In this document: positions 1 through 64,000 of the stretch, piece after piece | Layout: every line of letters starts with the position of its first letter | How positions within the stretch are numbered: position 1 is the first letter of the stretch | DNA from: a virus | Lineage: Duplodnaviria > Caudoviricetes | DNA length: 64,000 bases | Direction: 5' to 3' (one strand) | Virus record (IMG/VR): IMGVR_UViG_3300035676_000001 | The notes under the pieces: model-generated | Database searches by the model: none | What the model saw: only the letters and a program-made list of their open reading frames with translations | What the model was told of the DNA's origin: nothing | Program-made: the position numbers and the translations under genes

Positions 1-687
1 GCCGTAAAATTGAGCACTGTTGCTGGCAACAGTTTGACTAGTATGCGTAAATGTTCTAGTATTTGTACTGATTGTACTACTAGTAGCTCTATAAAAAATT
101 ACTTCAGTAGCATCAAGTGTTAAACCTACCATATACCAAACATTTGTAGTCAAACTAAGTCCTGTATCATATCCGTATGTATTTGATGCATTATTATTCC
201 AGAAATATCCAATCCTACCAGTTGAATTCTGAAATTCTAGTCCAAATTGTGTGCCACTACCGTATCTAGTATCAAAACCACCTTGAATGGAACTACTGTC
301 AGTTTGTCTGCACCAGAAAATAATTGAAGCTGCAGAATATGTTCCCACAGTTCTATTAGTAACTTGCCAGTGGTTATTATTAGAAGTAGTAAAGTATGAG
401 GGTATTCCACTTGTATAAGTAGGACTACCAACTTTACTCATATAATTATTGGTTCCATCTGCAGTATAAGAGTCATCCCAGGTAGAACCACCAGAATAAC
501 TAGAAGGTTTCCAATTAGCAATCAACCCACTAATACCTTTCCCATAAAAATCAGCAAAACTAATCTGTCCATTGGAGGGAACTCCATTATCTACTCCATA
601 ATATTCATCAATTCCTATAGGGTTTGAACCGCCAAATTCGGTTTGAATATCTAAGAGACTAATTGCCCCAGAAGATGGTAAAACCAT
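1..687 (-). CDS. Tail-fibre/virion protein with LamG/concanavalin-like domain (runs off window edge; not in ORF track)
   Basis: Manual translation from ATG at 687 (TAATG overlap with the upstream stop) is open to position 1: MVLPSSGAISLLDIQTEFGGSNPIGIDEYYG...SIIFWCRQT...NVWYMVGLTLD. Confidence 0.75.
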   Translation of the reverse strand, partial: MVLPSSGAISLLDIQTEFGGSNPIGIDEYYGVDNGVPSNGQISFADFYGKGISGLIANWKPSSYSGGSTWDDSYTADGTNNYMSKVGSPTYTSGIPSYFTTSNNNHWQVTNRTVGTYSAASIIFWCRQTDSSSIQGGFDTRYGSGTQFGLEFQNSTGRIGYFWNNNASNTYGYDTGLSLTTNVWYMVGLTLDATEVIFYRATSSTISTNTRTFTHTSQTVASNSAQFYG

Positions 688-1250
688 TACCTATTCTCCA
701 AGTTTTCTATTCTCTTTTGTAGTTTTTCGATAATTTGTTGCTGTTCTTTAATTCCTTCAATTAAAAGTGGAACTAATTTATCATACTGAACTGTTTTATA
801 ATTTTTCCCACTAATAGAATATTCATTTCCATTTTCATCTTGTCCAATATCAAAAGGAGCAGCAACAACAATTTGTGGAAGAACTGCTTCTACTTCTTGT
901 GCTATTACACCGACTTGTTCTTTCTTATCATAATAACCATAACCCTCAGCAAGTTTATTACTGTTGAAAGTAACTCCATTTAATGATAAAATTTTTGATA
1001 ATGCACTTGGAATGGGTTTAATATTCTCTTTAAGTCTTCTATCAGAATAGTATGCGGTAATATTATTTGTTGCACGAATTTCTCCAGCAGTTCCCGATGC
1101 TGCGGTTCCTACTCCAAAAGAATTTACTTGATAACTACTTCCAGTAACTAGTGCCGAAGCGGTTCCAGTAAGAGTACCTTCGATAGTATTAAAAAAAGTT
1201 GCTTTTTTATTGAAATAAGACTCATTACCAAATACTGTAATATCAGACAT
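687..1250 (-). CDS. Short tail-fibre protein with Peptidase S74 intramolecular chaperone domain
   Basis: YYSDRRLKENIKPI...GVIAQEVEAVLP...VQYDKLVPLLIEGIKEQQQ, followed by a C-terminal coiled coil. Confidence 0.85.
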   Translation of the reverse strand: MSDITVFGNESYFNKKATFFNTIEGTLTGTASALVTGSSYQVNSFGVGTAASGTAGEIRATNNITAYYSDRRLKENIKPIPSALSKILSLNGVTFNSNKLAEGYGYYDKKEQVGVIAQEVEAVLPQIVVAAPFDIGQDENGNEYSISGKNYKTVQYDKLVPLLIEGIKEQQQIIEKLQKRIENLENR

Positions 1251-1251
1251 C

Positions 1252-1824
1252 TTACAATACCGCGTCTATGACTGTACCGACTAATCCACCAAAGAGACCT
1301 TTAATTACATCAGCACCAACATAACTATCAGAAAATACTTTAGTAGTAAAATCTTCACCTAAAGCCTGAATTAAAGTTCCAGTAGATCCTTTTACATCTA
1401 CCTTATTTCCTTGTATTAAAGTTCTACCAGATCCACTTTTTAATGTAATATTTCTTCCTGCCTTCAGCATAATATCTTCATCTGCTGAAAGTATAATGTT
1501 TGCTGCCTTAATACGAACCGTGCCGTGAGTTGAAACTACATCAACATTTCCACTCAAACCAGCGATTACAATATCTTCATTCTTTCCATCACTCTTATAT
1601 CCAGATATAATTTCAACACTATAATCATTCTTGATCGATAAACGACCAGAGTTACTTAATGAAATAGATGATTGAGTATCTTGTGTAGCGGCATATATCT
1701 TATAAACATCTGTTCCACTTGCACCCATTGCTGGATTAGAAGTATCAATCCTAAACTGAGGATTGAAACTCATCAATTGTCTTGCGTAAATATTTTGATC
1801 TGGTCTTTCTGCTACTGTGGGCAT
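1252..1824 (-). CDS. Baseplate spike/gp5 C-terminal-like beta-helix protein
   Basis: Directly after gp5; repetitive beta-strand pattern (IILSADEDIMLKAGRNITLKSG). Confidence 0.5.
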   Translation of the reverse strand: MPTVAERPDQNIYARQLMSFNPQFRIDTSNPAMGASGTDVYKIYAATQDTQSSISLSNSGRLSIKNDYSVEIISGYKSDGKNEDIVIAGLSGNVDVVSTHGTVRIKAANIILSADEDIMLKAGRNITLKSGSGRTLIQGNKVDVKGSTGTLIQALGEDFTTKVFSDSYVGADVIKGLFGGLVGTVIDAVL

Positions 1825-1825
1825 C

Positions 1826-3769
1826 TTATGTTACACAATCTACGACTTTTTGAATTTCGCCCGTGAAGTTTGGATCTGAAAGTATTGGACGAAGAACTGC
1901 TCCACCACCAGTTTGAGATTTAACCGTAAGAACAGGTAGAGATTGAACTACATTATTTAGAGGTTCTACTTGATAGATAGCCCCATTAACAATTTGTGTT
2001 TTATATTCGTTTCCACGATTATCAACAACAATATCTCCATCTTCATATCCAGAACCAGGTTGCTCAATAATCACTTCAGATACTGAGTATTCTGTTATGT
2101 CTGATGGAGTATAATTCTCACCTTCAGATACAATATAAATTGATGTTACTTGACCCATATCATTAATTAGTGCTCTTGCTGTAGCACCATATCCCTGACC
2201 AGCATCATCTACAATTTCTACAAATGGTGGGTAAGTATAACCAGATCCACCATCCGTAACCTGAACTCCAATCACACTTGCTCTTACTGTTCCGTTTGAA
2301 TCTTGTGTATATGAACCAAAGATAGGGATACCAGTTGCCCCAGTTCCAGAACTTCCGCCACCAAAGATATTGACTACTGCAACACTTGCATTTTCAATAG
2401 CACCAGTGAAGCATTCTGCAATATCATTTAGATTTTGACCAACATTCTTGAGATTAATTGCTTCCATAATATTCTGATAATTTTCGGAAGCAACAAATGC
2501 TTCTCCAGCACCAACCACCCACTCTTTCGCCATTCCCTGTAATCCACCTTTAGCTTGATTACAATCAAATGCAATACCACTTGATTGGAGAATTTCGGAA
2601 GCAGTTCTCAAAGCATTTCCAACACTAAAATCTGAGAAGAATTGTAGGAGTTTTTCTAATCCACCAAGAACTGTAGATAATCCTCCTTCAATTGTATCAA
2701 TAATCGTATTAACTAGAGTCCCTATAAACTGGTCTGCGGCACAACTTACAAATCTCTCAACATTTTCTACAACAGAGTAAAGTAAATCAGAAACAATATC
2801 TTTTAAATTATCGACAACAGTACCTGCAACACAGGAAATAGAATCTTCTAAAAGTTTAACAGGACCGACCATTGATTCTTGTGCAAGTTTACCCCATTCG
2901 TGAGCTATAGGGTAACTTCCAGTTGCTGCAAGAGTTTGTGCAAATACTAATTTATAAAGCAAATCCAATCCTTTTTTTAAAAGACCTACCAATCCAGGAA
3001 ATTCTTCGTTACCATTAATTAAAAAATTAAATGACTGACCAACAAAATCATTCGCATATCTAGCAATGGTATCAGCAGCCTTTCTAATTTCTTGACTTAC
3101 CTTTGATAGGTAGTTTTGTGAGTCTTTTAAGAAAGTCCTTATTTTCTTCAATAAATTTTTAACTTCATTTTTGATTCCCAGAATCGCATCATTTTCGGGA
3201 CTTGCTAGAGTTACTCGTTCACCGTTTGCCTGACTATCTGCTGGATTTTCTGGGTCTTTTAATTTTGCAAGTTCTGGAGGAAGATTTGGTGGAGTTTCTG
3301 CAGAGTTTTTTGTTTGCTCACTATTCTCACTTGATTTTATTGTTGCTGGTTGTTTTGGAATATAATCAGTGTTTCCAGTAAAAGGAACAAATGGATTACT
3401 ATAAGGTAATTTTGAAACTTCTGATGTTCTACCAAATGCACCCATAATTACGGGAATTTGAGCATTATCACCATCAAGGAAAAATCCAAAAACTACATCA
3501 GATGGTTGTAATTGAACTCCAGTAGAGCAATTTGCTGCTCCAGTGCCTGCAGTTGTTGGTAATAAAACTTGTGCCCAAGGTAAATCTTCATTGGAAAGAT
3601 CTGCAACATTATAAGGATGATATCCAATGATTCTTACCTTGTATCTGTATGACCAACCACCACCTTCTGCTTGAGACTTCCAAGCATCAATAGGAGCAAT
3701 CTGCCCAATCCACCAACGGAAACCATCTCTTCCTAAAAAGTTACTTTTGAGTAATGACTCGTCAATCAT
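1826..3769 (-). CDS. gp5: Baseplate hub/central spike gp5 (OB-fold; no lysozyme domain seen)
   Basis: FLGRDGFRWWIGQI...RYKVRIIGYHP...LPWAQVLLP...VFGFFLDG..AQIPVIMG is the gp5/VgrG OB-fold signature. Confidence 0.85.
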   Translation of the reverse strand: MIDESLLKSNFLGRDGFRWWIGQIAPIDAWKSQAEGGGWSYRYKVRIIGYHPYNVADLSNEDLPWAQVLLPTTAGTGAANCSTGVQLQPSDVVFGFFLDGDNAQIPVIMGAFGRTSEVSKLPYSNPFVPFTGNTDYIPKQPATIKSSENSEQTKNSAETPPNLPPELAKLKDPENPADSQANGERVTLASPENDAILGIKNEVKNLLKKIRTFLKDSQNYLSKVSQEIRKAADTIARYANDFVGQSFNFLINGNEEFPGLVGLLKKGLDLLYKLVFAQTLAATGSYPIAHEWGKLAQESMVGPVKLLEDSISCVAGTVVDNLKDIVSDLLYSVVENVERFVSCAADQFIGTLVNTIIDTIEGGLSTVLGGLEKLLQFFSDFSVGNALRTASEILQSSGIAFDCNQAKGGLQGMAKEWVVGAGEAFVASENYQNIMEAINLKNVGQNLNDIAECFTGAIENASVAVVNIFGGGSSGTGATGIPIFGSYTQDSNGTVRASVIGVQVTDGGSGYTYPPFVEIVDDAGQGYGATARALINDMGQVTSIYIVSEGENYTPSDITEYSVSEVIIEQPGSGYEDGDIVVDNRGNEYKTQIVNGAIYQVEPLNNVVQSLPVLTVKSQTGGGAVLRPILSDPNFTGEIQKVVDCVT

Positions 3770-5113
3770 TTATCCTTTCCTTTCTTCTGTATTAATTCCA
3801 AAAGTATCTCTTACAAGTTTCATCGAGGTATATGAATTTTGTGCGTCAAAATGATGACATAACTCCTTAATCATATATAGACCACTTGTTTCGGAGTCAT
3901 ATTCCTTCGCATCTGATTTTGATATTTTTGGAAACTTACATTCAATAACATCACCTGCTCTCAAATTAGTATTCGAAGGAACCATAACACTCAGAGTTTG
4001 TGTAAAAAGAATATTATATCTCATTAATGATTGTGATTGATATAATTTCGGATCAGAATTAAGTTCTCTTGAAGCATCCTTTTCCATTGTTCCAATATCA
4101 AGAACTGCAGTAATAATTCTTGTAGGAACATCTCCTAAAGTTAAATCTGAACCTTCAGATACTTTTGGTAATTTAAGGTCGCTTCCAAGATTCTTTGCCT
4201 TCCCAGAATAATCCTTAAGTTTAAATAATCCTTCCTCATACTTTGAAAATGAGAAGTTTAAAGGATTAAAGAACATACGATGGCTTGCATATGTTCCCAG
4301 TTTAAGTTTCTCGATTAAGTTTTGATTCTTATCAGTGATGTAGTTTAAAATCTTAAAATTATTATTGACTTTGTTATCTTCATTATCATAACCAACTCTT
4401 GCCTGACTATACTCATAAGATGCCTTTGCTTGTTGTAGAATCAGATTATCGATTCCTCTAAATTGAAATCCATCTTGAGTTTGATAAAAGACAAATCCTG
4501 CAGTTCCATCACCAGAAGTTACAGGTACTCCTTTAGATGCTAACCAAATTAAAACAGTGAATGGTTTTTTCATATTACCAATAAATCCATACTTATTTGA
4601 AGTTTGGTCTATCGTTCCAATTTTATTTGCCTTTAAATTTTCTTTTAGAATTTTAGCAACAGATTGATCAATTGAAAGTCCAGTAGGAAATTTCCCCATC
4701 ACTCTAGTTGTTTCGTTTGTAATTGCTTCTCTCGAAACTAGATTTAATGTAAAACTTTCTTTGTTTGTTTCGGAGATTACATCCGTGATACTCGAAACAT
4801 AAAGATAATCATTTGGATTTTTGGAGAAATCAAGTCCAGGATTCGTTGAAGAGTTTCCTGCAATTTTCATAGAAACTCTCTCACCACCTCTTAAAGGTAA
4901 TCCATTATAAATTGATTGCCTTTCTCCATCAGGATTATTTGCAGAAGCAATAGTATTTCCAGTATTAACTACTCTTATCTTTGCAGTAATTGTAGGAGAA
5001 AAAATGTCCTCATAGTAATCTACAATGATAGATCCAGCAGCAATATCTACTCTTCTAGTTTGATCATTAGACTCGATAATGAGCTCTTCAAATACGGATC
5101 TTTTAATAGACAT
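3770..5113 (-). CDS. Baseplate hub protein (gp27/late-control-D-like)
   Basis: Lies upstream of gp5; YYEDIFSPTIT and GLYMIKELCHHF motifs; VPSNTNLRAGDVI C-terminus. Confidence 0.55.
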   Translation of the reverse strand: MSIKRSVFEELIIESNDQTRRVDIAAGSIIVDYYEDIFSPTITAKIRVVNTGNTIASANNPDGERQSIYNGLPLRGGERVSMKIAGNSSTNPGLDFSKNPNDYLYVSSITDVISETNKESFTLNLVSREAITNETTRVMGKFPTGLSIDQSVAKILKENLKANKIGTIDQTSNKYGFIGNMKKPFTVLIWLASKGVPVTSGDGTAGFVFYQTQDGFQFRGIDNLILQQAKASYEYSQARVGYDNEDNKVNNNFKILNYITDKNQNLIEKLKLGTYASHRMFFNPLNFSFSKYEEGLFKLKDYSGKAKNLGSDLKLPKVSEGSDLTLGDVPTRIITAVLDIGTMEKDASRELNSDPKLYQSQSLMRYNILFTQTLSVMVPSNTNLRAGDVIECKFPKISKSDAKEYDSETSGLYMIKELCHHFDAQNSYTSMKLVRDTFGINTEERKG

Positions 5114-7026
5114 TATAGGTAATTTAAATCGAGAAGAAGTTTGTTTTTAATAAAGGTATTTACCAAATCAAATTCATTAACAGAAATGTAATCTCCAGAA
5201 TCACTTCCAGACTGTAGTATTTGTGGAAGTGTTGATTGTCTATCATCAATTACAACAATCTTTCTACCAGTTCTTTCTGTAGTGAGAAGAGCAATAAGTT
5301 CATCATTATAACTTTGCATCTCAATCTCTGCTGGTGTTGGAGTTTGTTTTACACTTCCTGGTGCCTCTGGTTTTAATGATGCTACTGGTGCTGCTGATAT
5401 AATTTGTCCAGAGGTTGTTCTTAATGATTTTCCAATCGCAAGTAATCCAAGATATGGCTCTGGATTAATATGACGACCACCTTTTCTTACTTCATAATGC
5501 AAGTGTTCTCCACGAGATCTACCAGTATTTCCAATTTCACCAATAGTTTCTCCGTTATATTGAGAACCATTTTTTACCATTATTTTTGCTAAATGGGCAA
5601 AATAAAACTCAAGATTTCCAGATTGAATAATAACTAAATTTCCATATCCACCACCATCCCATCCAGCGAAGGTGACTTTTCCATTTTGTCTAAATGCTAC
5701 ATAGTATCCTTTTTGATGACTAGTTCCAATATCAATTCCTTTGTGTGCTCCTCCCCTTGCTAGATATTCACTACTTCTTCCAACGGTTGGATTTGTATTT
5801 CCAACAACATCTACTTCACCAACTACTGAAGTTACTAATTTTCCAGGAACTTGAGGAGTAGATTTTGCTATTGGTGGTATTGTCTTAGTTCCAAAATCTG
5901 GAACTGATGCAGTTTGATCACCTTTATAGTTTTCATACCATCCGAAATAATTATCTCCAGATTTTCTTTGTATTCCTCCAGAAACTTCATATCCCCTAAA
6001 ATCAGTTCTTCCACCAACAAATTCTGCTGCTTTTTTTTGTAGTGATGGATTTGCTATGTTCTTAGCAACATTTTGAATTGTAGAAACACTAAATCCGGTT
6101 GCTTTAGCTGCTGACTGAGCATCAGTAATTTGATACCATTCTTTATTTGGGGTTTGTTGCGCTTTCTTTTTTGGATATTCCCAAGTTGGAGCATATTGAC
6201 CACCCCTTAATATAAGTTCCCTAACACTTTTACTACCATAAGCGCCCGATACTGCCCTATTATAAATTGATTGGGCAACATCTGCCTGTCCCTGAGGATC
6301 ATTACTATCTTCTCTAGAAACAACAGCAACTAGTGTCCAAAAATCAGAATCTCCTCCGCTAACTGAAGGTTGTGAAGGTTGCCTGTAAGCATCAGGTTCT
6401 TCAGTAATAGTTCCAATCTTTGGAATATTTTTAAATGGTTCAGTAAGAACAGCAAATGCATCACTAATACCTACACCTAATCCATCAATATTTGTAATTA
6501 AATCTTGAAAAGAAGATCTAACAAGAAAAGAACTATCAGTAAAATCAAGATTTGCTAGATTAATAAATGCTGATTGAAGAATTTCGCCCAAACTACTTAT
6601 TACCTTCATCGTTTCATCACCATATTCACTCAAAATAGATGTTGCCTTTATGATTCTTCCAGTAAATTGCTCACCTAACGCAATCCAAGTTGGTAGATTT
6701 CCTAGTATCCAACCAGCAGAAAGATATCCAATAAAACCAAATAATCTATCTTTTAGACTAGTTCCACTAGAAGATTGTGCTAATGATCTTGCACCACCCA
6801 CTTTGGTTATAACTGTTGGAGCAGAAACTTGATCTTGAAGTGCTTTTCTTTTTCCAATTTGTATTCTTCTTTCCTTGAATAATCTTATGCTTGATCCAAT
6901 ATTTTTTCTATCGGTTATCTTTTTAGATAAAATATTAGAAATACCAGCAATATTCTTTTTAGACGATGCCGTTTGTTGTTTGGTATCTGATATAGTTCTA
7001 AAAATACTACTAGAAATAACTGCCAT
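5113..7026 (-). CDS. Virion hub/tape-measure-associated protein with cell-wall hydrolase-like and M23 peptidase domains
   Basis: VVSREDSNDPQGQADVAQSIYNR (SleB/hydrolase-like), HKGIDIG...HLHYEVR (M23 HxxxD/HxH). Confidence 0.75.
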   Translation of the reverse strand: MAVISSSIFRTISDTKQQTASSKKNIAGISNILSKKITDRKNIGSSIRLFKERRIQIGKRKALQDQVSAPTVITKVGGARSLAQSSSGTSLKDRLFGFIGYLSAGWILGNLPTWIALGEQFTGRIIKATSILSEYGDETMKVISSLGEILQSAFINLANLDFTDSSFLVRSSFQDLITNIDGLGVGISDAFAVLTEPFKNIPKIGTITEEPDAYRQPSQPSVSGGDSDFWTLVAVVSREDSNDPQGQADVAQSIYNRAVSGAYGSKSVRELILRGGQYAPTWEYPKKKAQQTPNKEWYQITDAQSAAKATGFSVSTIQNVAKNIANPSLQKKAAEFVGGRTDFRGYEVSGGIQRKSGDNYFGWYENYKGDQTASVPDFGTKTIPPIAKSTPQVPGKLVTSVVGEVDVVGNTNPTVGRSSEYLARGGAHKGIDIGTSHQKGYYVAFRQNGKVTFAGWDGGGYGNLVIIQSGNLEFYFAHLAKIMVKNGSQYNGETIGEIGNTGRSRGEHLHYEVRKGGRHINPEPYLGLLAIGKSLRTTSGQIISAAPVASLKPEAPGSVKQTPTPAEIEMQSYNDELIALLTTERTGRKIVVIDDRQSTLPQILQSGSDSGDYISVNEFDLVNTFIKNKLLLDLNYL

Positions 7027-7027
7027 C

Positions 7028-8305
7028 TTACATCACCACATTATAGTTAAGTTGTGAATATAATGTGTAGAAATTATCAGGATTTGATGAGGAAATCAAA
7101 GGAACATCAGTAATGGGTCCAGATTGTTGATCCTGTGCTGCTCCTTGTTGCTGGTTTCCAGTTGTTGTATAAATGATATCTGGTTTTGGTTCTGGTGATG
7201 GACCAACATTTGGAGTTTGTGTTTGTGATGGTTGAATCTGTGCTGGTGGTTTATATGTGACCACTGGAATTGATTTTGGTCCTGGTGTATCTTTACCACT
7301 TTCTGTCGATATTTCAGGAGAACCTGGTTGAGGACCTGGAGGACCACTAAATCCAAGCATATCTTTGAATTGATCTACCTTATCAGAAGCAAATGCTTGT
7401 AAAGAAGAAAAATTAATATTTTTTCCCAATTCAAACTTTGGTATCATTGGATTTTGTGCTGCTGGAGCACCTGCTTTTTGATTTTGATTTTTTCCAAAAA
7501 TATTTCCACCAAACATTTCTGCAATTGCGTCTGCAGCATATGCTGTACCAGTAATTAATCTTGTTTGTGGAATAAGTAATGAAGTGAATGCTAATGCAGC
7601 ATCAAAATTCTGACCAGTTGCTACATCTACTGTTCCACCAAGTGCAGTAACTCCTTTACCCAACAATGATAATATATCAAATCCACCTGCTGCCGCTGCT
7701 GCACCTGCTCCAGCAGCCCCAGCACCTGGTTTCACCTTCAAGAAGTTTTTAAATAAATCAGAAACTGCTTTTAGAGGTGATTTTGCTAAATCCTTTGCAA
7801 TATCAAAAACTTTAGATGTAACTCCACGAATAGAATTAACAACTCTAGTAAATCCTCCCCTCATAAGAGAGAAAGAAGAAGTAATAAATCCTAAAGATGA
7901 TTTAAAGATACCACGAATATCAGTTAATTTTCGTAGATTTGCTGTTGCACCTTTTGTAAGTGCAGATATTCCTAAAAGACCAAATCCAGTTCCAAATAAT
8001 TTTTTAAGAGCTCCAGTTGCCCCATCAAAAGTAGAAGTTAGTTTTGGTTCTATTTTTTTGATGGGTTCAACAAGTGCTGCAGAAACAGTTTGTTGTAATT
8101 GCTCCTCTTGACCAACTCTTACTTCTCTTTCTACTAATTTCTTTTCTTGATCCTGCTCTAAACGAAGTCTTTGAGATTCTAGAGCACTGTCGGTTTGTAT
8201 TAACGATGCAATACCCTGCAATCCAGAGTTTACACCAGAAACTTCTGAACGAATATTATCAAGTTGTCCTTGAATTGAAACTAGTGGTGAGCTATAACTA
8301 GCCAT
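7028..8305 (-). CDS. Putative baseplate hub/tape-measure-like protein (gp29-like position)
   Basis: Coiled-coil N-terminus, Ala/Gly-rich middle, Pro/Gln-rich tail; sits between gp51 and the hub genes. Confidence 0.45.
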   Translation of the reverse strand: MASYSSPLVSIQGQLDNIRSEVSGVNSGLQGIASLIQTDSALESQRLRLEQDQEKKLVEREVRVGQEEQLQQTVSAALVEPIKKIEPKLTSTFDGATGALKKLFGTGFGLLGISALTKGATANLRKLTDIRGIFKSSLGFITSSFSLMRGGFTRVVNSIRGVTSKVFDIAKDLAKSPLKAVSDLFKNFLKVKPGAGAAGAGAAAAAGGFDILSLLGKGVTALGGTVDVATGQNFDAALAFTSLLIPQTRLITGTAYAADAIAEMFGGNIFGKNQNQKAGAPAAQNPMIPKFELGKNINFSSLQAFASDKVDQFKDMLGFSGPPGPQPGSPEISTESGKDTPGPKSIPVVTYKPPAQIQPSQTQTPNVGPSPEPKPDIIYTTTGNQQQGAAQDQQSGPITDVPLISSSNPDNFYTLYSQLNYNVVM

Positions 8306-8471
8306 TAGATGCGTTCTTCAGGTTTTCCTCTTCAATATACTGTTGGAGGAGACCAACATAAACTTCTCTCTCCCACGGTATCATATTCTCTAAATCACTC
8401 AAAGAATATTTATGATGCTGAAGCAGCGCAAAATTAGTTTTATAATATGACGCAAGATCTTCGTGCGCCAT
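8298..8471 (-). CDS. gp51: Baseplate hub assembly catalyst gp51-like (57 aa, missed by ORF track)
   Basis: MAHEDLASYYKTNFALLQHHKYSLSDLENMIPWEREVYVGLLQQYIEEEN; directly follows gp26. Confidence 0.7.
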   Translation of the reverse strand: MAHEDLASYYKTNFALLQHHKYSLSDLENMIPWEREVYVGLLQQYIEEENLKNASNG

Positions 8472-8473
8472 CG

Positions 8474-9193
8474 CTAGGCGAAAAAAGATGTTAAGCCCTC
8501 AAGAACAACCTCACTTTCTACTCCAGTATTTGGATTTTTGATGTTAATTGTATGAGAAAGTTTAGGCATAGTCTCAAAGAATCTTTCAATTTCTTTGAAT
8601 TGACTTGATGTAAGTTGCTCAAGAAATTCATTCAACTCTTTTTTAGTTACATCAGATGCTGCCCAAGATTCTTCTTCACTATAGATTTGTTCAACACAAG
8701 AAGTAATCATACCAAAAGTGTCTTCAACTGTTACTTCAGATTCATTTGAAAAATTACTCTTAATAAATTCTTCCATCGAAGGATACTTCATTCTCAAGGT
8801 TAAACTATCATCAAGTTTAATATCACGAGAATGGTCTGATTTTACCTGAACTTTAATCTCATCTAGATTAATACTTACCGGAACTTGTGTTGTTCCATCA
8901 TCTGGGCAAGTAATAAGAACATCAACTTCTTCTCCAACAGATTTACCTCTGATATTCAGAAAAAGATATTCAATATCAAAAGTTGAAAGTTGTTCAATCT
9001 TAATACCTCTGGTAATAACACAATTTCCAATTACCGTTTTTACTGCTTCGGCAATCTGCTTCGGATCCTCACTCTCCATTGCGATGATAAGAATTTTTTC
9101 TTCTTTAACTAGAAAAGGACGATATTTGACTGACTTTTTTAATGAAGGAATTTCCAACTCATATGTTGGCGTAGCAATCTTTGGTAAAGGCAT
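8474..9193 (-). CDS. gp26: Baseplate hub subunit gp26
   Basis: MPLPKIATPTYEL..KYRPFLVKEEKILIIA...FDIEYLFLNIRGKSVGE. Confidence 0.9.
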   Translation of the reverse strand: MPLPKIATPTYELEIPSLKKSVKYRPFLVKEEKILIIAMESEDPKQIAEAVKTVIGNCVITRGIKIEQLSTFDIEYLFLNIRGKSVGEEVDVLITCPDDGTTQVPVSINLDEIKVQVKSDHSRDIKLDDSLTLRMKYPSMEEFIKSNFSNESEVTVEDTFGMITSCVEQIYSEEESWAASDVTKKELNEFLEQLTSSQFKEIERFFETMPKLSHTINIKNPNTGVESEVVLEGLTSFFA

Positions 9194-9233
9194 AATGACC
9201 TATAGAACTTCAGTAAAATTATTTAGTGGGTTA

Positions 9234-10004
9234 TCAGAATGTTGTTGGATACGATGTAGGTCTGGGAGTTACACCTTGATCAACTCCAGCACCAGGAGAT
9301 TGATAATATATTGGTTGATTTGGAGTAGTTTGTTTTGGTTCATTCGATTCATTATTATTATCATCTCCTTTATATTGATTAACACTTAATGCTTTACCAG
9401 CAATATAACGGTCATACTGAAATGAAGCAGATACTTTTAAAACATCTGAAGAAACATAAGAAATTTGAGGAGGACTTATATAAATTGGCCAAAGACCCTT
9501 AAAGGTGTATTCAACTTCTGCTTTATAATTCCTATCAAATTTAATAATTCTAGTAAAATTACATTTATAATATTCAGGATACTGCATTCTTATAAAATAA
9601 CTATCTTCATTCTGACTAACTGCTGGAGAAACACCATCAATAGTATTATGAGAACCGCTAGCAATAAATTCTATCCAGGATTCTAAAAATTTAAGAGTTT
9701 TATATTGACTATCAATATAAAATTCCAGTGTTATCTCATTATAACTTCTACTATAGGCAAACTTTTCTTGAATTCCCGTATAGTTCCCATCAACCATTTT
9801 TACATTTAATGTGGAAGTGGGAAGAGAAGCAGAATAACATAACAATCCAGCATCACCTACAACAAATCTAGATGTAACTCCTCTTTTACGAAGATAATCT
9901 TTTAATTCGTTTGGTAGCCCACCAAATTGAACTTCATAGTGCGAAGATTGGGCAAGATTTGTTAATAGTGGTCTTATGTCAGATATTCTGCGTTTAATAG
10001 CCAC
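9234..10004 (-). CDS. Baseplate tail-tube initiator gp54-like (tube fold)
   Basis: YNEITLEFYID..YKTLKFLESW..VLKVSASFQYDRY; position between gp4 and gp26; GTG start. Confidence 0.6.
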   Translation of the reverse strand: MAIKRRISDIRPLLTNLAQSSHYEVQFGGLPNELKDYLRKRGVTSRFVVGDAGLLCYSASLPTSTLNVKMVDGNYTGIQEKFAYSRSYNEITLEFYIDSQYKTLKFLESWIEFIASGSHNTIDGVSPAVSQNEDSYFIRMQYPEYYKCNFTRIIKFDRNYKAEVEYTFKGLWPIYISPPQISYVSSDVLKVSASFQYDRYIAGKALSVNQYKGDDNNNESNEPKQTTPNQPIYYQSPGAGVDQGVTPRPTSYPTTF

Positions 10005-10006
10005 TC

Positions 10007-10043
10007 TAAATACCTTATACGAGTCTTATATTATAAGTATTTA
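10007..10043. promoter_or_regulatory. Face-to-face T4-type late promoters for gp4 (+, TAAATA 10007-10012) and the gp54-like gene (-, 10038-10043)
   Basis: TAAATA on each strand within the 40-bp intergenic gap. Confidence 0.65.
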
Positions 10044-10044
10044 G

Positions 10045-10482
10045 ATGTCCTATAAAGGAAAATATCAACCATCATATCCAGAAAAGTATAATGGAGATCC
10101 CACAAATATCATTTATAGGTCTCTGTGGGAAAGAAAGTTTTGTGTTTATTGTGACTTAAATGAAAAAATTATATCTTGGGAATCTGAAGAAAAATGCATT
10201 CCATATCGCTCCCCTGTTGATGGTAAGATTCATAGATATTTCCCAGACTTTCTCATAAAAGTCAAAGAATCTGATGGTTCGATTAAAAAATATATGATCG
10301 AAATCAAACCTAAAAAGCAAACTGTTCCACCACCAAAACCTCAAAGGCAGACAAAGAATTATATTCGTGAGGTTTATGAGTATGCTAAAAATCAATCAAA
10401 GTGGGAAGCAGCTAAAGAATGGTGTGCTGATAGAGGATATGAGTTCAAGGTAATTACAGAAAACGAACTAGGTATTAAGTAA
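10045..10482 (+). CDS. gp4: Head completion protein gp4 (TnsA-like nuclease fold)
   Basis: YKGKYQP..KYNGDPTNIIYRSLWERKF...YFPDF..IEIKP. Confidence 0.9.
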   Translation: MSYKGKYQPSYPEKYNGDPTNIIYRSLWERKFCVYCDLNEKIISWESEEKCIPYRSPVDGKIHRYFPDFLIKVKESDGSIKKYMIEIKPKKQTVPPPKPQRQTKNYIREVYEYAKNQSKWEAAKEWCADRGYEFKVITENELGIK

Positions 10483-10862
10483 TGCCGAGAAAGACAGTCC
10501 AACAACAAAAAACAACAAAAAATCGTATCAGTCCTCTAGTAAAAAAACTTATTGGAACAGAAAGTTCTGACGACTTAATGCGTGAGTTAACCAATATTTT
10601 ACCGAAAACTAACGAACCTCCAAAAGTTGGTAAGTTTTATATCTTTTCTTATAATGCTAAAACTTCAGGTATAAGATACGATCAAAATCCTCTAGTTGCC
10701 GTGACTGAGGTATTTAAATGGGGATTTAAGGGTATTAACTTTCACTGGGGAGAATCCAGACAATACACTTGGGATGAAATTGCTGGAGGAATATATGAGG
10801 TTTATGATACGGAGCTTGAAGATTTAAGAAGACTGCCTTTTAGCAACATTAGAACTAAATAA
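10482..10862 (+). CDS. gp2: DNA end protector gp2-like
   Basis: GKFYIFSYNAKT..YDQNPLVAVT..GFKGINFHW; follows gp4. Confidence 0.7.
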   Translation: MPRKTVQQQKTTKNRISPLVKKLIGTESSDDLMRELTNILPKTNEPPKVGKFYIFSYNAKTSGIRYDQNPLVAVTEVFKWGFKGINFHWGESRQYTWDEIAGGIYEVYDTELEDLRRLPFSNIRTK

Positions 10863-10875
10863 TTAGAAAACATAA

Positions 10876-11775
10876 ATGGCTGAGCCACTACGATATCCAT
10901 TAAAGAAACTTGATAAATCTGATGATTACTTGAAAATTGATATTTTAGAGTATCAAGCACCTGGTCTTGGATTTTCTCCAGGTTCTTTGGGTTTAGCAAC
11001 TTCTGATGATGTAGATTATGGTAAAAAAATTCCCATAAAAACAATCATTCTTCCTATTCCAGATGGAATAGGGGATAGTAATGGTGCTCAGTGGGGTGAT
11101 AGTACTATAGGTCCAATTGCTGCAGCGGCAATTGGAACTGGTGGAAGCCTTTTTGATTCCAAATCTCTCCAAAATGCGGGGAGCAACATCAAAGGCATAT
11201 TTGAAAAAGTATTAAAATCAGCAACATCTGGATCCGTTCAACAAAAAGTACAAGCAGGAGCAATAGGATTAGCAGCGAATGCTCTTTTCGGAGGAAATGC
11301 AAATATAAAACCAGGAGATCTTTCATCTAGACTTGGTGGAATTGTAGCAAACTCAAATATCGAACTTATATTTCAAGGATTAACTTTTAGGCAGGGTTTT
11401 AGTTTTGGATTTGATATGGTTCCACGCTCAAAAAAAGAATCGGAAGAAATTAAAGAAATCATTAGACAATTAAAAATTAATAGTGCTGTTAAAAAAGGAT
11501 CTGCCTTTGAAGGTGCTGCTGGATTATTTTTAAGCGCACCAAATGTCTTTAGACTTCAATATATGAGCGGTGCAAAACCACATCCATTCTTAAATAAGTT
11601 TAAAATTTGTGCTCTCAAGAATATGACTGTTAATTATACTGGTTCTGGAACTTATGCGACTTATGCGGATGCTACTCCAGTCCATATGATTATGACTTTA
11701 ACTTTCCAAGAACTTACACCAATCTTTGCAGAAGATTATGATAAGGGTCCAGGAGCAACAGGAGTTGGATACTAA
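10876..11775 (+). CDS. gp48: Baseplate tail-tube cap gp48
   Basis: ELIFQGLTFR..FSFGFDMVPRS.KESEEIKEII...KFKICALKNMTVNYT. Confidence 0.85.
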   Translation: MAEPLRYPLKKLDKSDDYLKIDILEYQAPGLGFSPGSLGLATSDDVDYGKKIPIKTIILPIPDGIGDSNGAQWGDSTIGPIAAAAIGTGGSLFDSKSLQNAGSNIKGIFEKVLKSATSGSVQQKVQAGAIGLAANALFGGNANIKPGDLSSRLGGIVANSNIELIFQGLTFRQGFSFGFDMVPRSKKESEEIKEIIRQLKINSAVKKGSAFEGAAGLFLSAPNVFRLQYMSGAKPHPFLNKFKICALKNMTVNYTGSGTYATYADATPVHMIMTLTFQELTPIFAEDYDKGPGATGVGY

Positions 11776-12422
11776 TGTCTTACTTTAGAGAATTACCAAA
11801 TCTAGAATACCAATCATTCTTATCAGATCGCAAAGCATCTGATGAATATTTAACTGTTAAGAATCTATTTCGCCGTGTAAAACTTCGTGACGATTTGCAA
11901 AATGTCTTCACAATCTTTGATAAGTATCAGATTATAGATGGTGCTCGTCCAGAAACAGTAGCAGAAGAACTTTATGGAAGCACTCAATATGATTGGGTAG
12001 TTCTTGTAAGTTCAGGTATTACAAGAGTTAGGGACCAATGGCCACTTTCTGATAAAGAGGTCTATGATTATGCAGAGTCAATCTATGGGACAGATTTAAA
12101 TGCTGTTCATCATTATGAAACTACTGAAGTTAAAGATAGTAAGGGTAGATTAATTCTTCCTGCAGGTAAAGTTGTTGATTCAACTTTTACCATTCCAAAT
12201 CCAAGCAATCCACTAGCAACATTAAATCCAGTAACTGGTGTAAGCAACTATGAATATGAAGTTGCTAAGAATAATGAAAAGCGTGGAATCTATGTTCTTA
12301 AGCCAAGATATCTACAGCAAGTAGTTACAGATACAAGAAAGGCGATGACTTATGATAAATCATCGCAATATGTAGATAATAAATTAATCAGAACTGAAAA
12401 TACTAGAGCATCAAACCCATAA
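11775..12422 (+). CDS. gp53: Baseplate wedge subunit gp53
   Basis: MSYFRELPNLEY...GARPETVAEELYG..YDWVVL..HHYET. Confidence 0.9.
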   Translation: MSYFRELPNLEYQSFLSDRKASDEYLTVKNLFRRVKLRDDLQNVFTIFDKYQIIDGARPETVAEELYGSTQYDWVVLVSSGITRVRDQWPLSDKEVYDYAESIYGTDLNAVHHYETTEVKDSKGRLILPAGKVVDSTFTIPNPSNPLATLNPVTGVSNYEYEVAKNNEKRGIYVLKPRYLQQVVTDTRKAMTYDKSSQYVDNKLIRTENTRASNP

Positions 12423-13001
12423 GAGTTCTAGATTCTTATCAAACATCATCACATATCGGTGCTTGCGGGAGCGTTCTTTCCATTCTCCTTCAGCACCTTT
12501 TACTTTTCCACGAGAGTGTTTAGTTCCGTCTGAATAATAGAAATCTTTTTTAGGGTCTGTGAGACCTGCATACTTAAAGTTGCAAGCACGATAAATTGTA
12601 CCAGAATGGTAATCTGAATCAGCATAAGAAATGATTGCTTTAACTTCAGTATCTTTCCGAAGTTGTCTAATCGCTCGTGACACAAACCAAGAAGTGATGT
12701 TATATTCGCATGACTGCGTACTAGGTTCGATGCAAAGTCTTGAGAGTTCGAAGAGTCCTTGTTGTTCATTTCGTTCTAGTCCAAATGCTCCTTTTGCAAT
12801 TTCTGGTACTGGTAAATTTGTAAAAACGCAGGCACCTAATGATCCGCCAATATTCATTATATCTGTAAAAGATTTTTTATACAAAGAATAATTATATCCG
12901 CTTTTGAAATCTTTTGATATATCTTTAAGATAATGATGATTATATAATATTTCTTTTATTTCTGATTTTGGAACTTTTTGAATATAATAATCACTTTTCA
13001 T
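12411..13001 (-). CDS. Mom-like GNAT-fold DNA-modifying protein (likely start MKSDYY at 13001)
   Basis: ELSRLC..SWFVSRAIRQL..AIISYADSDYHSGTIYRACNF resembles the Mu Mom family signature. Confidence 0.7.
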   Translation of the reverse strand: MKSDYYIQKVPKSEIKEILYNHHYLKDISKDFKSGYNYSLYKKSFTDIMNIGGSLGACVFTNLPVPEIAKGAFGLERNEQQGLFELSRLCIEPSTQSCEYNITSWFVSRAIRQLRKDTEVKAIISYADSDYHSGTIYRACNFKYAGLTDPKKDFYYSDGTKHSRGKVKGAEGEWKERSRKHRYVMMFDKNLELLWV

Positions 13002-13005
13002 AATA

Positions 13006-13569
13006 TTAAAGTTTCTTTTTAAGTTTATTTCCAATTTTTTTCTTAGTTTCTTCGCTATGGTTCTTTCCATAAAAATGATTATTTTTCCCTGTTATGTCTC
13101 TACCACACTCATTCCAATATTTCTGTGCGGATTCTCTCATTTTTCTTTTAGTTTCTTCGCTATGAGGTCTTCCTTTTCTATTTTTAGATGCTTCTCTCAT
13201 TTTTTCTAATGTTTCTGGAGAATGTTTTTTTCCATAAAATGGATTTTCTTCTCCAGATTTAGATATTCTTTTTTTAGTTTCTTCAGTGTGAGAATAACCT
13301 GATATTCCATCCCCACCATTAGTCATATTGCGAAGAATACCTGTCCCCAAATCCTTTCTTCCAAAAACAGAAATCATATAAATTTCGTGTTTTATTGCTT
13401 GCTCTTCGGTTAGGTTTTGTTTGAGAAAAATTATTCTAGATTTATCTTTTGGTTTTAAATCTATTTTATTTTGTCTCATATGATTTTTAAATACTCTACC
13501 ATCTTTCCCCTTACCAATATAGTAAGGAGTGCCGTCTTCACGCAAATATGCGTAAGTATAATATTCCAT
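13006..13569 (-). mobile_element. Free-standing GIY-YIG homing endonuclease with NUMOD3 repeats (Seg-like)
   Basis: YYTYAYLREDGTPYYIGKG; HTEETKKRIS/HSPETLEKMRE/HSEETKRKMRE/HSEETKKKIG repeats. Confidence 0.85.
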
Positions 13570-13571
13570 CT

Positions 13572-13653
13572 GCTTTATTCGTGGTTATGTTTATTTATAT
13601 AAAAAAAGGAGCATTTCTGCTCCCATTCTTTGCTTAAACAACCACGAATAAGC
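13572..13653 (-). promoter_or_regulatory. Late promoter TATAAATA (13592-13599) inside a 12-bp inverted repeat that would cover the endonuclease translation start
   Basis: Arms ttattcgtggtt 13575-13586 and aaccacgaataa 13640-13651. Confidence 0.7.
13601..13624 (-). terminator. Intrinsic terminator after gp32
   Basis: GGGAGCA-GAAA-TGCTCCT followed by a T tract. Confidence 0.8.
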
Positions 13654-13661
13654 ATTATTAT

Positions 13662-14585
13662 TTATTCCTCAGCCAAACGGGCAAAGTAGGACAGAGTATC
13701 ATCATCCTCATCTTCATCAACCGCAGCAGCACGACGGGTGGGTTGAAGACTGTTGAGTTCGGAGCGAAGATCCTCAGTCAGTTCCTTCGCAGGACCACGA
13801 GAATACTCTTCCTCTTCGGCAACTTCCTCATCCACACGACGGGAACCTTTGGTGCCGAGAACATAGTCAAGACGCTTCTTCAGTTCATCATAGGACTTGA
13901 ACTGGTCGGCAGCAACGAGTTCGGCAAGAGAGTATTGCTTCTTCCAGATTGCTTCCATCTCATCGTCATCGTCCAACAAAGAACCTTGTGCTGCAAACTC
14001 ACTGGAGTCGTAGTTACGATAACCAGCAACATTCTTTGCCTTCAGTTTGAAGTTAGCACCTTGCCAGAAGTCAAACGGATCGATTGCTTGCTCATCCTCA
14101 AACTCAGGTTGCATAGCAGCAGTCAGTTTATCAAAGATTTTCTTACCATACTTGTACAGGAAGACCTTACCTTCGTTAGCAGGGTTAGCAGGGTCCTTGA
14201 CCACATAGATGTTGCTCACATAAGTCAGCTTACGCTTCTGCTTACGAGCAAGTTCTTTACCAGCATCAGTACCATTGTTCCACAGTTCGGAGTTCAGTTC
14301 CGATACAGGGTCCTTCTGATTCATAGTGGTCAGAGAGTTCTCAATGTACCAACCACCAGGACCCTGGAAGGCGTGACTATACAGTTTCACGAAGGGCAGG
14401 TCTTCACCTTCGGGAGCGGGGAGGAAACGAATGACGGCATAACCATTACCGCTTTTATCTACATCCAGTTTCCACAGACGGTCATCACTAGAACCGCTGT
14501 TATTATTCATTTTTTCAACTTCCTTGACCAGTTTAGCAGTCAGGGAGCCCAGTTTGGACTGTTTCTTAAGGTCGGCAAAGCCCAT
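13662..14585 (-). CDS. gp32: ssDNA-binding protein gp32
   Basis: DDRLWKLDVDKSGNGYAVIRFLPAP..HAFQGPGGWYIENSLTT..acidic tail DDDTLSYFARLAEE. Confidence 0.95.
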   Translation of the reverse strand: MGFADLKKQSKLGSLTAKLVKEVEKMNNNSGSSDDRLWKLDVDKSGNGYAVIRFLPAPEGEDLPFVKLYSHAFQGPGGWYIENSLTTMNQKDPVSELNSELWNNGTDAGKELARKQKRKLTYVSNIYVVKDPANPANEGKVFLYKYGKKIFDKLTAAMQPEFEDEQAIDPFDFWQGANFKLKAKNVAGYRNYDSSEFAAQGSLLDDDDEMEAIWKKQYSLAELVAADQFKSYDELKKRLDYVLGTKGSRRVDEEVAEEEEYSRGPAKELTEDLRSELNSLQPTRRAAAVDEDEDDDTLSYFARLAEE

Positions 14586-14628
14586 TTAGATACCTCGGAT
14601 AGTTTTGGATTTGGGGGATTACTTGGAT

Positions 14629-14657
14629 AGTATAGCAAGGACGGTCTCACTTGTCAA
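14629..14657 (-). promoter_or_regulatory. sigma70-type promoter for gp32
   Basis: TTGACA-17 nt-TATACT. Confidence 0.8.
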
Positions 14658-14979
14658 TGAATTGCTTGAGAGACTCAATCGTTTTGGTCATACTATTGAA
14701 AAGTAAAGTCATATCAGTATCTGGTGGAAATCCCATCAGAGCGACTGATTTTCGTAGATTCTCTTTCATCTCAACCGCTTCTGGGTCATCAGAAAGAGAA
14801 AGACGAGTGTACATAATCTGCTGCTTTTCGAGCAGCAAAGTCATTTTCTCAATGTGTTCAATTTTATCTTCGCGGGACATAGAACCAAAAGTCAAGATAC
14901 TTCCATAAAGAAACTCTTGAAGTTCATTGATTTCACGAAGTTCTTGCTGTATCAGTTCAGAGTCGAAAAATCTACTCAT
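14647..14979 (-). CDS. DUF1825-like cyanophage protein
   Basis: FFDSELIQQEL..QQIMYTRLSLSDDPEA. Confidence 0.75.
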   Translation of the reverse strand: MSRFFDSELIQQELREINELQEFLYGSILTFGSMSREDKIEHIEKMTLLLEKQQIMYTRLSLSDDPEAVEMKENLRKSVALMGFPPDTDMTLLFNSMTKTIESLKQFIDK

Positions 14980-15562
14980 TTATAATTTCCCGTAAAAGTT
15001 TTTTGTAATGGAACACATCGATATTTAGAAACGGTTTGTATTTCTTTATTTTTAAACTTACGGTTTCCCACACTGGGTCCAGAAGTTTCTTATCAAATAC
15101 ATTACCGAACAGGAAGATTATATCATAAATGACCAGTGTTTCTAGACTAATCTTCCCACTCAGGAACTTTTTTAGAACTGGTGGATGACCTTTGGAACAG
15201 TTCAAGGCATCCTCTAATTTTGTTTGTGAGAACAATTCTTCTGACTGTTCTTTGAACAAGTAACTCAAACTCTGCTGTCTTTTCATCCATTCGGCGTATG
15301 TCCTTTCGCCAGAATTGATGATTTCTCCAATCCATATATTCTGTGGGTTGTCGGCAGCAAGAAAGTTTGCAAGTATAAAGTCTACTATTTCTTTATCAGA
15401 ATATTTGCGACTGGTCTTTTCGAACCAGTATTTATCCTTACGCTTATTAAAAGAAGTCACAGTTGCTCTGGACTTACCACCGTATTTGAAGAAATCGTAT
15501 TTTGGATTTGTGAAGTGACTTTTGAGTGAGAGATATGTTTGATATGTCTCAAAAGGACTCAT
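14972..15562 (-). CDS. gp59: Helicase loader gp59-like
   Basis: PFETYQTYLSLKSHFT..YDFFKYGGK..FNKRKDKYWFEK; sits between gp33 and gp32. Confidence 0.75.
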   Translation of the reverse strand: MSPFETYQTYLSLKSHFTNPKYDFFKYGGKSRATVTSFNKRKDKYWFEKTSRKYSDKEIVDFILANFLAADNPQNIWIGEIINSGERTYAEWMKRQQSLSYLFKEQSEELFSQTKLEDALNCSKGHPPVLKKFLSGKISLETLVIYDIIFLFGNVFDKKLLDPVWETVSLKIKKYKPFLNIDVFHYKKLLREIINE

Positions 15563-15819
15563 AGAGGCAAACGAGCTCGGGAAGTTTTCTTCATAAAGTT
15601 AAGACGAGTTGCGTCCCACTTCAGTCTTTCTTTCAGAGGTTTTGAAATGAGTTTCGTAACTGATTCTACCTCAAGACTATTAATCTCACAATAGTGAACA
15701 ATCGCATCGATGTAGTTGATATTTTCTTCCGCTACAATTTTCTCAATCTCAAGAGCAAACTTGGACGGTGTTAGAAACTTATTTTCGATTGCCTGTTCTA
15801 GTTCTTTATTTGGTTCCAT
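15559..15819 (-). CDS. gp33: Late-transcription co-activator gp33 (likely start MEPNKE at 15819)
   Basis: FALEIEKIVAEENINYIDAIVHYCEINSLEVESVTKLISKPLKERLKWDA. Confidence 0.9.
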   Translation of the reverse strand: MEPNKELEQAIENKFLTPSKFALEIEKIVAEENINYIDAIVHYCEINSLEVESVTKLISKPLKERLKWDATRLNFMKKTSRARLPL

Positions 15820-16486
15820 AGAGCTCCAGTTTATCTCTAACAAACTTTCTAATGTATTCGGAGAGGAGTTTGATGTACTTCCCTTTGTTGTATTCTTCAT
15901 AGACGACGCATTCTCCATTTTCACAAGCCATTAAAATTACAAGTTTTTTCACAGGAATATCTGTGAGTTCATAGAACATACAAGCGTATGCTGCTGCCTG
16001 AACAAAATAGTGTTCAATCCACTCTCGTGGTTTTGGTTTTTTAGAAGTTTTGAAATCAATTATCGCTAATTCGCCGTTGTATTCAGCAATACAATCAACG
16101 GTTCCCGCAATACCTAATTGCTTACTATATAGGGAACCTTCAAGGGCGTAAATATTATTTATACGATTAAGTTCTGGTTTCGCAATCTTAAACAGAAAAT
16201 CCGATAGAGGTTGAACTTTGGGGAGTTCTTGATTTTTAAGATGATGTTCAGTCATAAGGTGCATATCAGTTCCACGACTGGTTGCCGCTTTTGTGATACG
16301 CTCTGCTTCTTCATCACCAACTTTCTTGCGCCATTTAACAAAGATTTCCTTATTAAAATGACTGGTCACCGATGTAATGGAGACCAGTCGGAGAAGTTCT
16401 TCTTCATCTGGAACTTTATAATATCGAACACCATCTATAGTCTCCCGTTCAAGTTCAGGGAGAGTCACATCAATATGATTGAACAT
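15806..16486 (-). CDS. PD-(D/E)xK exonuclease (Cas4-like fold)
   Basis: SITSVTS..RGTDMH..AGTVDCIAEYNGELAIIDFKTS..YFVQAAAY. Confidence 0.85.
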   Translation of the reverse strand: MFNHIDVTLPELERETIDGVRYYKVPDEEELLRLVSITSVTSHFNKEIFVKWRKKVGDEEAERITKAATSRGTDMHLMTEHHLKNQELPKVQPLSDFLFKIAKPELNRINNIYALEGSLYSKQLGIAGTVDCIAEYNGELAIIDFKTSKKPKPREWIEHYFVQAAAYACMFYELTDIPVKKLVILMACENGECVVYEEYNKGKYIKLLSEYIRKFVRDKLELYGTK

Positions 16487-17238
16487 TAAAATCCTGCTTC
16501 TAATTTAGCAATAATGTATTCCTTGACTAGTCCAGAACGAACAATATCATCTACACCAAATTCAATTATATCAAAAGAAGGCATTTTACGCAAGATGCTC
16601 ATAAAATCCACGATTCCATTACGCTCATTCGTTTTCTGCAAATCTGATTGAGAAGCATCACCACAGAACATAATCTTGGAATTTTCACCAACACGAGTAA
16701 TAATAGAATCGAGTTCGTGTGCCGTACAGTTTTGAAACTCATCTACGATGACGATCGAATTATCAAGCGTAGTTCCACGAAGGAATGAAGTACTCCAGAA
16801 CTTAATCGTTTCTTGTGACTTGAGATTTCCGTAGAGCATCTCAAATTCAGAATCACTAGGCATCTGGAACATATACTTTACCATATTCTTATAAGGAATC
16901 TGATAAATATCAGACTTGTCCTCATAAGAACCTGGAAGGAAACCAATTTCTCTAGTTGCTACGAGAGAACGAACAAGATAGATTTTCTCAAAAGGAGTTC
17001 TTTCGTCTAAGACTTCACGAAGAGCATTATAAAGAGTGATAAAAGTTTTACCAGTTCCAGCGCAACCATAAGCAACAAGATGCTTTTGATTTGCATAGGA
17101 TTCAAAAAGTCTCTTCTGATTATCTGTTAGAGGTTCAATATCAACCAGATAATCAGAACTTAATGGTTTTCTACGCTTCATTTGACGAGTAGTAAGACCA
17201 ACCCCGATAGGTTGCTCTGCTCTTTTTCTTCTAGCCAT
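16486..17238 (-). CDS. phoH: PhoH-like ATPase
   Basis: GCAGTGKT Walker A; REIGFLPG; FLRGTTLD; DEFQN. Confidence 0.95.
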   Translation of the reverse strand: MARRKRAEQPIGVGLTTRQMKRRKPLSSDYLVDIEPLTDNQKRLFESYANQKHLVAYGCAGTGKTFITLYNALREVLDERTPFEKIYLVRSLVATREIGFLPGSYEDKSDIYQIPYKNMVKYMFQMPSDSEFEMLYGNLKSQETIKFWSTSFLRGTTLDNSIVIVDEFQNCTAHELDSIITRVGENSKIMFCGDASQSDLQKTNERNGIVDFMSILRKMPSFDIIEFGVDDIVRSGLVKEYIIAKLEAGF

Positions 17239-17480
17239 TAGAGTTTCTTTACAGTTGAACCGGGCATTGTTTGGGCTTTTCCGAGCACATCATTCCAACC
17301 AGGATGCTTAGACACAAGCTTATTACGCCAGTCTCCGACCTCACCTGGAGTTGCACATCCTTCGGACCAATCCCTTGTCCATTCGGGATTGTCCTTGTAC
17401 CACTGCATAATATCGTGAACGCTCATTTCAACGACTTTCTTCTCACCTGTTTCTTTATGAATAATTGGATAAATCGCCAT
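17238..17480 (-). CDS. Conserved cyanophage hypothetical protein
   Basis: 80-aa ORF coupled to phoH, with a late promoter upstream. Confidence 0.65.
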   Translation of the reverse strand: MAIYPIIHKETGEKKVVEMSVHDIMQWYKDNPEWTRDWSEGCATPGEVGDWRNKLVSKHPGWNDVLGKAQTMPGSTVKKL

Positions 17481-17505
17481 AAGTTATAATTTCAAGATAA
17501 TTTAT

Positions 17506-18141
17506 TTAGACCCACTCAAGGGCTTCGGAAACTGCTGGGAATTGTTCGGTAAATACCTGCTTGCAGGCATTTGCAATATCCATATGCTCTTTTTGAGTTC
17601 CGTGAGCAGAACGGAGATTGATGTAATGAATCCAACTACGGCAAGAACCCGTCATATAGATGCGCGTAGGAGTCGCCAGAGGCAGCACAAACCTTGCACT
17701 CTCCTTAGCGACACCGTGAGAGAGAAGTTCCTTGTAGAGGCGCATAGAGTGTGCAAAATGATCTTGAATCTTACTTTGAAGACCCAGTTTCTCATACTCA
17801 GGAATATCATCAATCGAGTTCTGACGATTCTTAGTATCTTGACGACGCAACTCTGGAACAGGAATATATTCAGAAATCAGCGAACTGTCGGCATAACGCT
17901 GAGAGAACTCTTGGAATGTGAAGGACCTGTGCCTCAGAATCTGAGCTGCGATTCCACGATTGGTCTCAATTTCAAGCGTCATAGTAGACTGTTCAAACAC
18001 AGACCAATGATTATGCTTAATACAATAAGCAAGCAACTTGGAATAGTTCTCGTTATCCTGATTAGCAGGATTAGAGACTCGTGCAATGAACGCCATTGTC
18101 TTTTCTGCATCTGGTGTTACGCTAATGAGTTTTACAGTCAT
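17506..18141 (-). CDS. thyX: Flavin-dependent thymidylate synthase
   Basis: HWSVFEQ; QILRHRSFTFQEFSQRY; AKESARFVLP; HYINLRS. Confidence 0.95.
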   Translation of the reverse strand: MTVKLISVTPDAEKTMAFIARVSNPANQDNENYSKLLAYCIKHNHWSVFEQSTMTLEIETNRGIAAQILRHRSFTFQEFSQRYADSSLISEYIPVPELRRQDTKNRQNSIDDIPEYEKLGLQSKIQDHFAHSMRLYKELLSHGVAKESARFVLPLATPTRIYMTGSCRSWIHYINLRSAHGTQKEHMDIANACKQVFTEQFPAVSEALEWV

Positions 18142-18305
18142 TTCTTTCCGAATCCTTTTGAGGTTTTTGCTTCAATTTGTGCGAGTTCTTCTTTCAGGGA
18201 ACGCAGTTGTGCTTTCATCTCTCTGATTTTTTCATCAGTATAAAGATTTTCTTGCTTCACCAACCGTTCAAGAAGTTTAATCAGTTTTCTTGCTCTATTA
18301 GTCAT
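18138..18305 (-). CDS. 55-aa coiled-coil hypothetical protein (not in ORF track)
   Basis: MTNRARKLIKLLERLVKQENLYTDEKIREMKAQLRSLKEEL...; ATGA overlap with thyX. Confidence 0.7.
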   Translation of the reverse strand: MTNRARKLIKLLERLVKQENLYTDEKIREMKAQLRSLKEELAQIEAKTSKGFGKK

Positions 18306-18471
18306 CTAGGTCACTGTCTTCAAATATTTCGTCGTAATCCAAAATTGGTTGTTTTCTGACTTCTGGTTCCGTGTAGGAATAGGCAGATACATCAGAATAA
18401 ACTTCTGCTTTGAGAGAATCCACCAACAATTCTAGATTACGGATGATGAGTTTTAGTTTGTCTCTGTCCAT
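18298..18471 (-). CDS. 57-aa hypothetical protein (not in ORF track)
   Basis: MDRDKLKLIIRNLELLVDSLKAEVYSD...DYDEIFEDSDLDD; overlaps the next start. Confidence 0.7.
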   Translation of the reverse strand: MDRDKLKLIIRNLELLVDSLKAEVYSDVSAYSYTEPEVRKQPILDYDEIFEDSDLDD

Positions 18472-18492
18472 CTGTTATAGTTCTCTTCCGAT

Positions 18493-18528
18493 ATTTTACC
18501 ACAAAAAAAGGAGGGTATCAACCCTCCT
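18493..18528 (-). terminator. Terminator with an embedded sigma70 promoter (TTGATA in the hairpin, TAAAAT at 18493-18498)
   Basis: AGGAGGG-TTGATA-CCCTCCT followed by a T tract; 17-nt spacer. Confidence 0.7.
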
Positions 18529-18533
18529 TAATC

Positions 18534-18635
18534 TTAGGCAACTTGTGGTTGCTTCGCCATATTAATTTGAGCAATTTTGAGAAGTTTCTCTTTTCTTGCC
18601 TTTTCTTTCAAATATTGAACGAAGTATGTTTTCAT
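18534..18635 (-). CDS. 33-aa basic peptide downstream of the glutamine riboswitch
   Basis: MKTYFVQYLKKKARKEKLLKIAQINMAKQPQVA; AAGGAG RBS; flanked by the riboswitch and a terminator. Confidence 0.65.
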   Translation of the reverse strand: MKTYFVQYLKEKARKEKLLKIAQINMAKQPQVA

Positions 18636-18660
18636 AGGTCTGCTCCTTTACTTGGGTAAA

Positions 18661-18708
18661 GTGCGTTCCTTCCCGTGATGGTACTTCCGTCGCATAGCGA
18701 TGAACGTG
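18661..18708 (-). ncRNA. glnA-type (class I) glutamine riboswitch
   Basis: CGUUC-A-UCGC(UAU)GCGA-CGGAAGUA-CC(AUCAC)GG-GAAG-GAACG three-way junction with the conserved E-loop strands. Confidence 0.8.
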
Positions 18709-18788
18709 AATTTATTTATTATAACATATTTTAAAAAAACCTTCGCGTGAGAAAATTTTGCCGGAAAAATTTCCCCCGATATTTGAAA

Positions 18789-19160
18789 TCACTTACGCTT
18801 TTTGGTTTTGGGTGCTTGATAACCCCAGAGTCTAGGATTCACCCGACCATCTGCCCATTCAATTTTCTTGAGAGCATCACCGAACTTATCCCAGTACATA
18901 TCAAAGATATTAGCCATCTTATTGGACCGAGTAATATCATAAGACATTTTTCCACCACGAACATACGAAACCAAGTGAGCATCACTAGGCAGTTGTGGAT
19001 TCTTGGCGTCTACCTTATTGCAATTCTCTTGAATTACTTCACATCCATAACGAGACCTAGAAAGTTCTTTTTCGTGTGTTGTCCAAACTTCATTTGTCTC
19101 ATTAGTGGATGCCTCTTCTTTTCCTGTCGGCATCTTCTTTCGTGTAATATTCTTTTCCAT
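18789..19160 (-). CDS. Conserved cyanophage hypothetical protein
   Basis: Long ORF in the co-oriented block; PSDAHLVSY..YDITRS..IFDMYWDKF. Confidence 0.65.
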   Translation of the reverse strand: MEKNITRKKMPTGKEEASTNETNEVWTTHEKELSRSRYGCEVIQENCNKVDAKNPQLPSDAHLVSYVRGGKMSYDITRSNKMANIFDMYWDKFGDALKKIEWADGRVNPRLWGYQAPKTKKRK

Positions 19161-19185
19161 TATAATAACTCCAATATATTATGTA

Positions 19186-19824
19186 TCAGGAACGACCTCC
19201 CCAATGAATATCTGGGTAAGCTTCTGAAACAATTTCTTTTGTGACTTTATATTTTGTTTGAAGTTGCTTATCTTTTACCAGACAAATAATCTCTGCTTCA
19301 AGAGGATGCAAACCTTCAAGAATAGTAATGAACATTGATTCTCTACGAATGTTGTTCAGACCATCATTACCACCTTTAATAAAGTGATAGAAGTTCTTGA
19401 ACTCTTTACGAATCGTCGTGCGTTGTTGAGTATCATTAATTCCCAACGAGAACGAACCCGTTTCGTGCATTCTACGAATGTCTTCAGTAATCTTCGTGCT
19501 CAGAGACCCACTATAAGAAGTCTGTTCTGAATATCCAGAATAAGGAACAGCCCCTTCTGGAACCATTGAAATAATACTCTCATCAAAGTTCCAAATAAAG
19601 ATTGCTTTGAGAGAAGGATGCTCATACTTCTTTAAAATCTCTACCTTTTTAGCACTTGAACGCTGTCTGGATACGAGGTCCAGAACTTCAAATGCAAAAG
19701 GATTTTTTGGTAAATCTGGAATAACTGCAGGTTCTTTTGCTGCTACAGTTTTCGCTTTACTCGTCGTCTTCTTCTGTGTCGTCGTACTCATAATCGTAAT
19801 CGCTATTTTCAAATCGGAATGCAA
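19186..19824 (-). CDS. Conserved cyanophage hypothetical protein (likely start MSTTT)
   Basis: LPKNPFAFEVLDLVSRQRS..LKAIFIWNFD..LEGLHPLEAEII. Confidence 0.7.
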   Translation of the reverse strand: MHSDLKIAITIMSTTTQKKTTSKAKTVAAKEPAVIPDLPKNPFAFEVLDLVSRQRSSAKKVEILKKYEHPSLKAIFIWNFDESIISMVPEGAVPYSGYSEQTSYSGSLSTKITEDIRRMHETGSFSLGINDTQQRTTIRKEFKNFYHFIKGGNDGLNNIRRESMFITILEGLHPLEAEIICLVKDKQLQTKYKVTKEIVSEAYPDIHWGGRS

Positions 19825-19993
19825 TCACTTCGTCAGGAATGAGATTGCCTTGGTTATCGAACATTTCTGGGTGTGGTCTAGGGATTTCCCTATAATTCAT
19901 CATATATTCTCTTGCTACCCAACCACCTATAAGTCCCACTATAAGAAACAATACTGTTAGAAAGGAACCGAATACTAGACTAATTGCTAACAT
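19757..19993 (-). CDS. Small single-pass membrane protein with acidic tail
   Basis: N-terminal TM helix; HPEMFDNQGNLIPDE; DYDYEYDDTEEDDE. Confidence 0.65.
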   Translation of the reverse strand: MLAISLVFGSFLTVLFLIVGLIGGWVAREYMMNYREIPRPHPEMFDNQGNLIPDEVIAFRFENSDYDYEYDDTEEDDE

Positions 19994-20231
19994 TTCTTTT
20001 TCTCCGGGAAACTACTTTTCTTTTCCTCGACTTAAAGGAAAACTCAAAATAGATGGTTACCTCCCGATTTAGAAAGCAAACCATCTTCTCAAAGATGATA
20101 TGGAAGGGCTGGGTCTGCTTTCTTTTTCCTCCATTAAGTATCAATTCAATACCACGATTAAAGTGGTCTTCCTTTTTATTTAGGTTCTTATCAGACAATT
20201 TGCTTCTCTTTGAGGAATTTGATGGTCTCAA
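19980..20231 (-). CDS. Hypothetical protein (start uncertain)
   Basis: Fills the gap between grx and the membrane protein; basic. Confidence 0.5.
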   Translation of the reverse strand: MRPSNSSKRSKLSDKNLNKKEDHFNRGIELILNGGKRKQTQPFHIIFEKMVCFLNREVTIYFEFSFKSRKRKVVSRRKRNVSN

Positions 20232-20427
20232 CGGAACCTCCTAACTTCTGGTCGTCACATACTACTTGGGGGAAAGTAGAACCTTTACCAAATTCAGAAT
20301 AGAACTCGTCGCGGGTAAAGTCTTCACCCAAAGTATACACCACAAAGTTACTATTTGTCAATTCAAGAACCTGTTTGACTTTATAGCAATAAGGGCAATC
20401 TTCTTTCGAATAGACAGTAAAATTCAT
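20191..20427 (-). CDS. grx: Glutaredoxin
   Basis: CPYC active site; TFPQV cis-Pro; GG motif. Confidence 0.9.
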   Translation of the reverse strand: MNFTVYSKEDCPYCYKVKQVLELTNSNFVVYTLGEDFTRDEFYSEFGKGSTFPQVVCDDQKLGGSVETIKFLKEKQIV

Positions 20428-20460
20428 TGTTTCTTATAATTTTATAATAATTTATAATAG

Positions 20461-20560
20461 AAAAAAGGAGGGTATAAAACCCTCCTCAGTAACCACCAAC
20501 TCACCTCTCCCACCACAGAGAGGGTCTTCATTCCCAAAGTTACAAGGAATAATTGAAGAC
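20461..20560 (-). ncRNA. Candidate free-standing ~100-nt sRNA (two hairpins plus terminator)
   Basis: Begins ~7 nt after TATAAT; GUCUUC/GAAGAC and CCUCUC/GAGAGG stems; terminator AGGAGGG/CCCUCCU + U tract; no SD-supported ORF. Confidence 0.6.
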
Positions 20561-20566
20561 TTGAAT

Positions 20567-20627
20567 ATTATAAGGTATTTTGAATCAGATGTCAAGGGTT
20601 GACAAGGTATGACTTTATAAGTAGACT
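20567..20627. promoter_or_regulatory. Back-to-back sigma70 promoters (-: TTGACA 20590-20595 / TATAAT 20567-20572; +: TTGACA 20599-20604 / TAGACT 20622-20627)
   Basis: Both have 17-nt spacers; the - strand promoter is a perfect consensus. Confidence 0.75.
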
Positions 20628-20664
20628 CGGTTTGTTGCCGTTGAAGACAAGTTATAAGTCTTTA

Positions 20665-21693
20665 TTATCCTATTAAATAACCCCAGAATGTTGAATGCCC
20701 CGTATAAAAAGAAATACTACTTGGATTACCTGTTCTCGGTTTTATTCCAACAGTATCATTTGCAGATAATTCTAAAATAACGCTACCATTTAACATAATA
20801 TTTGCTGGAGTAGTAGATGAGTTTGTATTCATAAAAATATTAATAGCAGCATCACTACCATAATCCAATTGAGTTCCGTTTTTCCACCAAGTTAATGAAC
20901 TAATGACTGAATTTGGATTCAAATATAACTGAACATAAAATTGATATAATCCTGCTACTGGTGCAGTATAGAGATAAGTTGAGGTATTATATCCAGAATT
21001 TCTATTGCTATTGGCAAATGTTGTATTTAGTGTGTTAAATGGAAAATAACTACCAACGGCAACCGTTATAGTGCCTTGATTACCACTAGCAAGAAATGCT
21101 GGTTGATAAGGCATTTTTACCCTACCACTTGAATCTATAACAAGACGTTCTCTCCATGTAGAATCAGTTCCAAGTTGAGTTATTGAATAGTAGTTACCCG
21201 CATTTGCAAGTCCTGGACTTGATGTTCCTGCTGTCCATTCTGCAGTAGTATTTGAATTGGTATAACGAATGGTATTACTATTACTTGTTAATTGGTGCCC
21301 TATAGTACCTCCTGATCCGGAAGTGTGAAGTAAATAACTTGGATTTGCGGTTCCTATACCTAACCGACCACTACTATCAAACCTAGCCGATTCAGCACCA
21401 CCTTCACCAAACGCTATGGTATCAGCACTGGGAAAAAATATACCAGTGTTTGAGTCTCCACTTGGACTTATTGATGGTGAAGAAGTGGTTCCTGCAGAGA
21501 CTACAATGCCACTAGAAAACGTAGAAACTCCAGAAGAACTTAAAGTATTATTACCAATCTTAATCGTTCCTGACTGAACATCCAAAGCACTCGTTGGTAC
21601 TGACGTTCCGATACCGACTCTACCAGTGGAGTCCTGATAGACTCCGCCAGTACCAGATTGATGTAACCAACGATTGACTCTTATATCGGACAT
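20665..21693 (-). CDS. Tail-fibre protein with C-terminal C1q-like domain
   Basis: GRVGIGT repeats; PYQPAFLA..FNTL..YTAPVAGLYQF. Confidence 0.7.
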   Translation of the reverse strand: MSDIRVNRWLHQSGTGGVYQDSTGRVGIGTSVPTSALDVQSGTIKIGNNTLSSSGVSTFSSGIVVSAGTTSSPSISPSGDSNTGIFFPSADTIAFGEGGAESARFDSSGRLGIGTANPSYLLHTSGSGGTIGHQLTSNSNTIRYTNSNTTAEWTAGTSSPGLANAGNYYSITQLGTDSTWRERLVIDSSGRVKMPYQPAFLASGNQGTITVAVGSYFPFNTLNTTFANSNRNSGYNTSTYLYTAPVAGLYQFYVQLYLNPNSVISSLTWWKNGTQLDYGSDAAINIFMNTNSSTTPANIMLNGSVILELSANDTVGIKPRTGNPSSISFYTGHSTFWGYLIG

Positions 21694-21709
21694 TTATATG
21701 AGTTTTTAG

Positions 21710-21842
21710 ATATTTATAGACCCAACAGTTCTTTGAGTTCTTCTATTGAGAGTCCTGCTGCTTCTAACTTTTGTTGTGGTGTTAGAGGTTCTGGTTCGGG
21801 TTCTGGGTCTAGTGGAAGAGGTTCGTTACCTTCTTCTAACCA
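21710..21842. repeat. 133-bp direct repeat, copy 1 (copy 2 at 38314..38446)
   Basis: Manual alignment: 7 mismatches in 133 nt; includes the stop codon and TATAAATA promoter. Confidence 0.9.
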
Positions 21843-21965
21843 TTTTAGATATTGTTGATAATCAGTATTCGCTGAGTCTGGTGGGATACAAGTAACGCTA
21901 CCATCAAGATGTTTAAGCATTATAAAATCTTCACCCAAAGATGATTTGTAAAAATAGTAAGTCAT
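21714..21965 (-). CDS. Fibre partner/chaperone, class A (PEPEP...LEAAGLSIEELKELLGL)
   Basis: C-terminus nearly identical to 38318..38560; likely start MTYYF. Confidence 0.65.
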   Translation of the reverse strand: MTYYFYKSSLGEDFIMLKHLDGSVTCIPPDSANTDYQQYLKWLEEGNEPLPLDPEPEPEPLTPQQKLEAAGLSIEELKELLGL

Positions 21966-23212
21966 AGTTCTGCGCTCCAAATTACATAGGCAGCATCTGT
22001 ATTATCAGACAACCACCGCCCTCCCGCTGGGGCAGATCCACCGCCAGAACCTCCGCTTAACAGAACAACGCCACCATTAACACTTGCCTGGTCAGCAAGA
22101 ATCGTGGTGAAGTTGGTTGCGCCAGGATCAACAAAAAATGTATTAGCGGCAGACATTGTTACGCTAGGTTTAACCCTCATCGTCACAGGGAAAATAGATA
22201 TGCCGTTTGCTGCCGTACCCGCTGATGAAACAAAATGACCTAATCCGAACAAATAATAAGATTGTCCAGCCGAATTATTTTGTCCGTAGCAATATCTCTG
22301 GCAGAGGGCAAGCTCTTGACCATAGGACCTTCTCTCAAACGGGGTCGCAACGGTTCCTTGTTCTAACTGAACTCCTGTGATGTAAAAGGTTGCATTGAGA
22401 GTTGAAATCAGTTTTGTAGCACCAGTTACTCCATAAAACTCAGATCCAGCCCAAGTATTTGCGGTCCCAACATTGTTAGATCCACAACCCAAATCAAAGC
22501 TAAGGTGCATCCCACGCGCAGTTGTTGTGACCCAAGTTCCAGTTGTATCACCTGGGATTGTTATCGTCTTTCGCTCCCAGGTATCTGCAGCAGAAATTGT
22601 GTAGTTAAATGGGTAAGAACGATTTAGTGCTCCATTACTCAAAGCTCCACTAAATGTGCCGGTAACACTTGAGCGGACGTAAAACGACACTGTTACTGTC
22701 TGAGCAAATGCCGTACCGAACGCAAAATCGGAAACATTGGTTCCTTCAATGCGTTGCGATAGGAAATAGTATTGAGTCGCCCCGACAGAAGAATCTGCCG
22801 TAGTCACAGTTACTTTGAGCGAATTTGCAAACCCAGTTGGGGCTGTTGTTGATTGTTGAACCGTGTAGACTCCATCGGTGGATTGTCCGTAGGCAAAAAA
22901 TCTATCTAAAGTGTAAATGTCGTTTGTGGCGTTAATTGTTACTGCCGCCCCATTATTTCTCTGATCCAACCTCATATCTCCATTAATTATTCTATTCCGG
23001 GTACCGGAAAGAGGACCGTCATTAATAGAGCCAATATAAGCCGTTGTAATGCCAGCAGTTGTTACACCTACAATACTCGTAGCATTTAATGTTGCAAAAG
23101 TAGAAATCCCAGAAACACTCGCAGTATAAGTAATAGTTCCGCCAGCAGTCCCGATAGCGACGTTAGTTCCACTCGCAGGAACGATAGCATTAACTCTGAG
23201 ACTGCTAGCCAT
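21962..23212 (-). CDS. Tail-fibre protein with RNRIINGDM...GTVATPFE carbohydrate-binding-like module
   Basis: Paralogue of 38565..39788. Confidence 0.7.
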   Translation of the reverse strand: MASSLRVNAIVPASGTNVAIGTAGGTITYTASVSGISTFATLNATSIVGVTTAGITTAYIGSINDGPLSGTRNRIINGDMRLDQRNNGAAVTINATNDIYTLDRFFAYGQSTDGVYTVQQSTTAPTGFANSLKVTVTTADSSVGATQYYFLSQRIEGTNVSDFAFGTAFAQTVTVSFYVRSSVTGTFSGALSNGALNRSYPFNYTISAADTWERKTITIPGDTTGTWVTTTARGMHLSFDLGCGSNNVGTANTWAGSEFYGVTGATKLISTLNATFYITGVQLEQGTVATPFERRSYGQELALCQRYCYGQNNSAGQSYYLFGLGHFVSSAGTAANGISIFPVTMRVKPSVTMSAANTFFVDPGATNFTTILADQASVNGGVVLLSGGSGGGSAPAGGRWLSDNTDAAYVIWSAEL

Positions 23213-23232
23213 TTATAAACTCCTTTGTATTA

Positions 23233-23505
23233 TCAACCAGCGAGTGCCGCTGCCGATTCTTGGTTTCTTTGTGCTGCTGTCTTGACCAGACCTTCCGCAT
23301 AAGCCGCTACAACCATATCTGGTTTATTAGTAGCAGTAATTGCTTCATTATTTTCTAATTTAGTCTTAACGTAAAGGTCGCAGATTTCGTCAATCGCAAT
23401 GCGAGCACGATTGGTTGCTGCGTTATCAATCCATTCTTGTGGGTCAGCAGCGACATATTGAAGTGCTAGGTCCTCTGCTTCGGTTAAAGTAATTGTGTAG
23501 TCCAT
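23233..23505 (-). CDS. Small conserved phage protein
   Basis: MDYTITLTEAEDLALQYVAADPQEWIDNA; own late promoter. Confidence 0.6.
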   Translation of the reverse strand: MDYTITLTEAEDLALQYVAADPQEWIDNAATNRARIAIDEICDLYVKTKLENNEAITATNKPDMVVAAYAEGLVKTAAQRNQESAAALAG

Positions 23506-23535
23506 ACGTATATGTAAATCGTTTTGAAGTATTTA

Positions 23536-23844
23536 TTAAGGTTTAGGATATTTATTTTTTACTTCATCAATCATTTCTTTCCAACCATCATAACCTTGAT
23601 GATATAAAGTATCTAGTTGGTCTTGAATAGAAGGATATTCGGAAGCACGGTCTCTTTGATATTGGTTATTATTATATTCTGCTTGAAGTCTTTCTATTTC
23701 TGCTTGAACTTCTTCTTCTGTTGGAGGTGGAAGTTCGTTTTCATCGTGCCAGACTAAATCCTCGTATCCACCACCATAATGTGTCCATTGTGCTCCAGGT
23801 CTTAATGATAATAATGCCTGGGGAATTTTAATAGTATAATTCAT
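23536..23844 (-). CDS. Fibre partner/chaperone, class B (LRPGA..W..PPTEEEV)
   Basis: Paralogue of 25011, 31934 and 41099; ATGA overlap with the upstream fibre gene. Confidence 0.65.
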   Translation of the reverse strand: MNYTIKIPQALLSLRPGAQWTHYGGGYEDLVWHDENELPPPTEEEVQAEIERLQAEYNNNQYQRDRASEYPSIQDQLDTLYHQGYDGWKEMIDEVKNKYPKP

Positions 23845-24518
23845 CCTGATATCTCCCAAACTGTAAATTGATTAGTTCCCCAATCTTTGCTAATATGTCC
23901 ACCAGCACCCCATGAAGATTGAAAATATAAAGTAAATGTTGTAGATGTAGTGCTATTTGCGTTTACATAATGATTAATTACTGCCATTGTATGATTATTA
24001 GATGCATTGGCATCGCTTCTATAAAATAAATTATCATTAGTTGTCGTATTTATTGGTGAACCATCTCTATAAATTTTTGTTGCAACTCCATTATCACCAG
24101 TTCTACCTACAGTATAAAACTTGTTATTGAAACAAAATTGAACAAATAATTTTGAAGATGCTGATATTGGAGTTATGGTTACACTTAAACCAGTGGTTAC
24201 ATAGGTTGAAGAAGTTGTTGAAATTTCTCCACCTTGTCCGTTAGTATTTGCATTAACTACCTGCAAAATACTTCCAGTACTATTCAGAATGGGTTTTCCA
24301 GCAACTGTCTGAATTGCACCCGTCTGTAGTGTAGTTATGGTTGAAACACCACTAGAATTAACGTTACCAGTTATGTTACCTGCAACATTACCAGTTACAT
24401 TGCCGGTTATATTACCAGTCACATTACCAATTAAATTTCCCCGAACATTACTTGTAAAAGTAACACTAGAAACTCCAACATCTGCTTCTATATTATTAAC
24501 TATAATTTTGCTAGTCAT
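23841..24518 (-). CDS. Short tail-fibre protein (GSILQVV...ITPISASSK domain)
   Basis: GNVT repeats; paralogue of 25322 and 41458. Confidence 0.65.
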   Translation of the reverse strand: MTSKIIVNNIEADVGVSSVTFTSNVRGNLIGNVTGNITGNVTGNVAGNITGNVNSSGVSTITTLQTGAIQTVAGKPILNSTGSILQVVNANTNGQGGEISTTSSTYVTTGLSVTITPISASSKLFVQFCFNNKFYTVGRTGDNGVATKIYRDGSPINTTTNDNLFYRSDANASNNHTMAVINHYVNANSTTSTTFTLYFQSSWGAGGHISKDWGTNQFTVWEISG

Positions 24519-24757
24519 ACGATTGTCCAAACTCCTTGTACTGTGACGGTGTAACCAGCACCGACTGTAACTGTTCCGGCAGTGACTCCGTTAGTTCCTA
24601 ATGGTATCGTCACACTCTCATCAATAGTATTTTTGTTTGTTTTAATCACGCCATAACTATCAACCCATTGTGAAGCGCCGTTAATGCTAATTGGGTCTTT
24701 AAAATCAACTGTGCTACCAGTTTGAGAGCGAATGTTTTGAACGTAGATGCGAGTCAT
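24515..24757 (-). CDS. Mini structural protein, tandem paralogue 1
   Basis: QWVDSYGVIKTNKNTIDESVTIPLGTNG. Confidence 0.6.
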   Translation of the reverse strand: MTRIYVQNIRSQTGSTVDFKDPISINGASQWVDSYGVIKTNKNTIDESVTIPLGTNGVTAGTVTVGAGYTVTVQGVWTIV

Positions 24758-24993
24758 ACGATTACCCACTCTCCGTTTACTGTAACTTCATATCCGGGTT
24801 GAACTGTAATGGGACCAGAAGAAAGACCATTGGTTCCTGCTGGAATCGTTACATTTTCAGCAATGGTATCACGGTTAGTTTTAATGACTCCATAAGTATC
24901 CACCCATTGCTTATCACCATTTGCGGTGATGGTTTCTTTGAACTCCGTTGTTGCGGAAGTTGAATCAATAATATTGGCTTTGAGTGTGCTCAT
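24754..24993 (-). CDS. Mini structural protein, tandem paralogue 2
   Basis: QWVDTYGVIKTNRDTIAENVTIPAGTNG. Confidence 0.6.
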   Translation of the reverse strand: MSTLKANIIDSTSATTEFKETITANGDKQWVDTYGVIKTNRDTIAENVTIPAGTNGLSSGPITVQPGYEVTVNGEWVIV

Positions 24994-25010
24994 TGAAGTT
25001 TTTTAAATAT

Positions 25011-25316
25011 TTATTCTGGTTTTGGATACTTTGCCTTGACTTCCATTACTCTTGCGAGCATTTCTTCATAGGCATCTCCACCTTTCCAAATCGCATCAAG
25101 TTGGTCTTTGATATCTGGATACTCTGGTGCTCTTTGTCTTTGATATTCTTTTGCTGCATATTCTGCTTGGAGTCTTTCTATTTCCTGATTGACTTCTTCT
25201 TCTGTTGGTGGTGGCAATTCATTTTCATCAGACCAAACAAGATTGTCATAATCTTCGCCTAATATTGACCAACTTGCTCCAGGTCTTAATGTTTGTAATG
25301 CGTTTGTGATATCCAT
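25011..25316 (-). CDS. Fibre partner/chaperone, class B
   Basis: MDITNALQTLRPGASWSI..ELPPPTEEEVNQEIERL..EYPDIKDQLD. Confidence 0.65.
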   Translation of the reverse strand: MDITNALQTLRPGASWSILGEDYDNLVWSDENELPPPTEEEVNQEIERLQAEYAAKEYQRQRAPEYPDIKDQLDAIWKGGDAYEEMLARVMEVKAKYPKPE

Positions 25317-25321
25317 AAAAA

Positions 25322-26041
25322 TTAAGCTGTAATTTCGAAACAAGTAATAGTAGATATTGTTCTTTTTCCAGTGGTATTATCCCCATCAGTACCAGTTCTA
25401 TTTACAAAAAGAGTACCGCCATTATCATTAATCACATAAACACCATAAGAAGTAGAAGATGTAGTGGCAGGACTATCCACAACAGACCAAGCGAAGGTAT
25501 TATGTTGATTTGCATCACCTGCCCAAGTCAATGGAACATTACATAATTGTCTAGATCCAGCAGCACTGGGTATTTGAATGTTAGTAGATCCATTCCTTCT
25601 AACAAATCCTCCATAAGTTGTGCTTGCTTGAGATACTGAATGGGATAAACTAACTAACACCAATATGTTACTGGAAGATGATGTTGGTGTAATAGTTGCT
25701 GTTAATCCAGTTATGGCAGTCGCTGTCCCATTAGAGACACAAGTAAATGATGTATTTAAAATTCCTTGGACAACTTGTATAATACTTCCAGTACTATTCA
25801 GAATTGGTTTTCCGGCAGTCGTTTGAATCGCTCCTGTTTTTAATGTAGTAATAGTAGAAACACCACTAGAATTTAGATTACCAGTAATATTACCAGTAAC
25901 ATTACCAGTTACATTGCCAACAAAAGTTCCACTACCACCAGAACTCAAAGTAGTTGTACCAATTTTCAAGTCAGTAGCACTGACCGTAACCGTCTGACCT
26001 GTTCCAACTGGTTGAATTGTATTGACGTTCAGAATACTCAT
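25322..26041 (-). CDS. Short tail-fibre protein (GSIIQVV...ITPTSSSSN domain)
   Basis: Shares SGVSTITTL.TGAIQT.AGKPILNSTGSI with 23841. Confidence 0.65.
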   Translation of the reverse strand: MSILNVNTIQPVGTGQTVTVSATDLKIGTTTLSSGGSGTFVGNVTGNVTGNITGNLNSSGVSTITTLKTGAIQTTAGKPILNSTGSIIQVVQGILNTSFTCVSNGTATAITGLTATITPTSSSSNILVLVSLSHSVSQASTTYGGFVRRNGSTNIQIPSAAGSRQLCNVPLTWAGDANQHNTFAWSVVDSPATTSSTSYGVYVINDNGGTLFVNRTGTDGDNTTGKRTISTITCFEITA

Positions 26042-26061
26042 TGGAGTTTTTTAGGTATTTA

Positions 26062-27042
26062 TTATCCTAGTAGATATATTTGTGCTTCCATATGGTAGCT
26101 CGGTTGAGATCCACTTACACCATTCATACCAAAACGAATTGTATCACCTGTAGATAATTTTCTCATTTTATAAACACCATCATTTTGATAAGTATCATTT
26201 AATTCTACAATTTCTTCATATCCACCATTGATTGATAGAACAAAGATATATCTTCCCGCAGCAACATTATCAATCGATGCTTGAGTATTGATGCCATATA
26301 TTCCATCTACTGGGCAGGTAAATGTATAAGTAGAATTGCTCCAATTATTTCCAATATTTTGAGTTGCTGTAGCTTGGAGGATTCCACAAGTTGCAGGTGA
26401 TGATATCAAAGATCCTGAAGCACCATAAGATGTTGTATCTGGAAGTTGGACATATGGTTGTAAAGGTTTTGTTATCCTACCAGAACCATCAATTGTCATT
26501 CTTATTGACGCATTACTGACATCAACAAAACGAAGACTTGGTGATGAAGTGTTGCCATAAGCATCAATATACCAACCAGTTGCATTATCAGTTGATCTAC
26601 CAAAACTAATTTGCCCACCTTCACTTGCAGTATCAACTCTTCCTGCTTTAATTTCTCCACCAACGACTTCAAGTTTTTGTGATGGGAATGCGGTTCCTAT
26701 GCCAACCAAACCACCAGTAGTTGTGGTAATTATAGTTCCACCGACACCAACATTTAATGTAGTAACTGTCGTAACACCACTGGTTGAGTTAACATTTCCA
26801 GTTAAATTACCACTAAAACCACCCGTAGCAGTTACAATACCAGCAAACGTGACTCCATTATTAGCATTAACTGTAAAAGTATTTCCTGTTGTATTAATTC
26901 CTACCGTTGTAATACCAGAAGTCTTACCATCAATCTGTACCAAAACTCTTCCCTGCGAGCTGGTAACTTTAACCTTCTCATCAATAGTAGGACTTGAAGC
27001 ATCTGCCTTTGCTTCTATATTACTAACGCGGAGAGTGCTCAT
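26062..27042 (-). CDS. Tail-fibre protein with degenerate C1q-like tip
   Basis: GLVGIGT..QKLEV; TYTFTCPVDGIYG. Confidence 0.6.
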   Translation of the reverse strand: MSTLRVSNIEAKADASSPTIDEKVKVTSSQGRVLVQIDGKTSGITTVGINTTGNTFTVNANNGVTFAGIVTATGGFSGNLTGNVNSTSGVTTVTTLNVGVGGTIITTTTGGLVGIGTAFPSQKLEVVGGEIKAGRVDTASEGGQISFGRSTDNATGWYIDAYGNTSSPSLRFVDVSNASIRMTIDGSGRITKPLQPYVQLPDTTSYGASGSLISSPATCGILQATATQNIGNNWSNSTYTFTCPVDGIYGINTQASIDNVAAGRYIFVLSINGGYEEIVELNDTYQNDGVYKMRKLSTGDTIRFGMNGVSGSQPSYHMEAQIYLLG

Positions 27043-27066
27043 TCCCTTATAATATCTTTCTAATAT

Positions 27067-27807
27067 TTAGACTATGACTAAAACTGAACCAGAAGCAACG
27101 TCAACAGTAATACCCAATCCAACTGTGACGGGACCAATTAATAATCCGTTCTTTCCAGAAGGAATAAAAACACTACTATCAATACTTTGATCTGTTAAAA
27201 CGGCACCATCTACAAGAGCGATGTTTCCGACTGCCTGTATCGCCCCTGCTGAGTTTGCAGCACCAGCAATGGTTGTCGTATTAATACCAAGAATCTTTGT
27301 GGTATGAACACCTACACTGTTTGCTGAGAATGTTCCACCAGCACCAGTGTTGCCTGCAATACTTACATCAATAGAATTAGTCGATGAGTTATAAGCAAAA
27401 GTATTTCCAAAACCAATAAAGTTAAGTTGAGTAACACCAACTCCAATATTGACACCGCCAGACTGAATTCCAACACCTCGTGCTGAAGGTGCTAGTTTTG
27501 CAAAGGTAACTGATCCATCAGCAGGAACACCAACTCCTAATGCAACGCCAAGAACAATGCAGAAGAAGTCATCTGTTACTTGTGGAGCAGCAGCAAATGT
27601 AATTGTATTTTGGTCGATTGTATATGCCGACTCTGGTTCTTGTACAACTCCACCAAGAGAAACTAAAAGTGAAAAAGAAGAACCAGGATAGAATGCTTGA
27701 CCACCTGAAGTTAAATCAAAAGTTTTGGTAGACCCATTAAACTGTGATGAAATATCATCCAGTTTCAAATAATTTCCTGATGTGAGTGCTCTACCAAGAT
27801 AAGCCAT
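27067..27807 (-). CDS. Virion structural/fibre-anchoring protein
   Basis: LDDISSQFNGSTKTFDL..LLVSLGGVVQEP..ITFAAAP; related to 39816. Confidence 0.6.
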   Translation of the reverse strand: MAYLGRALTSGNYLKLDDISSQFNGSTKTFDLTSGGQAFYPGSSFSLLVSLGGVVQEPESAYTIDQNTITFAAAPQVTDDFFCIVLGVALGVGVPADGSVTFAKLAPSARGVGIQSGGVNIGVGVTQLNFIGFGNTFAYNSSTNSIDVSIAGNTGAGGTFSANSVGVHTTKILGINTTTIAGAANSAGAIQAVGNIALVDGAVLTDQSIDSSVFIPSGKNGLLIGPVTVGLGITVDVASGSVLVIV

Positions 27808-27828
27808 TATGGTTTTTTAGATATTTAG

Positions 27829-28185
27829 TTAATCGGGTAAAGAATCAAAACTCAAAGTAGATGAAGAAGAAACAGTTTGATTTTGAACTTTACTATCAAA
27901 CCTATCTTTAATTTTAGAAACTTTATACTCAATATCTGGATGATTTTCTAACCAAGATAACACTTGTGTTTTTGTTAATTCTGAATATTCTATAAAACCA
28001 TCTTCTGGATATTGAAAATATGTGGACCCACAAACTTTTTCTTCAACTCCACTATCTTCATCAATTAATTTGCAAGTCCAATGTACAGTTTGAAGTACTT
28101 TTTCTCGATAGTCGTTTACAGATTTGATAAAAACTTTATCAATGACTACCATTTTGTCTATAGATATTTGTTTATTGACTGCCAT
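27829..28185 (-). CDS. Hypothetical protein (fibre-associated)
   Basis: VLQTVHWTC..FIEYSELTKTQVLSWL. Confidence 0.55.
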   Translation of the reverse strand: MAVNKQISIDKMVVIDKVFIKSVNDYREKVLQTVHWTCKLIDEDSGVEEKVCGSTYFQYPEDGFIEYSELTKTQVLSWLENHPDIEYKVSKIKDRFDSKVQNQTVSSSSTLSFDSLPD

Positions 28186-28765
28186 AGTTAATTCCTAAAT
28201 TTGTTAACCAGGTTACAATGATTCTTTTAGTTCCAGAAAGCACTGGTGTTCCACAATGTGGGTATAAAAAACTAGATGGAAATATTAAAACTTGACCTGG
28301 TTTTGGTTTGTATTTTCCAAATCCAAACTCTGTAAATCCCCCATCAAAATCATCATTCAAATATAAAACAAAACTCAATAGACGACATATTGTTTTTGGA
28401 TCTTGTCCCTGATCTACGTGCCAATGATAATAATCGGTCTCATCATATTTAGTAAACTGTATTGGTTCAAATTTATATCCATCCACTGTTGTTCTTTGTA
28501 TAGAGGACAAGTATAAGTCTTCAAGATGATGTTCGCAATATTCAAAAAAAGATGAATTTATTCTATCAAGGATAAGACGTGAATACTTTTCATCAATGGT
28601 GTGAAAAGTTTTAGACTTTCTGATATCTGAATTTTCTATACTATCTCCAACTTTTGATGAAGAAAATAATTCATTATCTTCAGACCAGTCTATAACTTCT
28701 TTACATTCGTCAACTGATAAACAATCTGCTGTATAAACAAAATAACTTAAATTTCTATCAATCAC
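28172..28765 (-). CDS. 2OG-Fe(II) oxygenase, prolyl-4-hydroxylase-like
   Basis: WHVD...LSFVLYLNDDFDGGFTEF...FLYPHCG..KR (HxD..H..R). Confidence 0.9.
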   Translation of the reverse strand: MIDRNLSYFVYTADCLSVDECKEVIDWSEDNELFSSSKVGDSIENSDIRKSKTFHTIDEKYSRLILDRINSSFFEYCEHHLEDLYLSSIQRTTVDGYKFEPIQFTKYDETDYYHWHVDQGQDPKTICRLLSFVLYLNDDFDGGFTEFGFGKYKPKPGQVLIFPSSFLYPHCGTPVLSGTKRIIVTWLTNLGINYGSQ

Positions 28766-28766
28766 A

Positions 28767-31700
28767 TCAATAAGGTCCTAAAGGATTAACTCTTCTCCAG
28801 TTTCTACTCCAAATATTTCCATTAGCGGATCCGTTACTTGGATTCCAGAAAGCTCCTTCTGGATATGTTGCAGGAGCTCCTGTGGCATATCTGGCGCCAC
28901 CAATACCATACAATGCACCATCATAGGTCATCATAAGACCAATTCCATCATAACTGGTGTCTCTGGCAAATACAGACATATCTTTAATTTTATAGGATGG
29001 TACATCAAATACAAGTCTTTGTGGTGTTGTTGGAGTAGTTGCTGTACCATCCCCAAGTAGTCCAGAAGAATTATATCCCCAACCATAAACACGATATTCG
29101 TTTGTGGTCAGATTTTTAAACATAGCAAAAAATCCTCCCCCACCGCTACCAGCCTGATGCATAGTCCACATTTGTTCACACATCCATCCAGTCTTTGTTC
29201 TAGAAGGAGATGCAGCAGATCCATAATTTTGTGGGAACTTTGTTGGAGTAATCCAAGAAGTGCTAGCAGTGGTTGTACCATTTGCTAATTGATAATATAC
29301 ATTATGCCCACAACACCACAAACACCAACCGTTTGCTTCGGTGTAATCAGTTAGATATAAGGTATCAGCAATTGCTGCTCCACCAGATGCCTTTGGTCTA
29401 AACCAGAAATTGTATACATTTCCAGTTGGTGGATTAGTCAGCGAACATCCTGGTCCAGCAATCTGAGTCCAAGTTAATTTTTGAGTTGTGTTGCCATATC
29501 CATATCCTGATGTATTTCTACCAGCGTGCCAAAGAGTCCAGTTTTTAAATAAGATAAAGGCATCAGAAAAAGCAGCATCAGTTCCTCCAATTATCATCTT
29601 ATAAATTTCTTGTGATGGAAGAACGCCACTACCAGTAATTGTAAAGGTTAGTTTATCTGTAGTTGTACCATCACCGTGAATACCAGATGCTGCTTCACCA
29701 ACAACCCACAATGCATTAGTATTATCTTGAACAAAACAAAAACCATTATTACCACCACCAGACCATTGACCCACAATTGTCCTTCCCATTTTTCTCAAAA
29801 GTTGAGATCTTCCAATAATTCTAACAGCACCAGAAGTGTTTAATGAAGTTGTTGTTCTTGCATTTTTACCAGTATGTCTTTGAATAGTATAAATTCCAGT
29901 ACCATTCTTTTCGGTTACTTCATAACTATCATCAACTGCTGTTCCTGTTGTAAAGTCTGCGTAAATAAATTCTCCAAGATAGAAATTTGGATCTGATGAG
30001 AATGTAATTCTTATATCTGTTCCAGCGACTCCAGCATTCACCCCATCACTTGATTGCAAATAAGTTCCAGTGTATGTAACTCCCGCACCAGCAATTGTTG
30101 GGTCGTTTGCAACGTTAAATAAGCAAGCTTTTGAAAAGTTTCTAGCAGTGACCGAACCATCTGCAAGTTGTCCAGATGCATTATAACCACCGGTGTTCCA
30201 CATTTCTGTGTACCTATCAGTTTCTTGAATAACTTTACAATAAACTACTCCACCACCGTTATCTGGATCAGAAGAGAAATCCATTGTTGAAGAAACATTA
30301 GCAACTTTTTTTACTGCTATACCACCAGACGCAGAGTTTCCAACATATCTATCTTGATGATCGTAATCATTAATATCCCAAACAATTACGGGTTCTTGAA
30401 TATTTGTAGTATTTCCTTGATTCAACCAACCATAAGTATTAAGTTCAGTTGTAGCCCAAACATATCCTTTTTCGGTTAAACAAAAGAAACCGGATGTTAA
30501 ATTTTTTGATTCGATATTACCAACAATTTTTATAATTTCTCCTAAAGTATTCTTATCTGCAGATTTGGTGTTTACACCTTGATAATCTGTGGCAACTCCA
30601 ATTTGTGCATAATCACTTGGTGTATACTGTACAACTGCTCCAACATTAACAGGACCAGACATAATTGCTTGTATTGGAGTTCCTGGATCCGCATAAGCAT
30701 CAACGTTGACTCCAGTAATAAGATAACTTCCACTTTCTTCTTGAAGTCTAACAACCATATCACCACCATAAGTGATATAACAAAAACCTATTCTTCCTGT
30801 TCCGCCAGCACCAAATTCTCTTGCTTGGTGTGGATAGTATTCCGATCCAGTAATAATAGTATTATCATTAACTACACCGTGCTTTAAGTAATCACCTGCT
30901 GGGTTATATCCAGCAGTTTGGGCAGAAATTCTCGCGGTTATAGTTCCAAGTCCAGCAGAAGAACTTGGGAAAATATCACTATATCCATTATTATATAAAG
31001 TGCCAATACCAGAATTGTAATTTAGGTCTGGAAGTCTTCCTCTAATAACTGTTCCAGGTTCATAGTTTCCACTAGACTTTTCAAGAACTAAGTTGTTGTT
31101 TCTCCAATCTGGAATTAAAACTCTAGAATCAAATTCAGTATTAGCATATCCAACATCAATATGCAATCCAGATCTCTTTGAATAATCTTCAAAATCGTTG
31201 TATACAGGATTGGATACTGTTGAAGTTATTGTTATGACTGGGGTTTCATTAGTAACCGATGAACCAGTTAAGATCCTATTAAATGTAGAGACACCAGAAA
31301 CATTAAGTTGTTGTGCTGTAAAGTTGGTCGCAGTTGTGACTCCTAATGTAGAGACACCAGAAACATTAAGTTGAGTTGTTGATGTTCCACTTCCTACTAC
31401 TGTAAGAGCATATGTTGGATTTGTAGTTCCAATGCCAAAATTACCAGATGAGGTTAGTCTTACTCGCTCCAGTCTACTCGAACCAGTTCCAGTCCAGAAA
31501 GTAATTCTTTGTGGTGCAGTTCCAAGTCCAACTGTACCATCAACATCCATGTTGATAGAAGCAGTTGCTCTACTTGTCGAACCATCATAAATTGCACCTA
31601 ATAAACTGAAAGTATTATCATTAGTAAGAGGAACTGTCGGAGATGATAAAGTTCCTCTTGCTCTTGTCGCTTTGAATACTCCCCTTTGAGCAGAAGCACT

Positions 31701-31928
31701 ACCAGCAGCAATAATATTAAATCCAGGAGCAGTATTTTGAGCACTAATCGTTAAAAAATCTGAGGTATAAAGTGCTGTACTTATACTACCATTACCGTCA
31801 GAAACGTGTAATGTTGTTATTGGATTTGTGGTTCCTACTCCAACATTGCCAATGATATTAATGCCCGTCAAAGGTGCGGTGCTTGAAATACCAGAACTGG
31901 TGATTTGTGTAAGACGGTCAAGTGCCAT
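28767..31928 (-). CDS. Large fibre/receptor-binding protein with C-terminal RCC1/BLIP-II-like propeller
   Basis: VGVGTTNP repeats; repeated G.N..GQL.DG.T blades. Confidence 0.7.
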   Translation of the reverse strand: MALDRLTQITSSGISSTAPLTGINIIGNVGVGTTNPITTLHVSDGNGSISTALYTSDFLTISAQNTAPGFNIIAAGSASAQRGVFKATRARGTLSSPTVPLTNDNTFSLLGAIYDGSTSRATASINMDVDGTVGLGTAPQRITFWTGTGSSRLERVRLTSSGNFGIGTTNPTYALTVVGSGTSTTQLNVSGVSTLGVTTATNFTAQQLNVSGVSTFNRILTGSSVTNETPVITITSTVSNPVYNDFEDYSKRSGLHIDVGYANTEFDSRVLIPDWRNNNLVLEKSSGNYEPGTVIRGRLPDLNYNSGIGTLYNNGYSDIFPSSSAGLGTITARISAQTAGYNPAGDYLKHGVVNDNTIITGSEYYPHQAREFGAGGTGRIGFCYITYGGDMVVRLQEESGSYLITGVNVDAYADPGTPIQAIMSGPVNVGAVVQYTPSDYAQIGVATDYQGVNTKSADKNTLGEIIKIVGNIESKNLTSGFFCLTEKGYVWATTELNTYGWLNQGNTTNIQEPVIVWDINDYDHQDRYVGNSASGGIAVKKVANVSSTMDFSSDPDNGGGVVYCKVIQETDRYTEMWNTGGYNASGQLADGSVTARNFSKACLFNVANDPTIAGAGVTYTGTYLQSSDGVNAGVAGTDIRITFSSDPNFYLGEFIYADFTTGTAVDDSYEVTEKNGTGIYTIQRHTGKNARTTTSLNTSGAVRIIGRSQLLRKMGRTIVGQWSGGGNNGFCFVQDNTNALWVVGEAASGIHGDGTTTDKLTFTITGSGVLPSQEIYKMIIGGTDAAFSDAFILFKNWTLWHAGRNTSGYGYGNTTQKLTWTQIAGPGCSLTNPPTGNVYNFWFRPKASGGAAIADTLYLTDYTEANGWCLWCCGHNVYYQLANGTTTASTSWITPTKFPQNYGSAASPSRTKTGWMCEQMWTMHQAGSGGGGFFAMFKNLTTNEYRVYGWGYNSSGLLGDGTATTPTTPQRLVFDVPSYKIKDMSVFARDTSYDGIGLMMTYDGALYGIGGARYATGAPATYPEGAFWNPSNGSANGNIWSRNWRRVNPLGPY

Positions 31929-31933
31929 TTATT

Positions 31934-32275
31934 TTACTGCGGTGGTTGTCCTTCTGGTTTTGGATGTTTTGCTTTCACTGCTTCTACCATCTGAACCCAT
32001 TTACCATTCTCCAAATTACCAGACTTGATATCATCATAGAGAAGGTTCAGTTGGTCTTTCCAATCTCCATACTCCGTTTCACGATTACGGGCATAGAGGT
32101 AGTAATTATAAGTTTCTACATCCTTTTGAATTTGTGCTTCTACTTCTTCCCATTCAGGTGGTTCGGATCCGTTTGGACATTCCCAACGAGTAAAAGTCCT
32201 ATTATATAAGTCAAACTTGGCATCAGGACGAAGATATTTAATAGCAGTATCAACACCAGGCAAACGAATATTCAT
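31934..32275 (-). CDS. Fibre partner/chaperone, class B-like
   Basis: YLRPDAKF..PPEWEEV..EYGDWKDQL. Confidence 0.6.
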   Translation of the reverse strand: MNIRLPGVDTAIKYLRPDAKFDLYNRTFTRWECPNGSEPPEWEEVEAQIQKDVETYNYYLYARNRETEYGDWKDQLNLLYDDIKSGNLENGKWVQMVEAVKAKHPKPEGQPPQ

Positions 32276-32300
32276 TTCAGTAGTCTCCTAATATAAGGTA

Positions 32301-32705
32301 TTATTCAGCGGCAGGTTCTGGGGTAATGAGATCCCACTCTCCGTTCTCTTCGTCCCACTGATAACGTGAACCTGCTTCAACTTCTGCTTCGGTCAGTTCA
32401 GGTGCGGGACCAACAGGTGATTCCCAGTCAGCAGTTTCGTTATTCAGAACCCAAGACTCAAAAGGCTTTGGTGCAACGAAGGCATCCAGTCCAGCATTGT
32501 ATGAGTAACCAATACCAGCATAACGCTTTCTGATGCTGCTGTTATAAGAGGTCTGAACCCACTTACCACCTAAAAGTTTCTTACAGAAAGCAATACCTAG
32601 AATCTCATCTTCTTGACCAGTGTGAGGATCGGTAATATCTTTGTTGTCTACTACGATGACTTGTGTGACGACGTTGTTTTCGTCAAGTTGAGCAAAATGT
32701 GCCAT
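32301..32705 (-). CDS. Gly-rich-fibre partner, class C (MAHFAQLDENNVVTQVIVV)
   Basis: Paralogue of 45311; W.QTSYN..RKRYAGIG..DAFV. Confidence 0.7.
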   Translation of the reverse strand: MAHFAQLDENNVVTQVIVVDNKDITDPHTGQEDEILGIAFCKKLLGGKWVQTSYNSSIRKRYAGIGYSYNAGLDAFVAPKPFESWVLNNETADWESPVGPAPELTEAEVEAGSRYQWDEENGEWDLITPEPAAE

Positions 32706-32756
32706 AAGTCTTTATTCGTGAATATAATAAATGAATGGTATGTTTTTATTTATGTA

Positions 32757-35198
32757 TTATGAAGGATAAGCGATGATGACGATACCGGAACCACCAGCCG
32801 TAGCACCGTTACCGTTAGTAGCACCAGCATCTCTACCGCCTCCGCCGCCTCCACCAAGATTTGTAGTTCCTTTTGTTCCTATCTGTATATCATTACCACC
32901 ATTTCCACCACCACCAGGACCACCGATACCAATTGATGGAACGGAAGTACCTTCTCCACATCCTCCACCTCCACCAGCATAAGTTACTGATGAACCAGAT
33001 ATTGATGATGCTTGTCCTGCCCCACCATTACCACCCCTGGTGGGTGGCGCTGCTTCACCTGCAGCAGAAGCTCCACCACCTCCCCCACCATAAAATGCAG
33101 GACCTACTTTACCATTTCCTCCATTATTGCCTTGTGGTGGTGATGTTGGTGGAGTGTTTCCAGAACCACCTAAACCAGAACCTGGAGAATTAGCACTACC
33201 TCCGCCGCCAGAACCACCAGATCTTCCATTTGATACTGATGGATTTCCAGCACCTGGTCCGCCATAACCCCCACCTCCGCCGCCGCCAGCAGATGTTATT
33301 GTAGAAAATATGGAATTAGACCCATTGGAACCAAAAGCAGTTGGACTATTTGGTCCACGAGTTCCCTCTACTCCCCCACCACCAACAGTAATTGTATAAG
33401 AACCAGGATTAGCACTTACAGGAAAACCAGAACCAGTTCTAAAACCACCAGCACCTCCTCCACCACCAGTCTGTTGTCCACCTCCACCACCACCAGCAAC
33501 TACAAGGTAATCGACAGAAGTTAAACCAGGATCAAGAACATTAAATGACGCAGATGAAGTAAAAGTATGAATAGTCTTACCACTAGCATAAGAAACTGTT
33601 CCACCAGTGGCTTTAATTGCTTGCTGTCCTATTTGGTAGCGAACGATGACGATACCGGAACCACCGGAACCACCTGTTCCATAATGAGCTCCGCCACCGC
33701 CACCACCTGTGTTTGATGAACCAGCAGATATTCCAGTAGGGAATCCTCCACCATTTCCACCACCGCCTGCTGATGGTGCTGGTCCTGGTGGTATTGGTCC
33801 TCCATTACCTGGTCCACCAATATTACCACCTCCTCCACCACCACCAGCATAAGTTGTAGAAGTTCCACTAATTGAAAATACTGCTCCCGCACCTCCAGAT
33901 CCTCCTCGCCCATTACCAAATCCTATTGGACGCCCATCAATTCCATTCGTTCCACTGCCACCAGCACCACCACCACCGCCGCCAGCTTCCCATTGTCCAG
34001 GAACGTGCTGTCCACTTCCACCATTATTTCCCTCTACAGGAGTATATCCACCACTGTTACCACTACCCCCAGGAAAAATCGCCGCAGGTCCTGGAGGAGC
34101 ACTACCACCTCCACCGCCAGAACCACCCGGAGAACCTGGATCACTATTTGAACCACCTGCTCCACCACCAGATGAAGTTATTGATCCAAATACAGAATTA
34201 CTTCCATTATTTTCTTGCGCTCCACCAGAACCAACAGTGACTGTATAAGAACCAGGAGAAGTGCTTACTGTAAATCCAATACCAGTTCTAAATCCACCAG
34301 CACCTCCACCACCACTTGAATATGCACCAGGACCAGGATTACCATTACCGCCACCGCCACCGCCACCAGCAACTACAAGATACTCAACAGTATTATTTAC
34401 TGAAGTTACGTTTAATACTGTAAAAGTTCCTGATGAAGTAAAGGTGTGTGTCTGATATAATGCTCCGCCACTATAATAATTACTAATTGTACCACCAGAT
34501 GCTTGTATGTATGAAGAAGTATTTGATGCGATCCAAGATGTTCCGTTATAAATTTCTAACTGTTGGGTTGAACTATTGTATATGATAGTTCCAGTAGCAG
34601 TTCCTACGCCAGCATTACGTCCAGTGGTCGTTGTAGCACCTAAACCAATTTGATTATTTCTTATAAAACTATCACCGACAGTGATACTTGTTGTAGCACC
34701 AACTCGAATGCCACCAGAAAACGTAGAGACACCGGAAGATTGAAGTCCTTGTGACTGTAAAACTCCAAAGACCGTTGCACCATATCCAGTGGTTTCAAAT
34801 TTTCTGGAGTTATCAAAATAGAGTTCTACTGCACCATTACCTCTAAAAATAGCACTACTTTCTCCAGAAAGACCTTGGATGTAAACATTATTACCATTAT
34901 CGGTAATGTAGAGACTTCCTGTAGTATTATTAATGTAAGTATTAGATCCATCATGATAAATTCTTAAATCATTGCCATCACCAAAATAAGCAACATCACC
35001 ATCTCCCCAATATGATGATGATCCAAAGGTAGAAACTCCAGTAACATTTAATGTTTGGGCATTTACATTTCCAAAATCACTTAATGTCAGTGAAGAAGCA
35101 TTAATACTTCCAGTGATAGTTCCAGTAGCAGTTAAGTTTTGAATTAAAACTGTTCCTGTACTTCCAATACCAGCGGCAGCAATCTTGGTAAATGCCAT
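32757..35198 (-). CDS. Fibre protein with two tandem Gly/Pro-rich domains
   Basis: Two copies of HTFTSS..V(E/D)YLVVAGGGGGG...GGSGIVI. Confidence 0.75.
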   Translation of the reverse strand: MAFTKIAAAGIGSTGTVLIQNLTATGTITGSINASSLTLSDFGNVNAQTLNVTGVSTFGSSSYWGDGDVAYFGDGNDLRIYHDGSNTYINNTTGSLYITDNGNNVYIQGLSGESSAIFRGNGAVELYFDNSRKFETTGYGATVFGVLQSQGLQSSGVSTFSGGIRVGATTSITVGDSFIRNNQIGLGATTTTGRNAGVGTATGTIIYNSSTQQLEIYNGTSWIASNTSSYIQASGGTISNYYSGGALYQTHTFTSSGTFTVLNVTSVNNTVEYLVVAGGGGGGGNGNPGPGAYSSGGGGAGGFRTGIGFTVSTSPGSYTVTVGSGGAQENNGSNSVFGSITSSGGGAGGSNSDPGSPGGSGGGGGSAPPGPAAIFPGGSGNSGGYTPVEGNNGGSGQHVPGQWEAGGGGGGAGGSGTNGIDGRPIGFGNGRGGSGGAGAVFSISGTSTTYAGGGGGGGNIGGPGNGGPIPPGPAPSAGGGGNGGGFPTGISAGSSNTGGGGGGAHYGTGGSGGSGIVIVRYQIGQQAIKATGGTVSYASGKTIHTFTSSASFNVLDPGLTSVDYLVVAGGGGGGQQTGGGGGAGGFRTGSGFPVSANPGSYTITVGGGGVEGTRGPNSPTAFGSNGSNSIFSTITSAGGGGGGGYGGPGAGNPSVSNGRSGGSGGGGSANSPGSGLGGSGNTPPTSPPQGNNGGNGKVGPAFYGGGGGGASAAGEAAPPTRGGNGGAGQASSISGSSVTYAGGGGGCGEGTSVPSIGIGGPGGGGNGGNDIQIGTKGTTNLGGGGGGGRDAGATNGNGATAGGSGIVIIAYPS

Positions 35199-35223
35199 TA
35201 TTAACCGACTACTTTTTGTTTAT

Positions 35224-35754
35224 TTATCTGACTAACATATCCCAAGAAGTTACAACACGCTCTTTGTTACTTGAGTTTGACTGTGCGTAATGTAAAAGCA
35301 CACTTGGAACGATATACATCACTCCTTCTTTCGCATCAGGAGCAAAAGCAAGTTGTGTCGTATCACTTACAGGATCGTTCCAAGGACCAACGAAGACTGT
35401 TGGTTTATGAACTTTCTCATCATACTCAACATATAAGATGCCACTGTAACCGTGACTACGATGATTATGTACAGTCTGATAATCTTCTTTCTTATATTTG
35501 ATGGTCCAGATGTCGGTGATTTGATACTCGGAAACGCCTGCTTCCTCACAGAACTTTTTCAATTCATCATTGAAGAGCATATCAAAATCCAAAGCATAAC
35601 TTTTACCGTCCTTCTGGCGGTCTGTATAAAAGTGTTGAAGACCCTTCTTTTCGAAGTTCTTTCTTTCCATCTTTTTATACAGTGCCGCCTTTTTTCTGGA
35701 CCAGTCTTCTACCTCATAACGGTAGATGGGTACGAAGAATAAAGGGTGTATCAC
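35224..35754 (-). CDS. Putative 2OG-Fe(II) oxygenase (HxH type)
   Basis: YQTVHNH..YSGILYV..PSVLLHY. Confidence 0.7.
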   Translation of the reverse strand: MIHPLFFVPIYRYEVEDWSRKKAALYKKMERKNFEKKGLQHFYTDRQKDGKSYALDFDMLFNDELKKFCEEAGVSEYQITDIWTIKYKKEDYQTVHNHRSHGYSGILYVEYDEKVHKPTVFVGPWNDPVSDTTQLAFAPDAKEGVMYIVPSVLLHYAQSNSSNKERVVTSWDMLVR

Positions 35755-36455
35755 GGACGAACTGCGTCAAAACTACAATGTACGAATGGACCATTGGCAT
35801 CAACATAATGAAGGAACACTTGATGGTGTGTTTGTACTATTTCTTTACCTCTTATTTTTGCGACTTTCTTTTTCCACCAGGGCACTTCATCAGGCATTGC
35901 GTCTCTCCAATGTTCTCGTTCGCATCCCTTATAAACCGCAGCATCACCATTATTCATTAATACATAAGACTCGCTACCATCAGGACGCTCAAACCAAATG
36001 GGCCAAGGATTTTTAAGTGTAGTGCTAATTTGTAATGTTACACTCACTTCACACGCAGGACGATCGCTATGCCTTTTTAATACTTGTCCTGGACTATAAA
36101 ATCTGTCGTAGAAATAAGTTGGATGTAAATCCATACCAAGACGCTTTTCAATTTCCTTCTTTACAAGAAAATGAAGTTCCCGATAGATAGGAATATTATA
36201 TCTTGCCAACGAACCTGGAACTTGTTTTTCATCGGGACAGTAATCATACTTATCCATTCTATTGTTGTAGTATGTGTATTGTCCAGACTCATTTGGTCTT
36301 GGAACATACAGATTTTCAGGGTCGGCAATGAGACCTGGAATGAATAAGTATCCATTTTTCTCAAAGGACTCATTCTTTGACATCTTACGGGTCGGCATCG
36401 CACAACGCTGATACCCTTCCTCATAAACTCCGCCTGTAGACTTATATTCTTTCAT
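35751..36455 (-). CDS. Putative 2OG-Fe(II) oxygenase
   Basis: LKRHSDRPACEVSVT..GDAAVYKGCEREHWR..HQVFLHYV. Confidence 0.65.
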   Translation of the reverse strand: MKEYKSTGGVYEEGYQRCAMPTRKMSKNESFEKNGYLFIPGLIADPENLYVPRPNESGQYTYYNNRMDKYDYCPDEKQVPGSLARYNIPIYRELHFLVKKEIEKRLGMDLHPTYFYDRFYSPGQVLKRHSDRPACEVSVTLQISTTLKNPWPIWFERPDGSESYVLMNNGDAAVYKGCEREHWRDAMPDEVPWWKKKVAKIRGKEIVQTHHQVFLHYVDANGPFVHCSFDAVRP

Positions 36456-36470
36456 TTCTCATACCTCCAA

Positions 36471-37088
36471 TCAGCGCCAACGTTTTCCGACTACCCAACC
36501 TACAAGGCTCTTACGCATACCAGATTTAACCTTACGAACTCGGTGAGGAGTGCGTGAGTCAAACATAATCAAAGTGCCTCTCTGTTTGGGGGCAAAGTAA
36601 GTCTTGCGACTATTGTCCATAAACTGAACTTCGCCACCAGTATAGTCTTCTGGGTCTGAGAGTTGAAGTGAGAAGGAAAGTTTTCTTACATACTCACCCT
36701 GAACCGTCATCAGGTCCTGGGCAATGTTGGTGCCTGAACTGACGATTTGTTGAGGTTTATATGAAGTGTCAATACCAGCATCAATATGCCAGTCATAAAA
36801 CTGTCCAGCACCATATTGAGTATATTGAATGCTTTCACCATCAATCGCAGTCAGGTCATACAAAAAGTTTTCTCTGTTGGTTCTCTGAATATAATGCCAG
36901 ATGAAACCACCAATCCAATGAGAAGTCGGAATCCAGGCATTCTTGCTATCACGGATGACTTTATCTACTGCGTCTCCGTGAAGTCTGGACTCTTCTGCGA
37001 TTGAGTCAAACTTCTTGATATCCTCTTCAAGAATTTCTACAATATCTTTGGGTAAATCAGTCGTGTACCACGTCGTAAGAAATGACAT
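36471..37088 (-). CDS. 2OG-Fe(II) oxygenase (PKHD/prolyl-hydroxylase type)
   Basis: YDWHID..RKLSFSLQLSDPEDYTGGE..FDSRTPHRV..RKSLVGW. Confidence 0.9.
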   Translation of the reverse strand: MSFLTTWYTTDLPKDIVEILEEDIKKFDSIAEESRLHGDAVDKVIRDSKNAWIPTSHWIGGFIWHYIQRTNRENFLYDLTAIDGESIQYTQYGAGQFYDWHIDAGIDTSYKPQQIVSSGTNIAQDLMTVQGEYVRKLSFSLQLSDPEDYTGGEVQFMDNSRKTYFAPKQRGTLIMFDSRTPHRVRKVKSGMRKSLVGWVVGKRWR

Positions 37089-37111
37089 ATTTTAATAATG
37101 TTTTTCATCTC

Positions 37112-37140
37112 ATTATATATCAGGATTAAAAGGAAGTCAA
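37112..37140 (-). promoter_or_regulatory. sigma70 promoter for the oxygenase trio
   Basis: TTGACT-17 nt-TATAAT. Confidence 0.8.
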
Positions 37141-38295
37141 TTATGAAGGATAAGAGATGATGACGATACCGGAACCACCGGCACCTCCGTTTCCACCACC
37201 ACCAGATCCAGCGCCGCCACCACCTCCTCTGTTTGTTGTTCCAGCAGTTCCTGGGCTAGGAGATGGCCAAGTTCCTGCACCGCCAGCACCACCACCCCCA
37301 GGTCCACCAGGAGCTATAGCTGTTGGACCTCCAGTGTGACTGGATCCACCTCCACCACCAGCATAAGTTACTGATGATCCAGAAATTGAAGAAGATTGTC
37401 CAGATCCACCAGTGCCACCCAAACTTGCATTTGTAGTTCCTCCACCAGCACCACCAGCGCCGCCGCCGCCGCCACCAGCTCTAGAAGATCCATCGCCACT
37501 ATTTCCAACTCCGCCAGGATTTCCTTGTGGTGGTGATACTGGTGGAGTGTTTCCAGTTCCAGCAGGATTATTTACACTAGATCCTCCTCCAGATCCGCCA
37601 GGATTTCCAGATCCATTACTACTACATCCATATCCACCACCCGCAGAAGTTATAGATGAAAATATAGAAGAATTCCCATTCGTAGCATTTTGTGGTGTGT
37701 CACTTGTGCTACCATTCCCACCAGCACCTACAGTGACTGAATAAGGTCCGGGAACTACAGGTAATCCAGTTCCAGTTCTAAATCCTCCAGCACCTCCACC
37801 AGCGCCAGCATTATGACCCCCACCTCCTCCACCGGCAACTACAAGATATTCAACGTCACCAGCTCCAAAATTAACAGTAAATGTACCAGAACTTGTAAAG
37901 GTGTGAATAGTTTTACCACCAGAAAAAGTAATTGTTCCGCCAGTAGCATCAAAATTACTTTTTAATGGAATCCAAGTTGAACCATTGTAAAATTCTATTT
38001 TTAAATTTGTGATATTATAAATTAAAGCTCCGATAGCAGTGCCTACACCAGCATTGCGTCCTGTGGTTGTTGTAGCACCTAAACCAATTTGATTATTTCT
38101 TATAAAACTATTGCCTACTTGAATACCACCAGAAAACGTAGAGACACCAGAAGTACTTCCAGTAATGGTTCCACTTACATTTAAAGTTCCACTTACAGTC
38201 GTGACACCTGAAAGAATGACACCAGTATCGCTGAATGTTACGGTGCTTAATCCACTTCGGTTTTGTATTTGGTTGACACGAATCTCTGATGCCAT
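37141..38295 (-). CDS. Fibre protein with one Gly/Pro-rich domain
   Basis: Shares a 42-nt exact junction and the C-terminus with 32757. Confidence 0.75.
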   Translation of the reverse strand: MASEIRVNQIQNRSGLSTVTFSDTGVILSGVTTVSGTLNVSGTITGSTSGVSTFSGGIQVGNSFIRNNQIGLGATTTTGRNAGVGTAIGALIYNITNLKIEFYNGSTWIPLKSNFDATGGTITFSGGKTIHTFTSSGTFTVNFGAGDVEYLVVAGGGGGGHNAGAGGGAGGFRTGTGLPVVPGPYSVTVGAGGNGSTSDTPQNATNGNSSIFSSITSAGGGYGCSSNGSGNPGGSGGGSSVNNPAGTGNTPPVSPPQGNPGGVGNSGDGSSRAGGGGGGAGGAGGGTTNASLGGTGGSGQSSSISGSSVTYAGGGGGSSHTGGPTAIAPGGPGGGGAGGAGTWPSPSPGTAGTTNRGGGGGAGSGGGGNGGAGGSGIVIISYPS

Positions 38296-38313
38296 AGTTT
38301 AGGATACTTTTGA

Positions 38314-38446
38314 ATATTTATAGACCCAGAAGTTCTTTGAGTTCTTCTATTGAGAGTCCTGCTGCCTCTAACTTTTGTTGAGGTGTTAAAGGTTCTGGTT
38401 CGGGTTCTGGGTCTGGTGGAAGAGGTTCATTACCTTCTTCTAACCA
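38314..38446. repeat. 133-bp direct repeat, copy 2
   Basis: ~95% identical to 21710..21842. Confidence 0.9.
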
Positions 38447-38560
38447 GGCAGCATACTGACGCCATTCTGGTGTACCATTATCTTCTGGAGGGAAAAGCAT
38501 AATTACTCCATCCTCCAATTCAAGTTTAATATTTCCATTATTTGTAATTTGATAAGACAT
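38318..38560 (-). CDS. Fibre partner/chaperone, class A
   Basis: PEPEPEPLTPQQKLEAAGLSIEELKELLGL; likely start MSYQIT. Confidence 0.65.
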   Translation of the reverse strand: MSYQITNNGNIKLELEDGVIMLFPPEDNGTPEWRQYAAWLEEGNEPLPPDPEPEPEPLTPQQKLEAAGLSIEELKELLGL

Positions 38561-38564
38561 AGTT

Positions 38565-39788
38565 TTATAATTCGGCAGAACCAACAATTGATAATGATGC
38601 TAAATCAATAACTCCACTACCCCCACCAGTATATTGCAAATCTATTATAAAATGTGTTGAAGTTGCACTAGTACCATTCGCATTTAAATTAACGCCACTT
38701 GCAGACATTGTTAATATTGGAATCCTTCTCATTGGCACTGCCATTTGTCTTTGATCTCGGTCTACGTTTGCAACATACCTACGCCATGGACCATTATACA
38801 AAACTTGATAATATCTTTGACATAATGCTAATTCTTGTCCGTACAATCTTCTTTCGAAAGGTGTTGCAACAGTTCCTGGTTCTAATTGAACTCCGGTGAT
38901 ATACCAAGTAGCACCGTTAGTAGCACATAAATTTACTGATCCAGTTGATGATGTTGTATTTGTAGTGACCCAAGATCCAGCAGTTGCATTTTGATATCCT
39001 GGACCATGTTCAAATAATAATCTAAGTCCAATTCCATTATCAGTCACCCAGGTGCCAGTTGTTTCTCCCCCAATATTAATTGTCTTATATTCCCAAGTAT
39101 TTTGGGAATTAATTGTATAAGCAAATGGGAAAGAACGTGTCGTACCATTATTTTGTATACTTCCACCATGCTGCCCAATTACACTCGAACGAACCCAGAA
39201 AGATAAAGTTGCTGGTTTAGCACTAGAAGTTCCCCACGCAAAATCGGATATATTATATCCTTCAATCGGTTGCTGTAAAAATTGTTGTGGACCAGATGTG
39301 TCAGTTGCAATTACAGTAACTGCCAGAGAACTTGTAAATCCAACGGGAGCAATTCCAGACCTTTGAATAGTTCTTTTTGAAACTACATCACTATAATAAA
39401 ACCACCTATCAAGGGTATAAGTGCCTGTCTGTAAAGCGGATGTTGTTACACTTGCCCCAGAATTTCTAACATCAATCTGCATATCCCCGTTGATTATTCT
39501 ATTCCGGGCACCAGAGATGGGACCGTCATTAACAGAACCAATATAAGCAGTCGTAATACCAGCAGTCGTTACTCCTACGATACTTGTTGCTCTTAATGTA
39601 GTAACTGTAGAAACTCCACTGGAATTTACATTACCAGTTAAATTACCTGTTACATTCCCAGTGATATTTCCACTTACACTTGCACCAATAGACAGAGTAC
39701 TTCCAGCAGTAGTATAAAAGTTCAGAGAGTTACTCTGAGCCGTAATACTATTAATACCACTAATACTATTAGGTGTAATAATCGTCAT
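38565..39788 (-). CDS. Tail-fibre protein with RNRIINGDM...GTVATPFE module
   Basis: Paralogue of 21962. Confidence 0.7.
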   Translation of the reverse strand: MTIITPNSISGINSITAQSNSLNFYTTAGSTLSIGASVSGNITGNVTGNLTGNVNSSGVSTVTTLRATSIVGVTTAGITTAYIGSVNDGPISGARNRIINGDMQIDVRNSGASVTTSALQTGTYTLDRWFYYSDVVSKRTIQRSGIAPVGFTSSLAVTVIATDTSGPQQFLQQPIEGYNISDFAWGTSSAKPATLSFWVRSSVIGQHGGSIQNNGTTRSFPFAYTINSQNTWEYKTINIGGETTGTWVTDNGIGLRLLFEHGPGYQNATAGSWVTTNTTSSTGSVNLCATNGATWYITGVQLEPGTVATPFERRLYGQELALCQRYYQVLYNGPWRRYVANVDRDQRQMAVPMRRIPILTMSASGVNLNANGTSATSTHFIIDLQYTGGGSGVIDLASLSIVGSAEL

Positions 39789-39815
39789 TTTATCTTTCTC
39801 CCATTCTCATATTTA

Positions 39816-41081
39816 TCAGACCACAACATAATTACCATCAATCGTCAAAACTCCAGCAATATTTACAGGTCCTGCCATCAGACCATTAAAGTTTGTTCCG
39901 ATGTAATGATTGCCGTTTAGAGTATTATCCATTATCACCATACCATTTGAAACATATAGTCCATTAAACGAGTTACCAACACCAGTAAGTCCTGATACAT
40001 CAACACTTGTAGTATTAACTCCAACAGAACTTTGAGTTGTGATACCTGCAGTATTATTTCTCCACTTAGAAGAAACAACACCAGTCAGAAGTGAACCATC
40101 GCCAACAAACTTTGATGCCGTAACAATTCCTGCTCCAACATTACCCATTGAAACAGCAGCACCAGTTAGATTGATGCTAGCAACATTAATATTATCAGCA
40201 CTATTTAAACTAACGTTACCGACACGCCCATAAAAACCAGTTACATTACTGCTTGTTGCACCAGCAAATCCAATATGGCGAACTTGAATTGCAGTTCCAT
40301 TTCCAGGAGCACTTACAAAACTTAAGACATTCTCATAAAGTGTATATGCTCTTACAGTTGTAGCATCTGAAGGATACTGAACAACACCATCAATGGTTAC
40401 AAGAATATTTTGGTTGTTTGCAGGTGTCTTGGAAAGTGTAAAGTCAGTTGTTACATTATCACCAGTGAAACTATCAACAGTGTTATCTGCAATATCAAAG
40501 GTTGGGAAATTATTTGCAACCAGATTTCCCCAGAAAACATCAGTGACTAATGGTGCTGTTGAAAATATAATGACAGAATCTACATCAATACCAAATCCAT
40601 TTGCTGGTGTCGATGTATCATTTGGTTGCTGAATAACACCATTAATTGAGATTTGAAGTTGGGCAGCACGAGTCATCTGTGCTTTGGTGCCGTTATCATA
40701 AGTTGCTTTGAATCTTGTATTAATTCCATCAAAAGCAACGTTAAATGTATGATTTGTTCCTACTCCAGGTCCAGTGATTTGTATATAAGTTCCAGACAAT
40801 GCATTGACATAACTTAATGCAAGTTGAATGCTATTCTGGTCATATTTGATAATATAATAAACACTACCTGAAATTAAGTTACCAATTGCAGTTCCAGTAG
40901 TACTATAGGTAACTCTTTGTCCAGTAACAAATCGGTGATTGTTTAATGTAATTGTATCATTAGCAAGCGAAATGATACTCGAATCACTACCATCAAACGT
41001 CAGTGTGTATGATGTGATATCGTCAAGAATCTTGAACGAATTATTTTCTCCAGTTGCGGGTTGGTTGCCAAGATAACTCAT
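39816..41081 (-). CDS. Virion structural/fibre protein with Ig-like DFTL..P repeats
   Basis: FTGDNVTTDFTLSKTP..ILVTIDGVVQYP. Confidence 0.6.
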   Translation of the reverse strand: MSYLGNQPATGENNSFKILDDITSYTLTFDGSDSSIISLANDTITLNNHRFVTGQRVTYSTTGTAIGNLISGSVYYIIKYDQNSIQLALSYVNALSGTYIQITGPGVGTNHTFNVAFDGINTRFKATYDNGTKAQMTRAAQLQISINGVIQQPNDTSTPANGFGIDVDSVIIFSTAPLVTDVFWGNLVANNFPTFDIADNTVDSFTGDNVTTDFTLSKTPANNQNILVTIDGVVQYPSDATTVRAYTLYENVLSFVSAPGNGTAIQVRHIGFAGATSSNVTGFYGRVGNVSLNSADNINVASINLTGAAVSMGNVGAGIVTASKFVGDGSLLTGVVSSKWRNNTAGITTQSSVGVNTTSVDVSGLTGVGNSFNGLYVSNGMVIMDNTLNGNHYIGTNFNGLMAGPVNIAGVLTIDGNYVVV

Positions 41082-41098
41082 AGGAGCTTTTTAGGTAT

Positions 41099-41458
41099 TT
41101 AGTTTGGTTTTTCTGGCCAATCAACACCAGAGATACCTAAACGACTTGTATGGTCTAGAATTGGAGTCGCAGTGTCTGGAAGGTCTCTCAATTCTTGACG
41201 ATAACTTAACTGTTCTGGTGTTGGAGTTCTATCAGGAAGAACCCACCAATCAGTTTCCGAAATGAGACGGTCTCTTTCTATACGAAGAAGTCTCATTGGT
41301 TCTGCTGATTTCAGTTCTTCTATCTTTGATTCTACTTCTTCCTTTGTGGGTTTTGGAAATTCATTATCATTATGCCAGATTAGACCTTCGTAAGTTTCTC
41401 CATTACAAGCCCAACTTGCTCCTGGTCTTAATGATAGTAAAGCTCTTTGTATATCCAT
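41099..41458 (-). CDS. Fibre partner/chaperone, class B (with tail-assembly-like C-terminus)
   Basis: MDIQRALLSLRPGASW..LRIERDRLISETDWWVLPD..YRQELRDLP. Confidence 0.7.
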   Translation of the reverse strand: MDIQRALLSLRPGASWACNGETYEGLIWHNDNEFPKPTKEEVESKIEELKSAEPMRLLRIERDRLISETDWWVLPDRTPTPEQLSYRQELRDLPDTATPILDHTSRLGISGVDWPEKPN

Positions 41459-42423
41459 TATCCTGATACCTCCATTAATGTAATAGACGATGGTGGACAT
41501 CCATCATAACCAGATGCGCCACCTTGCTGCCATTGATGAGTCCTATTAATATATGCTGGACCACTACCAGTATAAGAAGATAACTGAATTTTATAAGTTG
41601 TTGCTGCTGTCGTTGATGGAGAATCCAAGTAGTTTAATGCAACTGAAGTCATATTATATCCGCGAGTTGTTGATGCATTAGAATATGTGCTTACCCAACT
41701 ACTAACTCGAAGTCTATTTCCATTTAAATCTCCAAGATATATTGCAGTAGAATCTCTAACAAGTCTAAGATTTACGCCATAATCATTATCACTACCAACC
41801 TTAGTATCAACCATTATCATAATTTTACTACTAGTGCTTCTGGGAGTAATTGTAGCACTTAAACCAGTAACGTCCGCCCATAAAAAACCTGAGGTACTAA
41901 AAGTATCAGTCTTTACTGTTTGAACGCACTGTATAATACCCCCACCACTCGCACCTGCTGGAATGCCCCCTACTGGAACTATACTGTTGGTTTGCAATGA
42001 ACCAGAGGCATAAACTGTAACAACACCGACAGTGTTTACACCTACAATACTTGTTGCTCTTAAAGTTGCAGTAGTCGTAACACCAGTAGAGTTTACATTT
42101 CCATTAAAGGTTGTAGCAGTTACAATACCGCTGATACTTGCATTTCCAGTAATTACTGCGCTCGCAGCGGTAATGGCACCAACAGTAATATTTGGAGTTC
42201 CTGAAAGACCAGTTGCGTTTCCTGTTAAGTTTCCACTGAAAGTTGTGGCAGTTACAATACCACTATTAATATTAACAGATGCTCCTACTTTAAGTGTAGA
42301 GAAAGTAGAAACTCCCGTTGAATTTACATTACCGTTTATATCGCCATCAATTCTTGTCGCAGTAACAACACCAACATTAATAGTTCCCTGAATTACATCA
42401 CCACTAACTTTGGTAAGTCCCAT
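41458..42423 (-). CDS. Short tail-fibre protein (GGIIQCV...ITPRSTSSK domain)
   Basis: GIVTATTF repeats; paralogue of 23841/25322. Confidence 0.65.
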   Translation of the reverse strand: MGLTKVSGDVIQGTINVGVVTATRIDGDINGNVNSTGVSTFSTLKVGASVNINSGIVTATTFSGNLTGNATGLSGTPNITVGAITAASAVITGNASISGIVTATTFNGNVNSTGVTTTATLRATSIVGVNTVGVVTVYASGSLQTNSIVPVGGIPAGASGGGIIQCVQTVKTDTFSTSGFLWADVTGLSATITPRSTSSKIMIMVDTKVGSDNDYGVNLRLVRDSTAIYLGDLNGNRLRVSSWVSTYSNASTTRGYNMTSVALNYLDSPSTTAATTYKIQLSSYTGSGPAYINRTHQWQQGGASGYDGCPPSSITLMEVSG

Positions 42424-42424
42424 A

Positions 42425-42751
42425 TCAGGTCATCTCCAACAGAGTGACTGCTACATCAAGACTTGCAGTTACATCACTTTTTGCAGTGATGCTATCGCTT
42501 GGCTCTAGCACAATTTTATTACCTTGCATAACCTCAAGAGATGATCCTTGAGGAATTGGCACGTTTCTCAATATACTTACATCATCTGCAAGAGTTCTGG
42601 CAATTCCTACAGTTACATTAATTCCAGACCCACTAATGTTTGCTAGTGTAATCCCAATAATTGTCGAAGTTGCATTTAAGGGCGCAGTATAAATGCCAAC
42701 ACTTGTAACTCCAACGTTTGCTTTAGTTGCTAGTTTAAACGTATTTGCCAT
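42425..42751 (-). CDS. Small beta-sandwich structural protein
   Basis: MANTFK..IYTAP..KIVLEPSDSI; paralogue of 53381. Confidence 0.6.
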   Translation of the reverse strand: MANTFKLATKANVGVTSVGIYTAPLNATSTIIGITLANISGSGINVTVGIARTLADDVSILRNVPIPQGSSLEVMQGNKIVLEPSDSITAKSDVTASLDVAVTLLEMT

Positions 42752-42756
42752 TTATA

Positions 42757-43866
42757 CTATCCGAATACGATTGAATAAATCAAAGCGTCATCCAAAACGC
42801 TTCTGCCGCTGACTCTATAAGCTCCTGTGATATTTATATCCCCAACAGCATCTACCTTATAAGATGGTTGAGTACTTCCTAAACCGATATTTCCAGTTGA
42901 TGGTCTGAAAACAAAACTGTTTGTTCCAGTCGTTGCAATTCCGACCGAACTTACCCCAGTGTTATTTGCAAAAGTTGGAAATACAATATCAGTTGCAATC
43001 GGTTGATTTATAACCGAAAAAGCACTTACACCAAAAAGATTAGAACCATCACCATAATAAACAACTGTCGTAACTCCAGGATTTGCAGAAGTTACAATAC
43101 CAGATGTCGTAATCCTAACCTGACCAATTGTGGTGACACCAGTAATTCTAACTCTTTCAAGTTCTGTGTCACCAATAACATCAAAATCGGATCTTGGATA
43201 TTGAGTATTAATACCAAGATTTCCACTTGTTACATCATACCAAACTTGATTTGTTCCAGAAAATATACCGACACTATTAAATTGTAACTGACCACTTAAT
43301 CCTGCAGCGTTGGTTACGATTCCAATTCCACCCGCGCTTGTCCAAACAATATTTGCACCGTTTGAACTTAAAACATAACCAGAGTTTCCAGCACTATTAG
43401 TAGAATCATAAATTCCACCACGAACTCTTAAATTACCAAAGACATCTAATCTTTGAGTTGGTCCTGTTGTCCCAATACCCAAGAATCCAAAGTTTGGTAT
43501 ATAAGCAACTTGTGTGCTTGCAATTCCTACAGAAGTTACACCAATGTTTGATGCAAATGTTGGATAAACTGGATTAGAATTTAATGGTTGCCCAACAACA
43601 TTAAAGGCATTAACGCCAATTAGATTTGATCCATCACCATAATATTTGACAGTTGTTACACCAGGATTATTTGCAGTTACAATTCCTGCGCTTGTAATCT
43701 TTAGTTCTCCGATGATTGCATCAGAAACTACGTGAAGTTTTGCCTGGGGATTTGTGGTTCCTATACCTACAGAGGGAGCTGCTGTAGTTGCAATACCAAT
43801 GTTTCCATTGATATCATTAACTATCGTAAACGACCCTAGTTGCGATAGCTCCCTATTATTTGCCAT
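42757..43866 (-). CDS. Tail-fibre protein with internal duplication
   Basis: Two copies of ITSAGIVTA.NPGVTTV.YYGDGSNL.GV.AF.V..QP; module shared with 48265. Confidence 0.7.
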   Translation of the reverse strand: MANNRELSQLGSFTIVNDINGNIGIATTAAPSVGIGTTNPQAKLHVVSDAIIGELKITSAGIVTANNPGVTTVKYYGDGSNLIGVNAFNVVGQPLNSNPVYPTFASNIGVTSVGIASTQVAYIPNFGFLGIGTTGPTQRLDVFGNLRVRGGIYDSTNSAGNSGYVLSSNGANIVWTSAGGIGIVTNAAGLSGQLQFNSVGIFSGTNQVWYDVTSGNLGINTQYPRSDFDVIGDTELERVRITGVTTIGQVRITTSGIVTSANPGVTTVVYYGDGSNLFGVSAFSVINQPIATDIVFPTFANNTGVSSVGIATTGTNSFVFRPSTGNIGLGSTQPSYKVDAVGDINITGAYRVSGRSVLDDALIYSIVFG

Positions 43867-43908
43867 CAGATATTAAACTTTGTAGTTATTTATTAGGGTT
43901 GTAAAACG

Positions 43909-44637
43909 TCACTCTATAATTTTTTTTAATTTCTGAAAACTACTACCAACCCAAGAAACTATACTGTTGATTTCATTATCAAACATAATCAAATCATCTT
44001 CAACGATTCCATAAGATGGATATAAGGTTTTTACTTCTCCCAAATGAGGAATCACTGCTTCATTAATTGAGCTTTCTTTCCCAAGAAGACCAAATGATTT
44101 CACATAGAAATTGGAAAGGTCAAAGTTTTTTACTCGGTCAATTTCAAAGTAATCACAAACAATATCCATAGTTTCTTTCTTGCTACTCAAAAAAGAATTT
44201 GTTTCTATCCATAAGATATCGGGAGTCTCACTTATCCATTGAATGATATTCAACCATATAAAAGCAATTTTTTCTAAATCAGTATGAAACTGATATTCTT
44301 TTAATGATGGATGGCAATGATGTAGATGATACTCATACTTTGTAGATACTATATTATCAGTATAATTTGATGTCTTAATCTTATATAAATGATGCTTTAG
44401 TTTCCTATACAAGAATACTTTTTTTCCAGAAAGATGTCCAGAATAGTGGCATAAGGAACTTTGAAACTTTATAACTGTATTGTTAGTTAATTCTTCAACA
44501 AGTTTATCATTCTGTATGAGATTATAAATCCAAGATGGTTCGGCATACACAATTGTGGAATTTGCCAGTAATGTTGCCATTAAAGTTGAACCACAATGAG
44601 AGGTATGATATATTTGATGAATATTAGTTTTGCTCAT
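43909..44637 (-). CDS. Sulfotransferase-like P-loop protein
   Basis: IYHTSHCGSTLMATLL resembles the 5'-PSB loop; EP and FLYR motifs. Confidence 0.5.
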   Translation of the reverse strand: MSKTNIHQIYHTSHCGSTLMATLLANSTIVYAEPSWIYNLIQNDKLVEELTNNTVIKFQSSLCHYSGHLSGKKVFLYRKLKHHLYKIKTSNYTDNIVSTKYEYHLHHCHPSLKEYQFHTDLEKIAFIWLNIIQWISETPDILWIETNSFLSSKKETMDIVCDYFEIDRVKNFDLSNFYVKSFGLLGKESSINEAVIPHLGEVKTLYPSYGIVEDDLIMFDNEINSIVSWVGSSFQKLKKIIE

Positions 44638-45277
44638 TTGTTCTTATACCATCATTGTGTATTCCAAAAAAGTGAGATATGCAATATCTTCCATAACCAG
44701 AATAATAATCAGTATCTTCTATTGATACATTTTTAACTCCGTGTTCAACATATGATGGTAATAGAATTAAACTATTATTCATACACTGAAACTCATAATC
44801 ACCATACTCTGGAAAATAAAGTTCTCCGCCAGAAAACTTTCTTGGTTCTTTGTGAAAGTAACTAAACGCTAAAAAGTCGTGTCTGATATCAGTATGTGGT
44901 TCGTAATAATCGCCATTGTGATAATATCTTGCTTTTGTTATACAATAATTGGAGTGTAGAATTTTTTTATTTTGAGGAAACTTATCATAAAAAATATTCA
45001 AAAATCCGTGATTGAATAATTTTTGTGTGACGGTTATGATATTAGAAAGATTTTTATCCGCATATGCAACATCCAGTTGTAAAGATCTGGATTTTGTCAT
45101 ATATTCTTGTTTTTCAAAATTCCAAGCCCCGTGATTATGTCCAGGGTCATATAATTTTCCAGGTTTGGTTAGAAACTTTAATTCTTCCCAAATTAATTCT
45201 AGTTCTTCTTCAGTATAAAAATTCTCAATGATTAAATGTGGGAATGGATCCTTTAGAATATTAATTCTTCTTTCCAT
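44624..45277 (-). CDS. 2OG-Fe(II) oxygenase, prolyl-4-hydroxylase-like
   Basis: YYEPHTD..FSGGELYF..LPSYVEHGV..GRYCI. Confidence 0.85.
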   Translation of the reverse strand: MERRINILKDPFPHLIIENFYTEEELELIWEELKFLTKPGKLYDPGHNHGAWNFEKQEYMTKSRSLQLDVAYADKNLSNIITVTQKLFNHGFLNIFYDKFPQNKKILHSNYCITKARYYHNGDYYEPHTDIRHDFLAFSYFHKEPRKFSGGELYFPEYGDYEFQCMNNSLILLPSYVEHGVKNVSIEDTDYYSGYGRYCISHFFGIHNDGIRTNEQN

Positions 45278-45298
45278 AATATATCATCTATTCAAATC

Positions 45299-45327
45299 AT
45301 TATAATGTTTTTAATACCTTCTGTCAA
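45299..45327 (-). promoter_or_regulatory. Perfect sigma70 promoter for the oxygenase + sulfotransferase-like pair
   Basis: TTGACA-17 nt-TATAAT overlapping the 3' end of the upstream gene. Confidence 0.85.
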
Positions 45328-45790
45328 ATTCTGGTTGCTCCATATTAAGAGTCCAGAATCTTTCACCTTCTGATCCTTCAACTTGTCTCCAATTTGAAAT
45401 AGATTCATCCCATTCGTATTGATAAGTATCCCAAGGCTTTGGAAATGGTGGTCTCCATTTTAATCTATCTGGATCATACCACCAAAGTGAATATGGTTGT
45501 GGAGGAATAGGAGGTAAAAATCTTTTATATTCTTCATTATATGAATAACCATCAGGAACAAATGCATCATACTGTTCATCATAAGTATCTCCTATCGCAG
45601 CATACTTATATCTAAATTTGTTATTATAAGATGTTTGTACCCAGTTTTTATCTTGACCATATAAGTTTTTACAAAACTGAATACCTACTTCTTCGGATTC
45701 ATTTCCATTTTCATCAAGAATATCATCATTTGAAATGACAATAACTTGCGTTACTACATTATTTTGATCTAGTTCTGCGAAATGTGCCAT
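45311..45790 (-). CDS. Gly-rich-fibre partner, class C
   Basis: MAHFAELDQNNVVTQVIVI..WVQTSYN..RYKYAAIGDTYD..DAFV. Confidence 0.7.
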   Translation of the reverse strand: MAHFAELDQNNVVTQVIVISNDDILDENGNESEEVGIQFCKNLYGQDKNWVQTSYNNKFRYKYAAIGDTYDEQYDAFVPDGYSYNEEYKRFLPPIPPQPYSLWWYDPDRLKWRPPFPKPWDTYQYEWDESISNWRQVEGSEGERFWTLNMEQPEFDRRY

Positions 45791-45798
45791 TGTTATTA

Positions 45799-46674
45799 TT
45801 AATTTACAGTAAAGGTTCCACCAGCGGTAAAGTCGTGAATCACATAATCGGTTCCAGAAACATTTGCGGTGGTAATTGTTCCACCAGTTGCTTTTGTAGT
45901 TGTCCCAGCATATCTTACGATGACTCTTCCAGATCCTCCTGATGCGGTAGCTCCATTAGTATTAGAATTTCTGGCACCACCACCTGTATTAGCAGCAGGT
46001 GAACTGGTCGTTGATCCATCACCATTAAGACCAATTAAAGCACCTCCACTAGTATTGCCAGATCCGGCACCACCTCCACCAAATGCAACTGTCGAAGAAC
46101 TACCGCCTCTAAAAGTTGCTAAATTATATCCTGAACCTCCGGCACCGCCTGCTCCAACACCAGTACTTGGACTTGTTCCAGCAGATCCAGCACTACCTTT
46201 TCCTCCTCCACCACCTGCACTAAAATTTGGAGAGGTTCCAGTAGACCCACCACCAGAATTACCCTGCCCTGATGTTCCACTTCCTCCCCCTCCTCCACTT
46301 CTTCCCCCACCGCCAGATCCACCAGATAATCCAGATATGGCTCCAGGTGCTGCACCAGAACCACCTCCACCACCAACAGCATTAGTAGCACCCGTAAATG
46401 AAGTTACACCTCCATTAGCACTTCCACTTCCTCCTCCACCAATTGTTACAGTAGAATTAGTTCCAGGATTTAAAGTTGCTGAGTAAATATATAACCCACC
46501 AGCACCTCCTCCACCTCCACCATAGCGAAAACTACTAAACCAACTATCATCACCGCCGGCGCCGACCTGCCCGAACGCAGACAAAGCTCCTCCACCGCCT
46601 GCCATCATAAGGACTTCAACCGATACTGGTGATGTGGTGACTGTTGTTACAAAAAAGTTTTGAAGTATAGACAT
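45799..46674 (-). CDS. Stand-alone Gly-rich domain protein
   Basis: VEVLMMAGGGG...GGSGRVIVRY..HDFTAGGTF. Confidence 0.7.
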   Translation of the reverse strand: MSILQNFFVTTVTTSPVSVEVLMMAGGGGALSAFGQVGAGGDDSWFSSFRYGGGGGGAGGLYIYSATLNPGTNSTVTIGGGGSGSANGGVTSFTGATNAVGGGGGSGAAPGAISGLSGGSGGGGRSGGGGGSGTSGQGNSGGGSTGTSPNFSAGGGGGKGSAGSAGTSPSTGVGAGGAGGSGYNLATFRGGSSSTVAFGGGGAGSGNTSGGALIGLNGDGSTTSSPAANTGGGARNSNTNGATASGGSGRVIVRYAGTTTKATGGTITTANVSGTDYVIHDFTAGGTFTVN

Positions 46675-46675
46675 A

Positions 46676-48229
46676 TTATGTTAATCCTCCTCCCATAATT
46701 ACAAATGTATTAGATGCAACACAAAGAATAGTAGCAACACCTCTTTGTGCCAGAGTTCTATTTCCAGTTGTTGCAGTCCCAACAAGATACATTGTTACAG
46801 AAGTTCCTTGAGTAATTGTTTGGTTACTTGCGGAATTATTGTATATAGACAATGTATCACCTACACTGAATATGCCAGAGTTAACTGTAACTCCGCCAGT
46901 GGTAATAGATATATGCTTTCCAACATCTGATGCAGCAAGAATGTATGCAGAGGTTTGAGCGTTTTGTGGAACTGCACGAACATTTCCACTAGAATCATTT
47001 ACAGTAGTTGCAGTAGAAACGCCAGAAATATTTACATTACCGACAACGTGAAGTTTTGATGTTGGATTTGTGCTTCCTATGCCTATATTAAAGTTCTCAT
47101 TGCCAACTAACCAATACTTACTATCATTAGCATCAGTTCTTATACCAACTGCAAATTGATTACTTTTAGTGGTGTCTGGAGAGTCAAAATAATTAGCAAG
47201 GTATCCACTACCAATTATAACTTTATAAGATGCTGATGCTGAAATACCATTTCTAGCTCCAATGAAAACATTATTGCTTCCAGTTTGGTTACTAACTCCA
47301 GCAGCAACACCAAAAAAGCTATTAGAACCTCCACTACTATTGTTCTGTCCTGCGGAAAAACCAATGAAGCTATTAGAAGATGCAGTGTTGAAGTATCCCG
47401 ATTGTTGTCCAAGGAAGACATTATTACTTCCAGTTTGGTTGTTAAATCCTGCGTAAAGACCTAAAAAGATATTAGTAGCACCACTACTATTAACGGCTCC
47501 TGCATTAGGACCAATAAAGATATTACTAGTACCACTAGTAATAACAGGACCAGTAGTACTATCGCCAATTCTTATGTTATTAGTTGCACCAAATCCCAAC
47601 ACTCCACTAATCTGAAGTTTCGTTTGTGGATTTGTAACTCCTATACCAATATTATCATTAACAGATAAAGTTCCATAAACAGTTGCACCATATCCAGTAG
47701 TTTCAAATTTTTTTGAGTTATCAAAATAAAGTTCTACTGAACCATTTGTGTTGAATTTTGCTTTATTTTCGGCATATGAAAGGTCTGTAACAATAAGACT
47801 ATTATCACCTGCAATATAAAGGTCTCCAGTTCCAGAATCTGCAATTGCACTAACAGATCCATTGTGTCCAATATATAAGTCGCTAGAATCACCAAAATAG
47901 ATGAAATCGTTATCACCAAGATATACATTGTTTTGGAATGTAGTGACACCAGATACTTGGAGTTGTGTAATCGAACCTATACCACCAATGACATTTGTAG
48001 AAACTCCGGCAGTCAAAGCATAAGTTGCTATGCCTGCAGTTGTAGCATAAGTAGAAATGCCACTTGAGGTTGCATAAGTTGCTATGCCTGCAGTTGTAGC
48101 ATAAGTGGATGATGTTGCATTTCCACTAAAGTTTCCACTAAAAGTTGTGGCGGTCACAATACCACTACTAATAGTAACGCCAGTTCCTACTTCAAGTCCA
48201 TTTTTGACTTTAAAATTTTGATTGGCCAC
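46676..48229 (-). CDS. Tail-fibre protein with YATTAGIAT repeats and autotransporter-head-like repeats
   Basis: GTG start; (S/T)NIF(I/L)G..AG..N repeats. Confidence 0.7.
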   Translation of the reverse strand: MANQNFKVKNGLEVGTGVTISSGIVTATTFSGNFSGNATSSTYATTAGIATYATSSGISTYATTAGIATYALTAGVSTNVIGGIGSITQLQVSGVTTFQNNVYLGDNDFIYFGDSSDLYIGHNGSVSAIADSGTGDLYIAGDNSLIVTDLSYAENKAKFNTNGSVELYFDNSKKFETTGYGATVYGTLSVNDNIGIGVTNPQTKLQISGVLGFGATNNIRIGDSTTGPVITSGTSNIFIGPNAGAVNSSGATNIFLGLYAGFNNQTGSNNVFLGQQSGYFNTASSNSFIGFSAGQNNSSGGSNSFFGVAAGVSNQTGSNNVFIGARNGISASASYKVIIGSGYLANYFDSPDTTKSNQFAVGIRTDANDSKYWLVGNENFNIGIGSTNPTSKLHVVGNVNISGVSTATTVNDSSGNVRAVPQNAQTSAYILAASDVGKHISITTGGVTVNSGIFSVGDTLSIYNNSASNQTITQGTSVTMYLVGTATTGNRTLAQRGVATILCVASNTFVIMGGGLT

Positions 48230-48264
48230 AGGTTCACTTTCCCCCGTTGGTTTTTAGGTATTTA

Positions 48265-51200
48265 TTATGCCTTAATTGCAGTAAACTTAATCTTGTAAGT
48301 CATTGTTGAAGAACTATATGGTGTCGCAAGAAGTCTAATTGCTCCCCCAGATATATCAGTGTCAAATGTAGCGAGAACAGGTCCCGTTGAGATAGTTCCA
48401 TATTCAGTATTATATGCTGTAGTTCCATTGTGAAGAACTAATACTTTTGTCAAATGGTAATTAACACCATTTGTAACTTGAATCATATATTCGATAGAAC
48501 GATAATCAGTTGAAGAAATTGTATGAATGGGTACTTGTGATACTGTTGCCGTCGTAGTTGTAAATGTATAATCATTAATCCAATAAGTTCCATCAAATCC
48601 TAAAACTTCCCCAGCTTGAGGATTTGTAATTACTACGTCAGTTAAATTATCTAGCGATATAGATCCCCCTCCTCCGCTACCAGATCCAGTACTTAATGTG
48701 TTATATGAAACAAATTCAACAATATCATTTTCAAAAGCTGGCGAAACAAGAGTAACATTTGCGCCATTATTGGCAACATATTCACTACTTGTTAATTTTA
48801 CACCATTTACATAGACATCAAGAAATCCGACGTTATAAGCAAAGTTAAATACTGTCTGACCATAAATTGCAGTTGTAATTCCTGTTGTTCTCAATGTTGG
48901 GAATGAATCCCAGGTAACTCCAATACCAGTGGATCTTAGATACTGACCATCGTTTCCTGTCGTATTTCCAGCACTTACATTTCCATAGACTTGGAGATTA
49001 GTAACAGAAGTAATGCCCGAAACTCTAGCATTGCCGACGATTTCTAAATTATATCCTGGGTTAGTTGTTCCTATACCAAAATAATTTGATGATGGAATAT
49101 ATGCAATTTGAGTTGAAGATATTCCAACAGAAGATACTCCAGCATTCGTTGCAAATGTTGGATATACGGTGCTTGATGTTAGTGGTTGACTGATAACATT
49201 AAAAGCATTAACACCAATCAGATTAGATCCATCACCATAATATTTGACTGTTGTAACTCCAGGATTTGAGGAAGTTATAATTCCAGATGGATTAATTTGT
49301 ACTTGACCAATAGTAGTGAATCCTACAACATATAATGATGAAACAGTTGCAAATCCAAGAGTGGAGACTCCAGTTACATTTAATTGTGATACATTTGCGT
49401 TTCCACCATCTACACTTGTTGATACACCAGCAACTCCCGAGTAAGTTGAGACTCCTGCAGTCCAAGCGTAAGTTGCTATACCCGCATTATTGGAGTAATT
49501 GGCGAATGTAGATACACCTGAAGCATTAGCGTATCCAGAGAACGTAGAGAACCCAGAAGTATCAGAGTATCCAGAGAACGTAGATACACCAGAAGCATTA
49601 GCGTATCCAGAGAATGTTGAGAATCCAGATACGTTAGCATATCCAGAGAACGTAGAGAATCCTGCTACGTGAGCATAATTTGCTACACCAAGTAAGTCTC
49701 CAACAAATGTAGGTGCAGTTACAACACCACTAGAGTTAATAGTATTAGTTCTTACAATGTTAAGAGTGCTGATTCCACTAGAATTAATATTCTCTAGTGT
49801 CGAATGATTACTAGTAAGTGTAGTAACAATACCAGTAACTGCATAAAGATTATTTACATTTACATTTGAGAATGATGAATTGGTTACATTCAGGTTTGTA
49901 ATTGTAGAAGTAGTACTATTAAATGTTGCAATTGTGCCTACCCCAGTGATATTCAATCTTTCGGCAGTAAAGGCAGTTACAAATCCAACATTAGAAACAA
50001 TACTATCAACATAAGCATTCGCACTATACAAGTTGGTAATTGTACCAAACCCAGTATAATTTAATCTATTACCACTTAAATCAGTAATAATTCCTGACTG
50101 AGAGAATAAATTATTAGAATGTAGATTACCAATATCAGCACCCGTAAATGTAGCAATACCACTTGAAAGTCTTGAAACCTCAAAAGTATCTGCATTAATT
50201 TGCTTATCAGTAATTTGTACATTACCAACTGCAAGTCTCACATTGTTAGGGACCAGAGTTGAACCAATACCAACAGCATAATTAAACATCCAAGCATCAG
50301 TGGTTCCAACTCCATAAGAGTTTTTAGCAACCCACATTAACTGTTTATAAGTTGCTGGGAGACTACTGAATCCCACAAGAGCAAGGTCTACTAATGGATA
50401 TCCCTCTGTAGAAGCAATTGCAATACCACCATGAGATGCTGTAGTATCAGTTGAAACATCTTGATTTAAAGCATTAGTTGTAATACCAAGAATAATTTCC
50501 TTATCAAGAACTCTTAAGTCTTCGGCAGTAATGACCGATGTAGTTCCACCGATGCTTAAGTTTCCGGCAATATAAACATTATTATAAAATGTTGCTGTTG
50601 CATCATAAACATTAAAATCACTCTGAACATCAAGGCTCTGAATTGTTGCAATACCACTTACAGTTAAATCAGTATTTGTAAGATAATCAATTGTAGCATT
50701 TGTGGTATCTAAAGTTGCAATAGTGCCAACGCCAGTATAGTTAAGTCTTGTACCAGAAATATCAGTTACGACACCTACACTAATATACCCATAATCAGCA
50801 TTCAGATTAGTAAAATCAGAATTAGTTGAAATAATATTAGTGCTATTCAGAGTGGTAATTGTAGCGACACCACTTACATTAAGGAAAGTATTATTCAGAT
50901 TGGTAATTGTACCAATTCCACTGTTTAGAATTGCAGCAGTAGCAACACCAACATTAATATAATCACTAGATAGATTATTGATAGTGGCAGTATCAGTATC
51001 TAATGTTGCAATTGTACCAACACCAGTGTAATTAAGTCTGGTGCCAGAAATATCAGTTACGATACCGACATCAATATTGGCATTATTGGCATTCAGATTA
51101 ATAAAGTCTGAGTTGGTAGATACTAAATTAGTAATTGTACCAACACCAGATACATTCAAATATGGAGTTTCAAGAGTATCATAAACTGTAACACCATAAC

Positions 51201-52449
51201 CTGTGGTCTCAAGTTTCTTAGAGTTTCCATAGTAGAGTCTTACTTCTGCACCATTAATAAATGCAGCATATTGACTACCACCAGTATCTTGTAAGAAGAT
51301 ATTACTTGAAGACCTTAAGAATATATTTCCTAGATTTTCAAATAATACTCCTTCACTACCTACCGAACCAATATATACATTACTTCTTAAATATGCGTCA
51401 CTATCGGCGTTAAGAACTCCGTTGAATGTAGAAACACCAGAAACATTCAGCGTAGACGCCCTTACAATATTCTGAGTGCTGATGCCAGAAACATTCAGAT
51501 TGGTTAGATTAGTCTGAGTGCTATTCAGTGTGGTAATCGTACCAACACCAGTATAATTCAAATTTGTGCCACTGATATTAGTTATAATTCCACTATTAAT
51601 ATAAGCATTGGTAGAATATAATGTAGCGATACTACCAATACCACTGTTCAGAAGATTATTGGTTAGATTATTAATTGTACCAGTTGAACTATCTAAAGTA
51701 GTAATTGTAGCGATACCACTTGAAAGTCTTGTGTTTGTGAGGTCTGTTACGACACCAACATTAATATAACCATTCGATGCATAAAGATTGGTAATCGTGC
51801 TAGTACCAACAACTTCTCTAGTAACATCTAGATTTGTAATTGTACCGATACCAGTATAGTTAAGTCTTGTACCAGAAATATCAGTTACGATACCGACATC
51901 AATATTGGCATTATTGGCATTCAGATTAGTAAAATCAGAATTAATTGAAGTAATATTAGTGCTATTCAGAGTGGTGATTGTGGCAATACCACTCACCATT
52001 CTTAAATTATTAAGATCAAGAATTGTTGCAGTATTGGTGTTAAGAGTCGTAATAGTACCAACACCAGTATAATTCAGTCTTGTTCCTGAAATATCAGTTA
52101 CAATACCTACATCAATATTTCCAAAATTAGCATTTAAATGATCAAAATCATTATTAGTAGAAACAATTGTTGTAGCGTTGATTTGAGTGATGGTGGCAAT
52201 ACCACTCAACATTCTCAAATTATCAATATCAAGAATTGTCGCAGTATTACTATTAAAGGTTGTGATAGTACCAACACCACTTGTTAGTCTAGTATTGGTC
52301 AGATTGACAATAGTGCCAACCCCAGAGTTAATATTTCCGTTAAATGTCGTAGATGTAACTACACCAGTAACTAATACATCTCCAATAACGTGTAGAGAAG
52401 AAGTTGGATTGGTTGTACCTATACCAGTATTAGTCTTAAGTAGTGCCAT
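48265..52449 (-). CDS. Long repeat-rich tail fibre (1394 aa)
   Basis: Repeated GIVTDISGTRLNYTGVGTI units; 36-bp tandem repeat. Confidence 0.75.
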   Translation of the reverse strand: MALLKTNTGIGTTNPTSSLHVIGDVLVTGVVTSTTFNGNINSGVGTIVNLTNTRLTSGVGTITTFNSNTATILDIDNLRMLSGIATITQINATTIVSTNNDFDHLNANFGNIDVGIVTDISGTRLNYTGVGTITTLNTNTATILDLNNLRMVSGIATITTLNSTNITSINSDFTNLNANNANIDVGIVTDISGTRLNYTGIGTITNLDVTREVVGTSTITNLYASNGYINVGVVTDLTNTRLSSGIATITTLDSSTGTINNLTNNLLNSGIGSIATLYSTNAYINSGIITNISGTNLNYTGVGTITTLNSTQTNLTNLNVSGISTQNIVRASTLNVSGVSTFNGVLNADSDAYLRSNVYIGSVGSEGVLFENLGNIFLRSSSNIFLQDTGGSQYAAFINGAEVRLYYGNSKKLETTGYGVTVYDTLETPYLNVSGVGTITNLVSTNSDFINLNANNANIDVGIVTDISGTRLNYTGVGTIATLDTDTATINNLSSDYINVGVATAAILNSGIGTITNLNNTFLNVSGVATITTLNSTNIISTNSDFTNLNADYGYISVGVVTDISGTRLNYTGVGTIATLDTTNATIDYLTNTDLTVSGIATIQSLDVQSDFNVYDATATFYNNVYIAGNLSIGGTTSVITAEDLRVLDKEIILGITTNALNQDVSTDTTASHGGIAIASTEGYPLVDLALVGFSSLPATYKQLMWVAKNSYGVGTTDAWMFNYAVGIGSTLVPNNVRLAVGNVQITDKQINADTFEVSRLSSGIATFTGADIGNLHSNNLFSQSGIITDLSGNRLNYTGFGTITNLYSANAYVDSIVSNVGFVTAFTAERLNITGVGTIATFNSTTSTITNLNVTNSSFSNVNVNNLYAVTGIVTTLTSNHSTLENINSSGISTLNIVRTNTINSSGVVTAPTFVGDLLGVANYAHVAGFSTFSGYANVSGFSTFSGYANASGVSTFSGYSDTSGFSTFSGYANASGVSTFANYSNNAGIATYAWTAGVSTYSGVAGVSTSVDGGNANVSQLNVTGVSTLGFATVSSLYVVGFTTIGQVQINPSGIITSSNPGVTTVKYYGDGSNLIGVNAFNVISQPLTSSTVYPTFATNAGVSSVGISSTQIAYIPSSNYFGIGTTNPGYNLEIVGNARVSGITSVTNLQVYGNVSAGNTTGNDGQYLRSTGIGVTWDSFPTLRTTGITTAIYGQTVFNFAYNVGFLDVYVNGVKLTSSEYVANNGANVTLVSPAFENDIVEFVSYNTLSTGSGSGGGGSISLDNLTDVVITNPQAGEVLGFDGTYWINDYTFTTTTATVSQVPIHTISSTDYRSIEYMIQVTNGVNYHLTKVLVLHNGTTAYNTEYGTISTGPVLATFDTDISGGAIRLLATPYSSSTMTYKIKFTAIKA
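49504..49683. repeat. Five-copy 36-bp in-frame tandem repeat (GFSTFSGYANVS)
   Basis: gaa(c/t)gtaga(g/t)a..ccagaag.att..gtatccaga units. Confidence 0.85.
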
Positions 52450-52498
52450 CTTATTTCTTTATATAAGGTTATTTATTTGCCGCATTATGACTAACAAT

Positions 52499-52750
52499 TT
52501 ATGGATTAGGAGGAGTTACATCACTTACACCAGTTAGTTCATCAAAATAATTATAAACTCTCAAATCTTTATTATTCACAATTCTCATAGGTGCATTGCT
52601 AGTCAATTCGGAAAATATTCCCTCCTTCATTGTATTGGAGTAAAAAACTCCATACTGGTCCACACTCACATTTCTACTTGGCGAAGAAAACTCATCAAAT
52701 AGATTTGTAAAGAGAACACCATCAGAGCGTAATCTAGCTACTGTATTCAT
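52499..52750 (-). CDS. Hypothetical protein
   Basis: 83-aa ORF coupled to the upstream gene. Confidence 0.55.
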   Translation of the reverse strand: MNTVARLRSDGVLFTNLFDEFSSPSRNVSVDQYGVFYSNTMKEGIFSELTSNAPMRIVNNKDLRVYNYFDELTGVSDVTPPNP

Positions 52751-53379
52751 TAGATAAAGATAAAGTCTAGAGAGTTAAGAGCAGCATTATGCTGTATCTC
52801 AAAGCGATTAGAAGAGCCACTTGCCTGAACTCCAACAGTACCAATTACATCTAAGGTCCCTCTTGGATTTGTGGTTCCCACACCAACCGCACCAGAAACA
52901 TAAGCACCACCAGTAACTTGAAGTCTCTGTGATGCTGTTCCCGTTGTTGTACCAGATCCAATGAATACAGGTCCATTATTGAATGTGGAAATACCACTGA
53001 CTTGCAACTGAGAAAATGATGTAGCAGCAGAAACAACACGACCGATTGTTGCAACGCCTGTGATATTGGCATTTCGTACCGTAAGAATACCAGTAAGATT
53101 CGCATTACGGGCAGTTAGTTCATCAAAGACTAAATCATCAGCAACATAAAGATCACCACCAACATAAAGGTCTCCACCAGTGGTCGTAATTCCACCAGCA
53201 GAGGCAAGTGTGGTAACACCTGTTGTTTGTATATCACCAATTACATATAAACTTCTACTTCCAGCATTTGTCGTTCCAATTCCGACTTTTCCAGTAACCT
53301 GTAATACTGTTTTACTTTCAGTACTTGAAGTTACTCCTACGTTTAGTTGTGATTGTCTGCCGGAAAGAAACTTTGACAT
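52750..53379 (-). CDS. Short tail-fibre protein
   Basis: KVGIGTTN, LQVTGGAYVSG repeats. Confidence 0.65.
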   Translation of the reverse strand: MSKFLSGRQSQLNVGVTSSTESKTVLQVTGKVGIGTTNAGSRSLYVIGDIQTTGVTTLASAGGITTTGGDLYVGGDLYVADDLVFDELTARNANLTGILTVRNANITGVATIGRVVSAATSFSQLQVSGISTFNNGPVFIGSGTTTGTASQRLQVTGGAYVSGAVGVGTTNPRGTLDVIGTVGVQASGSSNRFEIQHNAALNSLDFIFI

Positions 53380-53380
53380 T

Positions 53381-53719
53381 TTAGTTAAGTGTTTCTAGAA
53401 CGCTACCAATAAACTTAATATTTGAACTATCTGCCGATAACTGAAGAACATCACCAGATTCAAGAACTAATTTTCCAAATAGCAAATCTGTTGAATCATT
53501 TCCAGGCACTGATAAATCCTTAACAATCTCCGTTGTGACTGCAATTCCTGAGACTGTTCTCTTATGTGAAAAAGAAATTGTATGAGTTGCAGTGTCAATA
53601 TTTGCTGCTTGTGCTAACAGTACAACACCAGAATAACCAGTTGGTGCCGTATAAATTCCAACTGTACTTGCAGTTGCTACTTTAGTAATTGTTTTAAATA
53701 CGTTTAATGGTAAAGCCAT
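53381..53719 (-). CDS. Small beta-sandwich structural protein
   Basis: Paralogue of 42425. Confidence 0.6.
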   Translation of the reverse strand: MALPLNVFKTITKVATASTVGIYTAPTGYSGVVLLAQAANIDTATHTISFSHKRTVSGIAVTTEIVKDLSVPGNDSTDLLFGKLVLESGDVLQLSADSSNIKFIGSVLETLN

Positions 53720-53723
53720 TTTA

Positions 53724-55586
53724 TTAGTCTCCTCCTAATGCTAGAATGAATGGTGTCATTGTTGAGAACAAACTCTTAGAATAGAACGTACCGGAAATAG
53801 TTCCTGTTGTCTGATTAATTGCTACACCCTCACCAATTCTGAAATTACCAGATTGATCTGTGCTTGTGTAAACAACCAGACCGCCATTTTTCATATCAAC
53901 TTCATTGTCCTGAATTGGTACACCACCAGCAAAAGGAAGAGCAGTTGTAATATCTGTTCCTGAACCAATATATTCAAAAGAATGCCCAGAAGCTAAAATT
54001 CTACTTTGTTTAAAGAATGGAATTGAAACACCAGCACCCACAACATATGGCACATTTTCATTTGTTGTAATTGTACAAACACCTGCAGAAATTGGAGTAG
54101 AACTTTGGATCGTATAATATGAAGGCGTTAATTGTATAGTAGCAGTTGCTGTATTTATTCCAACATCTGGAGCACTAATTGTAATCGTTGGAACTGAAGT
54201 ATATCCTCTACCACTTGAAACAATTTCAAAATCAACTACACTTCCATCACTAATTTCCGCAACTGCTTGAGCAGCAACTCCCCAAGTTGAAACTGTACTT
54301 GGATCTTGAATCGTAACTGTTGGAGTGGTAAGATATCCAGTTCCACCAGATCCAACAGTAATTTTTCCAACAGTGTAATATAATGTATCAAAATAAATTA
54401 CTTGTCCGTCAAATGGGCGAATGAGATTTAGTTTTGCAGTTCCACCAGAGTTATAAGTATGAGGTAAAGTAGAAGTTCCAACATTAACACTAAAAGTATA
54501 TGTTGTTGGTGTACTTAATACTGTAAAGACATAACCATTATTTCCACTTGGATATGTTACAATTCCAGGTCCAGAAGGGCAAGTAAAATTAAGACCAGAT
54601 ATTGAAACACCCACACCAACATCGAATCCGTGCTCATTGTCAGTGGTAATCGTTACAATACCAGTCGTATTAGTATACGTTGCATTAGTTACATTAAATG
54701 TTGGATTATTAAATGCTACTCTGAATGTATCAGCATTAACATCACTAGAGGTTGAAAGTATTCCAGTATATTTTCTTTGCCCAACACCATCAGAAACTAA
54801 ACCATAATTACCAAAAGATGAGTTAGAGTTTGTAAGGTCGCAAGCACCACCAGAAGAACAATAAACAGCAATATTTGGACAAATTGTGAACAGAGATACT
54901 AACTGAGCATATCCTTCATTCGTAATTGAAACACCAACTCCAGCACTATTATATTGCGTAAATGAATCAGTAACCATACTCTTGAGTGGTCCAAGAGCGT
55001 GATTGCCATCAATCTTCATTCCAATACTATCGGGAATGAAATTTGTACAGTTTCTAATATAAGGTGATTGATTAAAATATCTTAATGTATCTGGGTCAAA
55101 TGCTACAATTGCACCACCACCAGTTGATGCTCCAGTGAATGAAACTTCAGTAATGTAATTTCCAGGAGCAACGTGAAATAAATCGCCAGGATTTTGTGGG
55201 GTAATTGAAACCTCTCTTAAACTATCACCAACAATACTAACTTGTGGTGGAAGTTTAATAGGATTATTTTCTATATAAGATCCAGCAGCAACTTTAATAA
55301 CTGTTCCTGTTGTTGAGATTGCAACTGCTCCTGCGATTGTTGCTTTGGCGTCTCCAAGTTTGAATCCTGTGTTTGTATCTTTTCCGTCTTTTGTGACATA
55401 TAAAATATTTGTAACTGTTGTACCTGAGCCAATTCTTACTACTTCTGATCCGATACCTACTCTATTTCTTACAGCATAGAGTTCTGCATCATTAAGATTA
55501 TAGGCTAATTCGCCGTATTGTAGGGCTCCTTGTGCTGGTATTTTTCCAGGTACAGCAGAGCGTTTAATCCTAATCGGAGTTCCCAT
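53724..55586 (-). CDS. Virion structural protein with pectin-lyase-like beta-helix
   Basis: ILYVTKDGKDTNTG..ATIAGAV..VIKVAAGSYIENNPI..SIVGDSLR. Confidence 0.65.
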   Translation of the reverse strand: MGTPIRIKRSAVPGKIPAQGALQYGELAYNLNDAELYAVRNRVGIGSEVVRIGSGTTVTNILYVTKDGKDTNTGFKLGDAKATIAGAVAISTTGTVIKVAAGSYIENNPIKLPPQVSIVGDSLREVSITPQNPGDLFHVAPGNYITEVSFTGASTGGGAIVAFDPDTLRYFNQSPYIRNCTNFIPDSIGMKIDGNHALGPLKSMVTDSFTQYNSAGVGVSITNEGYAQLVSLFTICPNIAVYCSSGGACDLTNSNSSFGNYGLVSDGVGQRKYTGILSTSSDVNADTFRVAFNNPTFNVTNATYTNTTGIVTITTDNEHGFDVGVGVSISGLNFTCPSGPGIVTYPSGNNGYVFTVLSTPTTYTFSVNVGTSTLPHTYNSGGTAKLNLIRPFDGQVIYFDTLYYTVGKITVGSGGTGYLTTPTVTIQDPSTVSTWGVAAQAVAEISDGSVVDFEIVSSGRGYTSVPTITISAPDVGINTATATIQLTPSYYTIQSSTPISAGVCTITTNENVPYVVGAGVSIPFFKQSRILASGHSFEYIGSGTDITTALPFAGGVPIQDNEVDMKNGGLVVYTSTDQSGNFRIGEGVAINQTTGTISGTFYSKSLFSTMTPFILALGGD

Positions 55587-55639
55587 TTATAATATGCGGT
55601 ATCTACCAGAAAGCAGTATGTACTGCCTCATATATTTAT

Positions 55640-56017
55640 TCAACTTGCATTATTCCTTCTTGGGCGATAAGCGTAAAGATTTGTAGGTGCTTCTGGTTTC
55701 ATCCAATTTTTAATCTTCTCATAGTTATCATATGAAAAGAAATCCTGATTATAATACCATTCTTCCCAAGGAGTATGTCCCTTAGATTGATTGCAAGAAT
55801 GGCAACAAGCAACTACATTTCTTGTAGTATCAGACCCACCTTTTGATTGAGGAACAATATGGTCTAATGTGAGATTATCTTCAGACTCACAATAGGCACA
55901 TCGGTTTTCCCATTTCTCTCTTATACTTCGCCTCCACATTCGTTTTGCTTCTGCTGAACTTGTCGTCTTAAGATTGAACAAGTATTGCTGAGGCGAAGCG
56001 AAGAGATCCATAAGCAC
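55640..56017 (-). mobile_element. HNH endonuclease (putative homing)
   Basis: CAYC..LTLDHIVPQSKGG..NVVACCHSCNQSK; own late promoter. Confidence 0.85.
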
Positions 56018-56038
56018 TTGCGACTTACGATTATTTAT

Positions 56039-56359
56039 TCATACGACCACAGGTTTCCCTTGACCTTGTGGAAGTTTTTTAACTGGTTGCATCGGTTGCC
56101 TTCCCCTTAGGTTATAAGGATCAATACCTTCTGGAATTGGATCATCCCACTTGCCACCCACAATTTCATTCGTTGGAAGTGCTTTTGGAATCTCAACATC
56201 AATCACAGGACTCATCAGAATCTTATTGCGAGTATAAGTTCGATTCTGTGGATCAAAAGAAACCATAGCAAGAGCATCAAACTCTTCACCACAGTCTAAA
56301 AGTTTTCTTCCAGTCTTGGTCTCAATGACTGAATAATATTCTTCATTATACTTTTTCAT
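56039..56359 (-). CDS. Hypothetical protein
   Basis: YYSVIETKTGRKLLDCGEEFDALAMV. Confidence 0.6.
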   Translation of the reverse strand: MKKYNEEYYSVIETKTGRKLLDCGEEFDALAMVSFDPQNRTYTRNKILMSPVIDVEIPKALPTNEIVGGKWDDPIPEGIDPYNLRGRQPMQPVKKLPQGQGKPVVV

Positions 56360-56468
56360 CTTCTATTTCTTTTTCTTCATTATAAGATGGTTCTGGTTTT
56401 CTGTAAAGACCAGGCCAAGTATCTCTAATAATTTCTGCGAGTTTATATGGAGTTGTGGACGATATCAT
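56346..56468 (-). CDS. 40-aa microprotein (not in ORF track)
   Basis: MISSTTPYKLAEIIRDTWPGLYRKPEPSYNEEKEIEDEKV; overlaps neighbours on both sides. Confidence 0.6.
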   Translation of the reverse strand: MISSTTPYKLAEIIRDTWPGLYRKPEPSYNEEKEIEDEKV

Positions 56469-56539
56469 AAGTCTTGTGTGATGGACAATATAAACATAAA
56501 AATTCCAAAGAGTTGAAAAAGTATGAGTATGAGAAGCAT
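56465..56539 (-). CDS. 24-aa hydrophobic microprotein
   Basis: MLLILILFQLFGIFMFILSITQDL; ATGA coupling to the next ORF. Confidence 0.45.
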   Translation of the reverse strand: MLLILILFQLFGIFMFILSITQDL

Positions 56540-56566
56540 AAAAAAAGGAGTTCTTGTGGAACTCCC
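56540..56566 (-). terminator. Intrinsic terminator after the psbD unit
   Basis: GGAGTTC-CACAA-GAACTCC followed by a T tract. Confidence 0.8.
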
Positions 56567-56586
56567 TTATTTATTTTTATAGGAGA

Positions 56587-56721
56587 TTAAGATCCTCCCT
56601 GTGAATAAACAGGTTGCAAAATTCCTCCATCTTGGTCATCGTCATCATCATGATTCTCAGTGAAAATAACGATAGCAGCGAATACAAAGATAACCAAGTA
56701 TAGAAGGTATTGTGTGGTCAC
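56587..56721 (-). CDS. 44-aa membrane microprotein coupled to psbD
   Basis: GTGA overlap with the psbD stop; [33 protein letters not shown]... Confidence 0.6.
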
Positions 56722-57779
56722 AGTGCGTTGCCCCTTGGAAGAACTTCCTCTGGGAACACAAAGTTCTCATGAGGTTGGTCTACTGGAGCCATCCAAGCAC
56801 GAAGACCTTCATTCAGAAGAATGTTCTTAGTGTAGAAGGTTTCAAACTCAGGATCCTCTGCTGCACGAATCTCCTGACTTACGAAATCATAAGCGCGAAG
56901 ATTAAGAGCGAGACCAATAATACCAATAGATGATGTCCAAAGCCCCATGACAGGCACAAATAACATGAAGAAATGAAGCCAACGCTTGTTGCTGAAAGCA
57001 ATACCAAATATCTGCGACCAGAAGCGGTTCGCAGTAACCATCGAATAAGTCTCTTCTTCTTGCGTAGGTTCAAATGCTTTGAAAGTGTTCGCTTGTTCAC
57101 CGTCTTCAAATAGAGTGTTTTCTACAGTTGCTCCGTGAATTGCACAGAGCAGTGCTCCACCTAGTATACCAGCAACTCCCATCATATGGAATGGGTTGAG
57201 GGTCCAGTTGTGGAAACCCTGAAGGAAAAGAAGGAACCTGAAGATTGCTGCCACACCAAATGAGGGTGCAAAGAACCAACTGGATTGTCCCAGTGGATAC
57301 ATCAGGAATACAGAAACGAATACTGCAATAGGACCAGAAAACGCAATAGCATTATAAGGACGGATGCCGACCAGACGAGCAATCTCAAACTGGCGAAGCA
57401 TAAATCCAATCAAACTAAAGGCGCCGTGGAGTGCCACAAAAGTCCAGAGTCCCCCAAGTTGGCACCACCTGACGAAATCCCCCTGAGCTTCAGGACCCCA
57501 GAGCAGAAGAAGAGAATGACCCATAGAGTCTGCTGGAGTACTAACTGCCGCAGTAAGAAAGTTTGCACCCTCAAGATAGGAACTTGCCAACCCGTGAGTA
57601 TACCAACTCGTAACGAAAGTTGTCCCAGTAAGCCAACCGCCAAGAGCAAGGTAAGCAGTGGGAAAAAGAAGAAGTCCAGACCAGCCAACAAAAACGAAAC
57701 GATCTCGCTTAACCCAGTCGTCGAGTACATCAAACCATCCCCTTTGTTGAATAGGTTGTGAAAGTGTTGAAGAAGTCAT
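56718..57779 (-). CDS. psbD: Photosystem II D2 protein
   Basis: [24 protein letters not shown]...[12 protein letters not shown]. Confidence 0.98.
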
Positions 57780-57800
57780 AGCCTCCCTAGTGATTTCTCA

Positions 57801-57834
57801 TATTTATGTTAACATATCTTAACAGAGAGGTCAA
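57801..57834 (-). promoter_or_regulatory. Overlapping sigma70-like and late promoters for psbD
   Basis: TTGACC-17 nt-TAACAT, then TAAATA. Confidence 0.65.
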
Positions 57835-57840
57835 TGAGTA

Positions 57841-58278
57841 TTAGTGCTCATCCCTATGCCGTTTAACATACTCAATCATATTTCTAATTAATTCAACATC
57901 TTCATTTACATAACCAATAGTTCTGTTACAGACATTGCAGAGAAGTCCACGAACCTCACCAGTTTTATGATTGTGGTCAACATAAAAAACATCTACTCCA
58001 CCACCTCTACCAGATTTTCTACCTTTCGGGTCAGTGGAATTGCAAATAGCACACTTATGCCCTTGTTTTTCTAACAGAGTATTATATTCCTCAATACCAA
58101 TACCATAAACTCTTTTCAAATTTTCATCCCTCTTTTTTACTGGGTCGTAATTTTCTTGTTGCTTTTTTACATAACATTTTTTACATTTTCCGTGATGCCC
58201 ATATGGACTACCGTTTCTTACAGTTTGATAGAACTCCGTAAGTGGCTTTAACTGATTGCAGATTTTACAAGTTTTCAT
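57841..58278 (-). mobile_element. Endonuclease VII-family homing endonuclease (F-CphI-like) between psbA and psbD
   Basis: CKIC..CKKC zinc ribbon; QGHKCAIC..VDHNHKTGEVRGLLCNVCNRTIG. Confidence 0.85.
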
Positions 58279-58330
58279 AGTCGGTTTAGTTGTTAAAGTT
58301 ATTATACCATAACTTTAAGTATTTAGCAAT

Positions 58331-58353
58331 AAAAAAGACCCCTTTCGGGGTCT
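58331..58353 (-). terminator. Intrinsic terminator after psbA
   Basis: AGACCCC-GAAA-GGGGTCT followed by a T tract. Confidence 0.9.
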
Positions 58354-58374
58354 CCGTTAGAAAAATCTAACTTA

Positions 58375-59457
58375 TCAACCAATCGCAGGAGCAGTCAAAG
58401 CAACAGGAGTTGCTTCGGCAGCAGCAAGGTCTAGTGGAAAGTTATGGGCGTTTCTCTCATGCATCACTTCCATTCCGAGTCCAGCACGGTTCAGGACATC
58501 TGCCCAAGTATTGAGCACACGACCCTGACTATCCAGAATACTCTGATTGAAATTCAGTCCGTTGAGATTAAAAGCCATGGTGCTAACACCAAGAGCAGTG
58601 AACCAAATACCAACTACTGGCCACGCCGCTAAAAAGAAGTGCAGCGAACGGGAATTATTAAAGGAAGCATATTGGAAAATAAGGCGTCCGAAATAACCGT
58701 GAGCAGCAACGATGTTGTAGGTCTCTTCTTCTTGACCGAACTTGTAACCATAGTTCTGCGACTCATTCTCAGTGGTTTCACGAACCAGCGAGGAAGTAAC
58801 CAGAGAACCGTGCATAGCACTGAACAGAGAACCACCGAAGACACCAGCAACTCCAAGCATGTGGAAGGGGTGCATCAGGATGTTGTGCTCTGCCTGGAAC
58901 ACAAGCATGTAGTTAAAAGTACCAGAGATACCCAGGGGCATCGCATCAGAGAAAGAACCTTGACCGAAAGGATAGACCAGGAATACAGCAGATGCAGCAG
59001 CAACAGGTGCCGAGTAAGCAACACAGATCCAAGGACGCATACCCAGGCGGTAGGAGAGTTCCCACTCACGACCCATGTAAGCGTAGATACCAATCAGGAA
59101 GTGGAACACAACCAGTTGGAACGGACCACCGTTGTAAAGCCACTCATCTAGGGAAGCAGCTTCCCAGATGGGGTAAAAGTGCAGTCCAATAGCATTGGAC
59201 GAAGGAATAACAGCACCAGAGATGATGTTGTTTCCGTACATGAGTGAACCAGCAACGGGTTCACGGATACCATCAATGTCCACAGGGGGAGCACCGATGA
59301 ATGCGATGATGAAACAAGTCGTAGCAGCAAGCAGGCAAGGAATCATCAGGACTCCAAACCAACCGACATAAAGACGATTATCGGTTGAAGTAACCCAATT
59401 GCAGAACTGTTCCCAAGTATTCGATTGTGATTTTTGACGTGAAAGTGTAGCAGTCAT
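58375..59457 (-). CDS. psbA: Photosystem II D1 protein (intronless)
   Basis: Contiguous 360-aa D1: [13 protein letters not shown]...[13 protein letters not shown]. Confidence 0.98.
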
Positions 59458-59471
59458 TTTTAATAAACAGG

Positions 59472-59576
59472 TAGTAAGACCATCAGGGAAATGGTGGAGT
59501 TACTATGCTCCCGCCACCCTCAGGCGGGATATGAGAGACGTAATTTATACACCCATAGGTCTCGGTTAACGGGTGT
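59472..59576 (-). ncRNA. PhotoRC-II-like structured psbA leader
   Basis: GAGAC..GUCUC, UCCCGCC/GGCGGGA and ACCAU/AUGGU hairpins in the psbA 5' UTR, matching my recollection of the cyanophage motif. Confidence 0.7.
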
Positions 59577-59620
59577 TGACAATGTTAAGAAATATGAGTA
59601 TTTCGTAACATTTGTTTACC

Positions 59621-59654
59621 TATTTATCATACTACGGTCTGGTTCTGGTGTCAA
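59621..59654 (-). promoter_or_regulatory. psbA sigma70 promoter with overlapping late promoter
   Basis: TTGACA-17 nt-TATGAT, running into ATAAATA. Confidence 0.85.
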
Positions 59655-59815
59655 GCCCTGTACTCTTCAATCTTATCCAGGACTTTGTTGAGATAATGAT
59701 GCGCCAACCACTTTGGATCGTACCCAGTCTTATTCATCCACTCGTTATCCAAGTCCTTTTTCAATTTAAGAACTTGAACTCTCATCTCATCTTTAGTTAG
59801 TTGATTTCTAGGCAT
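59651..59815 (-). CDS. 54-aa hypothetical protein (not in ORF track)
   Basis: MPRNQLTKDEMRVQVLKLKKDLDNEW..LAHHYLNKVLDKIEEYRA. Confidence 0.65.
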   Translation of the reverse strand: MPRNQLTKDEMRVQVLKLKKDLDNEWMNKTGYDPKWLAHHYLNKVLDKIEEYRA

Positions 59816-59853
59816 AAAAAAAGGACCCTCTTCTTTATATAGAAAAAGGTCCT
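59816..59853 (-). terminator. Terminator after the peroxiredoxin gene
   Basis: AGGACC..GGTCCT stem followed by a T tract. Confidence 0.65.
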
Positions 59854-59862
59854 CTTAATTTA

Positions 59863-60390
59863 TCAGACCTGTGCGGTTTCCCTCACAGTTGTTTTCACAT
59901 ATTCAAATACTGCTTCTGGAGTAGTTTCTTCATAAGGGTCAGTGTCGGCATTATCACGCTGCCCTGCTTCAACAAACAGTTTTTCAATAACACCGTTGTC
60001 TACCACAGCAGCGTAACGCCAACTGCGCTGACCGAAGCCAAGATTCGACTTGCTGACGAGCATACCCATCGAACGGGTGAAGTATGAGTTTCCATCGGGA
60101 ATCAGTTTTACATTTTGGATGTTTTGGTCTTGTGCCCAGGCATTCATTACAAATCCGTCATTAACAGAAATGCAGTAAATAGCATCCACACCAAGACTAA
60201 TAAAATCATCAAACTTCTCTTCAAAACCAGGCAGTTGATATGCACTGCAGGTAGGAGTAAATGCACCAGGAAGTGAGAAGATAACTACACGCTTACCATC
60301 AAAGAGTTCTGCGGAAGTGCGTGTTACAAATTCTCCATTTTCACGAAATTGAAATTGGACTTCGGGAATAGTATAACCTTCTTTACGCAT
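59863..60390 (-). CDS. Prx5-type peroxiredoxin (likely start MRKEG, GGAGG RBS)
   Basis: FSLPGAFTPTCS; SVNDGFVM; RSWRYA. Confidence 0.9.
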   Translation of the reverse strand: MRKEGYTIPEVQFQFRENGEFVTRTSAELFDGKRVVIFSLPGAFTPTCSAYQLPGFEEKFDDFISLGVDAIYCISVNDGFVMNAWAQDQNIQNVKLIPDGNSYFTRSMGMLVSKSNLGFGQRSWRYAAVVDNGVIEKLFVEAGQRDNADTDPYEETTPEAVFEYVKTTVRETAQV

Positions 60391-60401
60391 TTTAACCTCC
60401 A

Positions 60402-60521
60402 TCAGAACACACCAGGAATGATTTGTCCAGTGACCAGATACGAACCAGCAGCAGCAACGAATCCAATCATCGCAGCCCAACCATTAATGCGTTCTGCTTT
60501 TTCAGTAAAAATTTTGTTCAT
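60402..60521 (-). CDS. hli: High-light-inducible protein (39 aa, not in ORF track)
   Basis: MNKIFTEKAERINGWAAMIGFVAAAGSYLVTGQIIPGVF. Confidence 0.95.
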   Translation of the reverse strand: MNKIFTEKAERINGWAAMIGFVAAAGSYLVTGQIIPGVF

Positions 60522-60820
60522 TTGTTTTCTCCTTTATAAGGGTGTTGTTGTTTAAGTTCTGGATTGGGTTGGGAGAAGACCATAGGACTTTTGGTTTTAT
60601 TTTTGATAACAATAAAAGCGTCGTTCTGATATGATACGGTCCCAAATGGCTTTGCCCACTTTGCATTTGCTTCTGGGTGAGTCGCAGTTCCAGTTACTGC
60701 TACACCACCGATTTCAACAGAGAGTTTATCATTTTTATCCCAAGTACCTTCTTCTATAAGTTGTTGAAGAGCAATACTAAGTTGCCCCAACATATCACCA
60801 GTTACCACAGCAGCATTCAT
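60518..60820 (-). CDS. Hypothetical protein (likely start MNAAVV)
   Basis: Coupled between the microprotein and hli. Confidence 0.6.
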   Translation of the reverse strand: MNAAVVTGDMLGQLSIALQQLIEEGTWDKNDKLSVEIGGVAVTGTATHPEANAKWAKPFGTVSYQNDAFIVIKNKTKSPMVFSQPNPELKQQHPYKGENK

Positions 60821-60906
60821 CAATAAGTTTCCGCAACTTTCTCTACAGCATAACACAGAAGCACAAAAAAGGCAACTGAGGTAATAGTGAAAATTGTTTC
60901 AGTCAT
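60820..60906 (-). CDS. 28-aa single-TM microprotein
   Basis: MTETIFTITSVAFFVLLCYAVEKVAETY; 1-nt overlaps on both sides. Confidence 0.55.
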   Translation of the reverse strand: MTETIFTITSVAFFVLLCYAVEKVAETY

Positions 60907-61100
60907 CAGAAGATACCGAAGAAGAAGTTGCCAGTGCTAACATAAGAAATGATGCCAGCAACAAAACCGACCATTGCCCAGCGCCCATTAGTCCTCTCCT
61001 TTACTTGATTAGGTGTGAGCATACCATAGTTCTCATAATACATGGTGGGCTCTTTGGCAAACATATTTTGTTGCCCATACTCATTAGTTGTTACAGTCAT
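60906..61100 (-). CDS. hli: HLIP-family protein with N-terminal extension
   Basis: MTVTTNEYGQQNMFAKEP..KERTNGRWAMVGFVAG..TGNFFFGIF. Confidence 0.85.
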   Translation of the reverse strand: MTVTTNEYGQQNMFAKEPTMYYENYGMLTPNQVKERTNGRWAMVGFVAGIISYVSTGNFFFGIF

Positions 61101-61127
61101 TGTACATTCATTAAGAATTGTTACACA

Positions 61128-61165
61128 ATTATATAGCAAAAATAAAGGGGCGTCAAGCCCCCTTT
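61128..61165 (-). promoter_or_regulatory. Terminator with embedded sigma70 promoter for the hli-prx operon
   Basis: AAAGGGGC-TTGAC-GCCCCTTT hairpin; TTGACG-17 nt-TATAAT. Confidence 0.8.
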
Positions 61166-61169
61166 GTGT

Positions 61170-61964
61170 TTATTTGTTTTCAAATCCTGGCGGTAGAGTT
61201 CCAAAATAAGGGTCATAGTCAAAGATTGCATTCCAGTCCTCAATGTTTGAGGAATCATTTCTCCAAAATTGCCAGAGACCTTCATAACTTGACTTATGGA
61301 AAACATCAATATGGTCAGTATGAATAGAAGACCCTAATTCAATCTTATAAAGAAACAGAGGAATCGCATAAGTATTCCCAGAATTGTAAATCAAGTCATC
61401 AGCGACTGCTCTTGGTTTAACTCCGTTATCAATCTTATACTTATCACCACGAACATGCAAATCAATTAATTTTTGTGCATGATGTCTTGTAATCAAGTAG
61501 CAAGCAGTAGAAAAGTCATTCACAAATCTACGATGCAATTTCAAATGAACCTGTGCAGGATTAATGATTGCAAGTTGAACTACATCATAAGCATAAGGAA
61601 TCTTAGAAAAGAAATCTTTCCAACTGAATCCCCAGTGCTTAACAGGTTCTAAATCACAATCATCCTCCATAATCAAAGCACAAGGAGAATCAGAGTTCTC
61701 TAAGAAGTGCTTCAGTGCCTTCAAATGAGATGTAGTGCAACCTACCTCACCAGAAGACATCATATCAGGATAACGACCTTTGAGGATGTCTCCAAGGTCT
61801 CTACCATCCCTACCATCATAAGCAGAGATGCGAGTATAGTTTTCAATCTCCCAATACTTAAATTGACCTTCCATATACTCTGCTCTTTCTGGTTGTTCAT
61901 CCAGATTGAGATAATAGATGGGAGGAAGACCCTTAAGTTTATATACTGCCTTATTTCTATCCAT
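61170..61964 (-). CDS. GT25-like glycosyltransferase
   Basis: IYYLNLD..ERAEYM..GEVGCTTSHL..ALIMEDD. Confidence 0.8.
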   Translation of the reverse strand: MDRNKAVYKLKGLPPIYYLNLDEQPERAEYMEGQFKYWEIENYTRISAYDGRDGRDLGDILKGRYPDMMSSGEVGCTTSHLKALKHFLENSDSPCALIMEDDCDLEPVKHWGFSWKDFFSKIPYAYDVVQLAIINPAQVHLKLHRRFVNDFSTACYLITRHHAQKLIDLHVRGDKYKIDNGVKPRAVADDLIYNSGNTYAIPLFLYKIELGSSIHTDHIDVFHKSSYEGLWQFWRNDSSNIEDWNAIFDYDPYFGTLPPGFENK

Positions 61965-62770
61965 TAGATTCTAGCCCAACGCTCAGGAATTAAATCTTTA
62001 GTGTCTTTATCTTGATTACCTTCACCAAACCACTTTTCAGGAGCCACAACATCATCAGATTCAGATAACCAGGCACCCCACCAACTGAAAGAAGAGTTAG
62101 CAATAATGTGTTGTTTACAAAGACTCATCAGACACAAATCAACATATTGGTCACCAGATTCAGAAATCATAAACCTATCATCGGAGAATAGGTCTTGTTC
62201 TTTACACCATTCAGGGTCATCAGAAAATACAATGACTGTTGAAGTATCATTAAAATGCTTAAGTGCCTTTTGATAATACTCCAAATCAAGTGCGGTATGA
62301 TTTGGATTCTGAAGATAATCTGTGCGACGAACATGAAGACTGATTGCTTCTCCAACTGAACCAATCATTTCTTTACAAGGTTCTAGAATCTCATCCTTAA
62401 ACGAAAAGTCCGCACGAATCTCATCCTCAATATGTTTGAAGTATTTTTCAGATTGAAAGAATCCAGCAAGACTAATCTCATCAGGGCACATCGTGAAGAG
62501 TGTTTCATCAAAATGAAAATATCTTTCTTCTGCTACTGGTGCATATCCCCTATCTAAAAGTTTAATATTATGAGGGAGAACATGTAACATTTTGAATGGA
62601 TAGAAGAGTTCAATCTTCAAATCAAATCCATAAGGATCTTTAGTTACTTGATTGTGATTGGGAATACAAAAATCATATCCGCGACGACGAGCAATACCTC
62701 TCAGAGAAGCATATTGGAACATTTGATTTCCAAGTCTTCCAAGTTGCCCAAGATAATTAAACGCTAGCAT
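61964..62770 (-). CDS. GT11 alpha-1,2-fucosyltransferase-like protein
   Basis: GRLGNQMFQYA; HVRRTDY; IIANSSFSWWGAWL. Confidence 0.9.
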   Translation of the reverse strand: MLAFNYLGQLGRLGNQMFQYASLRGIARRRGYDFCIPNHNQVTKDPYGFDLKIELFYPFKMLHVLPHNIKLLDRGYAPVAEERYFHFDETLFTMCPDEISLAGFFQSEKYFKHIEDEIRADFSFKDEILEPCKEMIGSVGEAISLHVRRTDYLQNPNHTALDLEYYQKALKHFNDTSTVIVFSDDPEWCKEQDLFSDDRFMISESGDQYVDLCLMSLCKQHIIANSSFSWWGAWLSESDDVVAPEKWFGEGNQDKDTKDLIPERWARI

Positions 62771-63581
62771 TCAGTTGATTCCTCCTCCTCTTAACATAGT
62801 CTTGATCCTCATAATACCTTATTATAGCATCTTTGTCCAGTGTTCGGATTACCTGCCAAAGATTATGATTATCCATAAACTTTGGATTATGATAATGAGA
62901 ATTAAATGTTCTACCGTGCTCAAGATGATAGACAACATCCTTAACACGACCGACTCGATATCCTAGAGCCTGAAGACGATAGTAATATTCACAATCCTCG
63001 GCACCCCAGGAAATAAAGTTCTCATTCCACATATAAGAGTCAATATAAACTTGACGCTTAATCATTTGACCCCAACCCATTACGGAGGGTTGGAGATTGC
63101 AATTAGGTTGAAGAACAGTCAAATCAAACTCAGATTTGATAAAGGCATCAAACAAAGGCACTGGATAATCAACTGCCCATTGATAGACACCACAACCATA
63201 AGGATAGACAGCATCAAAACCACCTTGAGTAATCATCTCATAGGCAGTGCGATAACTGGTTACGGGATAAACAACATCCACATCGTAATTATAAACAACC
63301 TCAGTATTTGCTGCTAGAAGCAAATCGTTCAGGATTTTAGTTTTATAAAAGAACTTATTGTCTGATTGTTCGAAAATATGTCGAATATTATCAGGAACTT
63401 TACCAAATATTTTTACTAATATGGGAACTACTCTCTCCCGAAAAATAGATTGAGTATCATTCTCCTTTATAATAATAGGACATTGTGGGAAATGATAGGA
63501 AAGATAACTGACTGAAGTAATTACATTTTTCAGTCGGTCTTCCGATTCAATCCGACAAGGCATTAAGAAACTTAAGTTCAT
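62757..63581 (-). CDS. GT2/GT7-like glycosyltransferase
   Basis: YDVDVV DxD motif; WNENFISWGAEDCE; YHLEH. Confidence 0.8.
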   Translation of the reverse strand: MNLSFLMPCRIESEDRLKNVITSVSYLSYHFPQCPIIIKENDTQSIFRERVVPILVKIFGKVPDNIRHIFEQSDNKFFYKTKILNDLLLAANTEVVYNYDVDVVYPVTSYRTAYEMITQGGFDAVYPYGCGVYQWAVDYPVPLFDAFIKSEFDLTVLQPNCNLQPSVMGWGQMIKRQVYIDSYMWNENFISWGAEDCEYYYRLQALGYRVGRVKDVVYHLEHGRTFNSHYHNPKFMDNHNLWQVIRTLDKDAIIRYYEDQDYVKRRRNQLNASV

Positions 63582-64000
63582 AGTTCAACCTCAACCCAAG
63601 ATTCAGGAAGAAGGTCACCCATATAATAATCATTATATTGAGGACCAAACCAAGGCTTAGGAGCAATAATAGGTTGTACTGGATTACGAATTAACCAGGC
63701 ACCCCACCAACTCATAGAACTATTCGCAATGATACCTCCAGAACAAAGAGACATCATACACAAATCAAAATATGGAATCAAAGAATTTTGTCTCCCATCA
63801 TTCGTATCACAAGTCTGAGGATATTTTTCTTGATACTCAGACATCATAAAGCGGTCATCAGAGAATAGTTCTTGCTCTTTACACCACTCAATATCGTCAG
63901 AGAAAACAAGAACGGGAGAAGTGCTGTTGAAATATTCTAATGCCTTTTGATAATACTCAATCGAACATACTGGATGTGCGTTTTGACTATTCACATAATC
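63578..64000 (-). CDS. Second GT11 fucosyltransferase-like protein (5' part off window)
   Basis: Frame open to the window edge (..DYVNSQN..); VFSDD; IIANSSMSWWGAWL. Confidence 0.85.
   Translation of the reverse strand, partial: DYVNSQNAHPVCSIEYYQKALEYFNSTSPVLVFSDDIEWCKEQELFSDDRFMMSEYQEKYPQTCDTNDGRQNSLIPYFDLCMMSLCSGGIIANSSMSWWGAWLIRNPVQPIIAPKPWFGPQYNDYYMGDLLPESWVEVEL

Follow-up and report, generated by a model that had tools for sequence, protein, structure and literature searches.

Why would a phage place a peptide of only 33 residues under the control of glutamine, and what kind of peptide is it? These questions are raised by a short locus in a 64,000-nucleotide stretch of tailed phage DNA (IMG/VR record IMGVR_UViG_3300035676_000001), referred to as the window hereafter. 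The locus is a compact, autonomous transcription unit of a freshwater T4-like cyanophage. It extends from position 18726 to 18501 on the minus strand and contains, in this order, a promoter, a type-1 glutamine riboswitch, a hairpin covering the ribosome binding site (RBS), an ORF of 33 codons, and a terminator. The same parts had been pointed out in a sequence-only reading, which listed a TGnTATAAT plus TAAATA promoter, a glnA-type riboswitch, a hairpin CTTTAC-CCAA-GTAAAG overlapping an AAGGAG RBS, a Lys-rich ORF for 33 amino acids, and a terminator; all of them were recovered at the positions given below. Our preferred explanation of the unit as a whole, to which we assign a probability of roughly 60%, is a glutamine-ON switch that delivers a helical effector of the kind used by the host to signal its nitrogen status.

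Genomic context and boundaries of the unit

The window derives from a T4-like cyanophage, with minus-strand genes for PhoH (16486-17238), ThyX (17506-18141), a glutaredoxin (20191-20427), and a DUF6433 protein (19186-19824). Among cultured phages, S-SRM01, which infects freshwater Synechococcus, is closest, with ~76% identity over the stretch of the peptide unit. According to a search of sequencing runs, mostly DNA metagenomes, the stretch also occurs in wetland, pond, and freshwater metagenomes. The sole RNA run with a related sequence spans positions 18796-19005, which belong to the upstream gene and lie outside the peptide unit. Elsewhere, the window contains a PhotoRC-II RNA motif (59495-59587, minus strand; 82.2 bits versus a gathering score of 39), a photosystem-associated RNA element of cyanophages.

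At its 3' end, the unit is closed by an intrinsic terminator (18529-18501, minus strand), for which a terminator scan found a 9-bp stem (18529-18508), a 4-nt loop, and a T run. A hairpin followed by a T run is located 3' of the peptide ORF in all relatives, and in three loci one more short ORF precedes it. The boundary of the unit is marked by a promoter-like site of the next gene (18521-18493, minus strand; TTGATA, 17 nt, TG-TAAAAT), which reached 10 of 12 matches plus the TG in the promoter scan. The -35 hexamer of this site, TTGATA, lies inside the terminator loop of the peptide unit and thus creates a compact terminator/promoter overlap; TTGAC or TTGAT is present in the same loop in 10 of 13 relatives. 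An additional ORF of 27-28 codons is inserted between the helix peptide and the terminator in L023 (6213-6293, minus strand), L041 (3982-4065, plus strand), L053 (7217-7300, minus strand), and L318 (downstream of 1638). The products of these four ORFs are strongly hydrophobic, with one predicted membrane helix each.

Aptamer and expression platform

Glutamine riboswitches in T4-like cyanophages and other phages have already been published (PMC9964418, PMC9602691, PMC9004378). The aptamer in the window (18708-18660, minus strand) matched RF01739, the glnA RNA motif, over its full length (1-53 of 53) with 44.2 bits versus a gathering score of 35 (Rfam scan; E 2.3e-6 over the whole 64-kb window and 4227 families). 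It consists of P1 (CGUUC/GAACG), P2, and a short P3, which comprises only 2 bp in the window. In 12 close relatives, which are viral metagenome contigs fetched by a pattern of the conserved aptamer core, P1 is invariant, and two pairs of P2 and two pairs of P3 show compensatory changes (RNAalifold); the three-stem fold is thus supported. Judged by its sequence, the aptamer is a genuine type-1 glutamine riboswitch and a new member of the published class, and it is predicted to bind glutamine.

The expression platform (18664-18642, minus strand) is built around the hairpin CUUUAC/CCAA/GUAAAG (18661-18646), whose 3' arm overlaps the Shine-Dalgarno (SD) sequence AAGGAG (18648-18643), read directly 7 nt before the ATG. 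Both the MFE and the centroid fold contain this hairpin and extend it by the pairs G18664-C18642 and C18663-G18643. Hence C18663, which is located directly 3' of P1, and the following CUUUAC pair with GUAAAG..GC and cover the RBS. Such an arrangement is common among phages: the bases after P1 pair with the SD zone in 69 of 85 distinct platforms versus 41.5 ± 3.7 (maximum 52) after shuffling of the 5' part, where a platform was counted if three or more of the first six bases 3' of P1 were paired with this zone. The closest sister groups (L003 and L006 types) lack the lower part of the hairpin and retain only the top three pairs.

The leader of gifB, which encodes IF17 in Synechocystis sp. PCC 6803 (Klahn et al., 2018; PMC6212724), resembles the phage leader in having an RF01739 aptamer whose post-P1 bases pair with the RBS. 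In the model for this leader, binding of glutamine captures the C after P1, the blocking helix melts, and translation is switched on (PMC6212724). By analogy, glutamine would also turn translation of the phage ORF on. In secondary-structure modelling, the blocking hairpin persisted with or without the aptamer being forced to form; thermodynamic modelling of the leader is uninformative on this point, because the published mechanism depends on tertiary contacts.

Contigs of three sequencing runs (X5, X6, and X8) match the window over 18536-18653, including the peptide ORF (15 differences), diverge at 18653, and continue into an L006-type GCACCAAUACC leader. The aptamer with its platform and the peptide ORF therefore recombine as separate modules. 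Split or double aptamers also occur, namely in S-SRM01 (L001, 2974-3198, minus strand), L323, L327, L318, and L332, where an ORF of ~50-55 codons or a second core is located between the 5' core and the closing GAAGGAACG. These aptamers score 24-33 bits in Rfam, which is below the cut-off.

Promoter and loss of the NtcA box

Upstream of the aptamer, an extended -10 element, TGnTATAAT (18726-18718, minus strand), overlaps with a TAAATA element (18718-18713). Both were read directly from the sequence, and the latter was also compared with the upstream sequences of the relatives: it occupies the position of their -10-like element, 6 nt before the aptamer. The promoter of the peptide unit has no -35 element and is therefore missing from the consensus promoter scan; its class and the start site are inferred.

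In all 13 loci with canonical aptamers (11 of them distinct) as well as in S-SRM01 and S-CREM1, a GTAN8TAC NtcA box begins 38-44 nt before the aptamer. If transcription starts just before the aptamer, the centre of this box lies near -30; the repressor geometry of NtcA at the gif promoters is -30.5 and -7.5 (PMC6316151). Unlike these relatives, the window contains no GTAN8TAC box, the mark of a gif-type NtcA-repressed promoter, within 120 nt upstream. A near-identical strain from another metagenome has 17 extra bases exactly at the promoter spot (18713-18735; contigs of runs X5 and X6), and another natural variant (contigs of the same runs) shows a GTAN8TAC box there. Loss of the NtcA box is thus polymorphic in nature. 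Going by these sequences, this phage's copy seems to have lost control by NtcA and to rely on the riboswitch alone. As the box is common to all relatives, the copy could also be a degenerate variant.

The peptide ORF is a conserved gene

The ORF (18635-18534, minus strand; ORF list) starts with an ATG at 18635 and comprises 33 codons followed by a stop at 18536-18534. Its product contains 7 Lys and 1 Arg. Its homologue in S-SRM01, which is 79% identical, carries the annotation "hypothetical protein". Public protein collections already contain the exact peptide, there as the product of a predicted ORF. When the ORF was compared with its S-SRM01 homologue, 16 of 22 base differences fell on third codon positions, and 13 codons differed synonymously versus 7 non-synonymously; the corresponding numbers for a sister group are 11 and 2. 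Variant contigs from three other metagenomes also differ from the window mainly at third positions of the ORF. These patterns clearly identify the ORF as a real, conserved gene whose protein sequence is under purifying selection.

This selection bears directly on the alternative that the product has no function, either because translation merely stabilizes or tunes the RNA, or because the unit is a decaying remnant of an operon that once encoded a YRG peptide plus the helix. The lack of the NtcA box and of a YRG ORF, which many relatives possess, would fit with decay, and within its family the peptide has diverged most (see below). However, besides the substitution pattern, the unit is set apart from the next gene by a strong terminator and a promoter of its own, units encoding the helix only recur in several phage lineages and in hosts, the exact peptide was found on 5 contigs, and the stretch is present in several freshwater and wetland data sets. 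We therefore regard a functionless product as highly improbable.

AlphaFold2 predicted a single helix for residues 2-28 (pLDDT 82.6), and in this model the product is a single basic amphipathic helix. The peptide has no hit in Pfam (up to E 10), NCBIfam, or PHROGs, and a feature search of the ESM Atlas returned no usable match for it.

A family of helical micro-proteins in cyanophages

An exhaustive HMMER search, with a profile built from 12 phage peptides, retrieved a family of 40 clusters at E ≤ 1e-3 (cluster representatives at 50% identity), all with lengths of 28-60 residues. The source records name these "LQLIK" family proteins only as "hypothetical protein". The family consensus is approximately M-K-L-N-x-L-Q-L-I-K-E-Q-K-x-K-E-x-R-R-H-x-A-Q-L. 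With 16-55% identity to the other members, the window peptide is the most divergent one; it conforms to the helix profile (N-x-L-x-L-I-K/R ... K ... R ... A-Q-L) and aligns without internal gaps. Two members, P0030 and P0033, bridge it to the consensus, as the last twelve residues match in 11 of 12 positions (I for L).

The association with the riboswitch was also seen at loci collected in another way. Loci fetched via four member proteins, and not via the aptamer, are all situated upstream of ThyX, most of them after the DUF6433 gene, and all have a glutamine aptamer upstream, which is canonical (53.5 bits) in some and split (24-33 bits) in others. The units are diverse in layout. The aptamer is directly followed by the peptide in the window and in the L003 and L006 types; a 45-aa YRG ORF and an overlapping peptide ORF follow it in L007, L023, L041, L053, and L329. 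A split aptamer enclosing a ~55-codon ORF precedes a YRG ORF and the peptide in S-SRM01 and L323, and a split aptamer precedes the peptide alone in L327. Finally, YRG part and helix are fused into one ORF in L026, in P0047/P0049 (~100 marine contigs), and in SCREM1_206 of S-CREM1. The helix is the sole component common to every phage layout. The neighbouring or fused YRG ORFs of the relatives score about 14-23 bits against the Pfam model of DUF4278, the cut-off of which is 25.3.

Among 50,697 phage records, a tblastn search with family members matched only S-SRM01 and S-CREM1, both of which are T4-like cyanophages. The 33-aa CDS of S-SRM01 (QPX47984; MW015081) belongs to the same peptide family and occupies the same genomic slot near ThyX, but this phage has a 55-codon ORF between its aptamer halves. 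S-CREM1 encodes the peptide as a YRG-helix fusion behind an annotated "glnA" riboswitch (SCREM1_206; OP535465), but elsewhere in the genome, next to regA-like and clamp-loader genes. In contrast to these units with their split or double aptamers and YRG parts, the window has a plain single aptamer directly before the helix ORF.

A scan of 185,579 species genomes with back-translated patterns of the YRG ORF and the helix family recovered only three small contigs; the pattern was too stringent to capture the versions of the hosts, and profile searches of whole genomes later found these. The three contigs (L316, L317, and L331) carry the phage cassette and were assigned to MAGs of Bacteroidota, Poseidoniales, and Acetobacteraceae. 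Most likely, they are phage contigs binned into unrelated MAGs.

Homologues in picocyanobacteria

Picocyanobacteria are the most abundant phototrophs of the ocean and are also common in lakes. When 151 cyanobacterial genomes were scanned for the type-2 glutamine riboswitch (Glutamine-II/Downstream-peptide, RF01704), one picocyanobacterium with a genome of 2.4 Mb and three copies was picked out. Behind these copies are genes for a YRG-only peptide, a helix-YRG protein, and a helix-only peptide of 32-33 amino acids. A six-frame search of the whole genome with the phage profile gave exactly two hits (E 2.2e-4 and 2.0), and both are the helix ORFs, each of which is located directly behind a Glutamine-II riboswitch. 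With a profile that combined the phage peptides with two host rows, 47 of 101 genomes of this host family had a hit at E ≤ 0.01. For 17 of the 20 best host loci, RF01704 at or above its gathering score was found directly upstream. The G+C content at the 20 best loci ranges from 0.35 to 0.73; by base composition, this range would fit Prochlorococcus, marine Synechococcus, and Cyanobium. One of the genomes (L344) is that of Cyanobium sp. NIES-981, where the protein is named "DUF4278 domain-containing protein" by NCBI.

In a profile-profile comparison (hhalign), the phage family and the host helix were matched with a probability of 97.5% and an E value of 6.7e-12. The host helix-YRG protein is very well conserved in the alignment, the Pfam model covers only its residues 24-60, so that the helix is outside the model, and the helix is the only confident element of the protein in AlphaFold2. 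From these alignments, the window peptide is best described as the phage counterpart of the conserved helix with which the small DUF4278/IF17-like proteins of picocyanobacteria begin. The link of the unit to the riboswitch-controlled small-protein regulon of cyanobacteria, as assumed in the sequence-only reading, is thereby supported, both by this homology and by the fused or adjacent YRG ORFs of the relatives.

The host units share with the phage unit the homologous helix, control by a glutamine switch, and a terminator after the gene; reference examples are those of Weinberg et al. (2010; PMC2864571), PMM1846 (PMC6316151), and the Cyanobium sp. NIES-981 protein. Genes of 32-33 amino acids that encode the helix only also exist in the hosts. 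The main differences are that the phage aptamer is of type 1 and that in the host proteins the helix is usually followed by two YRG motifs. Published accounts of these proteins that we searched mention the YRG motif or DUF4278 and do not describe the helix: Weinberg et al. (2010; PMC2864571) found YRG in 360 of 429 peptides, which they called "difficult to align", and IF17-like DUF4278 proteins are listed with unknown function by Klahn et al. (PMC6212724) and Bolay et al. What is new here is that the phage family is homologous to host proteins controlled by riboswitches, that the helix is recognized as a module of its own, and that it is the constant payload of the phage units.

Two further observations concern the hosts. 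Low-GC picocyanobacterial genomes (L350 and L353) encode proteins of ~59 amino acids that contain the helix part with KRLH.AQL twice and lack the YRG motif. When a podovirus infected Synechococcus WH7803, the few host genes upregulated at the first time point included a DUF4278 gene and the gene next to it (PMC7885011), which hints that infection itself touches the DUF4278 regulon.

Relation to glutamine synthetase inactivating factors

A homology search against the glutamine synthetase (GS) inactivating factors IF7 and IF17 and against DUF4278 had been suggested in the sequence-only reading. As a comparison set for the IF7-like domain, we used 12 IF17/IF7 homologues from behind cyanobacterial type-1 aptamers and their C-termini (AR..L ... 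R..SML.R...E.G). Comparison by hhalign was non-significant for the phage family (P 0.054), for the host helices (P 0.31), and for both combined (P 0.19). The 33 residues also lack a YRG motif, and the peptide has no Pfam hit that would place it in DUF4278 (PF14105). Because it shows neither IF7-like similarity nor the YRG motif, the peptide is a member of neither IF7/IF17 nor DUF4278. Thus, the proposal of a glutamine-sensing phage with a nitrogen-related peptide is supported by the homology to host proteins controlled by riboswitches, but direct kinship to IF7 or to the GS-binding C-terminus of IF17 found no support.

A sequence relationship was not detected by hhalign, but there are similarities in kind. 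IF7 (gifA product) and the C-terminal half of IF17 are likewise short, basic effectors that are for the most part helical or disordered and are produced at plentiful nitrogen. In the gifB unit, too, a small basic regulator protein is encoded downstream, and glutamine is expected to switch its translation on. The phage unit differs from gifB in being phage-borne, in lacking the NtcA box, and in encoding a 33-aa product without YRG/DUF4278 or IF7-like, GS-binding similarity. For IF17, the DUF4278 half was reported to confer stability and the other half activity. A 62-aa cyanobacterial mini-IF17 (L312) consists of one YRG motif plus an IF7-like helix, and thus has the layout of a YRG part followed by a short basic helix in common with the phage fusions. 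By this analogy, the peptide may act like the effector half of IF17.

Should the peptide then be regarded as a GS inactivating factor in the strict sense, a phage analogue of IF7 that binds host GS and switches it off at high glutamine? The regulatory logic would be the same as for gifB/IF17 (PMC6212724), a basic helix would suit the electrostatic mode of action of the IF7/IF17 effectors (PMC6316151), the YRG-helix fusions of phages share the layout of the mini-IF17, and the NtcA box of the relatives at approximately -30 has the repressor geometry of gif promoters. However, the profile comparisons with the IF7-like domain speak against this interpretation, the conserved basic residues are spaced differently and, according to reviews, earlier work saw no inactivation of GS by IF-type factors in marine picocyanobacteria. 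A complex prediction with two copies of picocyanobacterial GlnA and the peptide, both supplied as alignments, scored 0.06 (mark 0.32), which carries no weight for or against binding. On balance, a strict GS inactivating factor is unlikely, and any action of the peptide on GS would be purely conjectural.

Another possibility is suggested by the modular architecture. The helix might need YRG/DUF4278 peptides as its partners in a two-part regulator. The phage helix would then pair with YRG-only peptides of the host or compete with its helix-YRG proteins, and not GS but a PII-type protein or another protein of nitrogen signalling would be targeted. The modules are indeed fused in both orders, helix-YRG in hosts and YRG-helix in phages, and also occur as overlapping adjacent ORFs. 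One host genome has YRG-only, helix-only, and fused genes, each behind its own switch. YRGxxY resembles the T-loop of PII (Weinberg et al., 2010, supplement), and the window phage has no YRG ORF of its own at this locus. However, units with the helix only are frequent and conserved, in phages as well as in hosts, which indicates that the helix can stand alone, and in the AlphaFold2 model the helix does not pack against the YRG part. An obligate two-part regulator therefore appears quite improbable.

Proposed mechanism and physiological role

The preferred reading, a glutamine-ON unit that delivers a host-type effector, would work as follows. Host RNA polymerase would start at the extended -10 promoter, a few bases before the type-1 glutamine riboswitch. 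In the absence of glutamine, the RBS would be paired with C18663, the C adjacent to P1, and with the bases that follow it. Once glutamine is bound, the C would be drawn into the aptamer, the blocking helix would open, and the 33-codon ORF would be translated; the terminator would end the RNA after the ORF. In hosts, expression from the type-2 switch is up under nitrogen excess (PMC6212724, PMC6316151). From this use of the switch at plentiful nitrogen and from the host homology of the peptide, it follows that, at high glutamine, the phage most likely supplies an extra dose of a host effector of nitrogen status. We infer that its physiological role would be to push nitrogen assimilation of the infected cell toward the nitrogen-replete setting. 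Candidates for its molecular target are GS, a PII-type signal protein, and the YRG partner peptides.

A bolder version of this idea is possible but doubtful. The N-terminal helix, and not the YRG/DUF4278 repeats, might be the conserved effector of the picocyanobacterial glutamine-riboswitch regulon, which cyanophages would have captured and re-wired to a type-1 aptamer in order to force the infected cell into a nitrogen-replete state, for instance through a shutdown of GS or another step of nitrogen assimilation. If this were true, the post-translational nitrogen regulator that is missing in Prochlorococcus, Synechococcus, and Cyanobium would be this peptide; the regulation of GS and nitrogen assimilation in picocyanobacteria is called unclear in the literature (PMC6316151). 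Irrespective of the target, one helix of 30 residues is the payload that the glutamine-switch units of phages always carry, whether or not a YRG part accompanies it. The unit would be a clean case of a virus that ties a host-like regulator, at the level of its expression, to a metabolite inside the cell. The finding directs experiments to a very small and easily synthesized peptide, and S-SRM01 and S-CREM1 provide two cultured phage-host pairs that could be used for tests.

Other peptides behind phage type-1 aptamers

The T4-like Methylophilales phage Melnitz (PMC9004378) has an aptamer of the same class (52.8 bits) that is also followed by a short basic ORF, but it infects an OM43 host, the peptide belongs to another family, and in the published reading the switch is tied to the tmRNA gene. 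In Melnitz-1 (L002, MZ577095; ~1376-1554, minus strand), the aptamer is located downstream of the tmRNA gene, and an unannotated basic ORF of 32 codons begins 26 nt later. In the database record, it is the other strand that carries an annotated CDS instead. Control of ssrA by the switch, as published, therefore looks questionable.

In the viral contigs retrieved with the aptamer pattern (L003-L121), nearly every phage type-1 aptamer is followed within 20-35 nt by an ORF of 26-65 amino acids. Recurring families of these peptides are MTLW..YCR.., MNRFDHL...NG.GTSGY, MNYRDFE...RPRCEKNILS.DPRLQ, MTKY...NPFYP, and YRG repeats, and most of the peptides start with an aromatic residue followed by a basic helix. 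The same peptide types are present in MAG contigs of SAR86, SAR11, and SAR116 (L122-L241).

Follow-up and report, generated by a model that had tools for sequence, protein, structure and literature searches.

The locus lies in a window of 64 kb (the whole stretch of DNA that was analysed), which originates from a wetland metagenome. On its minus strand, a promoter, a short predicted RNA and a terminator follow one another, flanked on the upstream side by a gene for a C1q-type (C1q-domain) fibre protein and on the downstream side by nrdC, small ORFs and ThyX (Table 1). The initial annotation had described here a sigma70 promoter TTGACA-17-TATAAT with +1 on the first base of a stem, two hairpins, a linker and a terminator. 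It had also noted GGUGG both in the loop region of the second hairpin and in the linker, and a near-identity of the terminator with that of a riboswitch unit. All of these features were found. The placement of the RNA at the border of the replication and tail blocks holds in part: a fibre gene is indeed present on the upstream side, whereas the genes downstream belong to nucleotide metabolism (nrdC/ThyX), for which "replication block" is a loose term.

The promoter scores 12/12 in a promoter scan. Two such perfect promoters are present in the 64-kb window, against 0.13 expected from shuffled sequences, and one of them serves, as an early promoter, a non-coding RNA. The second one (45299-45327, minus strand) drives a protein gene starting at ATG 45276, with no structure between them. 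The predicted +1 is the 7th base past the -10 box (6 bases between) and coincides with the first base of the P1 stem. In the family described below, both hexamers, the 17-nt spacing, the sequence of the spacer and the 6-nt gap to GUCUU are conserved even among loci with unrelated upstream flanks. As expected of an sRNA gene, the RNA has a promoter of its own, placed for its 5´ end.

Table 1. Features of the promoter-RNA-terminator unit and its downstream flank (positions in the window)
Feature	Position	Strand	Description
-35 hexamer TTGACA	20590..20595	-	12/12 in promoter scan; near-invariant among 63 distinct family flanks
17-nt spacer	20573-20589	-	Itself conserved as CCTGAYTCAAAAT
-10 hexamer TATAAT	20567..20572	-	Promoter scan and family flanks
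Predicted sRNA, ~100 nt	20461..20560	-	Starts at +1 (G 20560), ends with the U tract (20461)
P1	20524..20560	-	Outer 6-bp stem from +1, internal loop, inner 4-6-bp stem, conserved apical loop UUGUAWCUUUG
P2 hairpin, 7 bp	20504..20523	-	CCUCUCU-GUGGUG-GGAGAGG; invariant loop GUGGUG 20516-20511
Single-stranded linker	20488..20503	-	5´ half variable; GGUGGU (20497-20492) at least 95% conserved
Intrinsic terminator	20461..20487	-	9-bp G+C-rich stem, 5-nt loop (hairpin 20487-20465), U tract
TTATAAAT box, T4 late-promoter-like	20450..20457	-	Between terminator and nrdC; outside the RNA
nrdC (glutaredoxin, 78 aa)	20191..20427	-	Pfam PF00462, E = 6e-11; downstream context

The 100-nt RNA folds with a minimum free energy of -38.2 kcal/mol (z = -3.67), and none of 200 shuffled sequences was equally stable. 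In the window, GUCUUC pairs with GAAGAC in the outer stem of P1 and UUCC with GGAA in the inner one. Of the two copies of GGUGG, one is part of the P2 loop (20514-20510) and the other belongs to the linker (20497-20493). The terminator is nearly identical to the one at 18529-18508, which stands behind a glutamine-riboswitch unit. The glutamine riboswitch (18660-18708, minus strand, 44 bits) and PhotoRC-II (59495-59587, minus strand, 82 bits) are matched in the window at the gathering level of Rfam. ARAGORN found no tRNA or tmRNA. A covariance model of the RNA (R1) matches the window element with 116 bits (E = 1.7e-24) and, run with filters off, finds no second copy in the window.

Some other signals in the RNA were considered and set aside. 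An SD-like GAGGUGA at the junction of P2 and the linker is not kept where P2 covaries. A Chi-like DNA signal, GTTGGTGG (GNTGGTGG), would leave both the hairpins and the covariation unexplained, and its octamer is variable in the family (GATGGTGG, TGTGGTGG, GTCGGTGG). An alternative fold pairing ACCAC with GUGGU was rejected as well: the window has no ACCAC, which occurs solely in 12-13 of 65 sequences, those of the CCACUUCUCU subgroup. In about half of the family, the segment between GGUGGU and the terminator (columns 78-88 of alignment A4) reads TGGTATAAT, a perfect extended -10; the window has TGGTTACTG in its place.

A BLASTN search of about 50,000 phage records returned only Synechococcus phage S-SRM01, a freshwater isolate of the Kyanoviridae from Singapore and the sole isolate with the RNA. 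The match falls upstream of its glutaredoxin gene, in a gap that carries no annotation, and compensatory changes in P1 and P2 are visible in the pairwise alignment of S-SRM01 and the window. With its host Synechococcus KCZYC6, this phage provides a cultured phage-host pair that carries the RNA. We then define the family by two sets of loci. A strict motif, drawn from the P2 loop together with the P2 3´ arm and linker sequence, was searched in IMG/VR and retrieved at least 120 contigs with 53 distinct RNAs. The pattern itself forced some of the invariance that the P2 3´ arm and linker show among the first 120 loci. Against this bias, 80 loci were gathered solely by similarity of the nrdC protein, a set that corrects for it in part; they were scanned with a covariance model derived from the loci of the motif search. 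The RNA was present in 43 of these 80 loci, in each case ending about 33 nt before nrdC, and they include divergent forms beyond the reach of the motif pattern.

In total, the family comprises well over 150 related contigs of uncultured freshwater phages. Complete genomes of 211-213 kb contain one copy of the RNA each, as does S-SRM01. A relaxed motif searched in bacterial genomes of 185,579 species gave 8 matches, which we regard as chance because all of them are without P1 and the terminator. In the marine relatives P-SSM2, S-SKS1 and SynMITS9220M01, intergenic gaps of the nrdC region do not exceed 66 nt and none of them is matched by the model. So far, the family is confined to S-SRM01-like freshwater cyanomyoviruses. 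Degenerate copies exist, too: at L155:1377-1466 and L163:1378-1468, deletions or mutations affect P2 and the linker, and the latter copy has lost its promoter. Some lineages are therefore ones in which the sRNA gene is decaying.

The initial annotation had named covariation across related phages as a check, and compensatory changes were indeed found in all four helices of the 65 distinct sequences. Cells of the annotated pairs are canonical in 98.5% of cases, compared with 53-74% in controls that shift the 3´ partners by 1-3 columns. Double changes affect 9 pairs (59 cells), with at least one such pair in each of the four helices. For example, the top of outer P1 changes from CG to UA or GC (pair 6/35; CG:54, UG:7, GC:2, UA:2), inner P1 from CG to UA (pair 16/28; CG:58, UA:6) and two pairs of P2 likewise (47/64, CG:57, UA:8; 49/62, CG:48, UA:15). 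In the sublineage of L051 and L169, P1 is almost wholly rebuilt with its pairing kept. The stem of the terminator varies in sequence among relatives yet remains paired, with double changes in 4 of its 7 pairs; the RNA has its own intrinsic terminator, 9-bp stem and U tract, and the stem is maintained through compensatory changes. A scan of mutual information recovers the annotated helices only and gives no tertiary pairs or pseudoknot. The secondary structure is therefore conserved with covariation, as one would expect of an sRNA gene.

Unpaired positions are under constraint as well. Those which are fixed lie in the apical loop of P1 (UGU.ACUU), in the P2 loop (GUGGUG) and in GGUGGU of the linker, the 5´ half of which is free. 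The presumed importance of the GGUGG-type motifs is borne out by these data: they are the best-conserved unpaired positions, also in loci gathered without use of the RNA sequence, and on this comparative basis the two motifs would constitute the functional core of the RNA. Among the nrdC-selected loci, the mean pairwise identity of the RNA core is 84%, about the same as that of the neighbouring nrdC coding sequence as a whole (83% nucleotide identity), and third codon positions of nrdC reach 63%. Because of the compensatory changes in P1 and P2 and the invariant loop bases, we conclude that selection acts at the level of RNA.

The RNA is a previously undescribed family of phage-encoded small RNA. 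The Rfam scan suggested in the initial annotation assigned it to no named family, including Yfr1, 6S, T-box, PhotoRC, wcaG, manA, abiF and the freshwater motifs. No match of the element in Rfam 15 reaches the gathering level, and at E values up to 10 there are six chance-level matches of 11-20 bits to unrelated families with cut-offs of 38-100 bits. The papers on cyanophage ncRNAs that were searched contain no description of this RNA, and the paper on S-SRM01 makes no mention of it (PMC8557907). Described cyanophage RNAs are the CfrI antisense RNA, PhotoRC-II, wcaG, manA, the glnA/glutamine riboswitch and the abiF motif (PMC9964418, PMC12197685). They, too, are non-coding elements in T4-like cyanophages, and two of them (PhotoRC-II and the glutamine riboswitch) occur in the same window. 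However, they are cis-regulatory leaders or an antisense RNA, whereas the present RNA comes with a promoter and a terminator of its own, is independent of any single gene and matches none of them. Our alignment, structure and model provide a new family for RNA databases.

With respect to expression, the 601-nt stretch of the window that we searched had no listed match in RNA libraries, and four aquatic metatranscriptomes share 2 of 8 sampled words. Metatranscriptome contigs hold relatives of the RNA and nrdC and run through the terminator into nrdC; these are assembled contigs, in which RNA ends are not definable and carry-over of DNA is possible. One of the contigs ends exactly at the predicted +1 and passes the terminator, and others extend upstream of +1, which may reflect either read-through RNA or DNA.

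In most loci the RNA is positioned 31-34 nt upstream of nrdC. Accordingly, it might serve the nrdC-ThyX early cluster in cis, as a 5´ leader or attenuator, a reading we consider unlikely. The sigma70 promoter would then be the early promoter of the cluster, and a ligand, protein or RNA at the G/U-rich region would set the formation of the terminator against read-through into nrdC. In line with this, RNA-less relatives often have a promoter directly before nrdC (sigma70 or extended -10 in 19 of 37), and TGTGCTATAAT is found before nrdC in such relatives. Two loci (L183:1313-1500 and L193:628-815) lack the RNA core but retain, immediately before nrdC, a sigma70 promoter with a terminator hairpin; in the former, the -10 box abuts the hairpin, so that transcripts may start inside the terminator arm. 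The metatranscriptome contigs that continue from the RNA into nrdC point weakly in the same direction. Finally, the pyrimidine 5´ arm of P2 and the purine 5´ arm of the terminator could, judging by the sequences, pair with each other to give an antiterminator. This pairing is however without supporting covariation, and any polypurine and polypyrimidine stems would give the same "antiterminator" by composition.

The genomic contexts of the RNA argue against a leader, since a constant downstream gene, which is expected of a riboswitch or attenuator, is missing. The RNA and its terminator are also found before genes for a collagen-like fibre protein, a 410-aa protein and a small unrelated protein, each gene with a sigma70 promoter of its own. 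In a group of 11 contigs (L015/L211), a copy without consensus promoter ends in its terminator, which is directly followed by TTGACT-17-TATAAT and the gene for the collagen-like fibre; a copy type wholly without promoter is itself difficult to reconcile with a leader. A promoter-bearing copy (L037) is followed by a second promoter, TTGACT-17-TATAAT, and the 410-aa gene. Two contigs of about 95 kb (G004 and G005; loci L211, L212, L215 and L216) contain two copies of the sRNA each, 42 kb apart. The first is of the type without consensus promoter that precedes the collagen-like (GAQ-repeat) fibre gene. The other (L215) has the promoter, and after it come TTGACA-17-TATAAT and a small unrelated early gene. 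Further, nrdC seems to be provided for separately: an ATAAAT box precedes it in all 43 RNA-bearing nrdC loci, in comparison with 15 of the 37 RNA-less ones. Similar TAAATA boxes occur after nrdC. The terminators are also strong, with 7-9 G+C-rich base pairs followed by 5-8 U.

Because copies precede unrelated genes that have their own sigma70 promoters, and because some genomes have two copies, we interpret the unit as an autonomous early sRNA gene and not as a leader. Some coupling to nrdC transcription may nevertheless exist, given the promoters before nrdC in 19 of 37 RNA-less relatives, the core-less loci with promoter and terminator, and the presence of TGGTATAAT in about half of the family. 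In two loci (L023 and L027), an ORF of 212 aa, homing-endonuclease-like by its translation only, apparently lies between the sRNA and nrdC, and an ORF of the size of nrdC follows it.

On balance, we favour the explanation that the locus is an autonomous early gene for a structured non-coding RNA of about 100 nt, the founding member of a previously undescribed family. That it is both autonomous and trans-acting seems to us reasonably probable. The following course of events can be envisaged. Host RNA polymerase with a sigma70-type factor would initiate at the G of GUCUUC, as the geometry of the promoter suggests, so the transcript would begin inside a stem. Transcription would then stop at the strong intrinsic terminator. 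With both its ends in helices, the RNA should be stable and abundant. In the last step, it would act in trans through GUGGUG of the P2 loop and GGUGGU of the open linker. The partner might be a C/A-rich RNA with sites of the ACCACC or CACCAC type, as for the G/U-rich seeds of GcvB-type RNAs, or else a protein. The invariance of the two G/U-rich motifs makes it likely that they are the working surface of the RNA. RNAduplex was used to seek targets in the phage itself: 115 start regions of the window were tested for pairing with the loops of P1 and P2 and with the linker, and the best energies were no better than those of shuffled queries. To our knowledge, trans-acting sRNAs of cyanophages are essentially uncharted. 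As a candidate RNA of early host takeover in phages that infect bloom-relevant freshwater picocyanobacteria, the present one is well defined and testable.

A more daring version, for which we would give little credit at present, is that of an early phage decoy. A host factor would be captured during takeover by the UGGUGG-type sites, both invariant, of which one is in a hairpin loop and one in the open linker. As this factor, the most striking candidates would be the single-stranded 3´ ACCA/CCACCA ends of tRNAs, bound by T-box-like UGGN:NCCA pairing, or else a protein that binds RNA or acts in defence. If this were true, it would represent a new way in which cyanophages rewire host translation or blunt immunity.

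Several known RNAs offer parallels to the trans-acting gene we favour. GcvB-type sRNAs of enterobacteria reportedly act in trans through G/U-rich seeds. They share with our RNA short length, own promoter and intrinsic terminator, and exposed, conserved G/U-rich stretches suited to C/A-rich elements of mRNAs. There is no relationship in sequence or in Rfam, however, and our RNA is encoded by phages of cyanobacterial hosts. No role as an sRNA chaperone is known for cyanobacterial Hfq. CsrB/RsmZ protein sponges are similar in the decoy-like repetition of a short motif, here once in a hairpin loop and once in the linker; they differ in that our RNA has only two copies of the motif, and these are GGUGG instead of GGA. 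CsrA is not known from cyanobacteria.

The prophage-borne anti-sRNA AgvB of EHEC is said to mimic a C/A-rich target and thereby trap GcvB. Both are short RNAs carried by phages, and ours could titrate a host RNA as well, but AgvB is the C/A-rich target mimic and the present RNA represents the G/U-rich side. The cyanobacterial sRNA Yfr1 comes from the same host group and has a similar size and layout, that is, hairpin(s), a conserved single-stranded motif and a terminator hairpin. The unpaired motif of Yfr1 is C/A/U-rich (ACUCCUCACAC), whereas that of our RNA is G/U-rich; moreover, our RNA has no match in Rfam and no copy in bacterial genomes by the pattern search. A sponge for Yfr1 was rejected upon inspection: the complementarity to the Yfr1 motif amounts to 5-7 bp at most and is not conserved. 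T-box leaders have a specifier loop and a 14-nt T-box sequence, exceed 180 nt and stand upstream of aminoacyl-tRNA-related genes. We rejected a T-box leader, too, as Rfam gives no T-box match, the core measures only about 75 nt, and the genes next to it are nrdC and those for fibres. The sole resemblance is the tetranucleotide UGGU, which is complementary to ACCA.

The unit could also work at the level of DNA or transcription, as a boundary element. The terminator would close the late fibre operon, the promoter would be a landmark, a polymerase sink or a source of R-loops or primers for replication, and the sequence of the RNA would be secondary. The position at the junction of the fibre and nucleotide-metabolism modules is suggestive of such a role, as are the AT-rich tract after the terminator, the G-rich RNA over a C-rich template and the loci L183 and L193, in which promoter and terminator persist without the RNA core. 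We nevertheless hold this to be very improbable. The compensatory changes in P1 and P2 and the invariant loop bases speak for selection on RNA, and duplicated copies are found in other contexts. A GC-skew inflection is absent at the site, on which ground the idea of a replication origin was rejected as well.

A micropeptide, either the 29-codon ORF from ATG 20531, which is open in the window and has a conserved ATG, or the 10-codon MKTTSLWWER of relatives, is hardly credible: the ATG is conserved because it lies within the 3´ arm of P1, inside a stem and with GGGA just 1-2 nt from it; indels of +1 or +2 in P2 of relatives shift or truncate the frame, which yields more than 30 different peptides of 8-53 residues (in 12 sequences the frame stops at 10 codons); the ORF continues through the terminator; and substitutions are paired, RNA-like rather than codon-like. 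As expected of an sRNA gene, no reading frame is conserved. The view of the initial annotation that the RNA is free-standing, structured and non-coding is therefore upheld by a conserved promoter-RNA-terminator module, compensatory changes, a broken ORF and several genomic contexts. We consider it highly probable that the locus is a genuine non-coding RNA gene under selection.

One last observation concerns the sequence between the stop of the fibre gene and the -35 box. This block of about 70 nt (20596-20664; TCTTCAACGGCAACAAACCGAGTCTAC...) shows little structure (z = -0.8). It contains the inverted repeat TTGTCAA-CCC-TTGACA, which shares the -35 box of the sRNA, and, on the plus strand, a promoter-like TTGACA-17-TAGACT (20599-20627) directed antisense into the fibre gene. 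In many loci of IMG/VR, the block is found again after fibre genes that differ from one another.
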